Origin: Eubacteriales bacterium | GTDB taxonomy: Bacteria > Bacillota > Clostridia > Oscillospirales > CAG-272 | Assembly (NCBI GenBank): GCA_045542035.1 | Contig: JAZQKG010000037.1 | Span: 66-64,065 of the forward strand | Direction of reading: 5' to 3' | DNA: 64,000 nt | Shown here: one piece after another, positions 1 through 64,000 of the stretch | Position numbering within the stretch: the first letter of the stretch is position 1 | Layout: the number at the start of each line of letters is the position of its first letter | Translations under genes and position numbers: made by a program | The notes under the pieces: model-generated | Told to the model about the DNA's origin: nothing | The model's database searches: none | Seen by the model: only the letters and a program-made list of their open reading frames with translations

Positions 1-138
1 TTGCCTATTCAAGTCGGATCGTAGCCATGTCGTTCTGTGAGCCAAGGAGTTGATTTATGACATTGTCTTCCTAAGACCGCTTGGCCTCCGACTTCCCCAA
101 GATTTGAGGTGCGGAGTGATCGGCAAATTGGAATTTGA

Positions 139-768
139 CTATTTCTTTCTTTTCACAAGTTGCCTATTCATATATTTTGGATTGATCACGAAGATATAAA
201 TAAGAGCCACGCTTATGAGTGCTACTGCTGCAATGAAATACCATTTTGTGTAATAGCCGACAAGGGCAACAATTGCCATAATAACGCAATATGCTAACTC
301 GATTAGTGTGTTCTTTTTGCGTTGCTTTTCGTCCTTTTCATAGTGCAAATTAAACGCCATCCAAACCGAAGCTGCAAGCAACGGCAGATACTTGAAAAGA
401 AGGAAGATGATGTGGTACGGAGTTCCTTCGGTATATAATGGCTGAATTGCAACATTCAAAGATGCCGCCTGTGCGATTATTGCTATTATGATAAAATTGT
501 TGCGTAAGATCGGATTATGCTTTGGACTAAAACGCTTTTCTTTTTCTCCCTCTGTGGATACTATTTCATTTTCACTTTTGCATATTAGTTCATCAAGCGA
601 AACATCATACAGATTAGCAAGCGCGATTAAATTGTCAGAGCTTGGCGTTGTTTGTCCGGCTTCCCACTTTGTAACAGCTTGTCTTGAAACATCAAGCATC
701 TCTGCAATCTTTTCTTGAGACAAACCTTTTTGTGTGCGGTACATTTTTAGTCTTTCACCAAGTGTCAT
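139..768 (-). CDS. XRE-family HTH regulator fused to a C-terminal multi-pass membrane domain
   Basis: N-terminus LGERLKMYRTQKGLSQEKIAEMLDVSRQAVTKWEAGQTTPS is a classic HTH_3 motif. The C-terminal half is hydrophobic (about 4 TM segments). The start is moved to the internal ATG at 768 because AGGAGGTG lies 6 nt upstream. Confidence 0.75.
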   Translation of the reverse strand: MTLGERLKMYRTQKGLSQEKIAEMLDVSRQAVTKWEAGQTTPSSDNLIALANLYDVSLDELICKSENEIVSTEGEKEKRFSPKHNPILRNNFIIIAIIAQAASLNVAIQPLYTEGTPYHIIFLLFKYLPLLAASVWMAFNLHYEKDEKQRKKNTLIELAYCVIMAIVALVGYYTKWYFIAAVALISVALIYIFVINPKYMNRQLVKRKK

Positions 769-886
769 ATTATCACCTCCTGCCATTATTGTAGCAAATC
801 TTTCCGCTGCTTTCTACCAACTATACGGCAACTATCGGTTGCATCGTCAAATTCTTATTTATTGATGAGTTCATTATACCATACTT

Positions 887-1618
887 TTATGAATTTTTCA
901 TTTGTCTTAAAAATAAAAGCACAGCCGCAACGAGTGCAATAGAAGCATATCCAAGTACCCACCAAAGATGAGGAAATATATCAGAGAAATTACCTGCAAC
1001 AACAGCTCGTTCCATCTCTACAGCGTGAACGAACGGAAGCGCATAGGCAATTTTCTTAAATGCGCCGCCCACAAGCTCGAGGTCAAACCATATACCCGAA
1101 AGCCATGCGGAAAGGTTGGTCAGAAGCGCTCCGCAGATACCGCCCGCCTGCTTATCGGTGAGTACGCTTCCGCACAGAAGTCCGATACCTATATATAAAA
1201 GTGCGACGGGAATTATAAAAACGACAGACAGCAAAACGTTCACACCGATTTCAAGCCCCAATATCAAAGCGAATATATAACAAACGACACCCTCTGCCAT
1301 AGCTATCGGTATCATAGGCAACGTATACCCGAGGATAAAATCCGCGGGAGTCATAGGAGTCGTGTATAAGCGATGCATAAAGCTGCTCTGCCTGTCTTTA
1401 GCTATAAGCGTTGCCGAAAATAGCGTCATAAAAGCAAGTCCGAATACAACTATGCCGGGTGAGAGGCGCTTAATTTCAAACATACTCACGGGAATATTCG
1501 CCTGAATCGCGCTAAGCAAAAGCAAAAGCGCGACGGGAAATCCAAAAAGAAAAGAAAGATTTAACGGGTCGCGGATAATTTCCTTGAGATTCCTTTTCGC
1601 AAAGGTTAACATTCTCAT
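887..1618 (-). CDS. ABC-2 type transporter permease
   Basis: 243 aa with six hydrophobic segments. Its start overlaps the stop of the upstream ATPase gene by 4 nt (1615-1618). Confidence 0.8.
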   Translation of the reverse strand: MRMLTFAKRNLKEIIRDPLNLSFLFGFPVALLLLLSAIQANIPVSMFEIKRLSPGIVVFGLAFMTLFSATLIAKDRQSSFMHRLYTTPMTPADFILGYTLPMIPIAMAEGVVCYIFALILGLEIGVNVLLSVVFIIPVALLYIGIGLLCGSVLTDKQAGGICGALLTNLSAWLSGIWFDLELVGGAFKKIAYALPFVHAVEMERAVVAGNFSDIFPHLWWVLGYASIALVAAVLLFLRQMKNS

Positions 1619-2343
1619 CGCAACTCCCCCTTTACTATCTTGACAAACGCCCTTTCAATGCTCGTTTCACCTGTTTTCGACATAATGCCCGGGGGCGTGT
1701 CACAAATAAGCAGTTTACCGTCCTTCATTATAGCTATACGGTCGGAAAGAGCCTCGGCCTCTTCCATATAATGCGTGGTTAAAACAATCGTTACCTTTCC
1801 CTTTAGTGAACTGATAATATCCCAAAGGGCGCTTCTCGCGATAACATCAAGTCCAAGCGTCGGCTCATCAAGGAAAAGAATTCTCGGCTCACTGATAAGA
1901 GCCATAGCAATGCTGAGCCTTCTCTGCCAACCTCCCGACAGCTTTCCGGCTTTTCTGTTTATAACCTCCTCAAGTCCAAGAAGGTCTGTGAGCTCCTTAA
2001 TCTTAATTCTGCTCTTATCCCTTGAAAATCCGTGAACACCGCTCATTAATTCGAGATTTTCCCGAACGGAAAGTCCTGGTGCAACAGCAGTTTCCTGTGG
2101 AGATACCGCTATAAGTGATTTGACCTCAGCGCTATTCTTAACGATGCTTTTTCCAAGCAAATACGCGTCACCGCTTGTTGGTGCTGTAAGACACGAAAGC
2201 ATTTTTATTGCCGTGGTTTTCCCTGCACCGTTTACACCAAGCAAAGAGAAAAGCTCACCCTCTTTAATACAAAGTGACAGTCCATCTACGGCAATAACGT
2301 CTTTATAACGTTTTGTGAGACCTTCAATTTTAATTGCGTTCAT
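1615..2343 (-). CDS. ABC transporter ATP-binding protein
   Basis: Walker A GVNGAGKTT, ABC signature LSGGWQRRL and Walker B ILFLDEPTLGLD. Confidence 0.92.
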   Translation of the reverse strand: MNAIKIEGLTKRYKDVIAVDGLSLCIKEGELFSLLGVNGAGKTTAIKMLSCLTAPTSGDAYLLGKSIVKNSAEVKSLIAVSPQETAVAPGLSVRENLELMSGVHGFSRDKSRIKIKELTDLLGLEEVINRKAGKLSGGWQRRLSIAMALISEPRILFLDEPTLGLDVIARSALWDIISSLKGKVTIVLTTHYMEEAEALSDRIAIMKDGKLLICDTPPGIMSKTGETSIERAFVKIVKGELR

Positions 2344-2908
2344 TATAATTTCCCTCCGATAAGTGCCTCGCCCGTATTCCTTGATATACGTCTGTCAGCA
2401 TATCGCTGACAAGCTCCCATTCAAGCGGCAAAAACGAAGTGGCAAGCATCGTTCCTATGCCGTGAACCAAGGTCCACATCTCAAGATGCATAAGCTCAGC
2501 TTTTTCTCTTGTGACGCCGTTCGCATTCATAATCATTTGCACAGACTTCTCAAAATCCGGAGACGATGACATTTCCTCTCCCGTTCTGTCGCGCATAAAC
2601 AAGAGCTTAAACAGCTCCTTTTCATCCTTAGCAAAGCGAATATAAGCCATACCGAAAGACTTATACTCCGGGTATTTTCGGCTTTCAACCTCGCTTTTTA
2701 TATAATCAAGATAAATTTCATATGCAGCGCATAAAGCAGCTCCCTGCAATTCTTCCATCGTGGCGAAATTTGAAAAAACAGGCTGAGTCGAGCAACCGAG
2801 CGCTGAGGCAATGCTTCTTGCGTTAATTGCAGACGCGCCGCTCCTTCTGATTAGCGTAAGCGCGGTTTCTACTATGTCTTTTTTTGTGACTTTTATTTTC
2901 GGTGCCAT
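2330..2908 (-). CDS. TetR/AcrR family transcriptional regulator
   Basis: N-terminal TetR-type HTH (KKDIVETALTLIRRSGASAINARSIASALGCSTQPVFSNF). GGAGG lies 5 nt upstream of the ATG at 2908. The gene overlaps the ABC ATPase gene, giving a regulator-exporter operon. Confidence 0.85.
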   Translation of the reverse strand: MAPKIKVTKKDIVETALTLIRRSGASAINARSIASALGCSTQPVFSNFATMEELQGAALCAAYEIYLDYIKSEVESRKYPEYKSFGMAYIRFAKDEKELFKLLFMRDRTGEEMSSSPDFEKSVQMIMNANGVTREKAELMHLEMWTLVHGIGTMLATSFLPLEWELVSDMLTDVYQGIRARHLSEGNYNERN

Positions 2909-3001
2909 ACGAACCTCCAAATATATCAATCGTTATATATCAAGTGTTATTTTATCACAGTTCTATTTAAATGTCAAGAGGAAAAATTTATTTTACAAAA
3001 G

Positions 3002-3034
3002 AAAAAACCGACACAGTTTTTTACTGTCTCGGTT
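3002..3034 (-). terminator. Rho-independent terminator of the OFOR operon
   Basis: Hairpin arms aaccgacacag / ctgtctcggtt (one mismatch), followed on the minus strand by a T-run (plus-strand A-run at about 3002-3007). Confidence 0.6.
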
Positions 3035-3057
3035 TCTCTGCTATATTCGTATCAAAA

Positions 3058-3597
3058 TTACTTATTATAATTCTTTCCCAAGTTAAGAGCCTTCATATTA
3101 AGCTCCTTGAGCGCTGCCTTCTTAGGAGGCACGAGCTTCTCGACAACCTCTTCGGTTCCGTCAAAGGAAAGCTCGGGATGATTCTCCAAAAGGTGACCGA
3201 CTATTATCATATTGGCGAGAGTTCCGATTCCCTCGTCCTTTGCCATCTGTGTTGCGGGAATATAGAACACCTCAACGTCATCTCGTTCAACCTTAACGTC
3301 TATAAGAGATGAATCAATATAAATCTGTCCTCCCTTAGCAACCGTGTCAACGTATTTCTGCAATGAGGGAGCGTTCATAGCGATAAGAACGTCAGGCGTT
3401 GTGATTATCGGTGAGCCTACGGGCGTGTCGGAAAGTATAACGTTACAGTTGGCTGTTCCGCCGCGCATCTCGGGACCGTATGAGGGAAGCCAGGACACCT
3501 GAATATCATCAAGAAGTCCTTTATATGCGAGAAATTTTCCGGAGAACAGAATACCCTGTCCGCCAAAGCCTGCGATAAGGATTTGAGTAGTTTTCAT
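3058..3597 (-). CDS. 2-oxoacid:ferredoxin oxidoreductase, gamma subunit
   Basis: 179 aa. IAGFGGQGILFSGKFLA is the typical POR/KOR gamma N-terminus. ATGA overlap with the beta subunit gene. Confidence 0.85.
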   Translation of the reverse strand: MKTTQILIAGFGGQGILFSGKFLAYKGLLDDIQVSWLPSYGPEMRGGTANCNVILSDTPVGSPIITTPDVLIAMNAPSLQKYVDTVAKGGQIYIDSSLIDVKVERDDVEVFYIPATQMAKDEGIGTLANMIIVGHLLENHPELSFDGTEEVVEKLVPPKKAALKELNMKALNLGKNYNK

Positions 3598-4352
3598 TAT
3601 TTATTCTCCTCCCCTGCGCTTCTGTCTTTATAAACTCCTATCGGATAGTAAGGAAGCATATCGCTGTCTATCCATTCGAGAGCCTGTTCGGGCGTCATTC
3701 CCCAGTTAGTAGGACATGCGGAAACGACCTCTACGAGAGAAAATCCCTTTCCCGCTATCTGATTTTCAAAAGCCTTTTTAATCGCCTTCTTGGCGTTCTT
3801 AACGTTTTTAACGTTATTTACTGCTACACGGGCTATATATTCGGGGCCTTCAAGCGTTGCGAGCATTTCGCTGACACGAATCGGCCAGCCGCAGTGATTA
3901 ACGTCACGGCCGTAGGGGGACGTCTGCGTTACCTGTCCGGGAAGGCTGGTGGGAGCCATCTGTCCACCGGTCATTCCGTAAATTGCGTTGTTTACAAAAA
4001 TAACTGTGATGTTCTCATTTCTTGCAGCAGAATGAACGGTTTCAGCCATACCGATAGACGCCAGATCTCCGTCACCCTGATATGTAAACACAATGTTTTC
4101 TGGGCGGCAGCGCTTGATACCCGTAGCAACCGCGGGAGCTCTTCCGTGAGGAGCTTCTATCATATCGCAAGCAAAATAATCGTATGCCATAACCGCGCAG
4201 CCAACGGGAGCTACGCCTATAGCCTTTCCTTCTATTCCGAGCTCATCCATAACCTCAGCTACCAAACGGTGAATAATGCCGTGGGGACAGCCGGGGCAAT
4301 AGTGGAAGGGAGCGTCTGTTAAAGATTTCGGTTTTTCAAATACTATTGCCAT
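3597..4352 (-). CDS. 2-oxoacid:ferredoxin oxidoreductase, beta (TPP-binding) subunit
   Basis: CPGCPHG cluster-binding motif and GDGD...NN TPP-binding region ([11 protein letters not shown] ... [13 protein letters not shown]). Confidence 0.9.
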
Positions 4353-4355
4353 AAA

Positions 4356-5417
4356 TCAATCCTCTCCTTTCTGCGCTTTACGGATCGATTCAAGCACCTC
4401 GTCGGGACTTGGAATCATACCGCCTGTGCGGTTGCAAAGCGAAACGGGCTTCGAGCAGTCTGTAGCGAGCTTTATATCCTCAATCATCTGACCCATATTA
4501 AGCTCTACCGAGATAAATGACTTAACACGGTCCTTGACCTTCTCGAAAGGAGCTTTCGGGAAAGGCCAAAGAGTAATAGGACGGATAAGGCCAACCTTAA
4601 TGCCTTCGCTTCTTGCCGCGGCAACAGCGTTTTTAGCTACTCGCGAAGCTATACCAAAGGCAACGACACAGTACTCCGCGTCTTCCATTAGATACTCTTC
4701 CCAAAGGGGCTCGTTCTCTTCTACAAGCTTATATTTCTCATAACGCTCAAAGTTTTTCTTTTCAAGCTCGTCGGGCTTAAGATAAAGGGAGTTAACTATA
4801 TTGTGAGGACGCTTGCACTCTGTTCCCGTAAGCGCCCAAGGCTTTTCGTAGGTCTTAAGCTCGCTTTCCTCAAAGGTGATGGGCTCCATCATCTGTCCGA
4901 TTGTTCCGTCGGCAAGAATCATTGACGTCATGCGATACTTATCCGCAAGGTCAAAGCCCTTTATAGTCAAGCTTGCCATCTCCTGAACCGAAGCCGGAGC
5001 CAATACTATCATTCTGTAATCGCCGTGACCTCCGCCCTTCGTAGCCTGGAAATAATCCGACTGAGAAGGCTGTATGCCGCCAAGACCGGGACCGCCGCGC
5101 TGAACGTTTACAACAAGTGCGGGAACGTCCGAGCCCGCTATGTAGCTGAGTCCTTCTGTTTTAAGCGAGATTCCGGGGCTTGACGACGACGTCATAACAC
5201 GCATACCTGCGGCAGATGCGCCGTAAACCATGTTTATTGATGCAATTTCACTTTCTGCCTGGAGGAACACGCCTCCTATTTTGGGCATTTTCTTTGCCAT
5301 ATAAGCGGCAATCTCCGTTTGGGGTGTAATAGGATAACCGAAATAGTGACGGCAACCCGCGCGAATAGCAGCTTCGGCAATAGCCTCGTTGCCTTTCATT
5401 AAAATTCTTTCTGCCAT
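4356..5417 (-). CDS. 2-oxoacid:ferredoxin oxidoreductase, alpha subunit
   Basis: 353 aa with N-terminus MKGNEAIAEAAIRAGCRHYFGYPITPQTEI, typical of KorA/VorA-type alpha subunits. Confidence 0.9.
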   Translation of the reverse strand: MAERILMKGNEAIAEAAIRAGCRHYFGYPITPQTEIAAYMAKKMPKIGGVFLQAESEIASINMVYGASAAGMRVMTSSSSPGISLKTEGLSYIAGSDVPALVVNVQRGGPGLGGIQPSQSDYFQATKGGGHGDYRMIVLAPASVQEMASLTIKGFDLADKYRMTSMILADGTIGQMMEPITFEESELKTYEKPWALTGTECKRPHNIVNSLYLKPDELEKKNFERYEKYKLVEENEPLWEEYLMEDAEYCVVAFGIASRVAKNAVAAARSEGIKVGLIRPITLWPFPKAPFEKVKDRVKSFISVELNMGQMIEDIKLATDCSKPVSLCNRTGGMIPSPDEVLESIRKAQKGED

Positions 5418-5427
5418 AATAGTCTCC

Positions 5428-5634
5428 TTATTTCTCTACTGTGATTATACAATCGGGGCACATAGTAGCGCAAAAAGCGCAAGCGATACATTTTTCGGGC
5501 TCCTTCATAAACGCGGGAGAATAGCCCTTTTTGTTAAGCTTATCATCCGCAATTGCGAGGCATCCTTTGGGGCATGCTGTAACGCACAGTCCGCAGCCCT
5601 TACACAAATCCGTGTTAAAAGTTACTTTTTTCAT
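5428..5634 (-). CDS. 4Fe-4S dicluster ferredoxin (OFOR delta subunit)
   Basis: 68 aa with two CxxCxxCxxxCP motifs (CKGCGLCVTACP and CIACAFCATMCP). Confidence 0.85.
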   Translation of the reverse strand: MKKVTFNTDLCKGCGLCVTACPKGCLAIADDKLNKKGYSPAFMKEPEKCIACAFCATMCPDCIITVEK

Positions 5635-5688
5635 ATATTCCTCCTTGTTCTGAGGCCTGCTGAACTTCGGCCGTAAGCTTTTAGCTTA

Positions 5689-6354
5689 TCAGTCGGGCAG
5701 GTCGAAATATTTTTTCTGTAGTTTAAGAGGCATAATCGGAATATCCGATATCTGCCGTGCTACCGACTCCACCGCGGTATGCATCCACAAAGGAAGATTT
5801 GTAACGCGACAAAGTTCCTTTGTAAGCTCTAAAGAATCGATAAAATTTTGCCTTATCGTTTGCGCGCCAAGGTTCGAGTTATTAACAATGCAGTTAAACC
5901 TGATGCCTGCGGCAATCTCAATCTCCCTCATAATTTCCACCGCGTCCGCGACGGTTGAGGTAAGAGGTCGGAAGAAATTAACAACGAACGCCATGCGGTA
6001 ATTGTTTTCTTCTTTTATTGCTCCCGAAAATCTTCCGAGAGCGTAAGCGCCTCTGTCATCTCCGCCGATATCCATAACACCGTAGATTGATTTATCCTGA
6101 ACCAATCTGTAGCTCTCCGCAGGCAGAGCCGGGAGGTCAACGTTGCTGTTAGCGTACTGAGGCGATATAAGATGGATACCGTGCGCTAAAAGCTCCTCTT
6201 CGCTGTCCTTCGTTCTGAAATAGGGATTGACGATATCGAGGTCGGCAATGCAAACCTTTTTTCCTTCTTTTGCGAGACGCAAGGCGTAATTTACGGCTAT
6301 ATTCGTCTTTCCGCTTCCGTAATGCCCCGCAAAAATTGTTAAACGCTTATCCAT
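5689..6354 (-). CDS. P-loop NTPase of the MinD/ParA (SIMIBI)-like class, function unknown
   Basis: GHYGSGKTN Walker A near the N-terminus, followed by CIADLDIVNPYF. The gene sits between the acyl-CoA synthetase fusion and the OFOR genes on the same strand. Confidence 0.6.
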   Translation of the reverse strand: MDKRLTIFAGHYGSGKTNIAVNYALRLAKEGKKVCIADLDIVNPYFRTKDSEEELLAHGIHLISPQYANSNVDLPALPAESYRLVQDKSIYGVMDIGGDDRGAYALGRFSGAIKEENNYRMAFVVNFFRPLTSTVADAVEIMREIEIAAGIRFNCIVNNSNLGAQTIRQNFIDSLELTKELCRVTNLPLWMHTAVESVARQISDIPIMPLKLQKKYFDLPD

Positions 6355-6374
6355 AAACCTTATTCTCTTGCTTC

Positions 6375-8654
6375 TTACAGTAATTTTCTTATAATCTTAC
6401 CGCTCGTCGTCTTAGGCAGACTTTCGCGGAACTCAACGATTCTCGGATATTTGTAAGGAGCGGTACGGGATTTGACGTAATTCTGAATCTCTTTTTTAAG
6501 CTCGTCCGTCGGCTTTGTGCCGTTAACAAGCACAATGCTTGCCTTAACCACCTGACCTCTTATTTCATCGGGGGCTGCAGAAACTCCGCATTCCAGAACA
6601 TACGGAAGCTCCATAATTACGTTCTCAATCTCAAAGGGTCCTATGCGGTATCCCGAAGATTTGATAACGTCATCAGCGCGTCCGACGTACCAGAGGAATC
6701 CGTCCTCGTCACGCCAGGCAAGGTCACCCGTGTGATAAAATCCGTCGCGCCAGGTTTCCTTGGTTATCTCATCGTTTCCGTCATATGCGTAAGCAAGACC
6801 GCAAGGAAGTCCGTTCGATATATTTATACAAATTTCGCCGTTTTCGCCAAGCTCGACCTCTTCTCCCTCGGGATTAAGCAGGTGAATGTCGTAAAGAGGC
6901 ACCGGCTTACCCATTGAGCCTATCTTATGGCTGCCGCCCGCAAGGTTGCCGACGATGAGAGTGCTTTCAGACTGACCGAATCCCTCCATAATCTTGAGCC
7001 CCGTATGCTTTTCGAACTGACGGAACACCTCGGGGTTAAGAGCTTCTCCCGCAGTCGACGCATGCTCTATGCTGGAAAGGTCAAATCTGCCAAGGTCCTG
7101 CTTAATAAGCATTCTGTACATAGTGGGTGGAGCGCAAAACGTCGTTATTTTGTGCTTTGCGAAAAGAGGCAAAATCTTTTCGGGGTCAAATCTGTCAAAG
7201 TCGTATACGAAAACTGCCGCCTCGCAAAGCCACTGACCGTAAAGCTTACCCCACATCGCCTTGGCCCATCCCGTATCCGAAATGGTAAGGTGAAGTCCTT
7301 CGGGATCGACCTGATGCCAATATTTTGCGGTAATAAAATGACCTAAGGGATATTTATAGTTATGAGCCGCAATCTTGGGATAACCCGAAGTTCCCGACGT
7401 GAAGAACATCAGCATCGGGTCGCTGCCGCAAGGCGCATCCTCCGAGCGCGCGTAATGACTGCTGTAAATACTGTATTCCTCATCAAAATTGCGCCATCCG
7501 TCCCTGCTTCCGCCTACGAGAATCTTGTGCTCAAGGCAGGGGCATTTTTCCGCAGCCTTCTCCACCGCGTTTGCAACCTCTCCGTCCGCGGTGCAAAGAA
7601 TAGCCTTAACGTTACCCGCGGTAAAGCGATAGGAAAAATCCTTTTCAAGAAGCTGATTAGGCGCGGGAATCGCAATAGCTCCGAGTTTATGTAATCCGAG
7701 AACAGCGAACCAGAACTGATAATGGCGCTTAAGCACCAGCATCACGCGCTCGCCTCTCTTAATTCCGATAGATTTAAAGTAGTTTGCCGCCCTCGCGGAC
7801 TCCTTTTTCATATCCTCAAACGTAAAGCGTCTTTCTGTGCCGTCCTCGCTGATATAGAGCATCGCAAGCTTGTTCGGCTTGCGTCTGCCAAGCGAGTCGA
7901 CAACGTCAAAGGCAAAGTTAAACGATTCCTCGTTTTTGAAATCGATTTTGGTGAGCGTGCCGTTTTCTTCGGTTGGGATTATAAAGTCGTGATAAATACG
8001 GCGCTGATTGTCTTCCTCGCGGCGCTTGGTAGCGACCGAGACCTCAGCCTCCTGCTCTCCCTCTCTTGCCGCCTGATTGCGAAGCACGATAGCGTAAAAC
8101 GCGCAATCCTCGCCGTTTGCCGCAATCATACCGTGAGGCGTGCCGGAGTCATAATAAATACAGTCGCCCGGGTTAAGAATCTCGGTGTGGTCGCCAATCT
8201 TTATCTTCATCTGACCGCGGATAACGATATCGCACTCCTGTCCCTCGTGCGTTACAAGCTCTATCTCCTCTTTTCCGCTCTTATAATTAAGCTCCATATA
8301 AAGCGGAAGCGCAATACGGTTGCGGAATCCGGAGGCAAGGTTAAAGCCGACCATATTGTGAGCCTCTTCTATTCTCTGCCCCTCTCCTCTTCGCGTAAGA
8401 GCGTATGAGCGAAGCTTCGGGCTTTTACCCTCGAGAATATCGCCCATATCAACGCCGAAGCTCAGAGTACAGTGATAGAGAAAAGCAATGCTCAAATTGC
8501 GGTTACCCGCCTCGCATTCCAGGTATTCCTCAACCGACAGTCCCGTTCGGGCAGCCATATCCTCAACCGACAGTCCCGTTATAATTCGAAGCTCTTTTAT
8601 ACGGTTCGCTATCTGTTTTATTTTATGTTCCATATCATTCAAATTTTGTTCCAC
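6375..8654 (-). CDS. HTH(XRE)-cupin-AMP-forming acyl-CoA synthetase fusion protein
   Basis: Residues about 10-75 are HTH_3. Residues about 95-195 are a cupin (GQECDIVIRGQMKIKIGD...GDCIYYDSGTPHGM). Residues about 230-759 are an adenylate-forming enzyme (FFTSGTSGYPK, YHTGDLAWRDEDGFLWYVGRADDVIKSSGYRIGPFEIE, C-terminal SGKIIRK). Confidence 0.85.
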   Translation of the reverse strand: MEQNLNDMEHKIKQIANRIKELRIITGLSVEDMAARTGLSVEEYLECEAGNRNLSIAFLYHCTLSFGVDMGDILEGKSPKLRSYALTRRGEGQRIEEAHNMVGFNLASGFRNRIALPLYMELNYKSGKEEIELVTHEGQECDIVIRGQMKIKIGDHTEILNPGDCIYYDSGTPHGMIAANGEDCAFYAIVLRNQAAREGEQEAEVSVATKRREEDNQRRIYHDFIIPTEENGTLTKIDFKNEESFNFAFDVVDSLGRRKPNKLAMLYISEDGTERRFTFEDMKKESARAANYFKSIGIKRGERVMLVLKRHYQFWFAVLGLHKLGAIAIPAPNQLLEKDFSYRFTAGNVKAILCTADGEVANAVEKAAEKCPCLEHKILVGGSRDGWRNFDEEYSIYSSHYARSEDAPCGSDPMLMFFTSGTSGYPKIAAHNYKYPLGHFITAKYWHQVDPEGLHLTISDTGWAKAMWGKLYGQWLCEAAVFVYDFDRFDPEKILPLFAKHKITTFCAPPTMYRMLIKQDLGRFDLSSIEHASTAGEALNPEVFRQFEKHTGLKIMEGFGQSESTLIVGNLAGGSHKIGSMGKPVPLYDIHLLNPEGEEVELGENGEICINISNGLPCGLAYAYDGNDEITKETWRDGFYHTGDLAWRDEDGFLWYVGRADDVIKSSGYRIGPFEIENVIMELPYVLECGVSAAPDEIRGQVVKASIVLVNGTKPTDELKKEIQNYVKSRTAPYKYPRIVEFRESLPKTTSGKIIRKLL

Positions 8655-8898
8655 ATTGCACCTCGTTCTGATAAAAACGCATTTTATAAAATATATTATA
8701 CTAAATTTTATATATATTTGTCAATATTATTTGAGTCAAATTTTAGTTTTTTTTGCTCTTTCTTTTGTGCAATATGATAAAGAGCCGAATAAACGTCGAT
8801 ACGTATTCCTGAAATAACAAAAGCAGCTTTTCTCTCATATGAGTCCGAAAAACTGCTTTGGGTTTTATTAAGTTTAAACGGATGAAGCCGTCGGAAAA

Positions 8899-9693
8899 TT
8901 ACTCTATTTTTAAAAATCTTTTTATATTTCCCGAAAGAATCATTTCCCTCTCTTTTTCACTCAGAGGTATTTTATTGAACCGCTCAAGCTCCCCGACCGA
9001 ATCCCACATAGGAAAGTCTGTTGCGAAAAAGAACCTGTCAGCCCCGAGCATATCTATTATTTCCTTAGCTCTTTCCGCGCTTATGAACGGCAATGACGAG
9101 CAGGTGTCAAAATATACGTTCGTAAGTCCCTTGAAAAGCTCGGCGGAGTCCCAGCAGCGATATCCGCCGAAATGCGCGGCAATAAATTCGTTTTTCGGAT
9201 ATTTTTTCGCGATATTTATAAGTCTTTTCGGATTTGAAAAATCGTATCTGTTATCACCGATATGAAAGAGTATCGGCAATTTTTCTGCCGCCGCCCTGTA
9301 AAACTTCTCAGCGCACCCGTCGTCTATATTGAATTTCTGGAAGTCGGGATGAAGCTTAATTCCTTTGAGACCGTTTTGAAGCGCCCACTCGACCTCAGCG
9401 CAAACCTCCTCCTCTGTCAAATCCTGATGCAGAGTAATAAATCCTATGAACTCGGAATGAGCCTCCACCTCGCGCTTGATAAATTCGTTTATGGAGCGCA
9501 CCTGATGCGCCGTTGTGGCAACCGAGTGAACCACGTATCTTCCGATGCCCGCTCTTCTGCCGTCCTCAATCAGACGCTCCGACGTTCCCGCGGGCATCTC
9601 CATTTTTATATCGTAAAACACGCCTATGGTATCCGTCGCCTTTTGCGCTATCTTTTCCGGATATATATGAGCGTGCGAGTTGATTATTTCCAT
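8899..9693 (-). CDS. Amidohydrolase-family (TIM-barrel metal-dependent) hydrolase
   Basis: N-terminal INSHAHIY metal-binding HxH motif, later a conserved His (IKLHPDF) and a C-terminal FATDFP Asp. 264 aa. Confidence 0.7.
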   Translation of the reverse strand: MEIINSHAHIYPEKIAQKATDTIGVFYDIKMEMPAGTSERLIEDGRRAGIGRYVVHSVATTAHQVRSINEFIKREVEAHSEFIGFITLHQDLTEEEVCAEVEWALQNGLKGIKLHPDFQKFNIDDGCAEKFYRAAAEKLPILFHIGDNRYDFSNPKRLINIAKKYPKNEFIAAHFGGYRCWDSAELFKGLTNVYFDTCSSLPFISAERAKEIIDMLGADRFFFATDFPMWDSVGELERFNKIPLSEKEREMILSGNIKRFLKIE

Positions 9694-9729
9694 TGTACTT
9701 CTCCTTTGTAACTACCGACCGACAGAGTA

Positions 9730-10329
9730 TCACTCCGAATCCTTCTTGATATTTCCTTTTTTAACGTTTTTCTCAATCAGTCCTTTTGAATATTCCCAAA
9801 TATATTCAGAGCCGAGCTTACTTGTTTTCTGTCTGCCTGTAACCTGAGTTTCGTTCACGCCGTGCCTTTTCCAATCCTCTCCGTTATTGATATCGTTTAA
9901 GAGCAACGGCTGAAAATTATCCATAACCTTGACGAATCTCGCCTCAGCGGATTCTCCTTTCTCAAATTCCTCAAAAAGCGCCCTGAGATGCTCATTCTGG
10001 TCACACGGGAGCATACCAAAAATCCTGTCAGCCGCAAGCCGTTCCCTCTCCTTTTGAGTTTCGAGTCCTTTCGTATCGTAGGCATAGGTATCTCCAGCGT
10101 CTATTTCAACGACGTCGTGAATTATAGCCATCATCATCGCCTTAGCAACGTCAAATTCTTCGTTTGCGTATTCTTTCAAAAGATAAATCATCAGCGCCAT
10201 ATGCCAGGCGTGCTCCGCGTCGTTTTCGCGTCTTGAGTATCCGCTTATATGAGTCTGTCTGAAAATATTCTTTTCTTTATCGGCCTCGAGAATGAAATCG
10301 AGCTGTTTTTTAAATCTTTCGCTGTCCAT
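9730..10329 (-). CDS. HD-domain phosphohydrolase (YfbR-like 5'-nucleotidase family)
   Basis: H...HD...D signature: ENDAEHAWHMAL ... IIHDVVEIDAGD. Confidence 0.8.
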   Translation of the reverse strand: MDSERFKKQLDFILEADKEKNIFRQTHISGYSRRENDAEHAWHMALMIYLLKEYANEEFDVAKAMMMAIIHDVVEIDAGDTYAYDTKGLETQKERERLAADRIFGMLPCDQNEHLRALFEEFEKGESAEARFVKVMDNFQPLLLNDINNGEDWKRHGVNETQVTGRQKTSKLGSEYIWEYSKGLIEKNVKKGNIKKDSE

Positions 10330-10341
10330 ATCCGAAAAACC

Positions 10342-11235
10342 TCAATTTCTTCTATCGGTCAAATATATAGCCAAATCCCGCAAAAATTCACTGTTTTCAT
10401 ACTTTGATATTGCGCATACGGCATCCCGTGTCAATTCTTTCGCGTATTTTATAGCCTCATCAACCGTGTAGAAGCTAAGATAGGTTCTCTTCTTTTCCTT
10501 CTCATCAGCGCCGGGATTTTTCCCGAGCTCCTCAGCACTTCCGATAACGTCAAGAACGTCATCAACTATCTGAAAAGCGAGTCCTATATTTTCAGCGTAT
10601 AAATTCACGTCTTTTATTCTTTCGTCATCAAGCGAAACTCCCGCCGCAAGACATCCGAGAAGCGCCGACGCCTTTATAAGCGCTCCCGTTTTGTACGCGT
10701 CCATCTTTTTAAGAGACCCAAGCCCGAGAGGCGAGGTTTCGCCCATAACGTCTATAAATTCGCCTCCGACAAGGCCGTGCGTACCCGTGCAGTCTGAGAG
10801 AACCTTTATCGCTTGGAGATTAAACTCCGCGAGAACGCGCTCGTTTTTGGCTATTACCCCGAAAGCGTCCATAAGAAGTCCGTCACCCGCAAGCAGAGCG
10901 GTGGATTCACCGAAAACGACGTGATTCGTCGGTCTTCCCCTTCTTAATTCATCATCGTCTATGCATGGCAAATCATCATGAATAAGTGATGCCGTGTGGA
11001 CCATTTCAAGCGCGCACCCGTAAGGCAAAGCCGCCTCGTCACTTCCGCCGAACAGACGGCAGAACGCAAGCGCTATAATCGGGCGGATTCTCTTTCCGCC
11101 CGCCATAAGGCTGTACTCCATAGCCTCGATTATTTTAAGAAGCTCCTCATCGCAATTATCGGAATAGATTTTTTTAAGCGAAGAATTGACAAGCTCCGCG
11201 TCATTTTTCATTTGCTGAATCAGTTGAGTGTTCAT
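10342..11235 (-). CDS. ispA: Polyprenyl (farnesyl/geranylgeranyl) diphosphate synthase
   Basis: First Asp-rich motif LIHDDLPCIDDDELRRGRP and second motif FQIVDDVLD. The start is set at the ATG at 11235, which has GGAGA upstream. Confidence 0.85.
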   Translation of the reverse strand: MNTQLIQQMKNDAELVNSSLKKIYSDNCDEELLKIIEAMEYSLMAGGKRIRPIIALAFCRLFGGSDEAALPYGCALEMVHTASLIHDDLPCIDDDELRRGRPTNHVVFGESTALLAGDGLLMDAFGVIAKNERVLAEFNLQAIKVLSDCTGTHGLVGGEFIDVMGETSPLGLGSLKKMDAYKTGALIKASALLGCLAAGVSLDDERIKDVNLYAENIGLAFQIVDDVLDVIGSAEELGKNPGADEKEKKRTYLSFYTVDEAIKYAKELTRDAVCAISKYENSEFLRDLAIYLTDRRN

Positions 11236-11365
11236 ATAAATCTCCATTCTGCTATGCCAATCAAGGCACGAATCTCGGTGTAACAAACATAAATTACAGA
11301 ATTATTATAGCATAATAAATCAAAAAGTTCAACATTATATTTTAAAGAGTGAGCTCAGTCATACA

Positions 11366-12370
11366 TCACAGAAAGGTTTTATAATCTTTGTAATTTTTCT
11401 TCAAAAGCTCAGGTGTATCAAGCCCATAAGGACATTTTGCCTTGCACTTGCCGCAATTTATGCAGTCCTCAATCTTCTTCATTTTCGCCTGTGACTCTGC
11501 TGTTAGGCTCATTGCCGTAGGCGCGCGCCTCAGCATCAGCGACATTCTCGCGCAGCTGTGAATCTCTATTCCCGCAGGACAGGGCATACAGTATCCGCAC
11601 CCGCGGCAGAATTCACCCGAAAGTTCGGCTCTTTCCTTTTCTATGTAGGCGCGGAATTCGTCTGTCATTTTCGGGGGGGCATCGTTATATGAAATGAATT
11701 CATCAAGCTCACATTCGCGCTGGATTCCCCATATAGGAGCGACGGGATAATCGGCAAGGAACGCATATGCAATGTCTGATCGAGTTATAAGTCCGCCTGC
11801 AAGAGCTTTCATACATATAAATCCAACGTCATTTTCCTCGCACAGTTTCACAAGCGCTTCTTCCTTCTCGCTCGCGAGATAAGAAAAAGGAAATTGAAGG
11901 GTTTCGTAAAGTCCAGACCTGACGGCCTCCTCCGCGACCGACAGCCTGTGATTTGTTATTCCTATATGGCGGATTAGTCCCTGCTCTTTTGCCTCAAGCA
12001 TTGCCTCGTAAAGTCCCGTTCCGTCGTTTGGCTTCGGACAGAACGGCGGATTGTGAAACTGATATATATCTATGTAATCGGTTTTGAGAAGCGAAAGACT
12101 CGTCTTCAGCTCCCGCCAAAATCCGTCTACCTCTGTTCTCATCGTTTTCGTAGAAATAATTATCTTATCTCTTACGTCGGAAAGGGCTTTTCCAATCTTC
12201 TCCTCGCTGTCGGTATAAAACCTTGCGGTGTCAAAATAATTTATTCCGCCCCCGTAAGCCTTTCTCAAAATTTTGCAGGCGTCTTCTTCTCCGACTCTTT
12301 GTATCGGAAGCGCTCCAAATCCGTTTTTATTTACGACTATTCCGGTTCTTCCAAGACGTACCGTTTTCAT
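11366..12370 (-). CDS. Aldo/keto reductase with C-terminal 4Fe-4S cluster-binding domain
   Basis: AKR N-terminus (GFGALPIQR ... INYFDTARFY) plus CRGCGYCMPCP and CINCGKCKAKCP motifs. Confidence 0.8.
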   Translation of the reverse strand: MKTVRLGRTGIVVNKNGFGALPIQRVGEEDACKILRKAYGGGINYFDTARFYTDSEEKIGKALSDVRDKIIISTKTMRTEVDGFWRELKTSLSLLKTDYIDIYQFHNPPFCPKPNDGTGLYEAMLEAKEQGLIRHIGITNHRLSVAEEAVRSGLYETLQFPFSYLASEKEEALVKLCEENDVGFICMKALAGGLITRSDIAYAFLADYPVAPIWGIQRECELDEFISYNDAPPKMTDEFRAYIEKERAELSGEFCRGCGYCMPCPAGIEIHSCARMSLMLRRAPTAMSLTAESQAKMKKIEDCINCGKCKAKCPYGLDTPELLKKNYKDYKTFL

Positions 12371-12499
12371 AAAATTTCTCCTATTTCTCAGCTGACCGCG
12401 TTAAGCTTATATAACTGCATTTTATCACATACTTTGCGATTTGTCAATTATGTTTCAAACAAAACCTGACAGGAGTCGTTCTTTTATTTATTTTATCTA

Positions 12500-12528
12500 T
12501 TGACATAAGCTATAAATTATGATATAAT
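12500..12528 (+). promoter_or_regulatory. Sigma-A type promoter of the pyr operon
   Basis: TTGACA (12500-12505), a 17-nt spacer, then TATAAT (12523-12528), about 33 nt upstream of the pyrC ATG. Confidence 0.65.
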
Positions 12529-12560
12529 ATATCGAATAATTTAAGAAAGGCTGTTATGAT

Positions 12561-13811
12561 ATGAAAACTGTTTTCAGAAACGCAATGATATATGAAAATG
12601 GCAAAATTAAAAAGCAGCATATGCTTTTCGACGGCACTTCTATTTCCGTTTTCAAGGGTGAAGCATTTCCTTTTGACGCTAAAGTTATTGATAATACCGT
12701 AATTCTTCCCGGTTTTTGTGATGTACACGTACATTTCAGAGAGCCGGGTTTTTCATATAAGGAAACTATGAAAAGCGGTTCCCTGTCAGCTGCGCGGGGA
12801 GGATATACGGCTGTTATGACAATGCCGAATCTTAAGCCGGCTCCCGATTCAAAGGAAAATCTTGAAATTCAGCTTGACGCTATCAAAAATGACGCCGTAA
12901 TTCCCGTCTACCCATACGGCACGATTACCGTCGGTGAGGCGGGCGAGACTCTTTCGGATATGGAAGGAATAAGCCCCGACGTTATAGGCTTTTCGGATGA
13001 CGGGCGCGGAGTTCAAAATCCCGAAATGATGGAAGAGGCAATGCGAAGAGCGAAGAGCCTCAATAAAATAATAGCCGCGCACTGCGAGGACAATTCCCTT
13101 CTTTTCGGAGGATATATTCACGACGGTGAGTATGCAAGGGCGCATGGCCACCGAGGAATATCTTCCGAGAGCGAATACGCGCAGATAATCCGCGATATCG
13201 AGCTTGTCAAAAAGACCGGCTGCAAATATCACGTTTGCCACGTCTCAGCTAAGGAATCTGTCGAAGCTATAAGGCAAGCGAAGGCTGACGGAGTAGACAT
13301 AACCTGCGAAACGGGTCCGCACTATCTTACCCTTGACGACTCACATCTTCTGGAAGACGGAAGATTTAAAATGAATCCTCCGATAAGGTCAAAAGAAGAT
13401 AAAGAAGCCTTGATACGCGGTTTGCTTGACGGCACGGTTGATATGATTGCGACAGACCACGCTCCGCATTCCCATGAAGAAAAATCAAAGGGCCTTGAAG
13501 GAAGCCTTATGGGCGTTGTCGGACTTGAAACGGCGTTTGCCGTGCTTTATACGAAGCTCGTTATGACGGGCATTATAAGTCTTGAAAAGCTTGTCGATGT
13601 AATGTCGGTGTCTCCGAGGAAAAGATTCGGTGTTACATCTGACCCCGGATTTACCGTGTTCGACGTCGGAAGCGAATATGAAATCGACCCGAGCGAATTC
13701 GCCTCTATGGGCAGAGCGACGCCTTTCCAAAACATGAAGGTGTTTGGCAAATGTCTTCTAACCGTATACGGCGCAAAAGCGGTATTTGCTGATAAAAAAA
13801 TAATTAATTAA
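12561..13811 (+). CDS. pyrC: Dihydroorotase
   Basis: DVHVHFREPG metal-binding motif, later ATDHAPH, and pyr operon context. Confidence 0.9.
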   Translation: MKTVFRNAMIYENGKIKKQHMLFDGTSISVFKGEAFPFDAKVIDNTVILPGFCDVHVHFREPGFSYKETMKSGSLSAARGGYTAVMTMPNLKPAPDSKENLEIQLDAIKNDAVIPVYPYGTITVGEAGETLSDMEGISPDVIGFSDDGRGVQNPEMMEEAMRRAKSLNKIIAAHCEDNSLLFGGYIHDGEYARAHGHRGISSESEYAQIIRDIELVKKTGCKYHVCHVSAKESVEAIRQAKADGVDITCETGPHYLTLDDSHLLEDGRFKMNPPIRSKEDKEALIRGLLDGTVDMIATDHAPHSHEEKSKGLEGSLMGVVGLETAFAVLYTKLVMTGIISLEKLVDVMSVSPRKRFGVTSDPGFTVFDVGSEYEIDPSEFASMGRATPFQNMKVFGKCLLTVYGAKAVFADKKIIN

Positions 13812-13842
13812 TATATTCTCACCGAAACGAAAGGAAAAGAAA

Positions 13843-16800
13843 ATGGCAAAGAGAACAGACATTAAACGAGTTATGATAATAGGCTCAGGTCCTATTATAA
13901 TCGGTCAGGCTGCCGAGTTTGACTACGCCGGCACGCAAGCCTGCCTTGCTCTTAAGGAAGAGGGATACGAGGTAATTCTCGTCAACTCCAACCCCGCGAC
14001 TATTATGACGGATACCACCGTAGCGGACAAGGTTTATATGGAGCCCCTCACACTTGAATACATCGCGAAAATCATAAGATACGAGCGCCCCGACGCCATA
14101 GTCCCCGGCATTGGCGGACAGACTGGTCTTAATATGGCTATGCTCCTCGAAAAGAAGGGCATTCTCAAGGAAAACGGAGTCGAGCTTCTCGGAACTTCAA
14201 GCGTGAGCATTGAACGCGCTGAGGACAGAGAGCTTTTCAAGGAGCTTTGCGAGTCAATCGGCGAGCCCGTAATTCCCTCGGATATAGCCAATACTCTTGA
14301 CGAGGCTGTCGCGGCAGCTAAAAAAATCGGATATCCCGTCGTTCTTCGCCCTGCGTTCACTCTCGGCGGAACAGGCGGAGGATTCGCGTATAACGAGGAT
14401 GAACTCAGAAATCTCGCCGTAGGCGCTCTTACCGCGTCCCCCGTTCATCAGGTTCTTGTTGAAAAGAGCGTAAAGGGATATAAAGAAATAGAATTTGAGG
14501 TAATGCGCGACGGAGATGATAACGCCATCACTATCTGCGGTATGGAAAATATTGACCCCGTCGGTGTTCATACGGGTGACAGTATAGTCGTCGCTCCTAT
14601 AATGACCCTTAACGACCATGACCTCAAGATGCTTAACGACAGCGCTATAAAGCTTATCCGCGAGCTTAAAATAGAGGGCGGATGCAACGTTCAGTTCGCT
14701 CTCAATCCCGACTCATCTGAATATTATCTCATTGAGGTTAATCCGAGAGTTTCAAGAAGCTCGGCTCTTGCCTCCAAGGCGAGCGGCTATCCTATAGCAA
14801 GAGTTACAGCGAAAATTGCAGTCGGAATGACACTTGACGAAATTGAGGTTGCTGGAACAAAGGCGTCATTTGAGCCCTCCCTTGACTACGTAGTTGCAAA
14901 ATTCCCCCGCTTCCCGTTTGATAAGTTCACCTCCGTTCCGAACAAGCTCGGCACTCAGATGAAGGCGACGGGCGAATGTATGAGTATCGGCTCTAACCTT
15001 GAGGAGTGCTTGCTCAAATCCGTTCGCTCACTCGAGATTGGCGTGTATCATTTCTCTATGGCTAAGTTTGAGAACATGGCCGAAGATAAGATGCTCGAAT
15101 ACATCAATGAATTCCATGACGATAACATTTTCGCTATCACGGAATTGATGCGCAAGGGTCATACCGTGAAAGAGCTTCACGAGATTACGAAAATTACGTC
15201 ATTCTTCCTTGAATCCATTCAAAAGATAGTTAATATGGAAAAGGCTCTCACAAAGAAAAAGGGTGACAAAAAGCTCCTTGGCGAAGCAAAGATTATGGGC
15301 TTCTCCGACAAAATAATAGCAAAGCTTTGGGGATGCACCGAGCTTGACGTTGCAAACGCGCGCAAAAAGGCAGGAATAATTCCCGCTTACCGCATGGTTG
15401 ACACAGCGCACGTCGGAGCTTACATTCCCTACTTCTATTCCTCGTACACAGGGGAGAATCAGTCAAAGCTTACGAACAGAAAAAAGGTCGTTGTTCTCGG
15501 AGCGGGACCTATAAGAATCGGTCAGGGCGTTGAATTCGACTATTCCACCGTTCACGCGGTTAACACCATTCGCCGCCTCGGATACGAATCCATAATAATC
15601 AACAACAACCCCGAGACCGTTTCACCCGACTACACCACGGCGGACAAGCTCTATTTCGAGCCGCTTACGGTTGAAGACGTTATGAGCGTTATCGAATTTG
15701 AAAAGCCTATCGGAGTTATAGCGTCACTTGGCGGACAGACCGCTATAAACCTTGCCGCTCCTCTTGCCGAGCGCGGTGTGAAAATCATCGGAACAGACTG
15801 CGACGCAATAGAAAGAGCCGAAAACCGCGACGCGTTTGAAAAGATACTTGAGGAGCTGAAAATTCCTCAGCCCAAGGGTCAGGCGGTAACAAAAATAGAA
15901 GACGGCGTCAAGGTTGCGAAGGAAGTCGGATATCCCGTTCTCGTGCGTCCGAGCTTCGTTCTCGGCGGAAGAGCTATGCAGCTTGTCGGAAACGAGGAGC
16001 AGCTTCGCCACTATCTGCGCACAGCCGTTGAAATTGACGAGGACAAGCCGGTTCTCGTTGACCATTACATTCAGGGTAAAGAGGTTGAGGTTGACGCGAT
16101 ATGCGACGGACACGACGTTTTCGTTGCGGGTATAATGGAGCTTGTTGAGCGCACCGGTATTCACTCGGGTGACTCTATAAGCGTATATCCCTCATTCTCA
16201 ATATCCAATAAGGTGAAAGGCAAAATTCTCACCTACACAAAGCAACTCGGTCTCGGAATCGGAATTATCGGCCTTTTCAACATTCAGTTTATAGTCGACG
16301 AAAAGGACGACGTATATATCATAGAGGTTAACCCCCGTTCCTCAAGAACCGTTCCCTTCCTTTCTAAATCTACGGGATACTCTCTTGCGGATATCGCAAC
16401 CGAGGTTATTATGGGAGCAACCCTTAAAGAGCTTGGAATATTCGATATATACCCCGAAGAGAAAAAGCGCTGGTACTGCAAGGTTCCCGTATTCTCATTC
16501 AAGAAGATAAACGGAATCGACGCATACCTTTCTCCCGAAATGAAATCCACCGGTGAGGCTATAGGCTACGACGACGACCTTAATCGCGCGTTCTACAAAG
16601 CGCTTCAGGCATCGGGAATGAATATTCAGAACTACGGAACGGTTTTCGTTACCATAGCCGACGCGGATAAGGAAGAGGCTCTTCCGCTTATCAGAAGATT
16701 CTACAATCTCGGATTCAACATTGAAGCGACTCGCGGAACTGCAATGTTCTTAAAGGAGCACGGAATTAAAACGAGAATTAAGGAAAAAATCAGCTCCGGC

Positions 16801-17016
16801 TCGCTTGATATTGCAGACTCGTTGAGAGCAGGTCACGTTGCTTACGTAATCAACACGAGCGACCTCTCCTCTACCGACCAGCAGAAGGACGGACACGAGA
16901 TACGCACGATTGCAACCGAAACAGGAACCACGATGTTTACGTCGCTTGACACGGTCAAGGTGCTTCTCGACGTGCTTGAGGACATCACAATAACGATATC
17001 TACTATAGACAGCTGA
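13843..17016 (+). CDS. carB: Carbamoyl-phosphate synthase large subunit
   Basis: 1057 aa with duplicated ATP-grasp halves (IIGSGPIIIGQAAEFDYAG and VLGAGPIRIGQGVEFDYS) and a C-terminal MGS-like domain. Confidence 0.95.
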   Translation: MAKRTDIKRVMIIGSGPIIIGQAAEFDYAGTQACLALKEEGYEVILVNSNPATIMTDTTVADKVYMEPLTLEYIAKIIRYERPDAIVPGIGGQTGLNMAMLLEKKGILKENGVELLGTSSVSIERAEDRELFKELCESIGEPVIPSDIANTLDEAVAAAKKIGYPVVLRPAFTLGGTGGGFAYNEDELRNLAVGALTASPVHQVLVEKSVKGYKEIEFEVMRDGDDNAITICGMENIDPVGVHTGDSIVVAPIMTLNDHDLKMLNDSAIKLIRELKIEGGCNVQFALNPDSSEYYLIEVNPRVSRSSALASKASGYPIARVTAKIAVGMTLDEIEVAGTKASFEPSLDYVVAKFPRFPFDKFTSVPNKLGTQMKATGECMSIGSNLEECLLKSVRSLEIGVYHFSMAKFENMAEDKMLEYINEFHDDNIFAITELMRKGHTVKELHEITKITSFFLESIQKIVNMEKALTKKKGDKKLLGEAKIMGFSDKIIAKLWGCTELDVANARKKAGIIPAYRMVDTAHVGAYIPYFYSSYTGENQSKLTNRKKVVVLGAGPIRIGQGVEFDYSTVHAVNTIRRLGYESIIINNNPETVSPDYTTADKLYFEPLTVEDVMSVIEFEKPIGVIASLGGQTAINLAAPLAERGVKIIGTDCDAIERAENRDAFEKILEELKIPQPKGQAVTKIEDGVKVAKEVGYPVLVRPSFVLGGRAMQLVGNEEQLRHYLRTAVEIDEDKPVLVDHYIQGKEVEVDAICDGHDVFVAGIMELVERTGIHSGDSISVYPSFSISNKVKGKILTYTKQLGLGIGIIGLFNIQFIVDEKDDVYIIEVNPRSSRTVPFLSKSTGYSLADIATEVIMGATLKELGIFDIYPEEKKRWYCKVPVFSFKKINGIDAYLSPEMKSTGEAIGYDDDLNRAFYKALQASGMNIQNYGTVFVTIADADKEEALPLIRRFYNLGFNIEATRGTAMFLKEHGIKTRIKEKISSGSLDIADSLRAGHVAYVINTSDLSSTDQQKDGHEIRTIATETGTTMFTSLDTVKVLLDVLEDITITISTIDS

Positions 17017-17017
17017 T

Positions 17018-17749
17018 ATGAAAACAGGAATATTTGAACTTATATCTAACAAAAAAATAGCAAAGAACACTTACGAATGGGTTCTTTCGGGAGATACGTC
17101 AGACATATCCGCTCCCGGTCAGTTCGTTAACATACAGCTTGACGGATTTTATTTAAGACGCCCTATATCCGTGTGCGACTGTGTGAGCGGTAAGCTGACG
17201 CTTATATTCAAAGCCGTAGGCGCGGGAACCGAGAAAATGGCAAAGATGCTCCTCGGTGAGAAGCTTGACATTCTCATCGGCCTCGGTAACGGCTACGACC
17301 TTCGCGAAGCGGGAAACGCGCCTCTGCTTATCGGAGGCGGCGCGGGTGTTCCCCCCATGTTTATGCTTGCGAAGGAGCTTATCTCCCTCGGCAAAAAGGT
17401 CACGGTTATACTCGGCTTCGGCTCAAAGGACGAGGTTTTCTACAAAGAAGAATTTGAAAAAATCGGCGCTTCGGTCATAGTTGCGACAGCCGACGGTACG
17501 GAGGGTGTGCGCGGATTTGTTACCGATGCAATGAACGGTATTGAATATACGTATTTTTACACCTGCGGTCCCGAGCCTATGCTTAAAGCTGTATACGATA
17601 AATCCGAAACCTCGGGTCAATTCAGCTTTGAAGAAAGAATGGGATGCGGCTTCGGCGCATGTATGGGCTGCTCCTGCAAGACGAAATACGGAAACAAGAG
17701 AATCTGCCGTGACGGCCCCGTTCTCGTAAAGGAGGAAATAATATGGTAA
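17018..17749 (+). CDS. pyrK: Dihydroorotate dehydrogenase electron-transfer subunit
   Basis: FAD/NAD-binding fold plus a C-terminal 2Fe-2S motif CGFGACMGCSC. Overlaps pyrD. Confidence 0.9.
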   Translation: MKTGIFELISNKKIAKNTYEWVLSGDTSDISAPGQFVNIQLDGFYLRRPISVCDCVSGKLTLIFKAVGAGTEKMAKMLLGEKLDILIGLGNGYDLREAGNAPLLIGGGAGVPPMFMLAKELISLGKKVTVILGFGSKDEVFYKEEFEKIGASVIVATADGTEGVRGFVTDAMNGIEYTYFYTCGPEPMLKAVYDKSETSGQFSFEERMGCGFGACMGCSCKTKYGNKRICRDGPVLVKEEIIW

Positions 17750-18657
17750 ACTTAAAAACCGACCTTTGCGGAATAACTCTCGATAATCCTATAATTCCCG
17801 CAAGCGGAACGTATGGGTTTGGCTATGAATTTGCAGAGCTTTACGACATAAACATTCTCGGCACGCTCTCTTTCAAGGGAACGACGCTTGACGCGAGATT
17901 TGGAAATCCCACCCCGAGAATTGCGGAATGCCCTTCGGGAATGCTGAACGCCGTAGGACTTCAAAACCCCGGTGTCGACGCGGTAATATCACACGAGCTT
18001 CCAAAGCTTCGCGAGGTGTTCCACAAGCCCGTTATGGCAAACGTTTCGGGTTTTTCCGAGCGTGAATACGTAGAAACGGTCGAAAAACTTGACACGCAGT
18101 CGGATATCGGCTGGTTTGAGGTCAACATATCCTGCCCGAACGTGCACGGGGGCGGAATGAGCTTCGGAACGTCACCCGAGGCTGCTGGAGAGATTACCCG
18201 CGCTGTAAGAAAAGTTACAAAGAAGCCTCTTATAATCAAGCTTTCGCCTAACGTCACGGATATCGTTTCGATAGCGAAGGCGTGTGAAGCAAACGGCGCT
18301 GACGGAATAAGTCTTATCAACACCCTTCTCGGAATGAGAATTGACTTAAAAAAGCGCGCACCGATAATTGCTAACAAAACGGGCGGTTATTCGGGTCCCG
18401 CTATATTGCCGGTTGCCGTCAGAATGGTTTGCCAGGTTTACGACGCGGTTAAAATTCCGATTGTCGGTATGGGCGGTGTAAGCTCTGCCGAGGACGTTAT
18501 TGAATTTATGATGGCGGGAGCTACTGCCGTTGAGGTGGGCGCCGCAAACCTTGTTAACCCCTATGCGTGCCGCGATATTATAAACGATTTGCCCGCGGTT
18601 ATGGAAAAATACAGAATTGAAAGCCTTGCCGATATTATCGGCGCGGCTCACAAATAA
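17743..18657 (+). CDS. pyrD: Dihydroorotate dehydrogenase (class 1B) catalytic subunit
   Basis: 304 aa with NPIIPASGTYGFG ... NISCPNV ... GGYSGPAI motifs. Confidence 0.92.
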   Translation: MVNLKTDLCGITLDNPIIPASGTYGFGYEFAELYDINILGTLSFKGTTLDARFGNPTPRIAECPSGMLNAVGLQNPGVDAVISHELPKLREVFHKPVMANVSGFSEREYVETVEKLDTQSDIGWFEVNISCPNVHGGGMSFGTSPEAAGEITRAVRKVTKKPLIIKLSPNVTDIVSIAKACEANGADGISLINTLLGMRIDLKKRAPIIANKTGGYSGPAILPVAVRMVCQVYDAVKIPIVGMGGVSSAEDVIEFMMAGATAVEVGAANLVNPYACRDIINDLPAVMEKYRIESLADIIGAAHK

Positions 18658-18676
18658 TAAAAAGTGAGGATTTAAA

Positions 18677-19375
18677 ATGGGAAAGGACGTTATCATTGCC
18701 TGCGACTTCGCAAGCGCGGAAGACACTTTTAAATTTCTTGATAAATTCGAGGGTAAAAAGCCCTTTGTTAAAATCGGTATGGAGTTATACTATGCCGAAG
18801 GTCCTTCTATAGTTAAGGAGATAAAGAAAAGAGGTCATAAAATATTCCTTGACCTCAAGCTTCATGATATTCCGAACACCGTAAAAAAATCAATGGCTGT
18901 GCTTTCACGCCTTGACGTTGATATGACCAACCTTCACGCAAGCGGAACTATTCCTATGATGGAGGCGGCAATCGAGGGACTTACAAGACCCGACGGAACA
19001 CGACCCCTGCTTATCGCGGTTACACAGCTTACATCAACCGATGAAGAAACAATGAAGCGCGACCTTCTTATAAACGAGCCCATCGCAGACGTTGTTATGC
19101 ATTACGCTAATAACGCGAAGCTTGCGGGACTTGACGGTGTCGTTTGCTCCCCACTTGAAGCAGGTAAGGTTCATGACAGATGCGGCAAGGATTTTGTAAC
19201 CGTTACACCCGGCGTAAGATTTGCTGACGGAGATAAGGGTGACCAAAAGAGAGTTATGACCCCTGCCGAAGCAAAACGCATAGGCTCGGATTACATCGTT
19301 GTCAGAAGACCTATTACGGCGGCGGAAGACCCGGTTGCAGCTTACGAGCGCTGCATTAATGAATTTGTAGGTTAA
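18677..19375 (+). CDS. pyrF: Orotidine 5'-phosphate decarboxylase
   Basis: IIACDF ... KIGMELY ... [12 protein letters not shown] signature. Confidence 0.92.
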
Positions 19376-19387
19376 AGGAGAGTTGAA

Positions 19388-20044
19388 ATGGAAAGCTATA
19401 AGAGAGAATTTATAAAATTTCTTGAGGGCGCGGGAGTTCTTAAGTTTGGAGATTTCACAGCAAAAAGCGGAAGAAAAATTCCGTACTTTATTAACGCGGG
19501 CGATATAAAAACAGGCGAGCAGATTTCAAAGCTCGGAGAGTTTTACGCAAAAGCGTATCTTGAAAAGGTTGGAAACAAAAAAGCAGTGCTCTACGGTCCC
19601 GCATACAAAGGAATTTCAATTGCCGTTTCATCGGCTGTTGCTCTTGCTAAATCCGGACTCGACCTTCCCTTCTTCTTTAACAGAAAGGAAGCGAAGGACC
19701 ACGGCGAAGGCGGTGTTTTCGTAGGATACGTACCAAAGGAAAATGAGAATATAGTTATCGTTGAGGACGTAATTACCGCGGGAACTGCCATTCGCGAAAG
19801 CATGGAGATACTTTCATCCCTTAAGGGCGCGAAGGCAATAGCAACCTTCGTTATGGTTGACAGAAAAGAAAAGGGTAAAACCGAAAAGTCCGCAATGGCA
19901 GAGGTTGGCGAGGAATTCGGATTCCCCGTTTACTCGGTAGTTGACGTTTACGACATTATCGAATATCTTGAAGAGGACGAAGCTAACCGCGAAAACGTTG
20001 AGCGCATAAAGAAATATCTCGAAGTAAACGGCGCTAAGGCTTAA
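19388..20044 (+). CDS. pyrE: Orotate phosphoribosyltransferase
   Basis: PRPP-binding motif [14 protein letters not shown], in pyr operon context. Confidence 0.9.
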
Positions 20045-20054
20045 GGAGATAAAT

Positions 20055-21116
20055 ATGAGACATCTCATAGATATTCTTGATTTTTCGGTTGAAGAGCTTG
20101 ACAAGCTCTGCGCAACGGCAAACGATATTATAGCTCACCCCGAAATGTATTCCGAATCCTGCAAGGGCAAAATCCTCGGAACGCTTTTCTTCGAGCCATC
20201 TACAAGAACGAGACTCAGCTTCGTTTCGGCTATGATGAGCCTTGGCGGAAACGTTCTCGGATTTTCAAACTCCGGCTCATCGTCGGTTTCAAAGGGAGAA
20301 ACTCTTTCAGATACGATTCGCATGGTTGCGTCATACACCGATATAATCGCGATGCGCCACCCGAAAGAGGGAGCGCCTATCGTTGCCTCATCCGTTTCCA
20401 AAGTGCCGATTATAAACGCGGGAGACGGCGGTCATTTTCACCCTACTCAGACTCTTACAGACCTTCTGACAATACAGCGTAAAAAAGGAAGATTTAACGA
20501 TCTTACAATAGGCGTATGCGGTGATCTTAAATACGGAAGAACCGTTCACTCGCTTATTGCGGCTATGTCAAGATATAATAACGTAAAATTTGTTCTTATA
20601 TCTCCCGAAGAGCTTAAACTGCCCGACTACGTTAAAACAGAATTTCTCGGTGAGGGAAAATCCGAATTCACCGAAACGGTTGACCTTGAAAAAGCGATAC
20701 CCGAGCTTGATATTCTCTATATGACGAGAATACAGCAGGAAAGATTTTCCGACAAGGACGAATACGAAAGACTCAAGGACTCATACGTTCTTGACGCGGC
20801 AAAGCTTAAGTTCGCGAAGCCCGACCTTTCGATAATGCATCCCCTGCCCCGTGTTAACGAAATCGCGATAGATGTCGATGACGACCCAAGAGCTTCGTAT
20901 TTTGAGCAGGCGGAGAACGGCAGATATATAAGAATGGCGCTTATTCTTAAATTGCTCAAGGAAAAGAACACCGAAGGCGGAAAGCCGGTCGGTGAAGAGA
21001 ATCCCTCTCTCATTTGTAAAAATCCTCTGTGCATTACGAAAACAGAGCGCGGCATTAAGCGGCTCTATAAAGGCGATTCCTGCATATACTGCGACCAGAA
21101 AGCAAAACGTATATAA
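20055..21116 (+). CDS. pyrB: Aspartate carbamoyltransferase catalytic chain with a C-terminal PyrI-type zinc domain
   Basis: [12 protein letters not shown] and HPLPR motifs. An extra tail of about 45 aa, [11 protein letters not shown]...CIYC (Cx4C...Cx2C), lies at 21015-21113. Confidence 0.9.
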
Positions 21117-21123
21117 ATTTCAA

Positions 21124-21159
21124 AATACCGCTTTCAATTTGAAGGCGGTATTCGTTTTT
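21124..21159 (+). terminator. pyr operon terminator
   Basis: Hairpin aataccgc / gcggtatt followed by cgttttt. Confidence 0.6.
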
Positions 21160-21343
21160 AAACTCCTACAGTTTAATTACTGATGAATTGCTGTAACTAC
21201 CATAGCGACGCATGATAATAAACTAATAGCGAAAAAAATCCACGTAAACGGTGTAAGAAGTAGCACAAGACTTTTTACATCTTATATTTATATTATAACT
21301 TGTGTATAATATATTTGTCAATACTAAATTAAGGATTACAATT

Positions 21344-21580
21344 ATGGAAAATTACGGAACAATAAAAATAAAGCTTAACGAGCTCATTCAGCAATCGGGT
21401 ATAAGCAAAAATAAGTTAGGACATAAAGCAGAAATGCAACGCACCCAACTTAATAATTATTGCAATAACAATATTTCAAGACTTGATACAGATGTTCTTG
21501 CCAGAATTTGTACCGTTTTGAATTGTGAAATTGGAGACCTTCTCGAATTCATTCCACCCAATCAGTCTGAAAACAAATAG
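21344..21580 (+). CDS. Small XRE-family HTH protein
   Basis: 78 aa. IKLNELIQQSGISKNKLGHKAEMQRTQLNNYCNN is HTH_3-like. The internal ATG at 21344 is preferred over the upstream GTG. Confidence 0.7.
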   Translation: MENYGTIKIKLNELIQQSGISKNKLGHKAEMQRTQLNNYCNNNISRLDTDVLARICTVLNCEIGDLLEFIPPNQSENK

Positions 21581-21615
21581 CGCCTGCGTTTTTTGCAGGC
21601 GCTATTTGTTTTCAG
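21567..21615. terminator. Bidirectional terminator: perfect 21-bp inverted repeat
   Basis: ctgaaaacaaatagcgcctgc, loop gtttttt, then gcaggcgctatttgttttcag. It spans the stop codons of the two convergent genes. Confidence 0.8.
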
Positions 21616-22028
21616 GTTTTATTTTTTTTAGACGAATCAGCATTTCTTTTGTTTTTCGCCTTGATTTCGTTTGCTGAATTTATGTATAAGTTTATAACGT
21701 TTTCAAGCGTTTCTCTCAGCGCGACTCTTAGCTTTTGAGGCATTGTTCTTGATTTTCTGTAAAGGTGCAATAGGTGAAGCTCCTCTTCGGAAAGCTCTGA
21801 CGTGTCATTTCGAAGAGGCATATCAAGAAGCTCTCCGACGTTAACGCGAAATTCCTCCGACAGCCTCGGAAGCATTCGCATATATGAGGAAGAGCGTCCG
21901 CGCCTCCAGTTGTTGACGGTTTTCTCCGAAAGTCCCATAACTCGCTCAAAGGCGGCGTCGCTTTCGAACTCCGAATCAATGAGGGAGAGTATTCTTTCCC
22001 TCACTCTTTCTGCGTTTTCCTTATTCAC
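21612..22028 (-). CDS. HTH-domain protein (XRE-like), function unknown
   Basis: 138 aa. FERVMGLSEKTVNNWRRGRSS is an HTH-like segment. Overlaps the stop of the upstream flavin reductase gene (22025-22028). Confidence 0.6.
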   Translation of the reverse strand: MNKENAERVRERILSLIDSEFESDAAFERVMGLSEKTVNNWRRGRSSSYMRMLPRLSEEFRVNVGELLDMPLRNDTSELSEEELHLLHLYRKSRTMPQKLRVALRETLENVINLYINSANEIKAKNKRNADSSKKNKT

Positions 22029-22645
22029 GCTTTCCCCTCCTTTTTATTAGACGGCGAGGACTTCGGTTTTCTTGACACGGGGCGCTTCTTCTTATCAGTG
22101 CTGAATCCGAATCTTCCGACTTTCTTTCCGAGCGCGTAATACTCACCGTGCGAATAAGCGATAAGCTTCGCTTTGTCAAAGCATATTTTTCCGTTCGCGT
22201 CTATTATACCCTCATCGCAGGAAACGTTGACTATGTCAGCCATAAATATATCGTGCGTTCCGCTCTCGATAATATCAAAAACCTTGCATTCAAGCGCTAT
22301 CGGAGCTTCCTTAATTGTCGGAGCTTCAACAGCTTGACTCTTTATTTTCGTAAGATTGCATTTTTTGAATTTATCAACCTTAGCGCCGGTATATATTCCT
22401 ACGTAATCGGTTGTCCATGCGAGAGCTTCATTTGTAAGATTAATTACAAACTCGCGTTTCTCGGTAAGTATTTTATGCGAGTATCTGCTTGGACGCACTG
22501 AAATATATGTTCTTGGCGGGTCTGATGAAAGTATTCCCGTCCATGCGACCGTCAATATATTACTCTCCACCATATCTCCGACGCTCACCATCACAGCGGG
22601 AAGCGGTGCTTCAAGAGTTCCCGCCTTAAAGTTCTGTCTTGCCAT
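22025..22645 (-). CDS. Flavin reductase-like FMN-binding domain protein with a Lys-rich C-terminal tail
   Basis: LTVAWTGILSSDPPRTYISVRPSRYSH resembles the flavin reductase-like domain. AGGAGG lies 8 nt upstream of the ATG at 22645. The tail is KKKRPVSRKPKSSPSNKKEGKA. Confidence 0.7.
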   Translation of the reverse strand: MARQNFKAGTLEAPLPAVMVSVGDMVESNILTVAWTGILSSDPPRTYISVRPSRYSHKILTEKREFVINLTNEALAWTTDYVGIYTGAKVDKFKKCNLTKIKSQAVEAPTIKEAPIALECKVFDIIESGTHDIFMADIVNVSCDEGIIDANGKICFDKAKLIAYSHGEYYALGKKVGRFGFSTDKKKRPVSRKPKSSPSNKKEGKA

Positions 22646-23435
22646 TGCCTTCTCCTCCTTTTTTATCATCAGGATGCTTTAACATACCGAGCCAAAGCCG
22701 CGAAAGAATCGAATCGGGTAATATTTTAAACAATACGTGCTGCATTTTCGTGTACCAATTGGTTACGCACATCGTTTTTCCCTTGACCATCGCGCGAATG
22801 CACTTTCCGACGACCTTCTCTTTTTTTAGCAAGGGCTTTGTCGATTTCGGCATAGTTACAGAGCTGTCCGCGGCAATATCGAGAAAGTCCGTCTCTACCC
22901 AGCCGGGGCAGAAGCAGGTTGCGCGGAGCCCATACTTCTTTATCTCATAATTCAAGGACTTAGTGTAGTGAAGCACGAAAACCTTTGATGAGGAATATGT
23001 GTTAAAATAGGGCAGCGGCGTGAAGCAGGAGCCGCTTCCGAGTTCTACTATTCTTCCGCCCCTTTCCATATACGGTATCGTCATATGAGTAATCAAAACG
23101 AGCGCCTTTGTGTTAAGGTCAATCATTTTTGCGACGTAGGTCTCGTCAATTTGGTCAAACGAACCGAACTTTCCGAATCCCGCTGCGTTGATAAGATATT
23201 TTACCTTAGGTTTTTCCTCTTTGAGCGCTGCGCGTACTGCGTCTATTCCTTCGGTTTTAGTAAGGTCCGCGCTTATTATTTTCGCATTTACACCAAGCTT
23301 CTCCCGAAGGTCTTCCATTTTTTCAGCGCGCCTTGCAATGAACCAAAAATTATCCACTCCAAGCTTTTCCTTCATCTGCTTTGCGAACTCGCGTCCTATA
23401 CCGCTTGACGCGCCGGTTATTATTGCTATCGACAT
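22626..23435 (-). CDS. Short-chain dehydrogenase/reductase (SDR)
   Basis: ITGASSGIG cofactor motif and YSSSK catalytic motif. Confidence 0.88.
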   Translation of the reverse strand: MSIAIITGASSGIGREFAKQMKEKLGVDNFWFIARRAEKMEDLREKLGVNAKIISADLTKTEGIDAVRAALKEEKPKVKYLINAAGFGKFGSFDQIDETYVAKMIDLNTKALVLITHMTIPYMERGGRIVELGSGSCFTPLPYFNTYSSSKVFVLHYTKSLNYEIKKYGLRATCFCPGWVETDFLDIAADSSVTMPKSTKPLLKKEKVVGKCIRAMVKGKTMCVTNWYTKMQHVLFKILPDSILSRLWLGMLKHPDDKKGGEGNGKTEL

Positions 23436-23448
23436 ATTTTTTCACCAA

Positions 23449-24609
23449 TCATTTCTGTTTTTTATTTTCTATCGCTGCCTTATAAACATTCAGAACGTTT
23501 TCCGCAAAAATTTTCTTATCATACCGCAGAGCAATAGCTTCGCTTCGCTGCCCCATTGCCAAAAGAGTATCTTTTGATGACAAAAGGACCTCAAGCGCTT
23601 CTACAAACTCATTCTCATTGTTATACGCGAATCCATTCTCCCCCTGAACTATCACATTATCCAAGCATTCATCGTATCTGCAAATGAGCGGAAGAGAGTT
23701 CGCCGCTGCTTCAATATAAGTCAAGCCTTGAGTTTCGCTGGTTGAGGCGCTGACGAATATGTCCGCAGACTGATAATATTTATGCACGTCTTTTGGGGAA
23801 ACCATACCGGTAAATATAATTTTCTCCGACATCTTCATATCTGTTACTTTGCTTTGCAAGGCTTCTCTCGCAGGACCGTCTCCTACAATCACAAGCAACG
23901 CATCCGGTGTTTTATCGCTCACCCGTGCAAAATATTCAATTAACTCATGTATGTTCTTTTCGGAAGCAATTCTTCCAAGATTCATCAAAACCGCCTTATC
24001 TTCGGATATGCCGTATTTTTGCCTTATCTCATTTCTTTCTTCGCGTGATATCCTCTGCTTATACCTGTCAAGGTCTATTCCGCTCGGTATAATATTAAAT
24101 TCGCAATTTACACCGTTTTTAATATGCCTGTTTTTCACCTTTTCGGTCGGCACGATGACAGAATCTACGTTTTCAAGAAATCTTTTGGTTATTTTTCGAG
24201 CCACCCAGCGCCCGAATCTTTTAATTAAGAACACGTATCCGACGTAATCCTCGTACATCGTGTGGTACGTATGAACAATCGGCGCTCCTGTTTTTTGGGA
24301 GATATAACGCGCGAATCTGAAGCTGAAAAACTCACACTGACTGTGTATAACATCGGGCTTCCACTCAATAATTTCTTTAATCAGCTTGTGTCTGTATGAT
24401 GTTGGCATTCGCGTTCCGTTATATACTTTTATCGGCAAGGACCTTATCAGCGTAACGTCGCCGTTTTTATAGCTTTTCATTTTGCTTGAAATGCTGAGTA
24501 CGCGCACGTCGTGACCGCGCTTTTTAAGCTCGTCCATCAGGTTGCGCACCGATGTGACGACCCCGTTCGTTTCAACAAAAAACAAGTCGCTTGTAATAAG
24601 TATTTTCAT
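23449..24609 (-). CDS. Family 4 glycosyltransferase (diacylglycerol glycosyltransferase-like)
   Basis: 386 aa with GT-B/GT4 features, including a C-terminal SETQGLTYIEAAA (E-x7-E region). Confidence 0.8.
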   Translation of the reverse strand: MKILITSDLFFVETNGVVTSVRNLMDELKKRGHDVRVLSISSKMKSYKNGDVTLIRSLPIKVYNGTRMPTSYRHKLIKEIIEWKPDVIHSQCEFFSFRFARYISQKTGAPIVHTYHTMYEDYVGYVFLIKRFGRWVARKITKRFLENVDSVIVPTEKVKNRHIKNGVNCEFNIIPSGIDLDRYKQRISREERNEIRQKYGISEDKAVLMNLGRIASEKNIHELIEYFARVSDKTPDALLVIVGDGPAREALQSKVTDMKMSEKIIFTGMVSPKDVHKYYQSADIFVSASTSETQGLTYIEAAANSLPLICRYDECLDNVIVQGENGFAYNNENEFVEALEVLLSSKDTLLAMGQRSEAIALRYDKKIFAENVLNVYKAAIENKKQK

Positions 24610-24633
24610 TGTTGTTAATCAAGCAAACGTTTT

Positions 24634-26652
24634 TCAACGCTTTCCTATTCTCCTGACTTCTTGTTTTAATGACTCTCCTCGGCTATACGCAGATATGACG
24701 AAATTCACCTCCTGCGCGCTTTCCACGGAGAAAATAAAATGAGAGTGTAAAATCTTTGAATTTTTCAGCTCTGATTTTTTGTCACCCATATAGGTTGGCA
24801 ACGAATTTAAAATCAGATTTCTGTGACCGTATTCACGAACAATCGGAAATTTTGCCCCCGTCCTATCTTCAAACGAAGCGCTATTGCATTTATCACACCC
24901 GAAATTTTCTTTGATAAAGCATCTCTCGGTAAGCATAAGCGGTATTCTTCCGTACACGATTTCTCCCCCTCCTATATCCCGCGCCATAGGAAGCGTAATT
25001 TCGGGTGAAAGAATGAAGCTTTCTATACCGAGATTCTTATACTCAGCTTTTGAATACGAGTTGGTTATATTAAGTCTGAAATCTCCTATCGGAATTAAAT
25101 CAGCATCCATCGCAAATTTTATGTGTCCGATATTTCCCACAAGCGCGTACGTCGCGCCTGCGTCTTTCGCTTTTTTTATGAGAGCTTTAATCTCATCGGT
25201 CTCACCGTCCGTTATGACCGGCGGAATATAAACCCCGTTCGACTCTCCCCCATAATACTCAAGAGGAAGAAAAACGACGTCAAAAAAGCGAAGTGCTTGA
25301 GAATACGGCTTAACGCAGTCAAAATACAACTCTTTCTTTAAAAACAAGGCGCTTTTCAGCTCTTTTCCCGCACCCCGTGTTGCTTTTTCCTCTGTGTAAT
25401 CATAAATTCCGTAATTTCTTTCGCATGAGGTGAGCGCCTCTGCCGCATCTCTGCGCAAAGCGTTAATTGCCGATGGCGGAAGGTTAATTCCTTCGTCAAG
25501 CGTAAGACTTATATCATCTGCGGACAAGCTGAGCATCGTAGCGCCCATCTTTGAAAGTCTTGCCTTAACGTCGCTTTCCGAAAGCGGTGAGCTTATAGCC
25601 TTGGTGGGCACAGCGCCCTTAACCGTCATTTTCTTTCCGCTATTCAATATAAGCGTCATTTCGGATGCCTCACCAAGTTTCATCGAAACCTCAGCCCGAA
25701 CGCATACCCTCTCGGGTAAAAACTGCATCGGCTGAATTTGCTTTGAATTTTCTTTGTCCTCTTCAGAGCGCACACCGGTCATAACTTTGAATTTGTTTGC
25801 CGTAAAATATCCGTCTGTAAAATCTCCGCGAGCAAAGACACGCTTTAGCTCTGTTTCTTCTTTTTTACTTGCATTGCGTCCCTCATCAAGAAGATTGCGA
25901 TACACCCGTGTTACAACATACACATATTCAGGCGATTTCATTCTTCCTTCTATTTTGAGAGAGGCAACTCCGGATTCAATAAGCTCACATATGTGATTTG
26001 CGAGCGAAAGATCTGAAAGAGACAAAGGATACTTCGAGCCGTAAGGAAGGCGGCAGGGCTGAGCGCATTCTCCTCGGTTTCCGCTTCTTCCGCCGACGAG
26101 CGACGAAAAAAGGCACTGTCCAGAATGGCAAACGCATAGCGCCCCGTGTAAAAAAGCTTCAGTTTCAATACTGCAGTTCTCGGTAACACTAACGATGTTC
26201 GAATATGAAAGCTCACGCGCCAGAACAACTCGTTCGCATCCAAGCTTTGCCGCCTCATCTGCGCCGCACGTATTATGAACCGACATTTGAGTAGACGCAT
26301 GTATTGGGAGATTGGGAACTCTCCTTTTAATTTCTCTTATAACGCCAAGGTCGGCGGTTATAACCGCATCTACACCTATTCTCCAAAGCTCTGCCACATA
26401 GTCGGAAAGCTCACGCATCTCTCTGTCGTACACAAGCGTGTTAACCGTTACGTAAAGCTTTACTCCGTGAATATGGCAGTACCGTACAGCGTATGAAAGC
26501 TCGTCTGTATCAAAGTTCTTTGCATAGGCTCTTGCTCCAAACGAGCGTCCGCCAACGTATATCGCATCCGCTCCGCCTTTCACTGCTGCGTAAAGGCACT
26601 GCATATCTCCCGCAGGAGCAAGAAGCTCTGGTAAAGTACTTTTTCTTTTCAT
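24634..26652 (-). CDS. U32 family peptidase-like protein
   Basis: 672 aa. PELLAPAGD ... GADAIYVGG N-terminus and the E-x-F-x-H-G-A-L-C motif (EAFLHGALCVCHSGQC). Confidence 0.85.
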   Translation of the reverse strand: MKRKSTLPELLAPAGDMQCLYAAVKGGADAIYVGGRSFGARAYAKNFDTDELSYAVRYCHIHGVKLYVTVNTLVYDREMRELSDYVAELWRIGVDAVITADLGVIREIKRRVPNLPIHASTQMSVHNTCGADEAAKLGCERVVLARELSYSNIVSVTENCSIETEAFLHGALCVCHSGQCLFSSLVGGRSGNRGECAQPCRLPYGSKYPLSLSDLSLANHICELIESGVASLKIEGRMKSPEYVYVVTRVYRNLLDEGRNASKKEETELKRVFARGDFTDGYFTANKFKVMTGVRSEEDKENSKQIQPMQFLPERVCVRAEVSMKLGEASEMTLILNSGKKMTVKGAVPTKAISSPLSESDVKARLSKMGATMLSLSADDISLTLDEGINLPPSAINALRRDAAEALTSCERNYGIYDYTEEKATRGAGKELKSALFLKKELYFDCVKPYSQALRFFDVVFLPLEYYGGESNGVYIPPVITDGETDEIKALIKKAKDAGATYALVGNIGHIKFAMDADLIPIGDFRLNITNSYSKAEYKNLGIESFILSPEITLPMARDIGGGEIVYGRIPLMLTERCFIKENFGCDKCNSASFEDRTGAKFPIVREYGHRNLILNSLPTYMGDKKSELKNSKILHSHFIFSVESAQEVNFVISAYSRGESLKQEVRRIGKR

Positions 26653-26781
26653 ATTCCAACTTATCTACCTTATATTATTCTGCTTTCATTTTATCAAAAA
26701 CAAACGTGTTTGTCAATGCGCATATTTAACGAATATGCACCGTAAATTTCGTAAATTGTGTGAACATATTTATTCATGGGC

Positions 26782-26829
26782 AAAAAACACCGACATTTCG
26801 CTTTTGTTTTAATATAGACGAAATGTCGG
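26782..26829 (-). terminator. Terminator downstream of dpaB
   Basis: Arms ccgacatttcg / cgaaatgtcgg with a T-run on the minus strand (plus-strand aaaaaa at 26782-26787). Confidence 0.55.
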
Positions 26830-26843
26830 AAACATATAACTTT

Positions 26844-27404
26844 TTATGAGAACAAAGGGCGGAGTTGTTTTCCCTCTTGCATTGCAAGAAATCCTTCTTT
26901 AAGCCTTGAAAAATCCGCAACGAGAGAATATGGTTTACCTCTCGGACTATCCTGTGAAAGAGGCAAAAAATATACCGATTTTCTCGTCAGCAATTTTGCT
27001 ATATTCCCAAGATTTTGAGACATGGCGTCATTTGAAGCAAGCGCGATAAGCATCGGACGGTCACAGCGTAAATGCGCCTTCGCCGCCATAGTTACCGCGG
27101 TATCGGTTATTCCGTTTGCGATTTTAGCAAGGGTATTGCCGGTGCAAGGCGCAATTATGAGGTAATCAAGCGGTCGTTTAGCTCCGAACGGCTCCGCATC
27201 CTCTATTGTGTGTATAATCTTTTTCGAGCATATGCTTTCTATTTCTTTTATTAAATCGGACGCTTTATAAAATACCGTATCCTTAGAATATGCGTTCTCG
27301 CTCATTATAGGCTGTATATCATATCCCGCCGATACCATCCCCCGAAGCTCAATAAGTGAGCTTTCAAGCGTACAAAACGATCCGGTAAGTGCGTAACCAA
27401 TCAT
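26844..27404 (-). CDS. dpaB: Dipicolinate synthase subunit B
   Basis: 186 aa flavoprotein-like. MIGYALTGSFCT N-terminus is typical of SpoVFB. Adjacent to dpaA. Confidence 0.85.
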   Translation of the reverse strand: MIGYALTGSFCTLESSLIELRGMVSAGYDIQPIMSENAYSKDTVFYKASDLIKEIESICSKKIIHTIEDAEPFGAKRPLDYLIIAPCTGNTLAKIANGITDTAVTMAAKAHLRCDRPMLIALASNDAMSQNLGNIAKLLTRKSVYFLPLSQDSPRGKPYSLVADFSRLKEGFLAMQEGKQLRPLFS

Positions 27405-27441
27405 TAAAACCTCCGAATACGAAATTCATTTTATAAATGAA

Positions 27442-28227
27442 CTACTTCCACGCTGTATTTATAAACCTCTCAACCGCGGAAAAATAAGTCCGCCCCGCGC
27501 TCTCGCAAAACATTTTTTCAGGTATGCCCGGAAGCCGCTCAACCCCTTCAATATCTTTGAAATTATCACCGGAGGCAAGCTCTACAATTCTCATATTTTT
27601 GGAGGCGAGTCCGAGCCTCACAGCGTCTCTCATATCCTTTGGCGCAGTATTGATAAGTATATCTATTCCCGAAAAATCATACGCGTCGGAATCCGAGACG
27701 GAAACGCAGTCTATTCCGCACTCACCAAGCTGAATAGAATTTAGAACCTTAGAGGTATAAATCTTGACTCTTGCTCCGAGAAAAAGCAACATTCTGACGA
27801 GCCGCGAGCCTATTCTTCCGTAACCTACGATTCCAAAATGAATATCGTCGGGAGATTTGTTCACCGTTGTAAGAATATAACCAAGTGCTCCTACAGCGGT
27901 AATATAAGCATTGTCGCATAAATATTCTTCGTCACACGATAAATCAAGCACTGATGAGCCATGCTCGTTTATCATTGAAACAAAGGACTGCGGCAGACCG
28001 TAACCGACTACGATGCTATTTTCATCTATGTTACAGATGGTATCTGAAAGCAAAATATCCGTACCGAAAACATGCTTTTTATCCTTTGTGGTAGGGACGG
28101 GCAAAAGCACAAGATGCGACGCGAGACAAAGGCTCCGAGCAAGCCTCGCGGCAATCTTTAATCTCTCGCCTGCGCCATAAGTTTCTATATTCATTATAAA
28201 ATTCCGTTTCTGTTTTATAGTAGGCAT
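27442..28227 (-). CDS. dpaA: Dipicolinate synthase subunit A
   Basis: NAD-binding GIVGYGRIGSRL and pairing with dpaB. The start is uncertain (28227 or 28194) because neither has a strong RBS. Confidence 0.8.
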   Translation of the reverse strand: MPTIKQKRNFIMNIETYGAGERLKIAARLARSLCLASHLVLLPVPTTKDKKHVFGTDILLSDTICNIDENSIVVGYGLPQSFVSMINEHGSSVLDLSCDEEYLCDNAYITAVGALGYILTTVNKSPDDIHFGIVGYGRIGSRLVRMLLFLGARVKIYTSKVLNSIQLGECGIDCVSVSDSDAYDFSGIDILINTAPKDMRDAVRLGLASKNMRIVELASGDNFKDIEGVERLPGIPEKMFCESAGRTYFSAVERFINTAWK

Positions 28228-28537
28228 TTGCCTACGTTACATAATATGCAAAATTTTAGGAACTTGATAAAGGCATTTATGCTTAGAGTAATATAAAAAG
28301 AGCGAGATGCCGCTTCTCGACACCTCCGCTCATATAAAAACTTCCGGGCGTCACCGTCAATAATCGTACCTGTGGAAACTATACGCCGACGCTAAAACGC
28401 AAGAAAGAGCTCTAAGGCAAAGGTGGCCCCGAGCTCCTCGTTAAATATATGGCATGCGCCAAAATGCTGCTTATTGTAAGACCCACATTTTCAAGGTGAC
28501 AAATCATGTCGGTCTATGCGCCTCATAGAATCCCCTT

Positions 28538-29722
28538 TTAATATTCGGTAAGCATGCTTTCCACAATCGGAACAGTTATATCGATTGCCGTGCCATCCCG
28601 TGTTAAATTAATTACCACAGAACTGCCGACTCTCGCGTAAAGCATCGTGTCTATTATATGATAGGTTCTGCTCACCTCATGCTTGACCCCGTCAATCGTA
28701 ATGGAGTTTATTACATCGCCTGCCTTCAGAATGCCGTTAGCCGCTCCGTTTGCCGCGACGTCTGTAAGCATAACGGTTTCTTTTTTATAAATTTTGCCTG
28801 TTTCTGTATCGTATTCGGTGTAAAGGGATTTAATTCCCACCGTCACGCCAAGCATACATCTGTACACGTTCTGCTTTGTCTTTCCGTCACAGTAATAAAG
28901 AATATTTTCCGCGATAGCCTTCGCTACGTTTGAAGGAATGGCATAACCGATATTGTCGATAGAAGAATCCGCGTCCTTTGCGTTTACGATTCCTATAAGC
29001 TCACCCTTAGCATTAAAAAGTCCGCCTCCGGAATTTCCGCTGTTAACCGCCGCGTCTGTTCTCATAACTCTTAAGGTAATGCGCTGCACCTTATTGTAAA
29101 CTTGAAATCCGACGGAAATATTTTCACTGTCAACGTTAATACAACCCACCGTTGCCGATATTCCGTTTCCCTCCGGGTTTCCAATGGCTATCGCCGTATC
29201 GAGTATTGCGACTTCGTTAGAATCCGCGACAGAGACCGCAGCCGCGTTGCTTTCCATAAGAACCGTGCTTCCCGTTACCTTTAAAACGGCTATATCATAA
29301 TTCATGGAGCCGCCTACGTATTCCGCGGGAATAGCGTACTTCGACGCTTCCATTCCATATAAATACGCGTATATTTCGCTGTTTATACTTCCGTTATCGT
29401 AAACTACGTGATAATTCGTAATTATATATGCGTTTCCCTTTTCTTTTTCGAGCTTATAAATAACTCCCGAGCCGGCAGAGGTAGATGTGATTATACTTAC
29501 GGATGAAAGAAGCGCTTTGCTTGCCGCTAACATATTAGTGCTTGAGCTTGAACTTATGTCTATATCGTAATTGGGTCCGCCCTGAACGTTTATTGTCGTT
29601 CCGCCTCCGCCCCCGTCACCGCTCGGGAGCTGAAAAGCGCCTCCGTCAATTAAAAGACAGGAAGAGAAGCTTCCGACGATAACGGTTAATATAAGTAATA
29701 TACCTACAAATCTCTTTTTCAT
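28538..29722 (-). CDS. S1C (HtrA-like) trypsin-family serine protease lipoprotein with C-terminal PDZ-like region
   Basis: Lipobox GSFSSC, catalytic GNSGGGLF motif and TNYHVV His region. Confidence 0.85.
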   Translation of the reverse strand: MKKRFVGILLILTVIVGSFSSCLLIDGGAFQLPSGDGGGGGTTINVQGGPNYDIDISSSSSTNMLAASKALLSSVSIITSTSAGSGVIYKLEKEKGNAYIITNYHVVYDNGSINSEIYAYLYGMEASKYAIPAEYVGGSMNYDIAVLKVTGSTVLMESNAAAVSVADSNEVAILDTAIAIGNPEGNGISATVGCINVDSENISVGFQVYNKVQRITLRVMRTDAAVNSGNSGGGLFNAKGELIGIVNAKDADSSIDNIGYAIPSNVAKAIAENILYYCDGKTKQNVYRCMLGVTVGIKSLYTEYDTETGKIYKKETVMLTDVAANGAANGILKAGDVINSITIDGVKHEVSRTYHIIDTMLYARVGSSVVINLTRDGTAIDITVPIVESMLTEY

Positions 29723-29830
29723 ATGTTCACCTTAAAATTGGTTTAGTTGCTTTTATTCTACACCTTTTTTATGTCTTATATGTTACAAAAAGGCAAAATT
29801 GAAATTAACTTTTTAATAATCTCCGATGAA

Positions 29831-30949
29831 TTACTTATTTTTAAAAAATTGATACAGCTTGCATTCAATCATTCCGTTATAGAGCTTCCTTATTTTATCC
29901 GCGCGCTTACCGTACAGCTTTTCAAAATACGGATGCGAGGTTATTACGTAAACCTGCCAGGGAGCAAGCGAGCGAAAATGCACACCCATTCCCCGATAAA
30001 GCTCCTCAACGTCACGCTCGGTGCCCATACGCTCTCCGTACGGAGGATTCGTCACGATAGTTCCCCGCCTTCCGGGCGCTGAAATTTTTCTGCAGTCGCA
30101 CTGAAATACTCGTATTATATCGTCTACTCCCGCGGCTTTCGCGTTCCTCTCTGTCAGAGATACGCAGGGTGAGCTTATATCCGACGCAAACACCTCGAAT
30201 TTCGTCGGATGCTCCGCGTCACGCGCCTCCTCGCGAGCGGCTTTCCATATATTTTTATTTACGAAAGGAAACGCCTCTGCGGCAAAAGAACGTGACACGC
30301 CCGGGGCAATACCCTTCATTTTCATAGCCGCCTCAATAGCTATCGTGCCGCTTCCGCACATAGGGTCCCAGAAGAGAACCTCCTCCCTTGGGCGGGATGT
30401 TGCCGCGATAGCGGCGGCAAGAGTTTCCCTTATCGGAGCTTGGTTTGATTCCTTGCGGTAACCCCTCTTGTGAAGAGGAATACCCGACGTGTCAATCATC
30501 AGCGTCGCTTCGTCATTCAGAATAAAAAATTCAATCTGATACTTTACTCCGCTCTCCGTGAAAAGCTTTATACCGTATTTCTCTGACATTTTGGAGACCA
30601 CAGCCTTTTTGATTATAGACTGACAGTCGGGAATTGAGAAAAGCTTTGACCTTATCGAATGTCCTTTTACGGGGAAAGCGTCATCCCTGCCTATGAAATC
30701 ACTCCAAGGGAGAGCTTTCGTTCCTTCAAAAAGCTCGTCAAAGCTTTCCGCCTTGAAAGAGCCTATCTTAATATACACTCTTTCCGCATATCTTAAGAAA
30801 ATATTAGATAAAGCAACCGCCTCAGGATCACCGATAAACGTTACTCTTCCGTCAATAGTTGAAACCCTCTCGTATCCGAGCGCGTCTATTTCCTCTCCGA
30901 GAAGATGCTCAAGTCCGAAAAGGCAGGTTGCCACAAGCTGAAATTTCAT
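29831..30949 (-). CDS. THUMP-domain class I SAM-dependent RNA methyltransferase
   Basis: DPMCGSGTI SAM motif and IVTNPPYGERMG motif, with an N-terminal THUMP-like region. Confidence 0.85.
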   Translation of the reverse strand: MKFQLVATCLFGLEHLLGEEIDALGYERVSTIDGRVTFIGDPEAVALSNIFLRYAERVYIKIGSFKAESFDELFEGTKALPWSDFIGRDDAFPVKGHSIRSKLFSIPDCQSIIKKAVVSKMSEKYGIKLFTESGVKYQIEFFILNDEATLMIDTSGIPLHKRGYRKESNQAPIRETLAAAIAATSRPREEVLFWDPMCGSGTIAIEAAMKMKGIAPGVSRSFAAEAFPFVNKNIWKAAREEARDAEHPTKFEVFASDISSPCVSLTERNAKAAGVDDIIRVFQCDCRKISAPGRRGTIVTNPPYGERMGTERDVEELYRGMGVHFRSLAPWQVYVITSHPYFEKLYGKRADKIRKLYNGMIECKLYQFFKNK

Positions 30950-30958
30950 ATTTATTAC

Positions 30959-31786
30959 CTACTCAGGAATATAATTTTCAAAAATAATACTGTCGAATCC
31001 GTTTTTATACGCTAACGCTTCTTCATCACGGCTTCTGACCGTCCAGGCAAAAGTAGCCGCGCCAAACAGCGCCCGTGTCAATTTTAACGCGCGGTTCTTA
31101 TAATGCGCGTGATTGAAGGCAATAAAATCGGGACGGCAGACAACGTTGAGAAGCAGATTTTGTAAAAGAAAGTAGAGGGGCTTTTTGTATTTCTTTTCAC
31201 TTAGGAAATTCTGAGACAGAAATCCGCGCATAACGTTTGGCATTTCTTTTTTGATTACCGATAGCGCGAGCGGATTAAACGACTCTATAAGGTATTCCCC
31301 CTTATATTCCCGTAAAAGCTCAACGGTCTTTTTTGTTACTCCGTATTTTCCCGCGTCCTCTTTTATTTCAATAAGCAACGGAACCCTGCCGTCAACAAGA
31401 GAAAGAACCTCTTTGAACGCAGGTATTCCGTCATCCGTTCCGCAAAGCTTGATTTCCGAAAGCTCCTTTGCGGTTTTTGAGTCGACTCTGCCCTCTTCCT
31501 TCGTTACTCGCGAGAGCTCGTCATCGTGAAACACGACGAGCTCACCGTCAGCCGAGAGACGCACGTCAAGCTCAATTCCAAAACCCGCATCCACAGCCGC
31601 GCGAAAGGCGGAAATTGAGTTTTCCGCCCTCCCAGAGCCGTGAAGCCCTCTGTGCGCGTATTTTGTTTTTAAGAAGCCCTCCATCTTTTCTCTTTTCCCG
31701 TTTGGCTTTATGAGAAACAGGAAAACGAGGAAACTTAAAAGAAGAAATGATAGGGTTAATATTAATGCTATGAGAAAAATCTTCAT
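30959..31786 (-). CDS. Membrane-anchored glycerophosphodiester phosphodiesterase
   Basis: N-terminal TM segment, then HRGL ... ENS ... IELDVRL GDPD signature. Confidence 0.85.
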   Translation of the reverse strand: MKIFLIALILTLSFLLLSFLVFLFLIKPNGKREKMEGFLKTKYAHRGLHGSGRAENSISAFRAAVDAGFGIELDVRLSADGELVVFHDDELSRVTKEEGRVDSKTAKELSEIKLCGTDDGIPAFKEVLSLVDGRVPLLIEIKEDAGKYGVTKKTVELLREYKGEYLIESFNPLALSVIKKEMPNVMRGFLSQNFLSEKKYKKPLYFLLQNLLLNVVCRPDFIAFNHAHYKNRALKLTRALFGAATFAWTVRSRDEEALAYKNGFDSIIFENYIPE

Positions 31787-31789
31787 TTA

Positions 31790-33205
31790 TTAATCTCCGT
31801 CAACGTCAAGGCTTTCGAGAATGCCCCGTCTTTCCGCTGCCGAGTCACCGTGCTTAACAAAGAACATAGTAACGAACGAGAGCGCTACAAACACCGTTCC
31901 GAACGCAAAAAACATAGCTCTCATCGTGAATAAGTCGTAAAGAAATCCCGAAAGAATCGGAGCTACAATCTGCGCCGCCATCGAAGCCGTGTAATAATAT
32001 CCGGTGTATTTTCCAACGTCACCGCCCTTGGCAAGCTCAACGACCATTGGGAAGGAGTTCACGTTTATCGTAGCCCAACCGATTCCCGCAAGTATGAATA
32101 TCGGGAACATAATAAATTCGGGTGAGTCGGAATTTATAAAGTTTCCGGCAAGGAAGGCTGAGGACAGTATGATAATACCCGCGAGAATAGTTTTTCTTCT
32201 TCCGAACTTTGATGAAATTATTCCAACCGGAATATATGATATTATTGCCGCTACCTGAGCTATTATAAGAGTAAAATTAAAGTCGAATTTCAGAATATTT
32301 TCAGCATATACCGAGTACTTGCTCGTTATCGAATTATATCCTATATACCAAAGAGCGACAGAGGCAAGAATAAGAAGAAGCGATTTGAGCTCAGCTTTTC
32401 CGAGCGAACGCTTTTCGGTATTGCCATTATCATCTTTAGGAAGGACAAGAAGTCCGTATTTTTCGCTATCGGCCTCCATTTCTTCCGCCCATCTCTTTTC
32501 TTTAACGGTCAGAAGGAAGACGGTTAGCCCAAGAAGCATAATTGCAGAAACCGCCAACACGTATCCCGTATATTTCATATATTTATTGCCTGACGTGCCG
32601 AAAATCATACCGAGAACAAGAACGGATATTCCTCCGGCAGTTCCCATAAGATTAATTATCGCGTTACCCTTTGAGCGAAGCGGCCTTACAGTTACGTCGG
32701 GCATAAGCGCGACCGCAGGGGAACGAAATGTAGCCATGGCTACGAGAACCACGAGAAGCGTTCCGATAAAGGCGATAAGCGGCCATGGATTTCTGAGCGT
32801 CAGCTCAAGCGTTTTCTCAAGCACAATAGCTTCAAGCGCTTCCTCGGTTATATTAACTGCGGGAGAGTAATCAACAATTCCCTCGGCGAAAAGTCTCGCA
32901 ATCTGATAATTATCAACAACCGTCAACACTATAAAAGCGGCAACAGCGGCCAAAGACCCAAAGAAAATGAAAGGTGTTCTTTTTCCGTATTTCGTATTTG
33001 TCTTATCCGAAATTGCTCCAAACAACGGAAGCAAAAATACGGCAAGGACGTTATCAATGGACATAACCGCGCCTGACGCCGTCTGCGGCAAGCCGAAATG
33101 GTTAGTCAAAATTAGAGGTATTATAGCGTCGTACGCCTGCCAAAAGGCGCTGATGAGAAAAAATGCGAATCCCACCAATATAGTTTTTCTGTAATTTAAT
33201 TTCAT
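31790..33205 (-). CDS. MFS-type transporter
   Basis: 471 aa with about 12 hydrophobic segments and a GKRTPF-type loop after TM2. Confidence 0.75.
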   Translation of the reverse strand: MKLNYRKTILVGFAFFLISAFWQAYDAIIPLILTNHFGLPQTASGAVMSIDNVLAVFLLPLFGAISDKTNTKYGKRTPFIFFGSLAAVAAFIVLTVVDNYQIARLFAEGIVDYSPAVNITEEALEAIVLEKTLELTLRNPWPLIAFIGTLLVVLVAMATFRSPAVALMPDVTVRPLRSKGNAIINLMGTAGGISVLVLGMIFGTSGNKYMKYTGYVLAVSAIMLLGLTVFLLTVKEKRWAEEMEADSEKYGLLVLPKDDNGNTEKRSLGKAELKSLLLILASVALWYIGYNSITSKYSVYAENILKFDFNFTLIIAQVAAIISYIPVGIISSKFGRRKTILAGIIILSSAFLAGNFINSDSPEFIMFPIFILAGIGWATINVNSFPMVVELAKGGDVGKYTGYYYTASMAAQIVAPILSGFLYDLFTMRAMFFAFGTVFVALSFVTMFFVKHGDSAAERRGILESLDVDGD

Positions 33206-33304
33206 AAATACTCCGTTCCCTGCAAATGCGGTGTTAATATACTAATTTTATCATATAAGTATGTTTTTGTCAATCGTATAAAATATATAATATAAATATC
33301 GCGG

Positions 33305-33333
33305 TTGACAATTTGCGCTGTTAGTAGTATAAT
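33305..33333 (+). promoter_or_regulatory. Sigma-A type promoter upstream of ribF
   Basis: TTGACA (33305-33310), a 17-nt spacer, then TATAAT (33328-33333). Confidence 0.6.
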
Positions 33334-33367
33334 TATATCATTATCTTAAAGAAGGGAGCGATAATTA

Positions 33368-34303
33368 TTGACAATATACGAATATAAACCGGGTCAGCAG
33401 ATTGATATTAAAGACTCAGCTATCGCTCTCGGATTTTTTGACGGTATTCATATGGCGCACAGAAGGCTGCTTGAGCGAACGCGGGAGATTGCGAAAAAAG
33501 AAAATCTCGTCTTTGCCGTTTTCACCTTCCCGTCGGAAGATAATTTCAAAGGTGAGGAAATAATATACTCAACCGAGCAAAAATTATCGATCCTCGAGAA
33601 GATGGGAGTCGAAGCCGTAATCTTAGCAAATTTCAAATCAGTATCCGAAATTTCGGCGCAAAATTTTGTAAACAACGCCCTTTTCTGTGATATGCACTGC
33701 CGCGCCGCCGTTGCGGGATACGATTTCAGATTCGGCAAAGGCGCAAAGGGAAACGCGAAACTGCTCTCCTCTCTTCTTTCATTACTCGGCGCAAAATGCT
33801 TTATTGAAGACGAGATGAAAATTGATGGCGAAAAAATATCGACCACGAGGATAAAAGCCCTTCTAAAAGAAGGCAGGGTGGAAGAAGCAAAAAGATTTCT
33901 TGGCGCGCCTTTTTTTATAAAATCAAGGGTAAAGCACGGTCTCGGACTCGGGCGAAAGCTTGGATTTCCCACGGTTAACACCGAATTTAAAGGTGGCGTA
34001 ACACCTCTTAAGCAAGGTGTCTACAGGACCGCTGTTGAAATATCCGGCAGGCTTTATTCATCTATCACGAACGTAGGAACGTGCCCAACGTTTGAAGAAA
34101 GAACAGTACACTCTGAAACCTTTATTATAGACTTTTCTGAGGCAATTTACGAAGAAGAAATTCGCATTTTTTTCCTCGGCTTTTTAAGAGAAGAAAAGAA
34201 GTTTAACAGCCAAGAAGAGCTGATTATGCAAATAAATGTTGACAAAACCAAGGCAATTAATGAAAATGGAGATTTAAAATGGCAGGAAATTGGACTAAAT
34301 TAA
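33368..34303 (+). CDS. ribF: Bifunctional riboflavin kinase / FMN adenylyltransferase
   Basis: ALGFFDGIHMAHRRL N-terminal nucleotidyltransferase motif and C-terminal GFPTVN riboflavin kinase motif. TTG start. Confidence 0.9.
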   Translation: MTIYEYKPGQQIDIKDSAIALGFFDGIHMAHRRLLERTREIAKKENLVFAVFTFPSEDNFKGEEIIYSTEQKLSILEKMGVEAVILANFKSVSEISAQNFVNNALFCDMHCRAAVAGYDFRFGKGAKGNAKLLSSLLSLLGAKCFIEDEMKIDGEKISTTRIKALLKEGRVEEAKRFLGAPFFIKSRVKHGLGLGRKLGFPTVNTEFKGGVTPLKQGVYRTAVEISGRLYSSITNVGTCPTFEERTVHSETFIIDFSEAIYEEEIRIFFLGFLREEKKFNSQEELIMQINVDKTKAINENGDLKWQEIGLN

Positions 34304-35208
34304 CAGCTACGGGAAACGTCAAGGATACAGACAACATTGTTGCTGTTATGAGTATGCTTGATAACGGACTTATGATTGAGGATTACAGCGATTTCTCACT
34401 AAACGGAATGTACGGCGACCTCGTTGACGACAGCATATTAAACGCAGACAAAACGACGGTTAAGGTCTCCCTTTTTGTTCCCGAAGAAAAGAACCTTTCC
34501 GAATATACTTCTTTCTTAAAACAGCGTTTTTCCTTGCTTGGAATCGACGCTGAGCTTACCGCTGACGGAATGAACGAGGAGGACTGGTCTGAAAGCTGGA
34601 AAAAATATTACAAGCCGATTCCGCTCGGAAAAGTAACCATAGTTCCCGCCTGGGAAGAATACGAAGCGAAAGAAGGCGAGGTTATAATAAAAATGGATCC
34701 CGGAATGGCATTCGGCACGGGAACGCACGAAACGACGAGACTCGTTATGAAAATTATGCAGGATGAAATTTGCGGCGGCGAAAGATTTCTCGACGTCGGA
34801 ACCGGCTCGGGCATATTATCTATATGCGCGTCGAAGCTTGGCGCTAAAACCTGCAACGCCTATGATATTGATCCCGTCGCAGTTAAAATAGCAAAGGAAA
34901 ATGCAGAAGCTGACGGATGTTCAAACGTTACCGTCGGAGTTTCCGACCTGCTTTGCGGAGTCGACCTCTCAAATGGCAAGTACGATTTCTGCGTAGCAAA
35001 CATCGTTGCGGATATTATTATACGAATGCTTCCCGAAATTGATGAATATCTTAAAGAGGAAGCGCCTTTAATTCTTTCTGGAATTATTTCAATGCGCGCC
35101 GACGAAGTAAGAGAAGCTATCAAGAAAAACGGATTTGAAATAGTGCGCGAAGAAAAAGAAAACGATTGGCTTGCCATTATGGTAAAAAAACAAGTGAAAG
35201 AGAAATAA
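34279..35208 (+). CDS. prmA: Ribosomal protein L11 methyltransferase
   Basis: IKMDPGMAFGTGTHETT and LDVGTGSGIL motifs. Confidence 0.9.
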   Translation: MAGNWTKLTATGNVKDTDNIVAVMSMLDNGLMIEDYSDFSLNGMYGDLVDDSILNADKTTVKVSLFVPEEKNLSEYTSFLKQRFSLLGIDAELTADGMNEEDWSESWKKYYKPIPLGKVTIVPAWEEYEAKEGEVIIKMDPGMAFGTGTHETTRLVMKIMQDEICGGERFLDVGTGSGILSICASKLGAKTCNAYDIDPVAVKIAKENAEADGCSNVTVGVSDLLCGVDLSNGKYDFCVANIVADIIIRMLPEIDEYLKEEAPLILSGIISMRADEVREAIKKNGFEIVREEKENDWLAIMVKKQVKEK

Positions 35209-35209
35209 T

Positions 35210-35944
35210 ATGCCAAGATTTTTTGTTCCGTCCGAGAATTTTGACTCGGACAAGGTTAAGATAACGGGTGACGACGCCTTTCATATTGCAAGAGCGCTCA
35301 GAATGGCGGTCGGAGACGAAATAACCGTTGCAGATATGCAAGGAAACGAGCACCGCTGCCGTCTCGAAAAAATCAGAGACGATGAGGTTGACTGTATGAT
35401 ACTCGAAACGAAAGCCGGAAAAACCGAATCCCCCTTAGAGATAACCTTGTATATGGGATATCCCAAGGGAGATAAACTTGAAACTGTAATTCAAAAAGCG
35501 GTTGAGCTTGGCGCTTCAAGAATAGTTCCCTTCGAATCCTCGAGATGCGTAAAGCGTCCGCGCGCCGATAAGGCGGAAAAGCAAGGCGCAAGATTATCCC
35601 GAATCGCCAAGGAAGCAGCCAAGCAGTGCGGAAGAACAAAGTTGCCTCAGGTTTTGCCTACGATAAGCTTTAAAGAGGCGTTAACTCTTGCCGTCAAGGA
35701 TAATGTTTCCCTCTTCTGCTACGAGGGAGACGGTACAGAGTCTCTAAAAAGCGTTCTCACGTCAAAAGAGATTCCGGACAGTCTTTCCGTTATAGTTGGC
35801 TGCGAGGGTGGATTTAGCATCGACGAAGCTAATTTAGCTAAAGAGACGGGGCTGAAGCTTGTCAATCTCGGACCAAGAATTTTAAGATGCGAAACCGCTC
35901 CGATATACGTTCTTTCTGCAATTTCTTATTGCTACGAACTGTAA
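35210..35944 (+). CDS. rsmE: 16S rRNA (uracil1498-N3)-methyltransferase
   Basis: MPRFFV N-terminus, C-terminal GPRILRCETA SPOUT motif, and position after prmA. Confidence 0.88.
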   Translation: MPRFFVPSENFDSDKVKITGDDAFHIARALRMAVGDEITVADMQGNEHRCRLEKIRDDEVDCMILETKAGKTESPLEITLYMGYPKGDKLETVIQKAVELGASRIVPFESSRCVKRPRADKAEKQGARLSRIAKEAAKQCGRTKLPQVLPTISFKEALTLAVKDNVSLFCYEGDGTESLKSVLTSKEIPDSLSVIVGCEGGFSIDEANLAKETGLKLVNLGPRILRCETAPIYVLSAISYCYEL

Positions 35945-36119
35945 TTTATATTATTTAACATACTAAAAAGTCAAAAATACACAAATAAATGCGTGTTTTT
36001 TTGTGTATTTAGCGATTATTTTTTAAAAAACTATTGAAAAATATCAAAAAATAGGTTAAAATATAGTACAGTATCACCAAAACCCCCTCTCTAAAACAAA
36101 AATTGATAGGAGTTTTTAT

Positions 36120-37202
36120 ATGTCCAATCGCTTATTCCAAAACATCATTCAGCAGATGAAGGATGTTATAGGACGAACAATAGGAGTTATAGACGAAAAC
36201 GGTATCATAATAGCATCAAGTGAACTTGGTAAAATAGGAGAATCGAGGCAGAGAGTGAGAGAAGAGCTTGCGTACTCTTCCAACTTTATTGTTTTCGAAG
36301 GATATACCTACCGCTTCATAAACGCCGCCAGCAGAAATGACTGCATTGCTTTTGTTGAAGGCGACGACTCACATGCAAGCAGAATGTCCGAAATATTATC
36401 TATCTCTCTTGGAAACATCAAAAGTCTTTACGACGAGAAATACGACAAGGTATCATTTATTAAGAATATAATACTTGATAACATTCTCCCAAGCGACATA
36501 TACATAAAATCAAACGAGCTTCATTTCAGCGAAGAGCTCCGCGCAGTTATAGTTATTAAATTCCAAAGCTCATCAGCCCTTCCCCCATACGAAATAGTTC
36601 AGGGGCTTATAACCGACAAAACCAAGGATTACGTAATAGGTATAAGCGAACAGGATATCGTTATAGTTAAGGAAGTCACAGCGTCAACGACGGCGGAGGA
36701 CCTTGAAGCCTACGCCCGCGACGTTATGAGAAGAGCGGGCAAAGAGCACTCGGTCAAGCTTCTTATCGGTATTTCATCGGTAGTTGCGAATCTTAAAGAC
36801 CTTGCTCGCGCCTATAAAGAAGCTCGAATTTCTCTTGAGGTAGGAAAGGTTTTTGATATTGAAAAGCCGATAATGTGCTACGAAAACCTTGGAATCGGAA
36901 GACTCATTTATCAGCTTCCTATCACTCTTTGTGAAATATTTCTGGGAGAGGTCTTCAAGCAGGGCGCTCTCGAAACCCTTGACAGAGAGACGCTTATGAC
37001 AGTTCAGTGCTTCTTTGAAAACAATCTTAACGTTTCGGAAACCTCGCGCAAGCTATTTGTTCACAGAAACACCCTCGTATACCGCCTCGAAAAGATAAGA
37101 AAGCTTACCGGTCTTGACCTTCGTGAATTTGACCACGCTGTAACGTTTAAGGTTGCGCTTATGGTTAAGAAATATCTCACGAGCAAGCCTACAAAATTCT
37201 AA
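36120..37202 (+). CDS. PucR/CdaR-family transcriptional regulator
   Basis: C-terminal PucR-type HTH (NLNVSETSRKLFVHRNTLVYRLEKIRKLTGLD). Confidence 0.8.
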   Translation: MSNRLFQNIIQQMKDVIGRTIGVIDENGIIIASSELGKIGESRQRVREELAYSSNFIVFEGYTYRFINAASRNDCIAFVEGDDSHASRMSEILSISLGNIKSLYDEKYDKVSFIKNIILDNILPSDIYIKSNELHFSEELRAVIVIKFQSSSALPPYEIVQGLITDKTKDYVIGISEQDIVIVKEVTASTTAEDLEAYARDVMRRAGKEHSVKLLIGISSVVANLKDLARAYKEARISLEVGKVFDIEKPIMCYENLGIGRLIYQLPITLCEIFLGEVFKQGALETLDRETLMTVQCFFENNLNVSETSRKLFVHRNTLVYRLEKIRKLTGLDLREFDHAVTFKVALMVKKYLTSKPTKF

Positions 37203-37337
37203 TCTGAACTCGACATTATAAGACAGTTTCGGTTAATGCTATATGTTATAATTTAACTAAAATTTTACGGCTCTGCCGTGCTGAATTATGCCCTGCCGAT
37301 CTTTCAGCAGGGTAATCTATTGCTAAAAAGGAGAGTT

Positions 37338-38612
37338 ATGGAAACGAACAAGCAAAGAAAACGAACGCACTTGAAGCTGTTGGCTGCCGCCTCTTTGATT
37401 TTTATTCTTGCTCTTGCCCTGACCTCATGCAGCTCACCCCCGTCGAATTTTATAACAAGCTATCTTGACGATTACGGAGTCCCGGATTTTGTAGAATCAA
37501 AAATGAAGGGAATCGAAGTCGTATACCGGGATTACTACGTTGAAGATTTGCCGGAAACTAAAAAGCTTGCAGAGGACACAGCCGCTCTTTATTTTGAGCA
37601 TTTTCACGAAAAAATAGATACAACCGATAAAGAAGCCGTTACAGACGCTCTTATATACTGTTATATTGAAATAATCGGAGACGATTACTCGGTATACAGA
37701 AACGCAAACGAGCACGAGGAATACGATACCGATATGAGCGGTTCATTTTACGGCATCGGAGTCGTCGTCACATACAGCTATATTGACCTGACAATCACCG
37801 TAAGCGAAGTTTATTTGGGAAGCGGCGCGGAGGCTGCCGGAATTAAGCCGGGCGATATAATAAAAAAGGTTAACGGGATGTCTGTAGACGAGATTGGTTA
37901 TGACAAGGCCGTCAACGAAATTCGCGGTGAACTCGATACCCGTGTCAATATTACGGTGGAAAGAGACGGCTCTGAAATCTCATTTGAAGTTACAAGAAAA
38001 AAGGTCGTCGAGCAATCGGTATCCTACTCAATCAACGAAAACAAAATCGGATATATTAAAATCACCTCATTCAAATCGAACACCTTCGGTCAATTTAAGG
38101 AAGCTATTAAATATATGGAGGATATGGGCGCTGTCGGAATAATTTACGACCTTCGCTCAAATCCCGGAGGATACCTCTCCTCCGTAGTTGACGTTCTTTC
38201 ATACATCGCGCCAAAGAACACAACTATAGTTTCATTTACGCACAATTACGCGAAAGCGCAAAAGGATAACAATTCCCACTCACTCTCGCTTCCCTCGGTT
38301 GTTATATGCAACGAGGCAACTGCTTCCGCGGGAGAGCTTTTTACCGCAGCGATGAGAGATTTTGATGAGACGCTTAATCTTTTTGAAGTAACAACAGTAG
38401 GTCAGAAGACCTACGGCAAGGGCGTTATGCAAAACACCTACGCCTTTACCGATGATTCCGCAATTACTCTTACCGTAGCGTATTACAATCCGCCGTGCGG
38501 CACAAATTACGACGGTGTAGGTATAACACCCGACGTTCAGATTGCAGAATCCGAGTACGGCGACGCTCAGCTTGACGCGGCGTATAACGAAATATTCAAG
38601 TTAATAAATTAA
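37338..38612 (+). CDS. S41 family C-terminal processing peptidase lipoprotein
   Basis: Lipobox LALTSC, PDZ segment (GSGAEAAGIKPGDIIKKVNG), LRSNPGG and ASAGE motifs. The start is set at METNKQRKR. Confidence 0.85.
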   Translation: METNKQRKRTHLKLLAAASLIFILALALTSCSSPPSNFITSYLDDYGVPDFVESKMKGIEVVYRDYYVEDLPETKKLAEDTAALYFEHFHEKIDTTDKEAVTDALIYCYIEIIGDDYSVYRNANEHEEYDTDMSGSFYGIGVVVTYSYIDLTITVSEVYLGSGAEAAGIKPGDIIKKVNGMSVDEIGYDKAVNEIRGELDTRVNITVERDGSEISFEVTRKKVVEQSVSYSINENKIGYIKITSFKSNTFGQFKEAIKYMEDMGAVGIIYDLRSNPGGYLSSVVDVLSYIAPKNTTIVSFTHNYAKAQKDNNSHSLSLPSVVICNEATASAGELFTAAMRDFDETLNLFEVTTVGQKTYGKGVMQNTYAFTDDSAITLTVAYYNPPCGTNYDGVGITPDVQIAESEYGDAQLDAAYNEIFKLIN

Positions 38613-38631
38613 TATTAGGAGATATATAGAA

Positions 38632-39111
38632 ATGTCAGAAATAAAAACATACACCCCTCAAGGCTTTAAAGCTCTTCAGGACGAACTCGACTATCTCGAA
38701 ACCGTACGTGTTGAAGAAAACAAAAAAGAGATTTCAACAGCTCGCTCATTCGGCGACCTTTCCGAGAACAGCGAATACGATGAAGCAAAGGCTGAGCAGG
38801 GAAAAATTCACGCCCGTATCGCAGAGCTTCGCGAGATGATAGCGAACGCAAAAGTAATTGACGAATCTCAGATTGACGAATCAAAGGTAAGTGTTGGATC
38901 TATAGTTACCGTTTTCAACAAAACACGCAATATGGAAACCACCTATCATATAGTAGGCTCGTATGAAACCGACCCCAAAAGCGGAAAGATTTCCGACTCA
39001 TCACCGATAGGAATCGCTCTTCTCGGAGCAAAAGAGGGCGATGAAGTTACGGTTACCGGAATAAGAGAACAGATTCTTACTGTAAAAAGCGTTTCAAGAG
39101 CAAAAGATTAA
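38632..39111 (+). CDS. greA: Transcription elongation factor GreA
   Basis: 159 aa. ARSFGDLSENSEYDEAK is the GreA coiled-coil signature. Confidence 0.93.
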   Translation: MSEIKTYTPQGFKALQDELDYLETVRVEENKKEISTARSFGDLSENSEYDEAKAEQGKIHARIAELREMIANAKVIDESQIDESKVSVGSIVTVFNKTRNMETTYHIVGSYETDPKSGKISDSSPIGIALLGAKEGDEVTVTGIREQILTVKSVSRAKD

Positions 39112-39128
39112 ACAAGAAAGGACTCGCT

Positions 39129-40646
39129 ATGGCAAACAACGACAGCACACAGAACAACCAGAACCAAACGAGCGAGCTTGTCGTCAGACGTGAAAAACTC
39201 GCCGCTTTAATTGAATCGGGAAACAATCCGTTCGAACTTACAAAATACGACGTTACTCATTCAAGCGTAAACGCTATCAACGAATACACGGAAAAAGAAG
39301 CTGAATACACCGAAGGCGGAAAAGAGCTTTCCGTCAGAATAGCCGGCAGAATGACCAGCCGCAGAATAATGGGAAAGGCTTCATTCGCTCACCTTCTTGA
39401 CGGAGAAGGCAAAATACAGCTTTACGTATCCCGTGATGACCTTGGAGACGAAAATTACGCAGCTTTCAAAAAATGGGATATCGGAGACATCATAGGCGTT
39501 GAAGGAATTCTTTTCCGCACCCGTACGGGTGAAATTTCCATACACGTAAAAAGCGCTACCCTTCTTTCAAAATCGCTTCTCCCTCTTCCCGAAAAGTTCC
39601 ACGGCCTCACAAATCTCGAACAGAGATACAGGCAGAGATACGTTGACCTTATCGCAAATCCCGAAGTAAAGGACACGTTCATTAAACGTTCTAAAATTCT
39701 TCGCCTGATAAGAGACTATCTTGACTCAAAGGGATTCCTAGAAGTTGACACGCCTATACTCGTTCCCCTTGAAATAGGCGCTTCCGCCCGTCCCTTTATT
39801 ACACATCACAACACTCTCGATATGGATATGTATCTTCGTATTGAGACCGAGCTTTACCTCAAGAGACTTATCGTCGGCGGTATGAACAAGGTCTACGAGG
39901 TAGGAAGAATATTCAGAAACGAAGGAATGGACCAGAAGCATAATCCCGAATTTACGTCTATTGAGCTTTATCAGGCGTATACCGATTACTACGGAATGAT
40001 GGATCTCGTCGAAGAGCTTTACAAAATGCTTGCGAAAGAGGTTTGCGGTTCAACCAAGATAACCTATCAGGGCATAGAGATTGACCTTGGAAAATGGGAG
40101 CGTCTCACCATGGTAGAAGCCGTTAAGAAGTATTCCGGCGTTGATTATAACGATTGGAAAACCGACGAGGACGCAAGAGAGGCAGCAAAGACTCATCACG
40201 TTGAGATTCCCGAAAACGCTACACGGGGTACTGTTCTTGTTGAATTCTTTGACGCATTCGTTGAGGACAAGCTCATACAGCCCACCTTTATTTACGACTA
40301 TCCCGTAGAAAACAGCCCGCTTGCGAAAAAGAAACCCGAAAATCCCCTCTTCACGGAAAGATTCGAGTATTTCATCAACTGCACCGAGTACGGTAACGCA
40401 TTCTCCGAGCTTAACGACCCAATCGACCAGAAGGAAAGATTCGAGCGTCAGGTTGAAGCGAAGCGCAAGGAAGAACCTAACTGCAAGGCAGAGGTTGATT
40501 ACGATTATGTCACCGCGCTTGAATACGGAATGCCCCCTACAGGCGGCCTCGGATTCGGTGTTGACAGACTTGTCATGCTTCTTACAGATTCTGCGTCAAT
40601 CAGAGACGTACTTCTCTTCCCCACGATGAAGCCTTTGGATGAATAA
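39129..40646 (+). CDS. lysS: Lysine--tRNA ligase (class II)
   Basis: 505 aa with class II motifs (FRNEGMDQKHNPEFT, GGLGFGVDRLVMLL) and an OB-fold N-terminal domain. Confidence 0.95.
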   Translation: MANNDSTQNNQNQTSELVVRREKLAALIESGNNPFELTKYDVTHSSVNAINEYTEKEAEYTEGGKELSVRIAGRMTSRRIMGKASFAHLLDGEGKIQLYVSRDDLGDENYAAFKKWDIGDIIGVEGILFRTRTGEISIHVKSATLLSKSLLPLPEKFHGLTNLEQRYRQRYVDLIANPEVKDTFIKRSKILRLIRDYLDSKGFLEVDTPILVPLEIGASARPFITHHNTLDMDMYLRIETELYLKRLIVGGMNKVYEVGRIFRNEGMDQKHNPEFTSIELYQAYTDYYGMMDLVEELYKMLAKEVCGSTKITYQGIEIDLGKWERLTMVEAVKKYSGVDYNDWKTDEDAREAAKTHHVEIPENATRGTVLVEFFDAFVEDKLIQPTFIYDYPVENSPLAKKKPENPLFTERFEYFINCTEYGNAFSELNDPIDQKERFERQVEAKRKEEPNCKAEVDYDYVTALEYGMPPTGGLGFGVDRLVMLLTDSASIRDVLLFPTMKPLDE

Positions 40647-40667
40647 ACCCAGTGTTTATGCAGTTAT

Positions 40668-40720
40668 CACAGCATATTGTATGGGCAACATTTTATTTTC
40701 AACCGTACAATATGTCTGTG
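40668..40720 (+). terminator. Long imperfect hairpin downstream of lysS
   Basis: cacagcatattgtatgg ... ccgtacaatatgtctgtg, about 17 bp with one bulge and one wobble. The T-run is weak. Confidence 0.4.
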
Positions 40721-40776
40721 TTCGAATTTAAAAAGTAAGATTTAGAAACAGAGGAGATACGGAATAGTGCCTTTTA

Positions 40777-41790
40777 ATGACATATGGAGGAATCTCCGTA
40801 TTTGTTGTAGCGTTTGTAATATATCCTATGGGGTACGCTATATACCGTGAAGCAAATTTGCCACGAACGCTTTTGCCAGGAGCTATTGCTTTTGGTGCTT
40901 TTGGAATTACAATGATGGCTATTCCGGGAACTCCACAAATTCAAAATATTATTCCTACGACATATTACGGAACGACTGCAATGGCAGCTCCGCTTATGGG
41001 CATTATTGCCACTGTTTTAATGGCTGTTCCAGGATACATATATTTAGAATGGCGTTGCCGATGCGCAAGAAAAAAAGGGCTTGGTTTCGTTGAGGATTCA
41101 AACTATAAAGAATGTGTAAACAATAATTCTGAGCAATCATCATGGCATTGGTTAAGCGGTTTAATTCCTTTAATAATTGTGGTGTTGATGCTAAATGTTG
41201 TGCCTAAAGTATTAGCTGAGCAAAAAATTATTGAGCTGACGACAAATCAGTCTATAGTCATTGCTTTACTGAGTGGAATTATAGTTGCATGTCTTATTAA
41301 CATAAAACAGTTTAAGTCACTTCTTCCAGCAGTTGACGCGGGCGCAAACGGCTCATTGTTGGCAATAATGAATACCGCGTGTGCTGTTGGATTTGGTTCT
41401 GTTGTTAAAATTGTTCCCGGATTTGCTTTTTTGAGAAATGCATTGCTTTCTATGCCAGGAAACATACTTTTTTCAGAATCCGTTGCAGTAAATATTTTGT
41501 CAGGCGCAACAGGTTCTGCATCGGGAGGTATGTCTATCGCACTTGAGACTATGTCTGCACAGTATTTAGAAAGAGCATTAAGTATGGGGGTTAATCCTGA
41601 ACTATTACATAGAGTAGCTGTGTTGTCTGGCGGATTGGGAACTTTGCCGCATAATGGTGCAGTATTGACATTATTAGCTGTATCAAATTGTAAGCATAAA
41701 GAATCATATATTGATATATGTGTAACAGCGTGTATTATTCCTACAGTAGTTTCGTTATTGCTATCTTTTGTATGGGGACTATTTATTTAA
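40777..41790 (+). CDS. GntP-family permease, N-terminally truncated relative to the family
   Basis: It begins MTYGGISVFVVAFVIYP, which in full-length GntP permeases lies about 110-120 residues in (from memory). The in-frame upstream sequence hits TAG at 40765-40767. No convincing RBS. 337 aa versus about 450 aa typical. Confidence 0.6.
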   Translation: MTYGGISVFVVAFVIYPMGYAIYREANLPRTLLPGAIAFGAFGITMMAIPGTPQIQNIIPTTYYGTTAMAAPLMGIIATVLMAVPGYIYLEWRCRCARKKGLGFVEDSNYKECVNNNSEQSSWHWLSGLIPLIIVVLMLNVVPKVLAEQKIIELTTNQSIVIALLSGIIVACLINIKQFKSLLPAVDAGANGSLLAIMNTACAVGFGSVVKIVPGFAFLRNALLSMPGNILFSESVAVNILSGATGSASGGMSIALETMSAQYLERALSMGVNPELLHRVAVLSGGLGTLPHNGAVLTLLAVSNCKHKESYIDICVTACIIPTVVSLLLSFVWGLFI

Positions 41791-41851
41791 GAGTAATCAA
41801 TATAGCAAATGTATTAATTTGAATTTAATTTATGTGCTTGGAGGAATTATT

Positions 41852-42778
41852 ATGGAAATTAAAAAAGTTGGTATTGCCGGCTCCGGATTGATGGGAGCAA
41901 GTATGTCACAGATATTTGCTAAATACGGCTATGATGTTACGGTTTATGATGCATTTGAAGCATCTCTTGAAAAAGGAAAAAATCTTATTAAAATCAATCA
42001 AGAAGCAGCAGTGCAATCTGGTGAAGCAACTCAGGAAGAGGCAGATAGAATTGTTTCAGAATTGAAGTTTACAAGTAACATTGAGGACTTAAAAGACAGT
42101 GATATAATTGTAGAAAGTATTATTGAAAAACTTGATGTTAAACAAGAATTTTGGAAAACAATATCAAAGCTTGTGCGCCCGGATGCAATTCTTACTACTA
42201 ATACTTCCGGGATATCAATAGATGCTATTGCAAAAGATATTTCCGGAAAACATCGTTTTTTGGGCATGCATTGGATGAATCCATCGCACTTAATACCTTG
42301 TATAGAAATTATACGAGGAACAGCGACAGATGATGAGAGCACAAATATCGTTATTGAGTTGGCTCATGCAGTAGGAAAGAAAACAACTGTTTGTAAAAAG
42401 GATGTTCCCGGATTCATTTTGAACCGAATACAGCTTTCAATTTTGAGAGAGTGTATATCTTTAGTTGAAGAAGGAATTGCTGATATTGAAGATGTAGATG
42501 CATGTATGAAATACGGATTAGGCTTTAGGTATGCAGCTTATGGTCCGTTTGAGATTGTGGATTTTGGAGGAGTAGACACATTTCATCATATAGCAGAATA
42601 TTTAAATCCGCTTCTTTGTAATGAAACTAATGTTCAAAAGCTTCTTGATGATTTATACAATAATGGAAATTATGGTGTTAAAACAGGTAAGGGTTTTTAT
42701 GATTATGAGGGAAAGGACCCAATTAGTGAACGAGATAAAAAGTTTGTAAAGATATACAATGCTCTATATAAAGATTAA
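41852..42778 (+). CDS. NAD-dependent 3-hydroxyacyl-CoA dehydrogenase (Hbd-like)
   Basis: VGIAGSGLMGASM Rossmann motif and a conserved MHWMNPSHLIPCIEIIRG segment. The start is set at MEIKKVGI. Confidence 0.85.
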   Translation: MEIKKVGIAGSGLMGASMSQIFAKYGYDVTVYDAFEASLEKGKNLIKINQEAAVQSGEATQEEADRIVSELKFTSNIEDLKDSDIIVESIIEKLDVKQEFWKTISKLVRPDAILTTNTSGISIDAIAKDISGKHRFLGMHWMNPSHLIPCIEIIRGTATDDESTNIVIELAHAVGKKTTVCKKDVPGFILNRIQLSILRECISLVEEGIADIEDVDACMKYGLGFRYAAYGPFEIVDFGGVDTFHHIAEYLNPLLCNETNVQKLLDDLYNNGNYGVKTGKGFYDYEGKDPISERDKKFVKIYNALYKD

Positions 42779-42792
42779 TAGATAAGCATAAG

Positions 42793-42832
42793 AGGGCAGC
42801 TCAGTTTTTTGAACTTAAGCTGCCCTTTCTTC
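42793..42832 (+). terminator. Rho-independent terminator after the hbd-like gene
   Basis: agggcagct / agctgccct stem followed by tttcttc. Confidence 0.7.
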
Positions 42833-43105
42833 ATTTCAAATTGCATTTTTTACACATTAAATATAATTGTTTATGTAAAATACTGCTTTAACAGCGTCGA
42901 ATATTGCTTTTTATTCATTATTATGCTATAATAAAGAAGTATCTGTTGTTATATACACGCAAAACCTTATGTCTCAATTATATAACTGCAAAATTGCATA
43001 TGATTTTATGTTTGCTTGCGGACGTGAAAAAACAAGTAACATATTCTACATGATTTATTCATCTAAATTTACTATTATATATATATACTTAAAGAAGGTA
43101 AAAAC

Positions 43106-43858
43106 ATGAACGAAAACAGAAATAGCGACACGGGTGCTACGCAAGCCCCATCGACGCTTCTTTCAAAGCTTGATAATTTTTGGTATCACTATAAGTGGCA
43201 CACGATAGTTGCTCTCTTTTTAATTATAGCGATTACAATATGTTCTCTTCAAATGTGTACGAAAGAAAAATACGACGTTCACATACTGTATTCAGGCTCG
43301 CACGAGATAAAAAGAACGTCAACCAACGGAGATATGGCAGAATACGCAACCTTCTTGTCATCATTTAAGCGGGTCACCGGCGACTATGATGACGACGGAA
43401 ATATTTCACTTTCATTAAAGGACCTCTTTATGCTCTCCGACAAGGAAATAGAAGAGATTCAAAAAGCAGACTCAAGCATTGAAATCAACAGGTCACTTCT
43501 GATTGAAAACAAAAATATATTAAGTGAAACCTTGATTTACAGTGATTACTACGTATGTCTCCTGTCCCCTTCCGTATACGATGAGTACCGAACCGTTGAT
43601 GATATAGAGATGTTTTCTCCACTCGCTTCATACGTCAAAGGCGCTACCTCCGTTGAATTTTACACGGATACGGCAATATACCTTTCATCAACGGGATTCT
43701 ATTCCCTTCCCGGCATATGCAATCTCCCCGATGATACGCTGATTTGTCTTAGGAACATCAGCGCGATTGCTAATCACTTTAACGAAAAAGATGCTGCCGA
43801 GGCGAGAAGACGCGGTATCGATGTTATTGAAAATATTATTAATTATCCAATAAATTGA
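43106..43858 (+). CDS. Hypothetical membrane-anchored protein
   Basis: 250-aa ORF with one N-terminal TM segment (WHTIVALFLIIAITICSL). No motif recognised. Confidence 0.5.
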   Translation: MNENRNSDTGATQAPSTLLSKLDNFWYHYKWHTIVALFLIIAITICSLQMCTKEKYDVHILYSGSHEIKRTSTNGDMAEYATFLSSFKRVTGDYDDDGNISLSLKDLFMLSDKEIEEIQKADSSIEINRSLLIENKNILSETLIYSDYYVCLLSPSVYDEYRTVDDIEMFSPLASYVKGATSVEFYTDTAIYLSSTGFYSLPGICNLPDDTLICLRNISAIANHFNEKDAAEARRRGIDVIENIINYPIN

Positions 43859-43891
43859 CAATAATTGTTTACATAATAACATAAAAAAGCA

Positions 43892-43931
43892 AAAAAATCA
43901 GTGGCATGGTTGAAACAGTCACTGATTTTTT
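43892..43931. terminator. Bidirectional terminator between convergent genes
   Basis: aaaaaatcagtg / cactgatttttt, a 12-bp stem with A and T runs on either side. Confidence 0.7.
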
Positions 43932-43955
43932 TGCGTCAAAACAAACGCGAATAAA

Positions 43956-44594
43956 TTATAGCGTGGGAATGTCTGATGCGGGAATATGGTCATCGCAAGA
44001 AAACTCACCGGGTATTAATTTTTCACCGTCGAAAATAAGAGTGCTAAAGGATGCGTTTGTTGGAAAAGGAAATGCCTTTGCCATATCCGAAGGCGCAATT
44101 CCGCACATAATACACCAGAAAGCTCTTATTACAGCCGCATGACTGGTGATTAAAACGGTCTTTCCGAAATTTTCTTTAGCAATACGGAGGATCTCATTAT
44201 ATACTCTTTCACCGGCCTCCAAAGTGCTCTCTCCATTTGGAAATCTGAAATTACCAAAATCTTCATGCCAGTCTATAACGAATTCTTGATAATGATCACG
44301 CTTAAGCTCAGCTATGGGTATGCCTTCCCAATCACCGATATACATTTCACGCAATTGTTTAGAATCAATAACGTCAAGCCCACGTAATTTCGCGTGAGGC
44401 AACGCAGTATTGTGAGCTCTTGCCAAATCACTTGAGTAAATCACGTCTATATGCACATCTTTCAGTCGCTTGGCGGTTAATTCAGCCTGAAGAATACCTA
44501 CTTCATTTAAACCCATATTTGTATGACCTTGATAAAACCCCTTTGCGTTTCCTAAACTTTGACCATGCCTAATCAAATAAATTTGAGTTTCCAT
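43956..44594 (-). CDS. Histidine phosphatase (phosphoglycerate mutase-like) family protein
   Basis: IRHGQSLGN catalytic RHG motif and a later SHAAVIR His motif. Confidence 0.85.
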   Translation of the reverse strand: METQIYLIRHGQSLGNAKGFYQGHTNMGLNEVGILQAELTAKRLKDVHIDVIYSSDLARAHNTALPHAKLRGLDVIDSKQLREMYIGDWEGIPIAELKRDHYQEFVIDWHEDFGNFRFPNGESTLEAGERVYNEILRIAKENFGKTVLITSHAAVIRAFWCIMCGIAPSDMAKAFPFPTNASFSTLIFDGEKLIPGEFSCDDHIPASDIPTL

Positions 44595-45393
44595 AAAAAT
44601 TCCTCCAAAAAATAACAGATATATTATACATCATTAAAAAAACAAAGTCAAGTGTATAAATATTACCGAAATTTAATAAAAATTGCACCCTCACTTTATA
44701 AAGCGCATACTTATGCATTTATACATTTTCAAAAGTTTCATCAAACAACCACATTAAGTTTGATATTAACCCGTTTTTGTGCATTAATCCCCCACATACC
44801 AATTCAATATTTTATTATTTTATCATTCCGCCCCCACAAATTATAAAATCATTAAAAACCAAATTATATATTTATTCACTATTTATGAGTATTCTTTTCG
44901 TATATATTACTATTTTAAAGAATATAATTGTCTGTTTTGAGGTTTAAATTTAAATTTAAAAATTCATATTCGTATTATTTACAATTAGATTATTCAGAAA
45001 TAAATGAAAACAACGAATAAATGACCCAAAGGAGAAATATATTTACATATTTTTCCATTTTAGGTCAAAAAACAAGAAAATTAGATAAAATAATAAGTTT
45101 CGTAATCAAATATTGTGCTATACAATACTATTACATAAAAAGCTTCTGGCGGACAAATTGCTTTATTTATTTTGCCTCAGAGCATCAAACGCAAGACAGA
45201 TTAGACGCCTTTTTTGATATTCATGCAAAAACAACGCTTTTTTGATTTTAAGCGCTATTTTATGCTATTTAACCATTATTTGATTAAATAACTCACATTA
45301 TGTTCCGATGTAAACTATTTAAACACGCCTATGTGATAACAGCATTTATAGATATCCATTAGCTTTATCCCTACTCTGAAACAGAACTATATT

Positions 45394-45413
45394 AATGTTT
45401 CACGTGAAACATT
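45394..45413. promoter_or_regulatory. parS centromere-like site (perfect 20-bp palindrome)
   Basis: AATGTTTCACGTGAAACATT contains the Firmicute parS consensus TGTTNCACGTGAAACA. It lies about 50 nt upstream of the parA promoter. Confidence 0.85.
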
Positions 45414-45462
45414 TTGTTTTTGCTGATAAAATAGCGAATTTATACTATTTTTAGCAAATATA

Positions 45463-45491
45463 TTGACATATAAATTTAAAAATAGTATAAT
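45463..45491 (+). promoter_or_regulatory. Sigma-A type promoter of parA-parB
   Basis: TTGACA (45463-45468), a 17-nt spacer, then TATAAT (45486-45491). Confidence 0.65.
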
Positions 45492-45535
45492 ATAATATGA
45501 AATATTAACCCTTTTAAGCTTTCGGAGGTAATAAA

Positions 45536-46297
45536 ATGGCGAAAGTAGTATCTTTTTCAAATCAAAAAGGCGGAGTTGGCAAAACAACATCCTGTGTAAA
45601 TATAGGCGCTCAAATAGCGAATAAAGGCAAGAAAGTTCTTATAATAGATATGGACCCGCAAGGAAATGCAACAAGCGGGCTCGGAATTGCAAAATCAAAG
45701 GTCAAAAAGACTATTTACGATGTAATTATAGGCAAATGTGACATAGAAGATGCAATTATTAAGACTAAATTCAAGAATTTGTCGGTTGTCTCTTCAAATA
45801 TTGATTTAGCCGGAGCAGAGCTTGAACTTCATGAGTTAGATGAGAGTCTAAACTTTACAAAAATTGCTCTTGATTTAATTCAAGATAAATATGATTACAT
45901 ATTTATTGATTGTCCTCCATCGCTTGGAATGCTAACTGTAAAGGCATTATCTGTTTCAGATGGTATTGTAATACCTATGCAATGCGAGTTCTATTCGCTC
46001 GAAGGTATGTCTCAGCTGCTAAATACGGTCAAAAAAATTCGTCAATTATACAATCCAAACCTTCAAATAGTAGGAATTTTACTCACGATGTATAACGGAA
46101 GGCTAACTTTAACAACTCAAGTGGTCTCAGAATTAAGAAAATACTATTCTGATAAACTGTTTAAAGTGCCGATTTCCCGTACAGTTAGAATATCCGAAGC
46201 TCCGGGATATGGAGAACCTATATGTTATCACGACCCCTACGGAAAGGGCGCTTTAGAATACGCTGCAGTCGCAAAAGAACTTATGTTAAGGATTTAA
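45536..46297 (+). CDS. parA: ParA/Soj chromosome-partitioning ATPase
   Basis: Deviant Walker A NQKGGVGKTT and DCPPSLG motif. 253 aa. Confidence 0.93.
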   Translation: MAKVVSFSNQKGGVGKTTSCVNIGAQIANKGKKVLIIDMDPQGNATSGLGIAKSKVKKTIYDVIIGKCDIEDAIIKTKFKNLSVVSSNIDLAGAELELHELDESLNFTKIALDLIQDKYDYIFIDCPPSLGMLTVKALSVSDGIVIPMQCEFYSLEGMSQLLNTVKKIRQLYNPNLQIVGILLTMYNGRLTLTTQVVSELRKYYSDKLFKVPISRTVRISEAPGYGEPICYHDPYGKGALEYAAVAKELMLRI

Positions 46298-46299
46298 GC

Positions 46300-46319
46300 A
46301 ATGTTTCACGTGAAACATT
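46300..46319. promoter_or_regulatory. Second parS site, identical 20-bp palindrome
   Basis: AATGTTTCACGTGAAACATT again, 3 nt after the parA stop codon. Confidence 0.85.
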
Positions 46320-46525
46320 CTCATTCTTTACGGCGAAACAACATTTGACCTATGTATTTTGCAAGGCATTACCTGCTTATATATTATATTTTGTTAATTC
46401 AGTCAATCAGCAGTTTATAATCTACATATTTCTACAAAATACTTTTTTATATTGTTAACACTTATCAGAATTACTTAAATAAATTAATAATTGGTAATTT
46501 TTCCCAATTATATGGAGGTATACGT

Positions 46526-47419
46526 ATGCCAAAGAAGAAAAATAGCGGCTTAGGCCGCGGACTTGATGCAATTTTTCTTGAAAACACCCTTGAAAAAGAG
46601 GGCGAGAACCTTGAAAACCAAATTTCGCACCTTAGAATATCCTTGGTTGACCCCAAAAGTGACCAGCCGAGAAAAAGCTTTGATAAAGAGTCCCTTGAAG
46701 AGCTTGCGGACTCAATTTCTCAAAACGGTTTGCTCCAGCCAATATTAGTACGCGAGTACGGTGAGGGCAGATATCAGATAATTGCAGGAGAACGACGCTT
46801 CAGAGCGTCAAAAATCGCAGGTCTAACCGAGATTCCCGCTATAATACTTGATAAAGACGACAGAAAGGCTGCCGAAATCGCTCTTATTGAGAACATACAA
46901 AGAGAAGACCTTAACCCAATTGAAGAAGCTATGGCATTTAGGGCTCTTGCAGAGGAATATGATCTCACACAGGAAGAGCTTTCTATTAAAGTAGGCAAGT
47001 CGAGAAGCGCTATTGCTAACGCCACTCGACTTCTCGACTTGCCCGAGGAAGTTTTGAACTTAGTTGCAAGCGGAGAGCTTTCAGCCGGTCACGGAAGAAC
47101 TCTTCTCGGCCTCAGAACCCACGAAAACATGATAATTCTCGCGAAGAAGACCATTGAGCTTGATCTTTCCGTGCGACAACTCGAGGACGAAGTAAAGCGT
47201 GCTAACAGGCCGAGAAGAACCGAACCGACCGAAGAGCCGCTTCCGTTTGTTGATTATTTTCGCGATATGGAGGTAAGGCTTCAATCCCACCTTGGAAGAA
47301 AGGTAAAAATCGAAGGAAAAGGGAAGAAGAAAACTCTCACACTCTTTTATGAAGACAACGAGGATCTTGACGAGCTTCTTGAAATTCTTTGTGGCAAGGA
47401 TTTTCTTAACCAAATATAA
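46526..47419 (+). CDS. parB: ParB/Spo0J partition protein
   Basis: GLGRGLDAIF N-terminus, ParB box IIAGERRFRA, and an HTH region. Confidence 0.93.
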   Translation: MPKKKNSGLGRGLDAIFLENTLEKEGENLENQISHLRISLVDPKSDQPRKSFDKESLEELADSISQNGLLQPILVREYGEGRYQIIAGERRFRASKIAGLTEIPAIILDKDDRKAAEIALIENIQREDLNPIEEAMAFRALAEEYDLTQEELSIKVGKSRSAIANATRLLDLPEEVLNLVASGELSAGHGRTLLGLRTHENMIILAKKTIELDLSVRQLEDEVKRANRPRRTEPTEEPLPFVDYFRDMEVRLQSHLGRKVKIEGKGKKKTLTLFYEDNEDLDELLEILCGKDFLNQI

Positions 47420-47433
47420 AGAAAGGAACACGT

Positions 47434-47985
47434 ATGGATTTCATAAAAGAATTTTTGTCTCTGAACCTTAGCCAATTTGAAAATTTTGGGGTTAATTTTC
47501 CCATTGGAGCATTTCTTCTGCTTTTTTCATTGGTAATGTGCGTTGCTTTCTTCATTTACAACTATCAAAAGTGCTGCACGGCTCTTGTTTTAAAGCAGCT
47601 CATACGCCATAACGCTACTAGCGCGGAAGCCTCAAAAACGCTGAAAGACCTTCATCTTGAGAAAAACTTTTACCTAAAGTCTGCTCTTTTGAGCAGCGGA
47701 CAATTGAGCCGTCTTGTAAAATCGGCAGAGGATTTAAAGCCTACGTATGAGGAATATATATCAAATTCCAAAAAGCGCGGCTATAAAGAAAAAAAGATTG
47801 ATTTTGACAAAGCAAAATTTTACATATCCGAGGAACAAATTAACAAGGCAAAAAGAATTGTTGAAACAGCAAATACAGAATGGTGGCGACCTGTTCTTTT
47901 CTCAGCTGTTATGATTCTGTTACTTGCGATACTGATGATTTTTCTTCCGGAAATTTTACAGGCAATAAATTCATCTGTTGGATAA
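47434..47985 (+). CDS. Hypothetical membrane protein downstream of parB
   Basis: 183 aa with TM segments at both ends and a Lys-rich middle. Probably co-transcribed with parB (14-nt gap). Confidence 0.5.
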   Translation: MDFIKEFLSLNLSQFENFGVNFPIGAFLLLFSLVMCVAFFIYNYQKCCTALVLKQLIRHNATSAEASKTLKDLHLEKNFYLKSALLSSGQLSRLVKSAEDLKPTYEEYISNSKKRGYKEKKIDFDKAKFYISEEQINKAKRIVETANTEWWRPVLFSAVMILLLAILMIFLPEILQAINSSVG

Positions 47986-48042
47986 TATAATAGGACAGAC
48001 CCAAAGCGATTTGCACCGCAAAGAGAGTCTGTCCTTTATTAT

Positions 48043-50277
48043 TTAAACCTTTTTAATTTTATTAAGACGGGAATTAATATCAAGCAACTGCTCTTTGGTA
48101 AGATTTACTCCCATAGTTCCTATCATACCCGCAAGGCGCAGAAGAGTAAAGCCACCCATCATTTGCATCATCGCGTCGTTCATCTCAAATCCACCGGCAA
48201 CCGTGTCGTCTTTTTGCGGAACATGAGCAGAAAGCATACCGCTCATGAGCTCGAGTCCTTCCTTAGTAGCCATGATATCGCTTAGTTTATCATTCACCGA
48301 AAGATAGCCTTCTATTTCTGTGATATCAAACCAGTTGAGTATCGCGTTCTTCTCACGAAGCCGATATGACTCGTTAAATTCATCAACCTTGCGAATAGCT
48401 CCCTCATCACTGCAATTGCCCGCGACAGCCCTCAATTTTGTTATTCCGGAGTTCTTAACATCAAAATAGAAGAAATGATCCTCCGATTTTTTCCTGCCGA
48501 TGCTTTTTCCGTCCGCAAATAATTCAACCTCATCAAGATTAGAGTAAACCGTCACACGTGTCACATCTTCGACTCTGTCAACGTATCTTTTACCGCATAA
48601 ATGAACAAACGGTTCATCAGAAAGCCATGCCTTATATGCGTAGAACGCATCTTTTTTATATTTTCTGTTAAACGTTACAAGTCCTTTATGATTCTGTCCG
48701 TTTTCGCCGCCTTCACTGCGCGCATCGGCTCCAAAATCAAACATGTTCCATACGTGCGTTGCCCATAAATATTTTCTTGTAAACAATTGTTTAATAAGCT
48801 CTTCGTGATAATATGCCTGATATTCCTCAGTATAATCACCTTGCGCGGGGCTTGACGTGTGCCAATTAAGCGCCTCGCATCCGTATTCAGAGCATCCAAT
48901 AGGTATATTCGGCCATCTCCTATGGAAATTATCAAACCAAGGACCGTTCATAGACGTGTCACCGCCGTACCAACCAAAATAATGATTGTACGAAACAAGG
49001 TCAGGTATCTGAATATACGGACTATCAATAGAGCAGGGGGATACAACGGCAATCGTCGTGAGTCGCGTCTTATCCATCTCATGACACAGGTCGTTAAGGA
49101 TTCTATGATTTTCAAGAAGATCCGGATCGTTATCTCCCTTCATGGTTATCTCATTGGAAAGACCCCAAACGACTATTGAAGGATGATTGTAATTTTGAAT
49201 TATCAATTCTTTCATTTGGGAAATTGTGTTTTCCCGTCCACCCGGCATATGCTGCGAAATATATGGAATTTCCGCCCAAACAACAAGTCCCTTTTCGTCA
49301 CACAAATCGTAAAAAAACTGATCGTGCTGATAATGCGCCAAACGCACTGTAGTTGCACCGACCTCCATTATAAGATTAATATCCTCCTTGTGATGCTCGG
49401 GAAGAAGGGCGTTTCCAATTCCTTGACGGTCCTGATGACGCGAAACTCCGCGAAGAGAATATTCCTCTCCGTTCAAAATAAAACCGCGTTCGGCATCAAC
49501 TTCAAACGTGCGGCATCCGAATTTGGTTATTACAGAATCAATAACCTCATCATTATTGCACAGATCAGCTTTAAGAGTATATAAATAAGGATTTTTTCTT
49601 CCGTGCCAAAGGTTTACATTTTCAATAAAAAGCGATATATTTGTTTCCTCGCTTGTTATCGCTACAACCTCATTGCCGTCTTTATCCGTTACCGTATAAC
49701 GAATTTTCTGTCCGTCCTTTTTATTGTTTATCCAAACTTCAACGTCTACCCGTGCATTTTTTTCGGATACTTCCGGTGTTATCATAACACCCGTGCCGCC
49801 CAAATGCTCAAGCTCAAAATGAGACTCGCTGACACATATAATATTAACATTGCGGTAAAGTCCACCGTAAAAGGTAAAGTCAGCAACCTGCGGATATACA
49901 TGTTGATTTGAGGAATTATCTACGGCAATTACAAACAAATTCTCTCTTTCAAGATGATCGGTTATGTTTACGCGCCACGTAGAATAACCGCCATCATGGT
50001 GCGCAAGTTTCTTTCCGTTAAGGTAAACGTCTGCGCTTGAATTCGCGCCCTGAATTTCAAGATAGTATTTATCCGCTGACGGAAGATCCATCTTGTCAAG
50101 AGCTTTTGCATAATAACAGGTCCCGCGGTAATAGTCGTTTCCTCCGTCCTGACCGTCAATAGCATTCCACGTGTGGGGAAGGTTGATCCAATACCAATCA
50201 CGCGGTATTTCGGCAGGAATTTCACACGCCTGCTTGGTAAATGCCCATTTTTCGTTAAAATTAAAAACTGTTCTCAT
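48043..50277 (-). CDS. Glycoside hydrolase family 2 (beta-galactosidase/beta-glucuronidase-like)
   Basis: GH2 features: WSLSNE-like acid/base region VVWGLSNE and the nucleophile region GCSEYGCEA. AAGGAG RBS before the ATG at 50277. Confidence 0.85.
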   Translation of the reverse strand: MRTVFNFNEKWAFTKQACEIPAEIPRDWYWINLPHTWNAIDGQDGGNDYYRGTCYYAKALDKMDLPSADKYYLEIQGANSSADVYLNGKKLAHHDGGYSTWRVNITDHLERENLFVIAVDNSSNQHVYPQVADFTFYGGLYRNVNIICVSESHFELEHLGGTGVMITPEVSEKNARVDVEVWINNKKDGQKIRYTVTDKDGNEVVAITSEETNISLFIENVNLWHGRKNPYLYTLKADLCNNDEVIDSVITKFGCRTFEVDAERGFILNGEEYSLRGVSRHQDRQGIGNALLPEHHKEDINLIMEVGATTVRLAHYQHDQFFYDLCDEKGLVVWAEIPYISQHMPGGRENTISQMKELIIQNYNHPSIVVWGLSNEITMKGDNDPDLLENHRILNDLCHEMDKTRLTTIAVVSPCSIDSPYIQIPDLVSYNHYFGWYGGDTSMNGPWFDNFHRRWPNIPIGCSEYGCEALNWHTSSPAQGDYTEEYQAYYHEELIKQLFTRKYLWATHVWNMFDFGADARSEGGENGQNHKGLVTFNRKYKKDAFYAYKAWLSDEPFVHLCGKRYVDRVEDVTRVTVYSNLDEVELFADGKSIGRKKSEDHFFYFDVKNSGITKLRAVAGNCSDEGAIRKVDEFNESYRLREKNAILNWFDITEIEGYLSVNDKLSDIMATKEGLELMSGMLSAHVPQKDDTVAGGFEMNDAMMQMMGGFTLLRLAGMIGTMGVNLTKEQLLDINSRLNKIKKV

Positions 50278-50356
50278 TTGTTTCTCCTTACATATAATTT
50301 TACAAAAGATGTCCGACAGCCACAATCTGTCGGACATCTAAAGAGTCATATTATAA

Positions 50357-51796
50357 TCACACTTGCTCTGTAACTGCGTTATCGTTTTTTCTTCTTTCTT
50401 CAAGTTCAGCAGTCATCTGTGCAACCTTTTTCTTATTAAGATTATAGATGAATGCAATCGAAACGAACATAACTATAGCGCTAAATGTATAAAGCGAAGC
50501 AACAAGCCATTTCATATTTTCAGCAACATAGAACGGTTGATTCGCCTCACGCGCACCGTCATAACCAAGCGCGCCCATGATTAAAACTACAGCGGACGGA
50601 CCCAGACCCTGAGCCAATTTTCTAAAGAAGGAATGAAGGGAATATACCGTGCCTTCCTCCTTAGTTCCGTTTTTCCACTCATTATAATCAATCGCGTCAG
50701 CCATAAGCGCCCACGATACACAAGTGTAAAATCCAAGACCAAGTCCAAAGAACACCTGCGCCACAACATATCCTACAAGACCTGCCATTCCGTTACCGAG
50801 AGGAAGGAAGAGAAGCAATGCGCCAAACACACTTACCGCAGCTCCAACGGCGCATGCCTCTTTTTTGCCGAATCTATCGACAATTTTCTTAATAAAAGGC
50901 ATAAACAGAAACATGGGGAGATATCCGATAAGCATTACAATACCGGATATTTTCGCATTTCCAAAATATGACTGGAAAAGAACCGCCGTAGCGGCAGAGG
51001 AACCCTGCATACCTATAAACATAGCCATTGCAGCAAGAGTAGCACCAACCGCTGCCGGATTGGTTACAAAATTCTTCATAGCTACAAAGACATTAAACCT
51101 TTGGGTTTTATCAGAAATCTTAACCTCGCTCTCTTCTACGCGAATAGTGGTGGTTTTAAGCATAACCATAAAGCAAACAAGACCTATAGCGCCCATTATA
51201 AGAGCAACAACGAATACCGTGTTACCTTTAAGAGTGTTGCTTGCATCATAGCAAAGGATTGGAAGAAGAACCATGGGCAATATATTTCCAACCATAGAAC
51301 CGATAGATCTCCACGTGGAAAGCTGAGAACGCTCAGAACCGTCAGTTGTTATTACAGACATCATTGATCCGTAAGGAACGTTTGCAATAGTGTAGAATGC
51401 ATCCCAAAGTATGTATCCAAGAACGAACATCACGCATCTTATCCATTTCGCCGCATTGGGAATCGGCAGGAAGAAGAAAAGTCCCGAGAACAAAAGTCCA
51501 ACAGCTCCAACAAAAATATACGTCTTAAATTTTCCGTGCTTATATTTTCTTTTATCAAGATCGAACAAAGAGCCAAGCAACGGATCGTTGACAGCGTCCC
51601 AAATCTGAACTACCAACAAAAGAGTAGCGTAGAGCGTTTCGCCAAGCGCCATAAACTGAGTCCAGAACACGAACATAATAGAGCTTTTTAAAGCAAAACT
51701 CATATTGCATCCAAGGTCACCCATTGCGTAAGAGAATTTATCTCTCATTCCAAACTCGCGTTTGCCGTTTTTATCAAGTTGTATCTCCCTTTTCAT
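50357..51796 (-). CDS. Glycoside-pentoside-hexuronide (GPH):cation symporter family transporter
   Basis: FSYAMGDLG ... DAVNDPLLGSLFD motif typical of MelB/GPH carriers. Operon with the GH2 gene. Confidence 0.85.
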   Translation of the reverse strand: MKREIQLDKNGKREFGMRDKFSYAMGDLGCNMSFALKSSIMFVFWTQFMALGETLYATLLLVVQIWDAVNDPLLGSLFDLDKRKYKHGKFKTYIFVGAVGLLFSGLFFFLPIPNAAKWIRCVMFVLGYILWDAFYTIANVPYGSMMSVITTDGSERSQLSTWRSIGSMVGNILPMVLLPILCYDASNTLKGNTVFVVALIMGAIGLVCFMVMLKTTTIRVEESEVKISDKTQRFNVFVAMKNFVTNPAAVGATLAAMAMFIGMQGSSAATAVLFQSYFGNAKISGIVMLIGYLPMFLFMPFIKKIVDRFGKKEACAVGAAVSVFGALLLFLPLGNGMAGLVGYVVAQVFFGLGLGFYTCVSWALMADAIDYNEWKNGTKEEGTVYSLHSFFRKLAQGLGPSAVVLIMGALGYDGAREANQPFYVAENMKWLVASLYTFSAIVMFVSIAFIYNLNKKKVAQMTAELEERRKNDNAVTEQV

Positions 51797-52093
51797 CTTT
51801 TATCCTCTTTTCTCTATTTTACCCATAACAAAAGAAAAAATACAAAAGCGATAAAAAATACTCGATAAGTTAGAGCAATATTTTATGCAATTTCTCTAAT
51901 GTTACGAAGCATAACTAAGTTAATTATAGACAAAATTTGTAAAAATGTCAACTTTTAAACAGCATTGTTTACATTTTATACATATTCACTTTATTATAAT
52001 AAATTTGATTAAAAAAACAATTGACAAATGAATCGCAGTGCGATATAATATTATCAAATATATTTCGCACTGCGATATATAAGGAGGCATTAC

Positions 52094-52408
52094 GTGGACG
52101 CTCATACAAGGAAAGTATACGTTCCAATGACCGAAACTGGATTTTACATTTTATACTGTCTGCAAACAGAAAATCACGGTTATGGAATAGTCCAATCTGT
52201 TCAGCAGCTAACGGACGGTGAGCTTCGGTTAGCGCCGGGAACAATGTACGGAAGTCTTTCCAAAATGGAAAAGGATGGTCTTATACGTTTTGTAAAGGAA
52301 TCAGATAAAAGAAAAATATATCTTATAACAGAACTCGGCAGGGAAATATTAGCTTTAGAGCTTAAGCGAATCAAACGGCTGTATAATTCAATCGAGGGAG
52401 ATTTATAA
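52094..52408 (+). CDS. PadR-family transcriptional regulator
   Basis: FYILYCLQTENHGYGIVQSVQQLTDGELRLAPGTMYGSLSKMEKDGLI is a PadR winged helix. GTG start with AAGGAGG 6 nt upstream. Confidence 0.85.
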   Translation: MDAHTRKVYVPMTETGFYILYCLQTENHGYGIVQSVQQLTDGELRLAPGTMYGSLSKMEKDGLIRFVKESDKRKIYLITELGREILALELKRIKRLYNSIEGDL

Positions 52409-52608
52409 AAAATAACCGCCTGCCGACAAGTGAATTATAGGTTGCGATGTAATAAACTGATAGAAAATTAAAAATTCGAAAGTCATAAAGCGCCTAAATC
52501 TACAAAATTATTTTTTACAAAACAACGTTTTCGGTGAAACGTGTTGTTTAATTTTCCTTTCTCGTTTGATATAATAAAGGCACAACAAACCGAAAAAGGA
52601 GAAACAAA

Positions 52609-52962
52609 ATGAACACAGATAAAATTTACGCAGAATCAATAGCAAAGGAGTACGCTCCCAAGGACAACTCCAAGATCGTTGCGCTTCGCAAACTTGACAA
52701 AAAAGCAAAAATGCCGGCAAACATCTTTGCTTACACATTTGGCATCATTTCCTCACTTGTTGCAGGTACGGGAATGTGCTTATCTATGCAGGTCATCGGG
52801 GGCACGCTTCCTCTTACTGTTCTCGGAATTATCAGCGGTATTATAGGCTTTACCTGCACGGGTATCAACTATCCTATTTATAAGAAAATACTTGAAAACG
52901 GCAAGAAAAAATATGCTTATGAGATTGTGGAGCTCGCAAGAGAGATTAGCGAAGGAAAATAA
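52609..52962 (+). CDS. Small two-TM membrane protein, function unknown
   Basis: 117-aa ORF with GGAG RBS and two hydrophobic segments. Confidence 0.55.
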   Translation: MNTDKIYAESIAKEYAPKDNSKIVALRKLDKKAKMPANIFAYTFGIISSLVAGTGMCLSMQVIGGTLPLTVLGIISGIIGFTCTGINYPIYKKILENGKKKYAYEIVELAREISEGK

Positions 52963-52982
52963 TTTTTCACGGAGGGCATCTG

Positions 52983-53579
52983 ATGAACAAAAACAAAAGT
53001 AAATATTTCAATACGGCAATCAGAATGGACGAAGCCCTCATTACGTTACTTGAGAAGAAGGACTTTGAATATATCACTATCAAGGAAATTTGTGAAGTAG
53101 CAGGGGTGAACCGTTCTACCTTTTACCTTCACTATGAAAACACATCAGATTTATTGAAGGAAACCACTCGGTATATCCTCGATAAGCATTTTGCGTCTTA
53201 TTCCGCCGATACAAAAAACATCTCACTTCGCTTTGAAAATTGCGAACAAAAGGATTTGGTATTCATAACTGCCGATTATCTCATTCCTTATCTGACATTT
53301 ATCAAAGAGAATCAACGTATTTTCAAGGTGACTATCAAGCAATTCAGTTCTATGAATATGGATGAGGTGTATGGCAAAATGTTCAAACATATCTTTGAGC
53401 CCATTCTTCTGCGCTTCCGAATTCCCGAAAGGGAACGCGCCTACGTGATTAAATTCTATCTAACGGGCGTGTTTTCTATTGTGATGGAATGGCTTGACAA
53501 TGATTGTGCTGACAGTATGGACACCATTATCAAAATCATCACCAATTGCGTGTTGGGTGAGGGGCATATCAATGGATAA
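52983..53579 (+). CDS. TetR-family transcriptional regulator
   Basis: ITIKEICEVAGVNRSTFYLHY is a TetR HTH. Confidence 0.85.
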   Translation: MNKNKSKYFNTAIRMDEALITLLEKKDFEYITIKEICEVAGVNRSTFYLHYENTSDLLKETTRYILDKHFASYSADTKNISLRFENCEQKDLVFITADYLIPYLTFIKENQRIFKVTIKQFSSMNMDEVYGKMFKHIFEPILLRFRIPERERAYVIKFYLTGVFSIVMEWLDNDCADSMDTIIKIITNCVLGEGHING

Positions 53580-54144
53580 AACACTCAAATTCGCTCTTTA
53601 CAGTTTAGCTTTCGATATCGCATTTAGCGTTTACTATTATGTCTTTGGACTCGTAACGAAATCGTGGTGGCTATTAACGCTTGGCTCATATTATTTAATT
53701 TTGAGCGCAGTACGCTTTTTCGTCATTCAAATCAAGGAAAATGAACGCTTTGTCACAAAATTCACAGGCTGGATGCTAATGTTTTTATCTGCGCCACTTA
53801 CCATAACGGTTATTTTATCGATTGTCCGTGATAGAGGATACAAACTACATATGATCGTAATGATAGCGATGGCAGTTTATGCCTTTACAAAGATCACGCT
53901 TGCGACTATCAATCTTGTAAAATCTCGGCGCAGTACATCCGCAAAACTGATAACATTGCGGAATATATCTTTTGCAGATGCATTCGTATCCATTTTTGCC
54001 TTGCAGCGCTCAATGCTCGTATCCTTCGAGGGAATGACTGAAAGCGAAATACAAATTATGAACGCTATGCTTGGCTCTGCAGTATGTGTGATAGTCTTTT
54101 TGCTCGGACTAAATCTTGCTAGAGTAAAAATTAATACGCAGTAA
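53572..54144 (+). CDS. Multi-pass membrane protein, function unknown
   Basis: Hydrophobic protein of about 190 aa. The ATG at 53572 overlaps the TetR gene stop by 8 nt. Confidence 0.55.
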   Translation: MDKTLKFALYSLAFDIAFSVYYYVFGLVTKSWWLLTLGSYYLILSAVRFFVIQIKENERFVTKFTGWMLMFLSAPLTITVILSIVRDRGYKLHMIVMIAMAVYAFTKITLATINLVKSRRSTSAKLITLRNISFADAFVSIFALQRSMLVSFEGMTESEIQIMNAMLGSAVCVIVFLLGLNLARVKINTQ

Positions 54145-54294
54145 GTCTTGCTTTGCAAGCCTTTGTGCTGCGCACTTTCGCGATAATCGCGGCTGCGCTC
54201 CTTGAATCAAGGCGTAAAAATGCCCTTGCAAGCAAGCATTTTTACTTGCGATATAATAAATTCATCGAAAATCCAGAATTTGTTGGAGAGAATT

Positions 54295-55071
54295 ATGGAC
54301 AATATTCTGATAAAAATACTTGTGTGCTTTATTGCGGGAGCAGGAGCAGGCATTGGAACGGGATTCGCCGGTATGAGCGCCGCAGCTGTTGTAGGTCCCA
54401 TGCTAATAACCTTTTTGGGGATACCTGCCTACGATGCAGTCGGAATTGGACTTGTCAGCGACGTTTTAGCAAGCCTCGTAAGCGCATATACCTATAAAAA
54501 AAGCGGCAACTTAGATATTAAAAATAGCTTGCCTTTGCTTGTAAGCGTTCTTATCGTAACAATGATCGGAAGCTTCGTGGCAAGCTTCCTTCCCGAGCAA
54601 GCCATGAGCGGCACTATGCAAATAGCGCTGATCATAATTGGATTACGCTTTCTTTTAAAGCCCGTCAACAAAACAAAAGAGCAATTAGCGGCGATTTCGC
54701 CAAAAAGCAGATTGATCAAGGCAATCATCGGTGGAATATTCGTTGGATTTATATGTGGCTTTGCAGGCGCGGGCGGTGGAATGATGCTTCTGCTTGTTCT
54801 GACCGCATTCCTCGGTTATCCCATGCATTTGGCGGTTGGTACAAGCGTGTTTATTATGGCATTTACAGCTCTCACGGGCGGTATCAGCCATTTTATAATT
54901 GGGGGAGTTCCTGACATTCTCTGCCTTGCGCTGTGCGTTGCATTTACGCTGCTTTGGGCAAGAATTGCCGCGAAAATCGCCAACAAAGCTAACGCAAAAA
55001 CCTTAAACCGCGTGGTCGGCATTGTTATGATCGTTACGAGTATTGTTATATTGGCGGTAAATTATCTTTAA
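54295..55071 (+). CDS. TauE/SafE-family (sulfite exporter-like) membrane protein
   Basis: 258 aa, 7-8 TM segments with repeated G-rich helices (AGAGAGIGTGFAGMSAA ... FAGAGGGMMLL). GGAGAG RBS before the ATG at 54295. Confidence 0.75.
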   Translation: MDNILIKILVCFIAGAGAGIGTGFAGMSAAAVVGPMLITFLGIPAYDAVGIGLVSDVLASLVSAYTYKKSGNLDIKNSLPLLVSVLIVTMIGSFVASFLPEQAMSGTMQIALIIIGLRFLLKPVNKTKEQLAAISPKSRLIKAIIGGIFVGFICGFAGAGGGMMLLLVLTAFLGYPMHLAVGTSVFIMAFTALTGGISHFIIGGVPDILCLALCVAFTLLWARIAAKIANKANAKTLNRVVGIVMIVTSIVILAVNYL

Positions 55072-55135
55072 CATTAGCGCACAAATTACAATTTGCCGAT
55101 ATGATATACGATAACAACCGAAAGGAATATTTACG

Positions 55136-55525
55136 TTGAAAAAGATAAAAAAACTGATACCAATGATAATATCCGCGCTGCTCCTAACATCCTGCACCTC
55201 TCCGGGAAGCACCCCGGGATACCGTTCTATAACGATGGACGAAGCAGTCATCATGATGAGAGACGAAAAGAATTATATAATTCTTGACGTGCGCAGACCC
55301 GATGAATATGCCGAAGGACACATACCGGGAGCAATAAACGTTCCTAATGAAACGATAGGCACGGGTGAGATTGCGGAGCTTCCCGACAAGGCGCAATTAA
55401 TACTCGTTTACTGCAGAAGCGGGAGACGAAGCAAAGAAGCCTCCGAAAAGCTCGTCAAGCTTGGATACACGAACATCGTTGAGTTTGGCGGTATCCTTGA
55501 CTGGAAAGGCGAGATAGAAAAGTAA
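55136..55525 (+). CDS. Rhodanese-domain sulfurtransferase lipoprotein
   Basis: Lipobox LLTSC. Rhodanese signature ILDVRRPDEYAEGHIPGAINVP and active-site loop YCRSGRRS. TTG start. Confidence 0.85.
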   Translation: MKKIKKLIPMIISALLLTSCTSPGSTPGYRSITMDEAVIMMRDEKNYIILDVRRPDEYAEGHIPGAINVPNETIGTGEIAELPDKAQLILVYCRSGRRSKEASEKLVKLGYTNIVEFGGILDWKGEIEK

Positions 55526-55536
55526 GGAAGAACACT

Positions 55537-55686
55537 ATGAAAGACGAATGCTTAATCTGCGGCGCGCCGCTGAAATATTCAGAGCAGGACGTGCTGATGG
55601 AGTGCGCCATCTGCCACAAAAAAGAAAACAGCAAGACCGCTTGTGAAAACGGTCATTACATATGTAACGAATGCCATACGCAATGA
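55537..55686 (+). CDS. 49-aa zinc-ribbon peptide (CxxC...CxxC...CxxC), ending at a TGA that abuts the next ATG in the same frame
   Basis: MKDECLICGAPLKYSEQDVLMECAICHKKENSKTACENGHYICNECHTQ, then TGA at 55684-55686. It is below the ORF-track length cutoff and was read from the sequence. Confidence 0.55.
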   Translation: MKDECLICGAPLKYSEQDVLMECAICHKKENSKTACENGHYICNECHTQ

Positions 55687-56217
55687 ATGGACAGTATCTT
55701 GGGAGTATGCCTTTCGGAGAAATCCAAAGACCCTGTCGCTATCATCAAAAAGCTGATGGCGCTTCCGTTTTGTCATATGCACGGACCGGAGCATCACGTG
55801 CTGGTGGGATCTGCGCTTCTTACCGCTTACAAAAACGCGGGCGGTGATATTGACCTACCTAAAGCGCTTTCGGAAATGCAAGCGCGCGGAAAGAAAGTGC
55901 CGGGCGGCGCGTGCGGATTCTGGGGAGCGTGCGGCGCGGGTATAAGCGCAGGAATGTTCGTGTCTATTGTGACAGGCTCGACTCCACTCGCGAATGAAGC
56001 GTGGGGACTCTCTAACAAAATGACGTCAAACGCCCTCGGCGCAATCGGAGAGGTTGGAGGCCCCCGTTGCTGTAAGCGTGACTCCTACATTTCTATCATC
56101 AAAGCCGTGGAGTTTGCAAAGGAGCACCTCAGCGTTGAAATGTCGCTTGATAAAATCAAGTGTGTGCATTCGACACAGAATAATCAATGTATAGGTATGA
56201 GGTGTCCGTTCAAATGA
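55687..56217 (+). CDS. Conserved Cys-rich protein of unknown function
   Basis: 176 aa with HMHGPEHH, GGACGFWGACGAG and GGPRCCKRDS motifs. It is in frame with the preceding Zn-ribbon ORF. Confidence 0.7.
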   Translation: MDSILGVCLSEKSKDPVAIIKKLMALPFCHMHGPEHHVLVGSALLTAYKNAGGDIDLPKALSEMQARGKKVPGGACGFWGACGAGISAGMFVSIVTGSTPLANEAWGLSNKMTSNALGAIGEVGGPRCCKRDSYISIIKAVEFAKEHLSVEMSLDKIKCVHSTQNNQCIGMRCPFK

Positions 56218-56594
56218 AAAAGAAGATAGCCTTTATTTGCATACATAATTCTTGCCGCAGTCAGATAGCTGAGGCTCTCGGAAAGCATCTGCGAGGTGAT
56301 GAGTTCGACTTTTATTCGGCTGGAACTGAAACCAAACCGCAGATCAATCAGGATGCGGTACGGCTTATGAAGGAGCTTTACGGCATCGACATGGAGCTGA
56401 CTCAGCACAGTAAAACGATTGACAAGATACCGTCTCCCGATGTTGCTATCTCAATGGGATGCGATGTTGGATGTCCCTTTATCGGCAGAGCCTTTGATGA
56501 CGATTGGGGTTTGTCCGATCCCACGGGAAAGAGCGATGCAGAATTTTTTGAGGTGATTAAGGAAATAGAGTCGAACATAAAAAGTATACGATAA
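56214..56594 (+). CDS. arsC: LMW-PTP family arsenate reductase / phosphatase
   Basis: CX5R(S) loop CIHNSCRS at the N-terminus, with later Cys residues in MGCDVGCP. ATGA overlap with the upstream gene. Confidence 0.75.
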   Translation: MKKKIAFICIHNSCRSQIAEALGKHLRGDEFDFYSAGTETKPQINQDAVRLMKELYGIDMELTQHSKTIDKIPSPDVAISMGCDVGCPFIGRAFDDDWGLSDPTGKSDAEFFEVIKEIESNIKSIR

Positions 56595-56848
56595 ATTCCA
56601 ATTTGTAGGGCAGGCTTGGAAGAGGGGTATGCTGCTCGGGGCAAGGTTCATCAAAACCGTTCCGCTTCGTTATAAATTTAAGCCGACATCTCCTCGCGAC
56701 GCAGATACCGCAAATACTCTGTTCCTCGAGGTTTGCTCAGTGCCTGCGGTATGCGAACTCCCCGTGCCTTTTGGGCAAACGGTTTTCAAGGCGTAATACA
56801 CTGTCGGATTTTAGAAGAAATTAACGGAAGATAACGGAACATAAAAGA

Positions 56849-56887
56849 GGCTGAAAACCCAGTAAAATCAAGGGTTTTCAGCCTTTT
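56849..56887. terminator. Strong 12-bp hairpin, usable as a terminator in either direction
   Basis: ggctgaaaaccc / gggttttcagcc followed by tttt. On the minus strand it is followed by tcttttat. Confidence 0.6.
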
Positions 56888-57179
56888 CTCTTCCTCAAAA
56901 ACCGCTTTTCCCAGACGCACCAAAGGTCTTCGCATCCAACACAATATCCAACAAAATTTTTAGATATTGCGTTAGATATATCACCTCGTCTTGCGACTTT
57001 GGCTAGCCACATTTTGCCCATTTTGAGCATCACAAACCAGCTCCACCACTCTCTCGGGTGTTCATTGTAGCATACCTTACCCAAATTTTCAATAGCTTTC
57101 GCAACTCTATTTTACGATGAAAAATCACCATGCCTAAATCAATGAATAGTGTCTTCAAAAGCATTCAAATTTGAATTAC

Positions 57180-57271
57180 TTGCACCTTTTGAGGTGTTTT
57201 TGAGAGACTTATTTGCACCTTTAAGCACTTTCTGGCGATAGTTATTTGCACCTTTTAAGGATTTTGCACCT
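57180..57271 (+). repeat. Four direct copies of TTGCACCT (longer form TTATTTGCACCTTT(T)AAG), start-to-start spacing 33, 33 and 18 bp
   Basis: Copies at 57180-57187, 57213-57220, 57246-57253 and 57264-57271. Copies 2 and 3 share 17-18 nt. Confidence 0.8.
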
Positions 57272-57363
57272 AAATAGACCACCAATACTGGTTAAAAATT
57301 ATACCGCCTTAAACAAAGATAGACTTGTCAAGATATAATTTACCTTAGCGCCAAACATAAGTC

Positions 57364-57392
57364 TTGACTTCCTGCGATTTTAGAGATATAAT
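57364..57392 (+). promoter_or_regulatory. Near-consensus sigma-A promoter with no downstream CDS
   Basis: TTGACT (57364-57369), a 17-nt spacer, then TATAAT (57387-57392). Confidence 0.55.
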
Positions 57393-57398
57393 AGTATT

Positions 57399-57476
57399 GG
57401 AAGCACCGATGACGGTTGCTCCCTTCTGAGACGAATAACCGCCTGCAGCTGGAAACTTGAGGCGGTTATTTTTTTA
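57399..57476 (+). ncRNA. Candidate small RNA of about 78 nt (promoter-to-terminator unit)
   Basis: It starts about 7 nt after the -10 box. It ends in an 11-bp hairpin aataaccgcct / aggcggttatt (57434-57470) plus a T7 run. The only ORF inside encodes 6 aa. Confidence 0.3.
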
Positions 57477-57492
57477 AAATAGCAAACAATTA

Positions 57493-57529
57493 TTTTTTCG
57501 GCACTAAACGCGATTTGCTGCCGAAAAAA
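57493..57529. terminator. Bidirectional terminator-like hairpin
   Basis: ttttttcggca / tgccgaaaaaa, an 11-bp stem with a 15-nt loop. Confidence 0.5.
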
Positions 57530-57579
57530 TAAAAGAGTTTCAGCCAATAAAAGATAATTGAATTTTGCCGTTTCGAGTA

Positions 57580-57670
57580 AAAAAGTGTATACTTTTATCT
57601 ACGAAATATTACAAAAAGTCAAATACTACGTTTAAACGTGGTACGTTAGAAAAAGTGTATAGTTTTTCTA
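57580..57670 (+). repeat. Two direct repeats of about 21 nt, AAAAAGTGTATA(C/G)TTTT(A/T)TCTA, 70 bp apart
   Basis: Copies at 57580-57601 and 57650-57670. The palindrome acgtttaaacgt lies between them. Confidence 0.7.
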
Positions 57671-57737
57671 ACAAAATGATACCAATCAACGTAGCATAGA
57701 AAACACAAGATTAGTTAAAAAATGAAGACCGTTCGTT

Positions 57738-57767
57738 CTCCGAAGTTTTGCAGCTTCGGAGTTTTTT
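57738..57767 (+). terminator. Rho-independent terminator
   Basis: ctccgaag / cttcggag stem followed by tttttt. Confidence 0.65.
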
Positions 57768-57862
57768 ATTTTAGGACACCTTGTCCTCATCAAACATCAA
57801 AATTTGCATCGCTGTAATCGAAAAAAGAATGCGGATAAGTTCTCCAAAAATCGACAAAAAGA

Positions 57863-57891
57863 TTGATTTTACAACATAAATATGGTATAAT
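57863..57891 (+). promoter_or_regulatory. Promoter of the Zn-ribbon/DUF4145-like gene
   Basis: TTGATT, a 17-nt spacer, then TATAAT with an extended -10 TGg (57883-57891). Confidence 0.6.
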
Positions 57892-57917
57892 CATAAAAAA
57901 ACGAAGGAAACGTTAAG

Positions 57918-58769
57918 ATGGCTAAGTATAATGTTTTCGATAAATATGATGTGCAAAAACAAACAGAACTTCTTGTTCAAGTGTTGTCCGTAGAACCGCC
58001 TTACAAATCCATAGAATTTGACTACGGCTTGTATTCACACTTTGGGTTTGTAGAAAATCTTTGCATTGATTCATATTGCGAGAGTTGTGACAATGAAAAA
58101 ACTTTTAGTGCAGAAGTAAAAGACTGTTTTCAGCTTCTGATGACAGAAAATTTTAAAGTTAACGGAGGCCCTCCAGGACTTCGCAGACCTTCCCCGAATG
58201 AATTTTATAAAGATAAGGAATATTTTATAAACATATCGCTTCGTTGCGCAAAATGCGGAGAAACGCACTACTTCTCCCTACTGTTCAAAGGAAACACGAT
58301 TACAAAAATTGGACAATATCCCTCTTATTCAAAAGGAGAAGCGTGGAAATTAAAGAAATATAAAAATCTAATATCAAAGTATTATCCAGAACTAACAAAA
58401 TCATTAAACGCATATTCTCAAGGCATGGGTGTTGCAGCGTTCACTTATCTTAGGCGCATTTTAGAATATCTAATTGAAAGCAAGTTTAATGGGGATTCAG
58501 CGTGGAAGTTTATTGAGAAATTAAAGGAAGTTGAAAAGAACGAAACAATCATTCCTCCAGAACTGTCTTGTGTGAAAGAAGAAATATATTCTGTTTTAAG
58601 CAAAGGGATTCATGAGTATGAAGAAGCAGAGTGCATGGAGATTTATTTGTCTGTAAAATACGTTATAGAAAGAATGCTTGATTTGGAGTTGGAAAAAAAG
58701 GATCGCAATAAAAAAGCAAAACAAGCAATTGCAGCTATACAAGGAAAGCTTCAAAGCAAGAAAAAATGA
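57918..58769 (+). CDS. Zn-ribbon N-domain plus DUF4145-like helical C-domain protein (defence-associated, function unknown)
   Basis: CIDSYCESC ... CAKCGETH gives four Cys ligands. The C-terminal GMGVAAFTYLRRILEYLIE ... IYSVLSKGIHEYEE resembles the DUF4145 pattern (from memory). It has its own promoter and terminator. Confidence 0.6.
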   Translation: MAKYNVFDKYDVQKQTELLVQVLSVEPPYKSIEFDYGLYSHFGFVENLCIDSYCESCDNEKTFSAEVKDCFQLLMTENFKVNGGPPGLRRPSPNEFYKDKEYFINISLRCAKCGETHYFSLLFKGNTITKIGQYPSYSKGEAWKLKKYKNLISKYYPELTKSLNAYSQGMGVAAFTYLRRILEYLIESKFNGDSAWKFIEKLKEVEKNETIIPPELSCVKEEIYSVLSKGIHEYEEAECMEIYLSVKYVIERMLDLELEKKDRNKKAKQAIAAIQGKLQSKKK

Positions 58770-58784
58770 TGAAACATACCCAGC

Positions 58785-58819
58785 AAAACAGCCGAGTTTA
58801 GAAAAATCGGCTGTTTTTT
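58785..58819 (+). terminator. Terminator of the DUF4145-like gene
   Basis: aaaacagccga / tcggctgtttt stem running into a T-run. Confidence 0.75.
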
Positions 58820-58850
58820 ATTTATAATAACATTTTTTCCTTTGACTCTA

Positions 58851-58878
58851 TTGACATTACAGAAATTTGTAGTATAAT
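58851..58878 (+). promoter_or_regulatory. Promoter of the wHTH-RM-S-HEPN operon
   Basis: TTGACA (58851-58856), a 16-nt spacer, then TATAAT (58873-58878). Confidence 0.6.
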
Positions 58879-58936
58879 ATATGTATATAATGTTATAAAT
58901 TACTACATAATTATGTAATTATAAGGAGGTGCTTCT

Positions 58937-59233
58937 ATGGTTGAAAATTCAATAAAAGTCTTTGCTTCCGAGGAGTACTTCTTGCTGTTTTGGCTATCGG
59001 AAAACATTACCAAAAGCAGCAAAAAAATGTCTGTAAGATTTTCGCAGTCTGAAATAGCCGAAGAACTAAAGTGCAGTCCGACAACAATTAACAAACGAAT
59101 GCGTTTACTACAAGATGCAGATTGTATTGAGCTTGATGGCAAAAAAGGTTATACAATTACAGACAAAGGTAAAAATGTTATTAAAATAATGAAAAAAATA
59201 GAGAGTCTTGATGGAGGAAATCAAAATGACTGA
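58937..59233 (+). CDS. Small winged-helix DNA-binding protein (MarR/Crp-like wHTH)
   Basis: 98 aa. FSQSEIAEELKCSPTTINKRMRLLQDADCIELDGKKGYTITDKG is an HTH plus wing. AGGAGG RBS. Its stop overlaps the start of the next gene. Confidence 0.7.
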   Translation: MVENSIKVFASEEYFLLFWLSENITKSSKKMSVRFSQSEIAEELKCSPTTINKRMRLLQDADCIELDGKKGYTITDKGKNVIKIMKKIESLDGGNQND

Positions 59234-61244
59234 AAAGATTATTGTAATTCCCGAAGGCAAAATTTGCGACTACGTGGATGGTAAATTCAGACCTGACACA
59301 CCCGAAGAATATGTTCGTCAAACTATTGAAAAGCGCTTGGTGAATGAACATAAGTATCTCCCCAAACAGATCAAAATCGAATTTACTCTTCAGTTGGGTT
59401 CGCGTAAGCCTCGTGCTGATATTGTCATTTTTGATAAAGGGTGCACCGAGTTCACACAGGAGAATATTAGGATCATTATTGAATGTAAAAAAGAAACCGT
59501 AGAAGCTCGTAATGCAAAGGACGGTGTTGAGCAGCTGAAGTCGTATATGTCTGCGTGCCCGAACTGTGAATGGGGTATGTGGACTAACGGAAAGCAGAAA
59601 GAGGTGTTCCGCAAATTCGTTAACGATAAAGGTCAGATTGAATTCATGGATTATAATGATATTCCTTCTGCCGATGGCAACCTTGATGATGTTGACCGCC
59701 CCAAGAGAACTTCTCTCAAAAACGCATATGACGACAACCTCCTTTTTGTGTTCAAGACCTGCCATAATCATATTCATGTCAATGATGGTTTGCAAAAGCA
59801 GCCTGCGTTCTTTGAATTGCTTAAGGTTATTTTCTGCAAGATTGAGGACGAGCGTAATATCCCTTCTCCGTTGGAATTCTATACTACATCCAAAGAGCGT
59901 TCCAATCCCGATGGACAGTTAACGGTTAAAAAGCGTATTTCCAAGATTTTTGAGCGCGTAAAGAAAAAGCACGGCAAAATTTTTGACTCTAATGATGAGA
60001 TCAAACTTTCTCCGCGCAGCTTGGCGTATATTGTTAGCGAATTGCAGAAGTATAGCCTTCTCAATACCAATATCGATATTAAGGGCAAGGCATATGAGGA
60101 AATTGTAGGAGCAAATCTGCGTGGCGACCGTGGCGAATTCTTCACCCCTCGTAATGTGATGAAGATGGTCGTTGAAATGATCAATCCGAAGATGGAAGAA
60201 CGTGTGCTGGACAGCTCGTGCGGCACCGGCGGTTTCTTAGTTACCGCTATGACTCACGTTATCGCTCAATTGGAAGCAGATTTTTCCGAGCAACTTGGAT
60301 GCCCGAGAAAAGATTGGGATAATGATTCCATTCGTGCTTTCAATGATAAAATTTCCGAAATGGCAGCACAATACTATTACGGATTTGATATTAACCCCGA
60401 CCTTGTCAAAGCTACCAAAATGAACATGGTCATGAACAATGACGGTAGCGGTAATATTCTACAAACGAACTCACTCCTTCCTCCTCACGAGTGGTCGGAT
60501 GAATTCCGCACAAAGTTGGCAGAAGCTCTTGGTGTGGATAAGAGCGAAATTCGCAATCATAAGACGATTGAATTCTTCAATGTAATCGTAACAAATCCGC
60601 CTTTCGGCAGCAAAATTCCCGTAAAAGACAAGAATATTCTTGAACAGTTTGAACTCGCACATATTTGGGAGAATAATAAGAAAACAGGCGTATGGACTAT
60701 GACAGATCGTCTGCAATCATCTGTTCCTCCCGAAATTCTCTTCATTGAGCGTTGCACACAGCTCTTAGTTCCCGGCGGTAGAATGGGTATTGTTTTGCCT
60801 GACTCAATCCTTGGATCGCCTGGACTTGGATATATCCGCGAATGGCTCATCAAAAATCATCGTATTATCGGAAGCGTAGACCTTCATGTAGATACCTTCC
60901 AACCTCGTAATGGCACACAGACCTCCGTATTGTTCTTGCAGAAGAAAACACAAGAGCAAAAAGATGCCGAAGCCAAGAGTGGAACAATGGCTGATTATAA
61001 TATCTTTATGGCAATGGTAGAAAAAGTTGGTCATGATAAGCGTGGTAATCCTACTTTCAAACGCGATAAGGAAGGTAATGAAATACTCGTTCCCGACACT
61101 AATAGCGTTCTTGTTCTTGACGAAACAAGCGATGGTAGCACCACAGTTGCACACGAGCAGAAGAAAAAGGTAGAGGATGATCAGACTCCCGACGTTCCGG
61201 AGATTTTTGCGGAATGGAAAAAGCAGGAGGGCATTTCATGGTAA
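59226..61244 (+). CDS. Fused PD-(D/E)xK nuclease-like (HsdR N-terminal type) domain and gamma-class N6-adenine DNA methyltransferase (BcgI-A / Type IIB-like RM subunit)
   Basis: ADIVIFD (D at 59418) ... IIIECKK (E at 59481, K at 59487). FFTPRNV. Motif I DSSCGTGGF (60210-60236). Motif IV NPPFG (60594-60608). GGAGG lies 8 nt before the ATG at 59226. Confidence 0.8.
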   Translation: MTEKIIVIPEGKICDYVDGKFRPDTPEEYVRQTIEKRLVNEHKYLPKQIKIEFTLQLGSRKPRADIVIFDKGCTEFTQENIRIIIECKKETVEARNAKDGVEQLKSYMSACPNCEWGMWTNGKQKEVFRKFVNDKGQIEFMDYNDIPSADGNLDDVDRPKRTSLKNAYDDNLLFVFKTCHNHIHVNDGLQKQPAFFELLKVIFCKIEDERNIPSPLEFYTTSKERSNPDGQLTVKKRISKIFERVKKKHGKIFDSNDEIKLSPRSLAYIVSELQKYSLLNTNIDIKGKAYEEIVGANLRGDRGEFFTPRNVMKMVVEMINPKMEERVLDSSCGTGGFLVTAMTHVIAQLEADFSEQLGCPRKDWDNDSIRAFNDKISEMAAQYYYGFDINPDLVKATKMNMVMNNDGSGNILQTNSLLPPHEWSDEFRTKLAEALGVDKSEIRNHKTIEFFNVIVTNPPFGSKIPVKDKNILEQFELAHIWENNKKTGVWTMTDRLQSSVPPEILFIERCTQLLVPGGRMGIVLPDSILGSPGLGYIREWLIKNHRIIGSVDLHVDTFQPRNGTQTSVLFLQKKTQEQKDAEAKSGTMADYNIFMAMVEKVGHDKRGNPTFKRDKEGNEILVPDTNSVLVLDETSDGSTTVAHEQKKKVEDDQTPDVPEIFAEWKKQEGISW

Positions 61245-62707
61245 ACGGAAATTTAGCATATAAGCTGAACGACGCTTCGGGCGAAGAAGTCGTTGTAAAC
61301 GAAGCACCATTAAAATGGTGTTCGGTTACCTTGTCGGATGTTGTTTCGCGCGGCAAACGATTGGAAGCGAGCGTGTTTGATGTTGAAGCGAAACAAGCGC
61401 GCCAAATAATTTATAATGGAAAATATGATGTTACCACAGTTGGTGGAAATGATGGACTCACCTCATCATATACAGGCGCGCGCTTTAAGCGTGTTTGGGT
61501 AAAAACATCAGAATATCCCATATTCCAACCCTCATCCATCGTTGATATTAAACCCTCTCCTGATGGATATATTTCAAAACGCACCCAAACTAACATTGAC
61601 GCTTTGAGAGTTAAAGAAGGACAAGTCTTAATGACTTGCTCCGGAACGATTGGGAAACTTTCGTATGTATCAAAAACATTGGATAATACAATATTTAGCC
61701 ACGATTTGTTGAGAATTGATTGCAAAGAGCCAACAGACGCAGGATATTTGTATGCATATCTTAAAAGCAAAATCGGCAATAAAATTCTTCTTACCAACAG
61801 TTATGGCGCGGTTATTACACATATCGAACCTGAGCATTTAGCTACTGTTCCGATCCCTAATGCTCCTGCTACAATCAAAAGAAAAATCCATACTCTTATT
61901 GCAGAATCTTATCGCCTTCGCGATGAATCCAACGATTTGATCGACGAGGCAACGCGACTTTTGATAGAAGAACTTCATTTGCCTTCTGTGGATGAACTAA
62001 ATCCCGTTAGCAAAGCAGCCCCTGTTGAAACATTTAGCGTAAAATTGAGCCAAATGGCAGGTCGTGCAGATGCTTCGTATCATGTACCGATTGTTGATGG
62101 AATTGTTGCGTATTTAAAAGAGTATGCTGAAGAAGTAACCACAATCGGAGATAACCGTATAAGCAAAGAAGTAATACTTCCTGGACGCTTCAAAAGAATT
62201 TATGTTGATGAGGGCTTTGGTAGAGTATTTATTGGCGGCAAACAATTAGGAGAGTTAGATCCGAGCAACAAAAAATATCTCTCTCTTACACATCATGGAG
62301 AACGCATAGGTAAGCAGCTTGAATTACATGAGAATATGACACTTATTACCTGTAGTGGTACTATCGGAAAGGTGACATTAGTAGGTAAGCAATGGGAAAA
62401 TTGGACTGCTAATCAGCATATTATTCGTATCGTTCCTGCTGATGAAACCATTGCAGGATATATTAACATTTTCTTGTCTTCTGACTATGGACATGAGCTT
62501 ATTACGAGATACACCTACGGTTCTGTTGTAGATGAAATTGATGATAACCATGTTCGTCAAATTCCTATTCCTCTGCTAAAAAACAAAGAAATTCAAGCTC
62601 GCATCAACGAGTTGGCACTTCTGGCGAACCAAAAACGTTATGAGGCATATCTGCTTGAACAAAGAGCCTTGAAAGTGATGGATGACGAAGTCATCTATGC
62701 CAAGTGA
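61238..62707 (+). CDS. Restriction-modification specificity (HsdS-like) subunit with two target-recognition domains
   Basis: Two repeated halves, each beginning with a W/F-x-x-V-x-LS segment (WCSVTLSDVV and FSVKLSQMAG) and ending in a helical spacer (IKRKIHTLIAESYRLRDESNDLIDEATRLL and IQARINELALLANQKRYEAYLLEQRAL). The ATG overlaps the upstream stop. Confidence 0.8.
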   Translation: MVNGNLAYKLNDASGEEVVVNEAPLKWCSVTLSDVVSRGKRLEASVFDVEAKQARQIIYNGKYDVTTVGGNDGLTSSYTGARFKRVWVKTSEYPIFQPSSIVDIKPSPDGYISKRTQTNIDALRVKEGQVLMTCSGTIGKLSYVSKTLDNTIFSHDLLRIDCKEPTDAGYLYAYLKSKIGNKILLTNSYGAVITHIEPEHLATVPIPNAPATIKRKIHTLIAESYRLRDESNDLIDEATRLLIEELHLPSVDELNPVSKAAPVETFSVKLSQMAGRADASYHVPIVDGIVAYLKEYAEEVTTIGDNRISKEVILPGRFKRIYVDEGFGRVFIGGKQLGELDPSNKKYLSLTHHGERIGKQLELHENMTLITCSGTIGKVTLVGKQWENWTANQHIIRIVPADETIAGYINIFLSSDYGHELITRYTYGSVVDEIDDNHVRQIPIPLLKNKEIQARINELALLANQKRYEAYLLEQRALKVMDDEVIYAK

Positions 62708-62716
62708 GGTGGAATA

Positions 62717-63502
62717 ATGTCAAATTATAAAGATTGGATTAAAGCTGTAGATATACAGGTTGACTATTATTCCGCCTTTATGAAGGCGTGGATTGCGTTC
62801 AATGCATGGTATGAGAGCGGTGAAATTGAAGGCAAAACAGATAAAGACAAAATTGATTATATTGCCGATAAAACTAACAGATTTAAGACATATATTGAAA
62901 ACCTTTTGACATCCGAGGACACCGAAGGAATATCGTTTCGGGAAAGTGTTGGTAAGTTACATAATAGCCTTCTCAATGCCCCCATTACAACGCAGGAATA
63001 TGTTGGGGTAAGACAAGCTATATCCTTTTCTTCCGTTGCTATTAAGAACAAAAACAACCTAAATAAGTTTGAATATTGTACTATTCAATATAAGTGCGAA
63101 AGAGTACGCGGAAAGATTATTACGACTGTCAGCAAAAAAGCTACGGGTGTTGATCTGTTTAGATTTGAACAAGAAGAATACAACAAAGATGAATTAATCC
63201 AACAATCTACATTTTTAGCTTTAACGGCAACTCAACAGAACAAATGCGAAGAATGCTATAAAGCGCTTGAGCCATACATAATTGAAAGTATAATAGATCC
63301 GAACCCCGGAGATCATTCAAAAAAGATGGGAGCTTATAATTTCATTAGTGACACGTCTAAAATATGTTCAGCAATCGTAGTTATTCTATATTTGCTAAGA
63401 TGTGGTTTAGCTCACGGTGACGTGTCTCCAGATGAGGCTTCAAGTAAAGTGTATCGCTATGCTTATGAAGTTCTTGTTCCGCCATTAAAAAAATTAAAAT
63501 AA
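62717..63502 (+). CDS. Uncharacterised helical protein with a C-terminal Rx4H motif (candidate HEPN-like effector)
   Basis: 261 aa. R228-CGLA-H233 lies at 63398-63415 inside LYLLRCGLAHGD. GAGGTGG RBS, 9 nt after the S-subunit stop. Confidence 0.5.
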   Translation: MSNYKDWIKAVDIQVDYYSAFMKAWIAFNAWYESGEIEGKTDKDKIDYIADKTNRFKTYIENLLTSEDTEGISFRESVGKLHNSLLNAPITTQEYVGVRQAISFSSVAIKNKNNLNKFEYCTIQYKCERVRGKIITTVSKKATGVDLFRFEQEEYNKDELIQQSTFLALTATQQNKCEECYKALEPYIIESIIDPNPGDHSKKMGAYNFISDTSKICSAIVVILYLLRCGLAHGDVSPDEASSKVYRYAYEVLVPPLKKLK

Positions 63503-63560
63503 ACTCTGGACTTTGCGGAAGTTATGTGGTATTGTGTTGTGCTAACAGGAGGTGCGACCA

Positions 63561-63827
63561 ATGGAAAGCATAATCAAAGAATTGTGGCATGGCAATATTA
63601 TACCGCAAGAGGACAGCAGAACGAACTCGAAGGAGATGAAAGAGCTCCTTGGATACATGGCGCGTCATCACGAAGACCTCGAAAAGACCTTTACCGAGGA
63701 ACAGAAAGAAATCTTCGAGAAGTTCCACGACTGCTGGAGCGAGTACGCAAGTCTCGGTGAGTGTGCGATATTCTGCTACGCATTCAAGCTCGGTATGAGA
63801 ATCGCAATCGAAACGTTAACTAAATAA
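63561..63827 (+). CDS. Small conserved hypothetical protein of a type common in Firmicute conjugative elements
   Basis: MESIIKELWHGNIIPQE...FCYAFKLGMRIAIE with AGGAGG 8 nt upstream. GC content is visibly higher than in the preceding operon. The family assignment is from memory only. Confidence 0.55.
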   Translation: MESIIKELWHGNIIPQEDSRTNSKEMKELLGYMARHHEDLEKTFTEEQKEIFEKFHDCWSEYASLGECAIFCYAFKLGMRIAIETLTK

Positions 63828-63833
63828 GCGAGA

Positions 63834-63866
63834 GGGATAGGTTCGACCAAGAGTCTATCCCTTTTT
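63834..63866 (+). terminator. Rho-independent terminator
   Basis: gggatag / ctatccc stem followed by ttttt. Confidence 0.6.
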
Positions 63867-64000
63867 GTGTTCTTTTTCCAATGATAAAAATAGCCTTAAA
63901 TTTGCCTCGTGTCGAAAATAAGAGTCAACTAAGGCAAGTATCCCTCAAATAGTTTTCCAGGCGATTGTAGAGAGTTTTTGCCCCCGAAAATCCACCTTTT

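Follow-up and report, generated by a model that had tools for sequence, protein, structure and literature searches.

The locus studied here, on the + strand of the window (the whole 64,000-nucleotide stretch analysed), is a mobile, motor-less restriction-modification (R-M) operon with an optional fourth gene, termed X. We read it, with a probability of roughly 60%, as a self-sufficient Type IIB-like R-M module that sits on a cassette with a swappable controller and carries a plug-in, PrrC-like RNase layer. All sequence statements made in a first-pass annotation of this DNA were re-checked and hold. The annotation had described a four-gene operon; while the layout and coupling of the genes are real, they do not form an obligate unit, as the regulator and fourth-gene slots are swappable and X is missing in half of the close relatives.

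Layout of the operon

The operon has its own start, because the preceding gene is ended by a hairpin and T-run (58785-58817, +; 15-nt arms, 93% complementary, 3-nt loop), which mark the left boundary. As annotated, a near-consensus promoter lies ahead of four same-strand genes: the sigma-70-type element TTGACA-16-TATAAT at 58851-58878 (+) is the sole 12/12 consensus match between 57300 and 64000. A palindrome with 12+12-nt arms (58899-58922, 83% complementary, with the perfect 14-bp core TACATAATTATGTA) is located between the -10 box and the ribosome-binding site. It is no more than a candidate operator for the gene 1 product, given that the surrounding region is AT-rich.

Gene 1 (58937-59233, +) encodes a 98-aa winged-HTH (wHTH) protein with Pfam matches to HTH_Crp_2 (4e-7), HTH_11 (6e-6) and HTH_24 (7e-5), and is probably the controller of the operon. 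The same slot is filled in relatives by non-homologous small DNA-binding proteins of the RHH-like, XRE HTH or wHTH type. The gene boundaries do overlap or almost touch, as had been reported. The ATG of gene 2 (RM; 59226) falls within the final 8 nt of gene 1, and that of gene 3 (S; 61238) overlaps the gene 2 stop (ATGGTAA) and is preceded by an AGGAGG that is conserved in 67 junction variants. X begins at 62717, 9 nt past the S stop and with GAGGTGG ahead. The order RM, S, gene 4 was found again in more than 50 independent contigs, and the arrangement is therefore not due to chance. Further downstream, an 88-aa small gene (63561-63827, +) is a neighbour from the surrounding mobile element that lies outside the conserved cassette, its homologues being placed variably: upstream, downstream or on the opposite strand of the cassette (L005, L009, L014, L022). 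The stretch between gene 4 and this small gene showed no terminator-like site, the first terminator-like hairpin past the operon being at 63830-63865 (+; 15 pairs, then a T-run). Metatranscriptome contigs covered gene 2 in fragments only and were uninformative on X.

The 672-aa RM subunit encoded by gene 2 (59226-61244, +) is a nuclease-methyltransferase fusion, with matches in Pfam, NCBIfam, PADLOC and the PDB. It combines an HsdR-type PD-(D/E)xK nuclease domain (aa 26-147, 59301-59666, +; Pfam HSDR_N_2, 1.8e-27) with a gamma-class N6-adenine methyltransferase domain (aa 283-580, 60072-60965, +; Pfam N6_Mtase 9e-32, Eco57I 3e-11), and the methyltransferase motifs DSSCGTGGF and NPPFG are both present in the translation. 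Residues E28, D65, E86, K88 and Q103xxxY107 remain invariant even where homologues share only 35-38% identity. These domain matches and invariant catalytic residues bear out the D...ExK nuclease and gamma-class m6A motifs proposed from the first inspection. The nuclease residues named at that stage, D71/E92/K94, are real, and counting from the ATG at 59226 makes them D65/E86/K88. Gene 3 (61238-62707, +) encodes a 489-aa S subunit with two target-recognition domains (TRDs). It matches Pfam Methylase_S in two stretches, as well as MAD5 and Specificity models, in agreement with its description as a duplicated-TRD HsdS-like protein. An HsdR-type helicase or translocase, already noted as missing, was found neither in the locus nor in more than 100 related loci.

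Class of the RM-S pair

On architecture, RM and S have the Type IIB layout of BcgI and BsaXI. As in these enzymes, one chain joins an N-terminal PD-(D/E)xK nuclease to a gamma-class N6A methyltransferase, S is a separate subunit with two TRDs, and an ATP-dependent motor is lacking. RM.BsaXI (8w0p, 7e-35) is also the best PDB match of the RM chain, and the BcgI-like layout assigned earlier stands. The four-residue E...D...ExK nuclease site resembles that of BsaXI (E73/D90/E105/K107; PMC11997821), which assembles as (RM)2S and cuts with its own N-terminal E/D/ExK site. However, the alignment to RM.BsaXI covers the methyltransferase region and not the nuclease region, the nuclease of the locus belonging to the HsdR N-terminal family (HSDR_N_2, QxxxY). 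The RM chain is also shorter than that of BsaXI (672 aa vs 916 aa), and neither BsaXI nor BcgI has an X-like partner. Type IIB enzymes cleave both strands to either side of a bipartite recognition sequence and release a short fragment, and RM-S would presumably also cut on either side of its site.

Among named proteins, RM and S come closest to MAD2 and MAD5 of MADS, the methylation-associated defence system of P. aeruginosa SMC4386 (mad1-mad8), and by sequence similarity both belong to this MAD2/MAD5 lineage. RM matches NCBIfam MAD2 (NF047738) over its full length with 649.7 bits and the PADLOC model MTase_II (PDLC03318) at 3e-164, while S matches NCBIfam MAD5 (NF047740) over its full length with 355.8 bits and PADLOC mad5 at 1e-31. 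MADS methylates a bipartite site, and the small DNA-binding first gene of the locus takes the role of mad1. In contrast, both NCBIfam scores are under the respective cut-offs (720 and 400), MAD3, MAD4, MAD6, MAD7 and MAD8 are present in neither the locus nor more than 100 related loci, and X has no counterpart in MADS. The published MacSyFinder model for MADS makes MAD6, MAD7 and MAD8 mandatory. A search of the genome did not find mad6 (control genomes did give matches); mad7 gave no match, but likewise none in the controls, and the mad8 model matches generic ABC ATPases. We rejected an identification of the locus as MADS because the defining MAD6-8 are missing and the MAD2 and MAD5 scores are below cut-off. 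The operon thus lies outside the catalogued systems, as first supposed, with PADLOC and NCBIfam naming RM and S only, below the MAD2/MAD5 cut-offs. Defence by MADS needs MAD3, MAD4 and MAD6-8 although MAD2 has the same N-terminal domain (bioRxiv 10.1101/2023.03.30.534895), so that it is not certain that the RM chain can act as a nuclease unaided.

Gene X: family, motif and partners

X (62717-63502, +) encodes a 261-aa protein of an unannotated, HEPN-like family, delineated with a family profile and an AlphaFold model. It has no match in Pfam, NCBIfam, PADLOC or PHROGs, and its homologues in E. coli and Klebsiella carry the RefSeq label "hypothetical". The family profile (E<=1e-3) collects 419 representative clusters. 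X is under purifying selection (dN/dS ~0.15) and evolves faster than RM, with a mean pairwise identity of 61% vs 86%.

The Rx4H motif that had been read in gene 4 (R228-C-G-L-A-H233, codons at 63398-63415, +, within LRCGLAHGD) was corroborated by conservation and by position. Across 117 diverse members with 23-60% identity, N29, R228 and H233 are the sole invariant residues. The family motif is Y-x-L-R-[N/C]-x-L-F-H-G, the residue after the arginine being C in 64 and N in 53 of the 117, and about half of the family therefore has the canonical RNxxxH. In the AlphaFold model (pLDDT 91.7), a helix spanning residues 213-232 ends at the motif and is followed by a loop and a last helix (240-260), which leaves R228 in the terminal part of the penultimate helix and H233 where the loop to the last helix begins. 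A beta-rich insert (~88-212) separates the N- and C-terminal helices; the family is most variable at residues 110-215, and the putative active-site helices are conserved. HEPN domains have Rx4-6H at the end of the penultimate helix and a large insert between the N- and C-terminal helices (PMC3710099), a layout with which the order of predicted elements in X agrees.

Of the initial description of gene 4 as HEPN-like, the motif and its placement hold, but HEPN membership was confirmed by no profile or fold search. Pfam HEPN models match none of the 117 members or five further divergent ones, and a PDB profile search with X gave no match. Comparison with a neighbouring DUF4145-like family by hhalign returned a probability of 0.7%, and Foldseek with the X model gave nothing significant (best E 0.23 in the PDB and 0.02 in BFVD). 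We infer RNase activity for X, most likely of the HEPN-type, metal-independent kind.

The first-pass annotation had proposed that gene 4 is wired into a restriction module, and its homologues indeed show conserved linkage to restriction genes: X adjoins an RM+S pair, a DUF262 NTPase, or both in nine of nine informative clades. These clades span Bacillota, Bacteroidota-like and Enterobacteriaceae contexts. The arrangement RM-S-X is seen in the window clade (more than 50 loci) and in L030, as well as on a Klebsiella IncF plasmid and in E. coli ICEs. X lies between RM and S in L038 (RM-X-S), while L036 has MTase-S-S-X and L037 has S-X. RM-S-X-DUF262 occurs in L133 and L134 with overlapping stop and start codons, both ends of X overlapping its neighbours in L133, and X-DUF262 occurs in L033 and L039. 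Among the loci examined, X was never found alone or within BREX, Hma or classical Type I operons. The single DUF262 partners keep DGQQR and have neither a Pfam GmrSD_C match nor a (D/E)HxxP motif. The DUF262 pair beside X in Klebsiella and E. coli sits behind a 510-nt gap, and looks like an independent TgvAB system (PMC11411939).

X is an optional module. Of 60 close RM-S cassettes, 30 contain it and the other 30 do without it owing to a clean indel of ~873 nt that starts directly past the S stop, in cassettes that are 95-96% identical in RM. As many of the cassettes without X carry nothing else in the slot either, RM-S stands alone. In sister cassettes the slot holds Gabija or HEC-01 (ATPase + DUF4276) 19-26 nt past S; the HEC-01 ATPase also matches PADLOC mad3 (5e-32). 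Because these independently working systems also lie close behind S, co-transcription is no proof that X is coupled to RM-S.

Proposed mechanism, related systems and alternatives

In the mechanism we propose, the cassette would comprise three modules. Module 1 would be a swappable small DNA-binding controller, here the wHTH protein, translationally coupled to gene 2. Module 2 would be a self-sufficient, motor-less R-M enzyme built from the HsdR-type nuclease (E...D...ExK...QxxxY) and the gamma-class m6A methyltransferase. If it behaves like BsaXI, one two-TRD S subunit would bring together two RM chains in an (RM)2S complex, which would mark a bipartite sequence in host DNA by methylation and cleave incoming DNA that lacks the mark. 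The descent of RM and S is from the MAD2/MAD5 lineage, the base of the eight-gene MADS. Module 3 would be X, an optional plug-in straight after the S stop codon, with N29, R228 and H233 as its putative active site and the fast-evolving central beta-rich insert as a possible sensing or docking surface. X would presumably be controlled by its DNA-sensing partner (RM-S here, the DUF262 NTPase in other clades), and would stay silent while this partner works normally. Once the partner is disabled or reports infection, X would cut RNA and growth would stop. The logic would be that of PrrC with EcoprrI and of PD-T4-2 (DUF262 + HEPN), and we regard X as a good and testable candidate for a back-up anti-phage weapon, not as a wholly new kind of system.

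PrrC with EcoprrI, and likewise RloC, exemplifies an anticodon nuclease that resides in a Type I R-M operon. With them the locus has in common a (here putative) HEPN-type RNase gene within or at the end of an R-M operon, beside S. The proposed logic is also shared with PrrC/EcoprrI: a latent RNase is held by the R-M complex and freed when a phage disables that complex, a scheme put forward for no fewer than 16 R-M-linked HEPN clades (PMC3710099). [quoted passage not shown] No resemblance to PrrC was detected in sequence or fold, and the partner of X is a motor-less RM-S enzyme as opposed to a Type Ic enzyme. PD-T4-2 of E. coli ECOR65 is a two-gene system in which a HEPN protein accompanies a DUF1524-less DUF262 protein (PMC10952713). 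Several X clades similarly pair X with a single ~600-aa DUF262 NTPase that lacks a GmrSD_C match or (D/E)HxxP, the composition being alike in L033 and L133. However, no PADLOC model, that of PD-T4-2 among them, matches the 117 X members at E<=0.01, save three single chance-level matches; the DUF262 partner matches HEC-06, Orf5 and SspE, and not PD-T4-2, among the best 25 matches listed, and the locus in the window has no DUF262 gene.

X also resembles described embedded defence genes (HEC in Hma; TgvAB in a Type I operon) in being a discrete extra gene in a fixed slot of a methylation-based system, with a slot cargo that differs between sister loci (here X, Gabija or HEC-01). The described genes are independent and occur in many contexts, whereas X is seen with RM-S or DUF262 only. 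Such embedding would fit a reading we consider unlikely, namely that X acts as a stand-alone, one-gene abortive-infection or defence protein that is merely embedded ("guilt by embedding"), sharing the promoter and sensing phage via its own insert without input from RM-S. Defence genes are known to nest in other systems yet work alone (HEC systems, bioRxiv 10.1101/2024.01.29.577857; TgvAB in a Type I operon, PMC11411939). The independent Gabija or HEC-01 in the same slot of sister cassettes and the gain and loss of X as a discrete cassette are in line with this, and the separate fast-evolving insert could serve as the sensor. The restriction of X to two partner types, HSDR_N_2-nuclease RM-S and DUF262, in all nine informative clades argues against such autonomy, as do the lack of BREX, Hma, classical Type I or solitary occurrences among the examined loci, its position between RM and S in L038 and its overlap with both neighbours in L133.

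The full-length matches of RM and S to MAD2 and MAD5 raise the question of whether RM-S is mainly a methylation and recognition core, with the RM nuclease domain supporting or idle and X as the restriction effector that cuts DNA or RNA, a part played by Gabija-like or OLD-like proteins in sister cassettes. MADS itself needs MAD3, MAD4 and MAD6-8 for defence despite the MAD2 N-terminal domain (bioRxiv 10.1101/2023.03.30.534895), and OLD-type ATPase-nuclease modules lie past S in relatives, the HEC-01 ATPase matching PADLOC mad3 (5e-32). We nevertheless hold this to be very improbable: X is missing from approximately half of the close cassettes, many of which have no other effector past S, and this would leave orphan methylases with a perfectly conserved E/D/ExK/QxxxY site, and BsaXI, of the same layout, cuts via its own N-terminal domain (PMC11997821). 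There is a similarly slim chance that X is a non-catalytic accessory or regulatory subunit, for example an assembly factor, a modulator of restriction while the cassette settles in a new host or a decoy against phage anti-restriction proteins, with a purely structural Rx4H-like motif. This would be compatible with the lack of detected similarity to known nucleases (Pfam, hhalign, Foldseek against PDB and BFVD), with cassettes that do without X and with its faster evolution compared to RM (61% vs 86% mean pairwise identity). A binding protein would, however, be expected to keep hydrophobic core or interface patches, whereas only Asn, Arg and His are invariant in X down to 23% identity, in a motif typical of HEPN active sites.

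A self-sufficient RM-S with a plug-in RNase layer remains our preferred reading. A bolder extension of it is conceivable, if doubtful: MAD2/MAD5-type RM-S may be a general carrier platform for interchangeable second-layer effectors in a fixed slot past S (X, Gabija, HEC-01-type ATPase-Toprim pairs and, in the fullest form, MADS). X would then be a new HEPN family and a universal adapter-effector that physically reads the state of (RM)2S or nuclease-less DUF262 NTPases and answers failed or inhibited restriction with RNA cleavage, leading to abortive infection.

The idea that R-M systems are backed up by latent HEPN RNases dates from 2013, and its experimental base is almost entirely PrrC. What is new here is X, a compact, widespread and unnamed family of 419 representative clusters with no Pfam, NCBIfam or PADLOC model. 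It offers a clean test case, as natural cassettes with and without X are otherwise 95-96% identical and the partner R-M enzyme has two subunits only. X genes could be moved straight into laboratory E. coli, given that E. coli chromosomes and a Klebsiella IncF plasmid already carry copies. If the proposal is true, annotation pipelines would gain a new defence gene, a shared modular design would join Type IIB-like R-M, DUF262 systems and MADS, and the family would provide a way into how a DNA-recognition complex keeps an RNase silent.

Operon structure and surroundings

The window spans bases 66-64065 of a 64.7-kb contig, taken from an assembly of 1.55 Mb in 106 contigs (42% G+C, 87% complete). 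The operon lies near the contig end, with approximately 640 nt remaining beyond the window; judged from its flanks, the cassette is nevertheless complete. The upstream gene is terminated by a hairpin (58785-58817), after which comes a sigma-70 promoter (58851-58878), the sole 12/12 consensus in the region searched. Gene 1 (58937-59233, + strand) overlaps the gene 2 ATG at 59226 by 8 nt, while the gene 2/gene 3 junction (61238-61244, +) reads ATGGTAA, with the gene 3 ATG overlapping the gene 2 stop codon and an AGGAGG ahead. Gene 4 (+) starts 9 nt past the gene 3 stop and is preceded by GAGGTGG. The first-pass annotation had described four same-strand, overlapping or near-touching genes behind a consensus promoter, which is borne out by these coordinates and by the 12/12 promoter; the motifs it quoted are all present in the translations.

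The junction between gene 2 (RM) and gene 3 (S) is strikingly conserved in nucleotides, following TGGAA-N5-AGGAGGG-N5-6-(A/G)TGGTAA in the window (61205-61244) and in 67 junction variants from related loci, a pattern that fits coupled re-initiation. Production of S by a -1 frameshift off the RM end is unsupported in the window clade (the close relatives of the window cassette), as AGGAGG and a stop-overlapping ATG or GTG occur in 67/67 junction variants. An A5G run, a possible -1 slip site, is found in only ~20 of the 67.

The upstream gene (57918-58769, +) stands alone with its own terminator and encodes a 283-aa protein with a Zn ribbon and a helical C-terminal domain. Its family comprises >150 clusters, with a precomputed Pfam DUF4145 match in only 1 of 120 among the members listed, and its invariant residues include C110, C113, R179, R180, E183, S228, K229 and H232. 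This gene is possibly a distinct candidate for single-gene defence. On the other side of the operon, an 88-aa gene (63561-63827, +; protein MESIIKELWHGNIIPQ...) recurs near cassettes in varied position and orientation (loci L005, L009, L014 and L022); it seems to be conserved as part of the mobile element that carries them. Coverage by contigs of gut sequencing runs, two metatranscriptomes among them, is far deeper on this gene than on the operon. Within the operon, metatranscriptome contigs yielded just fragments of gene 2 and nothing informative for X. In the related locus L001 (2428-6110), the cassette adjoins a serine recombinase and a Mob_Pre relaxase gene, whereas neither gene accompanies it in L002 and L003, which have the cassette at the same rRNA/tRNA U5-methyltransferase site. 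The cassette hence travels on small mobilisable elements.

The restriction-modification core and its controller slot

Gene 2 matches Pfam HSDR_N_2 (1.8e-27) and N6_Mtase (9e-32), and gene 3 matches Methylase_S in two stretches. The D...ExK...QxxxY pattern read in gene 2 is the signature of HsdR-type nuclease domains. Residues E28, D65, E86, K88 and Q103xxxY107 are kept in homologues at only 35-38% identity, which shows selection on the putative nuclease site. Among solved structures, RM.BsaXI is the nearest relative (7e-35). BsaXI is an (RM)2S Type IIB enzyme and cleaves via an N-terminal E73/D90/E105/K107 site (PMC11997821); gene 2 likewise has a putative four-residue N-terminal nuclease site, the alignment to BsaXI covering the methyltransferase region only.

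The closest NCBIfam models belong to MADS, the eight-gene methylation-associated defence system: gene 2 scores 649.7 bits over its full length against MAD2 (cut-off 720) and gene 3 355.8 bits against MAD5 (cut-off 400), and PADLOC concurs. The MADS authors defined MAD6-8 as mandatory and MAD1, MAD2 and MAD5 as accessory, the latter being like ordinary R-M parts (bioRxiv 10.1101/2023.03.30.534895). Neither the window locus nor >100 related loci contain MAD3, MAD4 or MAD6-8, and mad6 was not found in the host genome. An assignment of the operon to MADS is ruled out by the absence of MAD6-8 and the sub-cut-off MAD2 and MAD5 scores. Hence the core is an R-M pair of Type IIB-like layout within the MAD2/MAD5 lineage.

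The gene 1 product is a winged HTH protein. In relatives, this slot, which there too overlaps the start of RM, is filled by small DNA-binding proteins that are unrelated to one another: RHH-like (46-67 aa), XRE HTH (85 aa), HTH (100-120 aa) or wHTH. Replacement by non-homologous proteins is consistent with a controller. Between the -10 box and the RBS, a palindrome (58899-58922) is a candidate operator, although the AT-rich region makes this weak evidence.

Gene 4 encodes a family with HEPN-like features

Searches of Pfam, NCBIfam, PADLOC and PHROGs gave no match to the gene 4 product, X. The same goes for 117 diverse members of its family, chance-level Pfam or PADLOC matches aside, and for five further divergent ones; homologues in E. 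coli and Klebsiella are "hypothetical protein" in RefSeq. A profile search (E<=1e-3) gave 419 representative clusters, nearly all stand-alone proteins of 255-285 aa, and 175 clusters (90% identity) share at least 51% identity with window X. Longer homologues were rejected as domain fusions, being chimeric or deleted assemblies (RM N-terminus + X, or S + X). No X was found among 50,697 phage records, or in 400 other sampled genomes of the host phylum.

Across members at 23-60% identity, N29, R228 and H233 (numbered as in X of the window) are the sole invariant residues. The motif reads Y-x-L-R-[N/C]-x-L-F-H-G-E; asparagine follows R in 53 members and cysteine in 64, so half of the family carries the textbook HEPN RNxxxH. 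An AlphaFold2 model (51-sequence alignment, pLDDT 91.7) predicts N-terminal helices, with N29 within helix 17-32, a beta-rich insert at approximately residues 88-212, a helix at 213-232 in which R228 lies at the end and after which H233 opens a loop, and a last helix at 240-260. HEPN domains are described with their motif at the end of the penultimate helix and, frequently, with an insert separating helices 2 and 3 (PMC3710099); in the order of its elements, the predicted model of X matches this layout in both motif position and insert. A PDB profile search returned chance matches only (histidine kinases at E ~1.4), and Foldseek, run on the confident model, yielded no significant match in either PDB or BFVD. 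Kinship with the DUF4145-like gene just upstream was rejected (hhalign probability 0.7%). X is accordingly HEPN-like and probably a new, as yet unproven, HEPN family.

RM averages 86% pairwise identity across 42 distinct RM-S-X cassettes, and S and X each average 61%. Synonymous sites are saturated in most pairs; for the 23 unsaturated pairs, dN/dS is ~0.03 for RM and ~0.15 for X. Variation in X is focused in residues 110-215, with residues 15-32 and 220-260 conserved. X is therefore under selection: its putative active site is conserved and its surface changes fast, as would be expected of a phage-exposed part.

The slot after S, partners of X and proposed mechanism

Scanning metagenome contigs with gene 2 identified 80 loci at 79-91% identity. 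Where the S gene was complete and downstream room sufficed, X was present in 30 of 60 loci and absent in the other 30. Loci L054 and L055, with RM 95-96% identical to that of L002 and at the same chromosomal site, lack ~873 nt directly past the S stop codon. The slot is empty in many X-less cassettes, which indicates that RM-S works without X. In others it holds, 19-26 nt past S, either a complete Gabija system of GajA + GajB (4.5e-108 and 1.8e-91) or the HEC-01 pair of an AAA_21 ATPase (8e-145), also matching PADLOC mad3, and a DUF4276 partner (1e-75), as in L056 (3873-7831), L057 and L065 (9495-11239). The RM-S genes of these cassettes are 88-90% identical to those of the window, and the Gabija or HEC-01 genes appear to be co-transcribed with them. 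Since X, Gabija or HEC-01 follows S in different cassettes, this position accepts second-layer defence modules as plug-ins. A 420-aa protein with YRNGILHG (RNxxxH) and no Pfam or PADLOC match lies 3' of X-less RM-S cassettes (L114 6078-7340; also L109), with an XRE HTH gene ahead and a KilA-N/PDC-S22 gene after, and may be another unannotated HEPN-like defence gene.

In the window clade, RM-S-X occurs in strict order on >50 contigs. For distant X clades, homologues were clustered and one representative locus looked up per clade, yielding RM-S-X (L030), RM-X-S (L038), MTase-S-S-X-GIY-YIG/RAMA (L036), S-X (L037), RM-S-X-DUF262 with overlapping stop and start codons (L133, L134) and X-DUF262 (L033, L039); contigs of two further clades were too short for judging gene order. 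Every checkable RM partner has an HSDR_N_2 domain. Where DUF262 is a single partner, it retains DGQQR and has neither a GmrSD_C match nor a (D/E)HxxP motif. Its pairing with X has the same two-gene composition as the validated PD-T4-2, in which a HEPN protein accompanies a DUF262 protein that lacks DUF1524 (PMC10952713).

On a Klebsiella IncF plasmid and in three E. coli chromosomal ICE copies, RM-S-X is followed, after a 510-nt gap, by a DUF262 gene and a DUF262/GmrSD_C gene (L048 9278-12507; L050 and L051 10302-13531), encoding DUF262+DUF7834 (426 aa) and GmrSD_N+GmrSD_C (650 aa) proteins. In E. coli the pair forms one end of an ICE that carries trbJ and trbL, adjoining yfgI. That this pair lies next to X is weak evidence, since it resembles TgvAB, a Type IV system that acts independently and is often found within R-M clusters (PMC11411939). 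RM, S and the N-terminal half of X have been lost through an IS1 insertion in L049 (Klebsiella plasmid NZ_OV754011, 5826-6981) and in E. coli plasmids NZ_CP091757 and NZ_CP151001, where the downstream DUF262 pair is intact. Among such deletions and the other copies examined, no whole X survived loss of RM-S, which would fit, anecdotally, a dependence of X on its partner.

X is linked to DNA-sensing partners of two kinds, which points to control of X by its partner. In the best-supported model, at a probability of about 0.6, a small controller governs a self-sufficient (RM)2S enzyme of Type IIB-like layout, and X is a latent HEPN-type RNase that forms a second layer: failed or inhibited restriction, or partner activation, would release X. 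That X is instead an autonomous gene embedded in the cassette is unlikely. We consider it improbable that, as in MADS, the core serves recognition only and X is the effector proper; the MAD2/MAD5 lineage of the core would fit this, but its nuclease residues are kept. A non-catalytic accessory role is just as doubtful: N29, R228 and H233 are invariant throughout.

The R-M core of the preferred (RM)2S-plus-RNase model belongs to an already known kind, and the HEPN-R-M association is a published idea, the latent-RNase logic resembling that of PrrC having been put forward in general terms in 2013. X itself is an unnamed, uncharacterised family with specific partners, and a useful test case, as natural cassette pairs with and without it exist, in addition to the E. 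coli copies.
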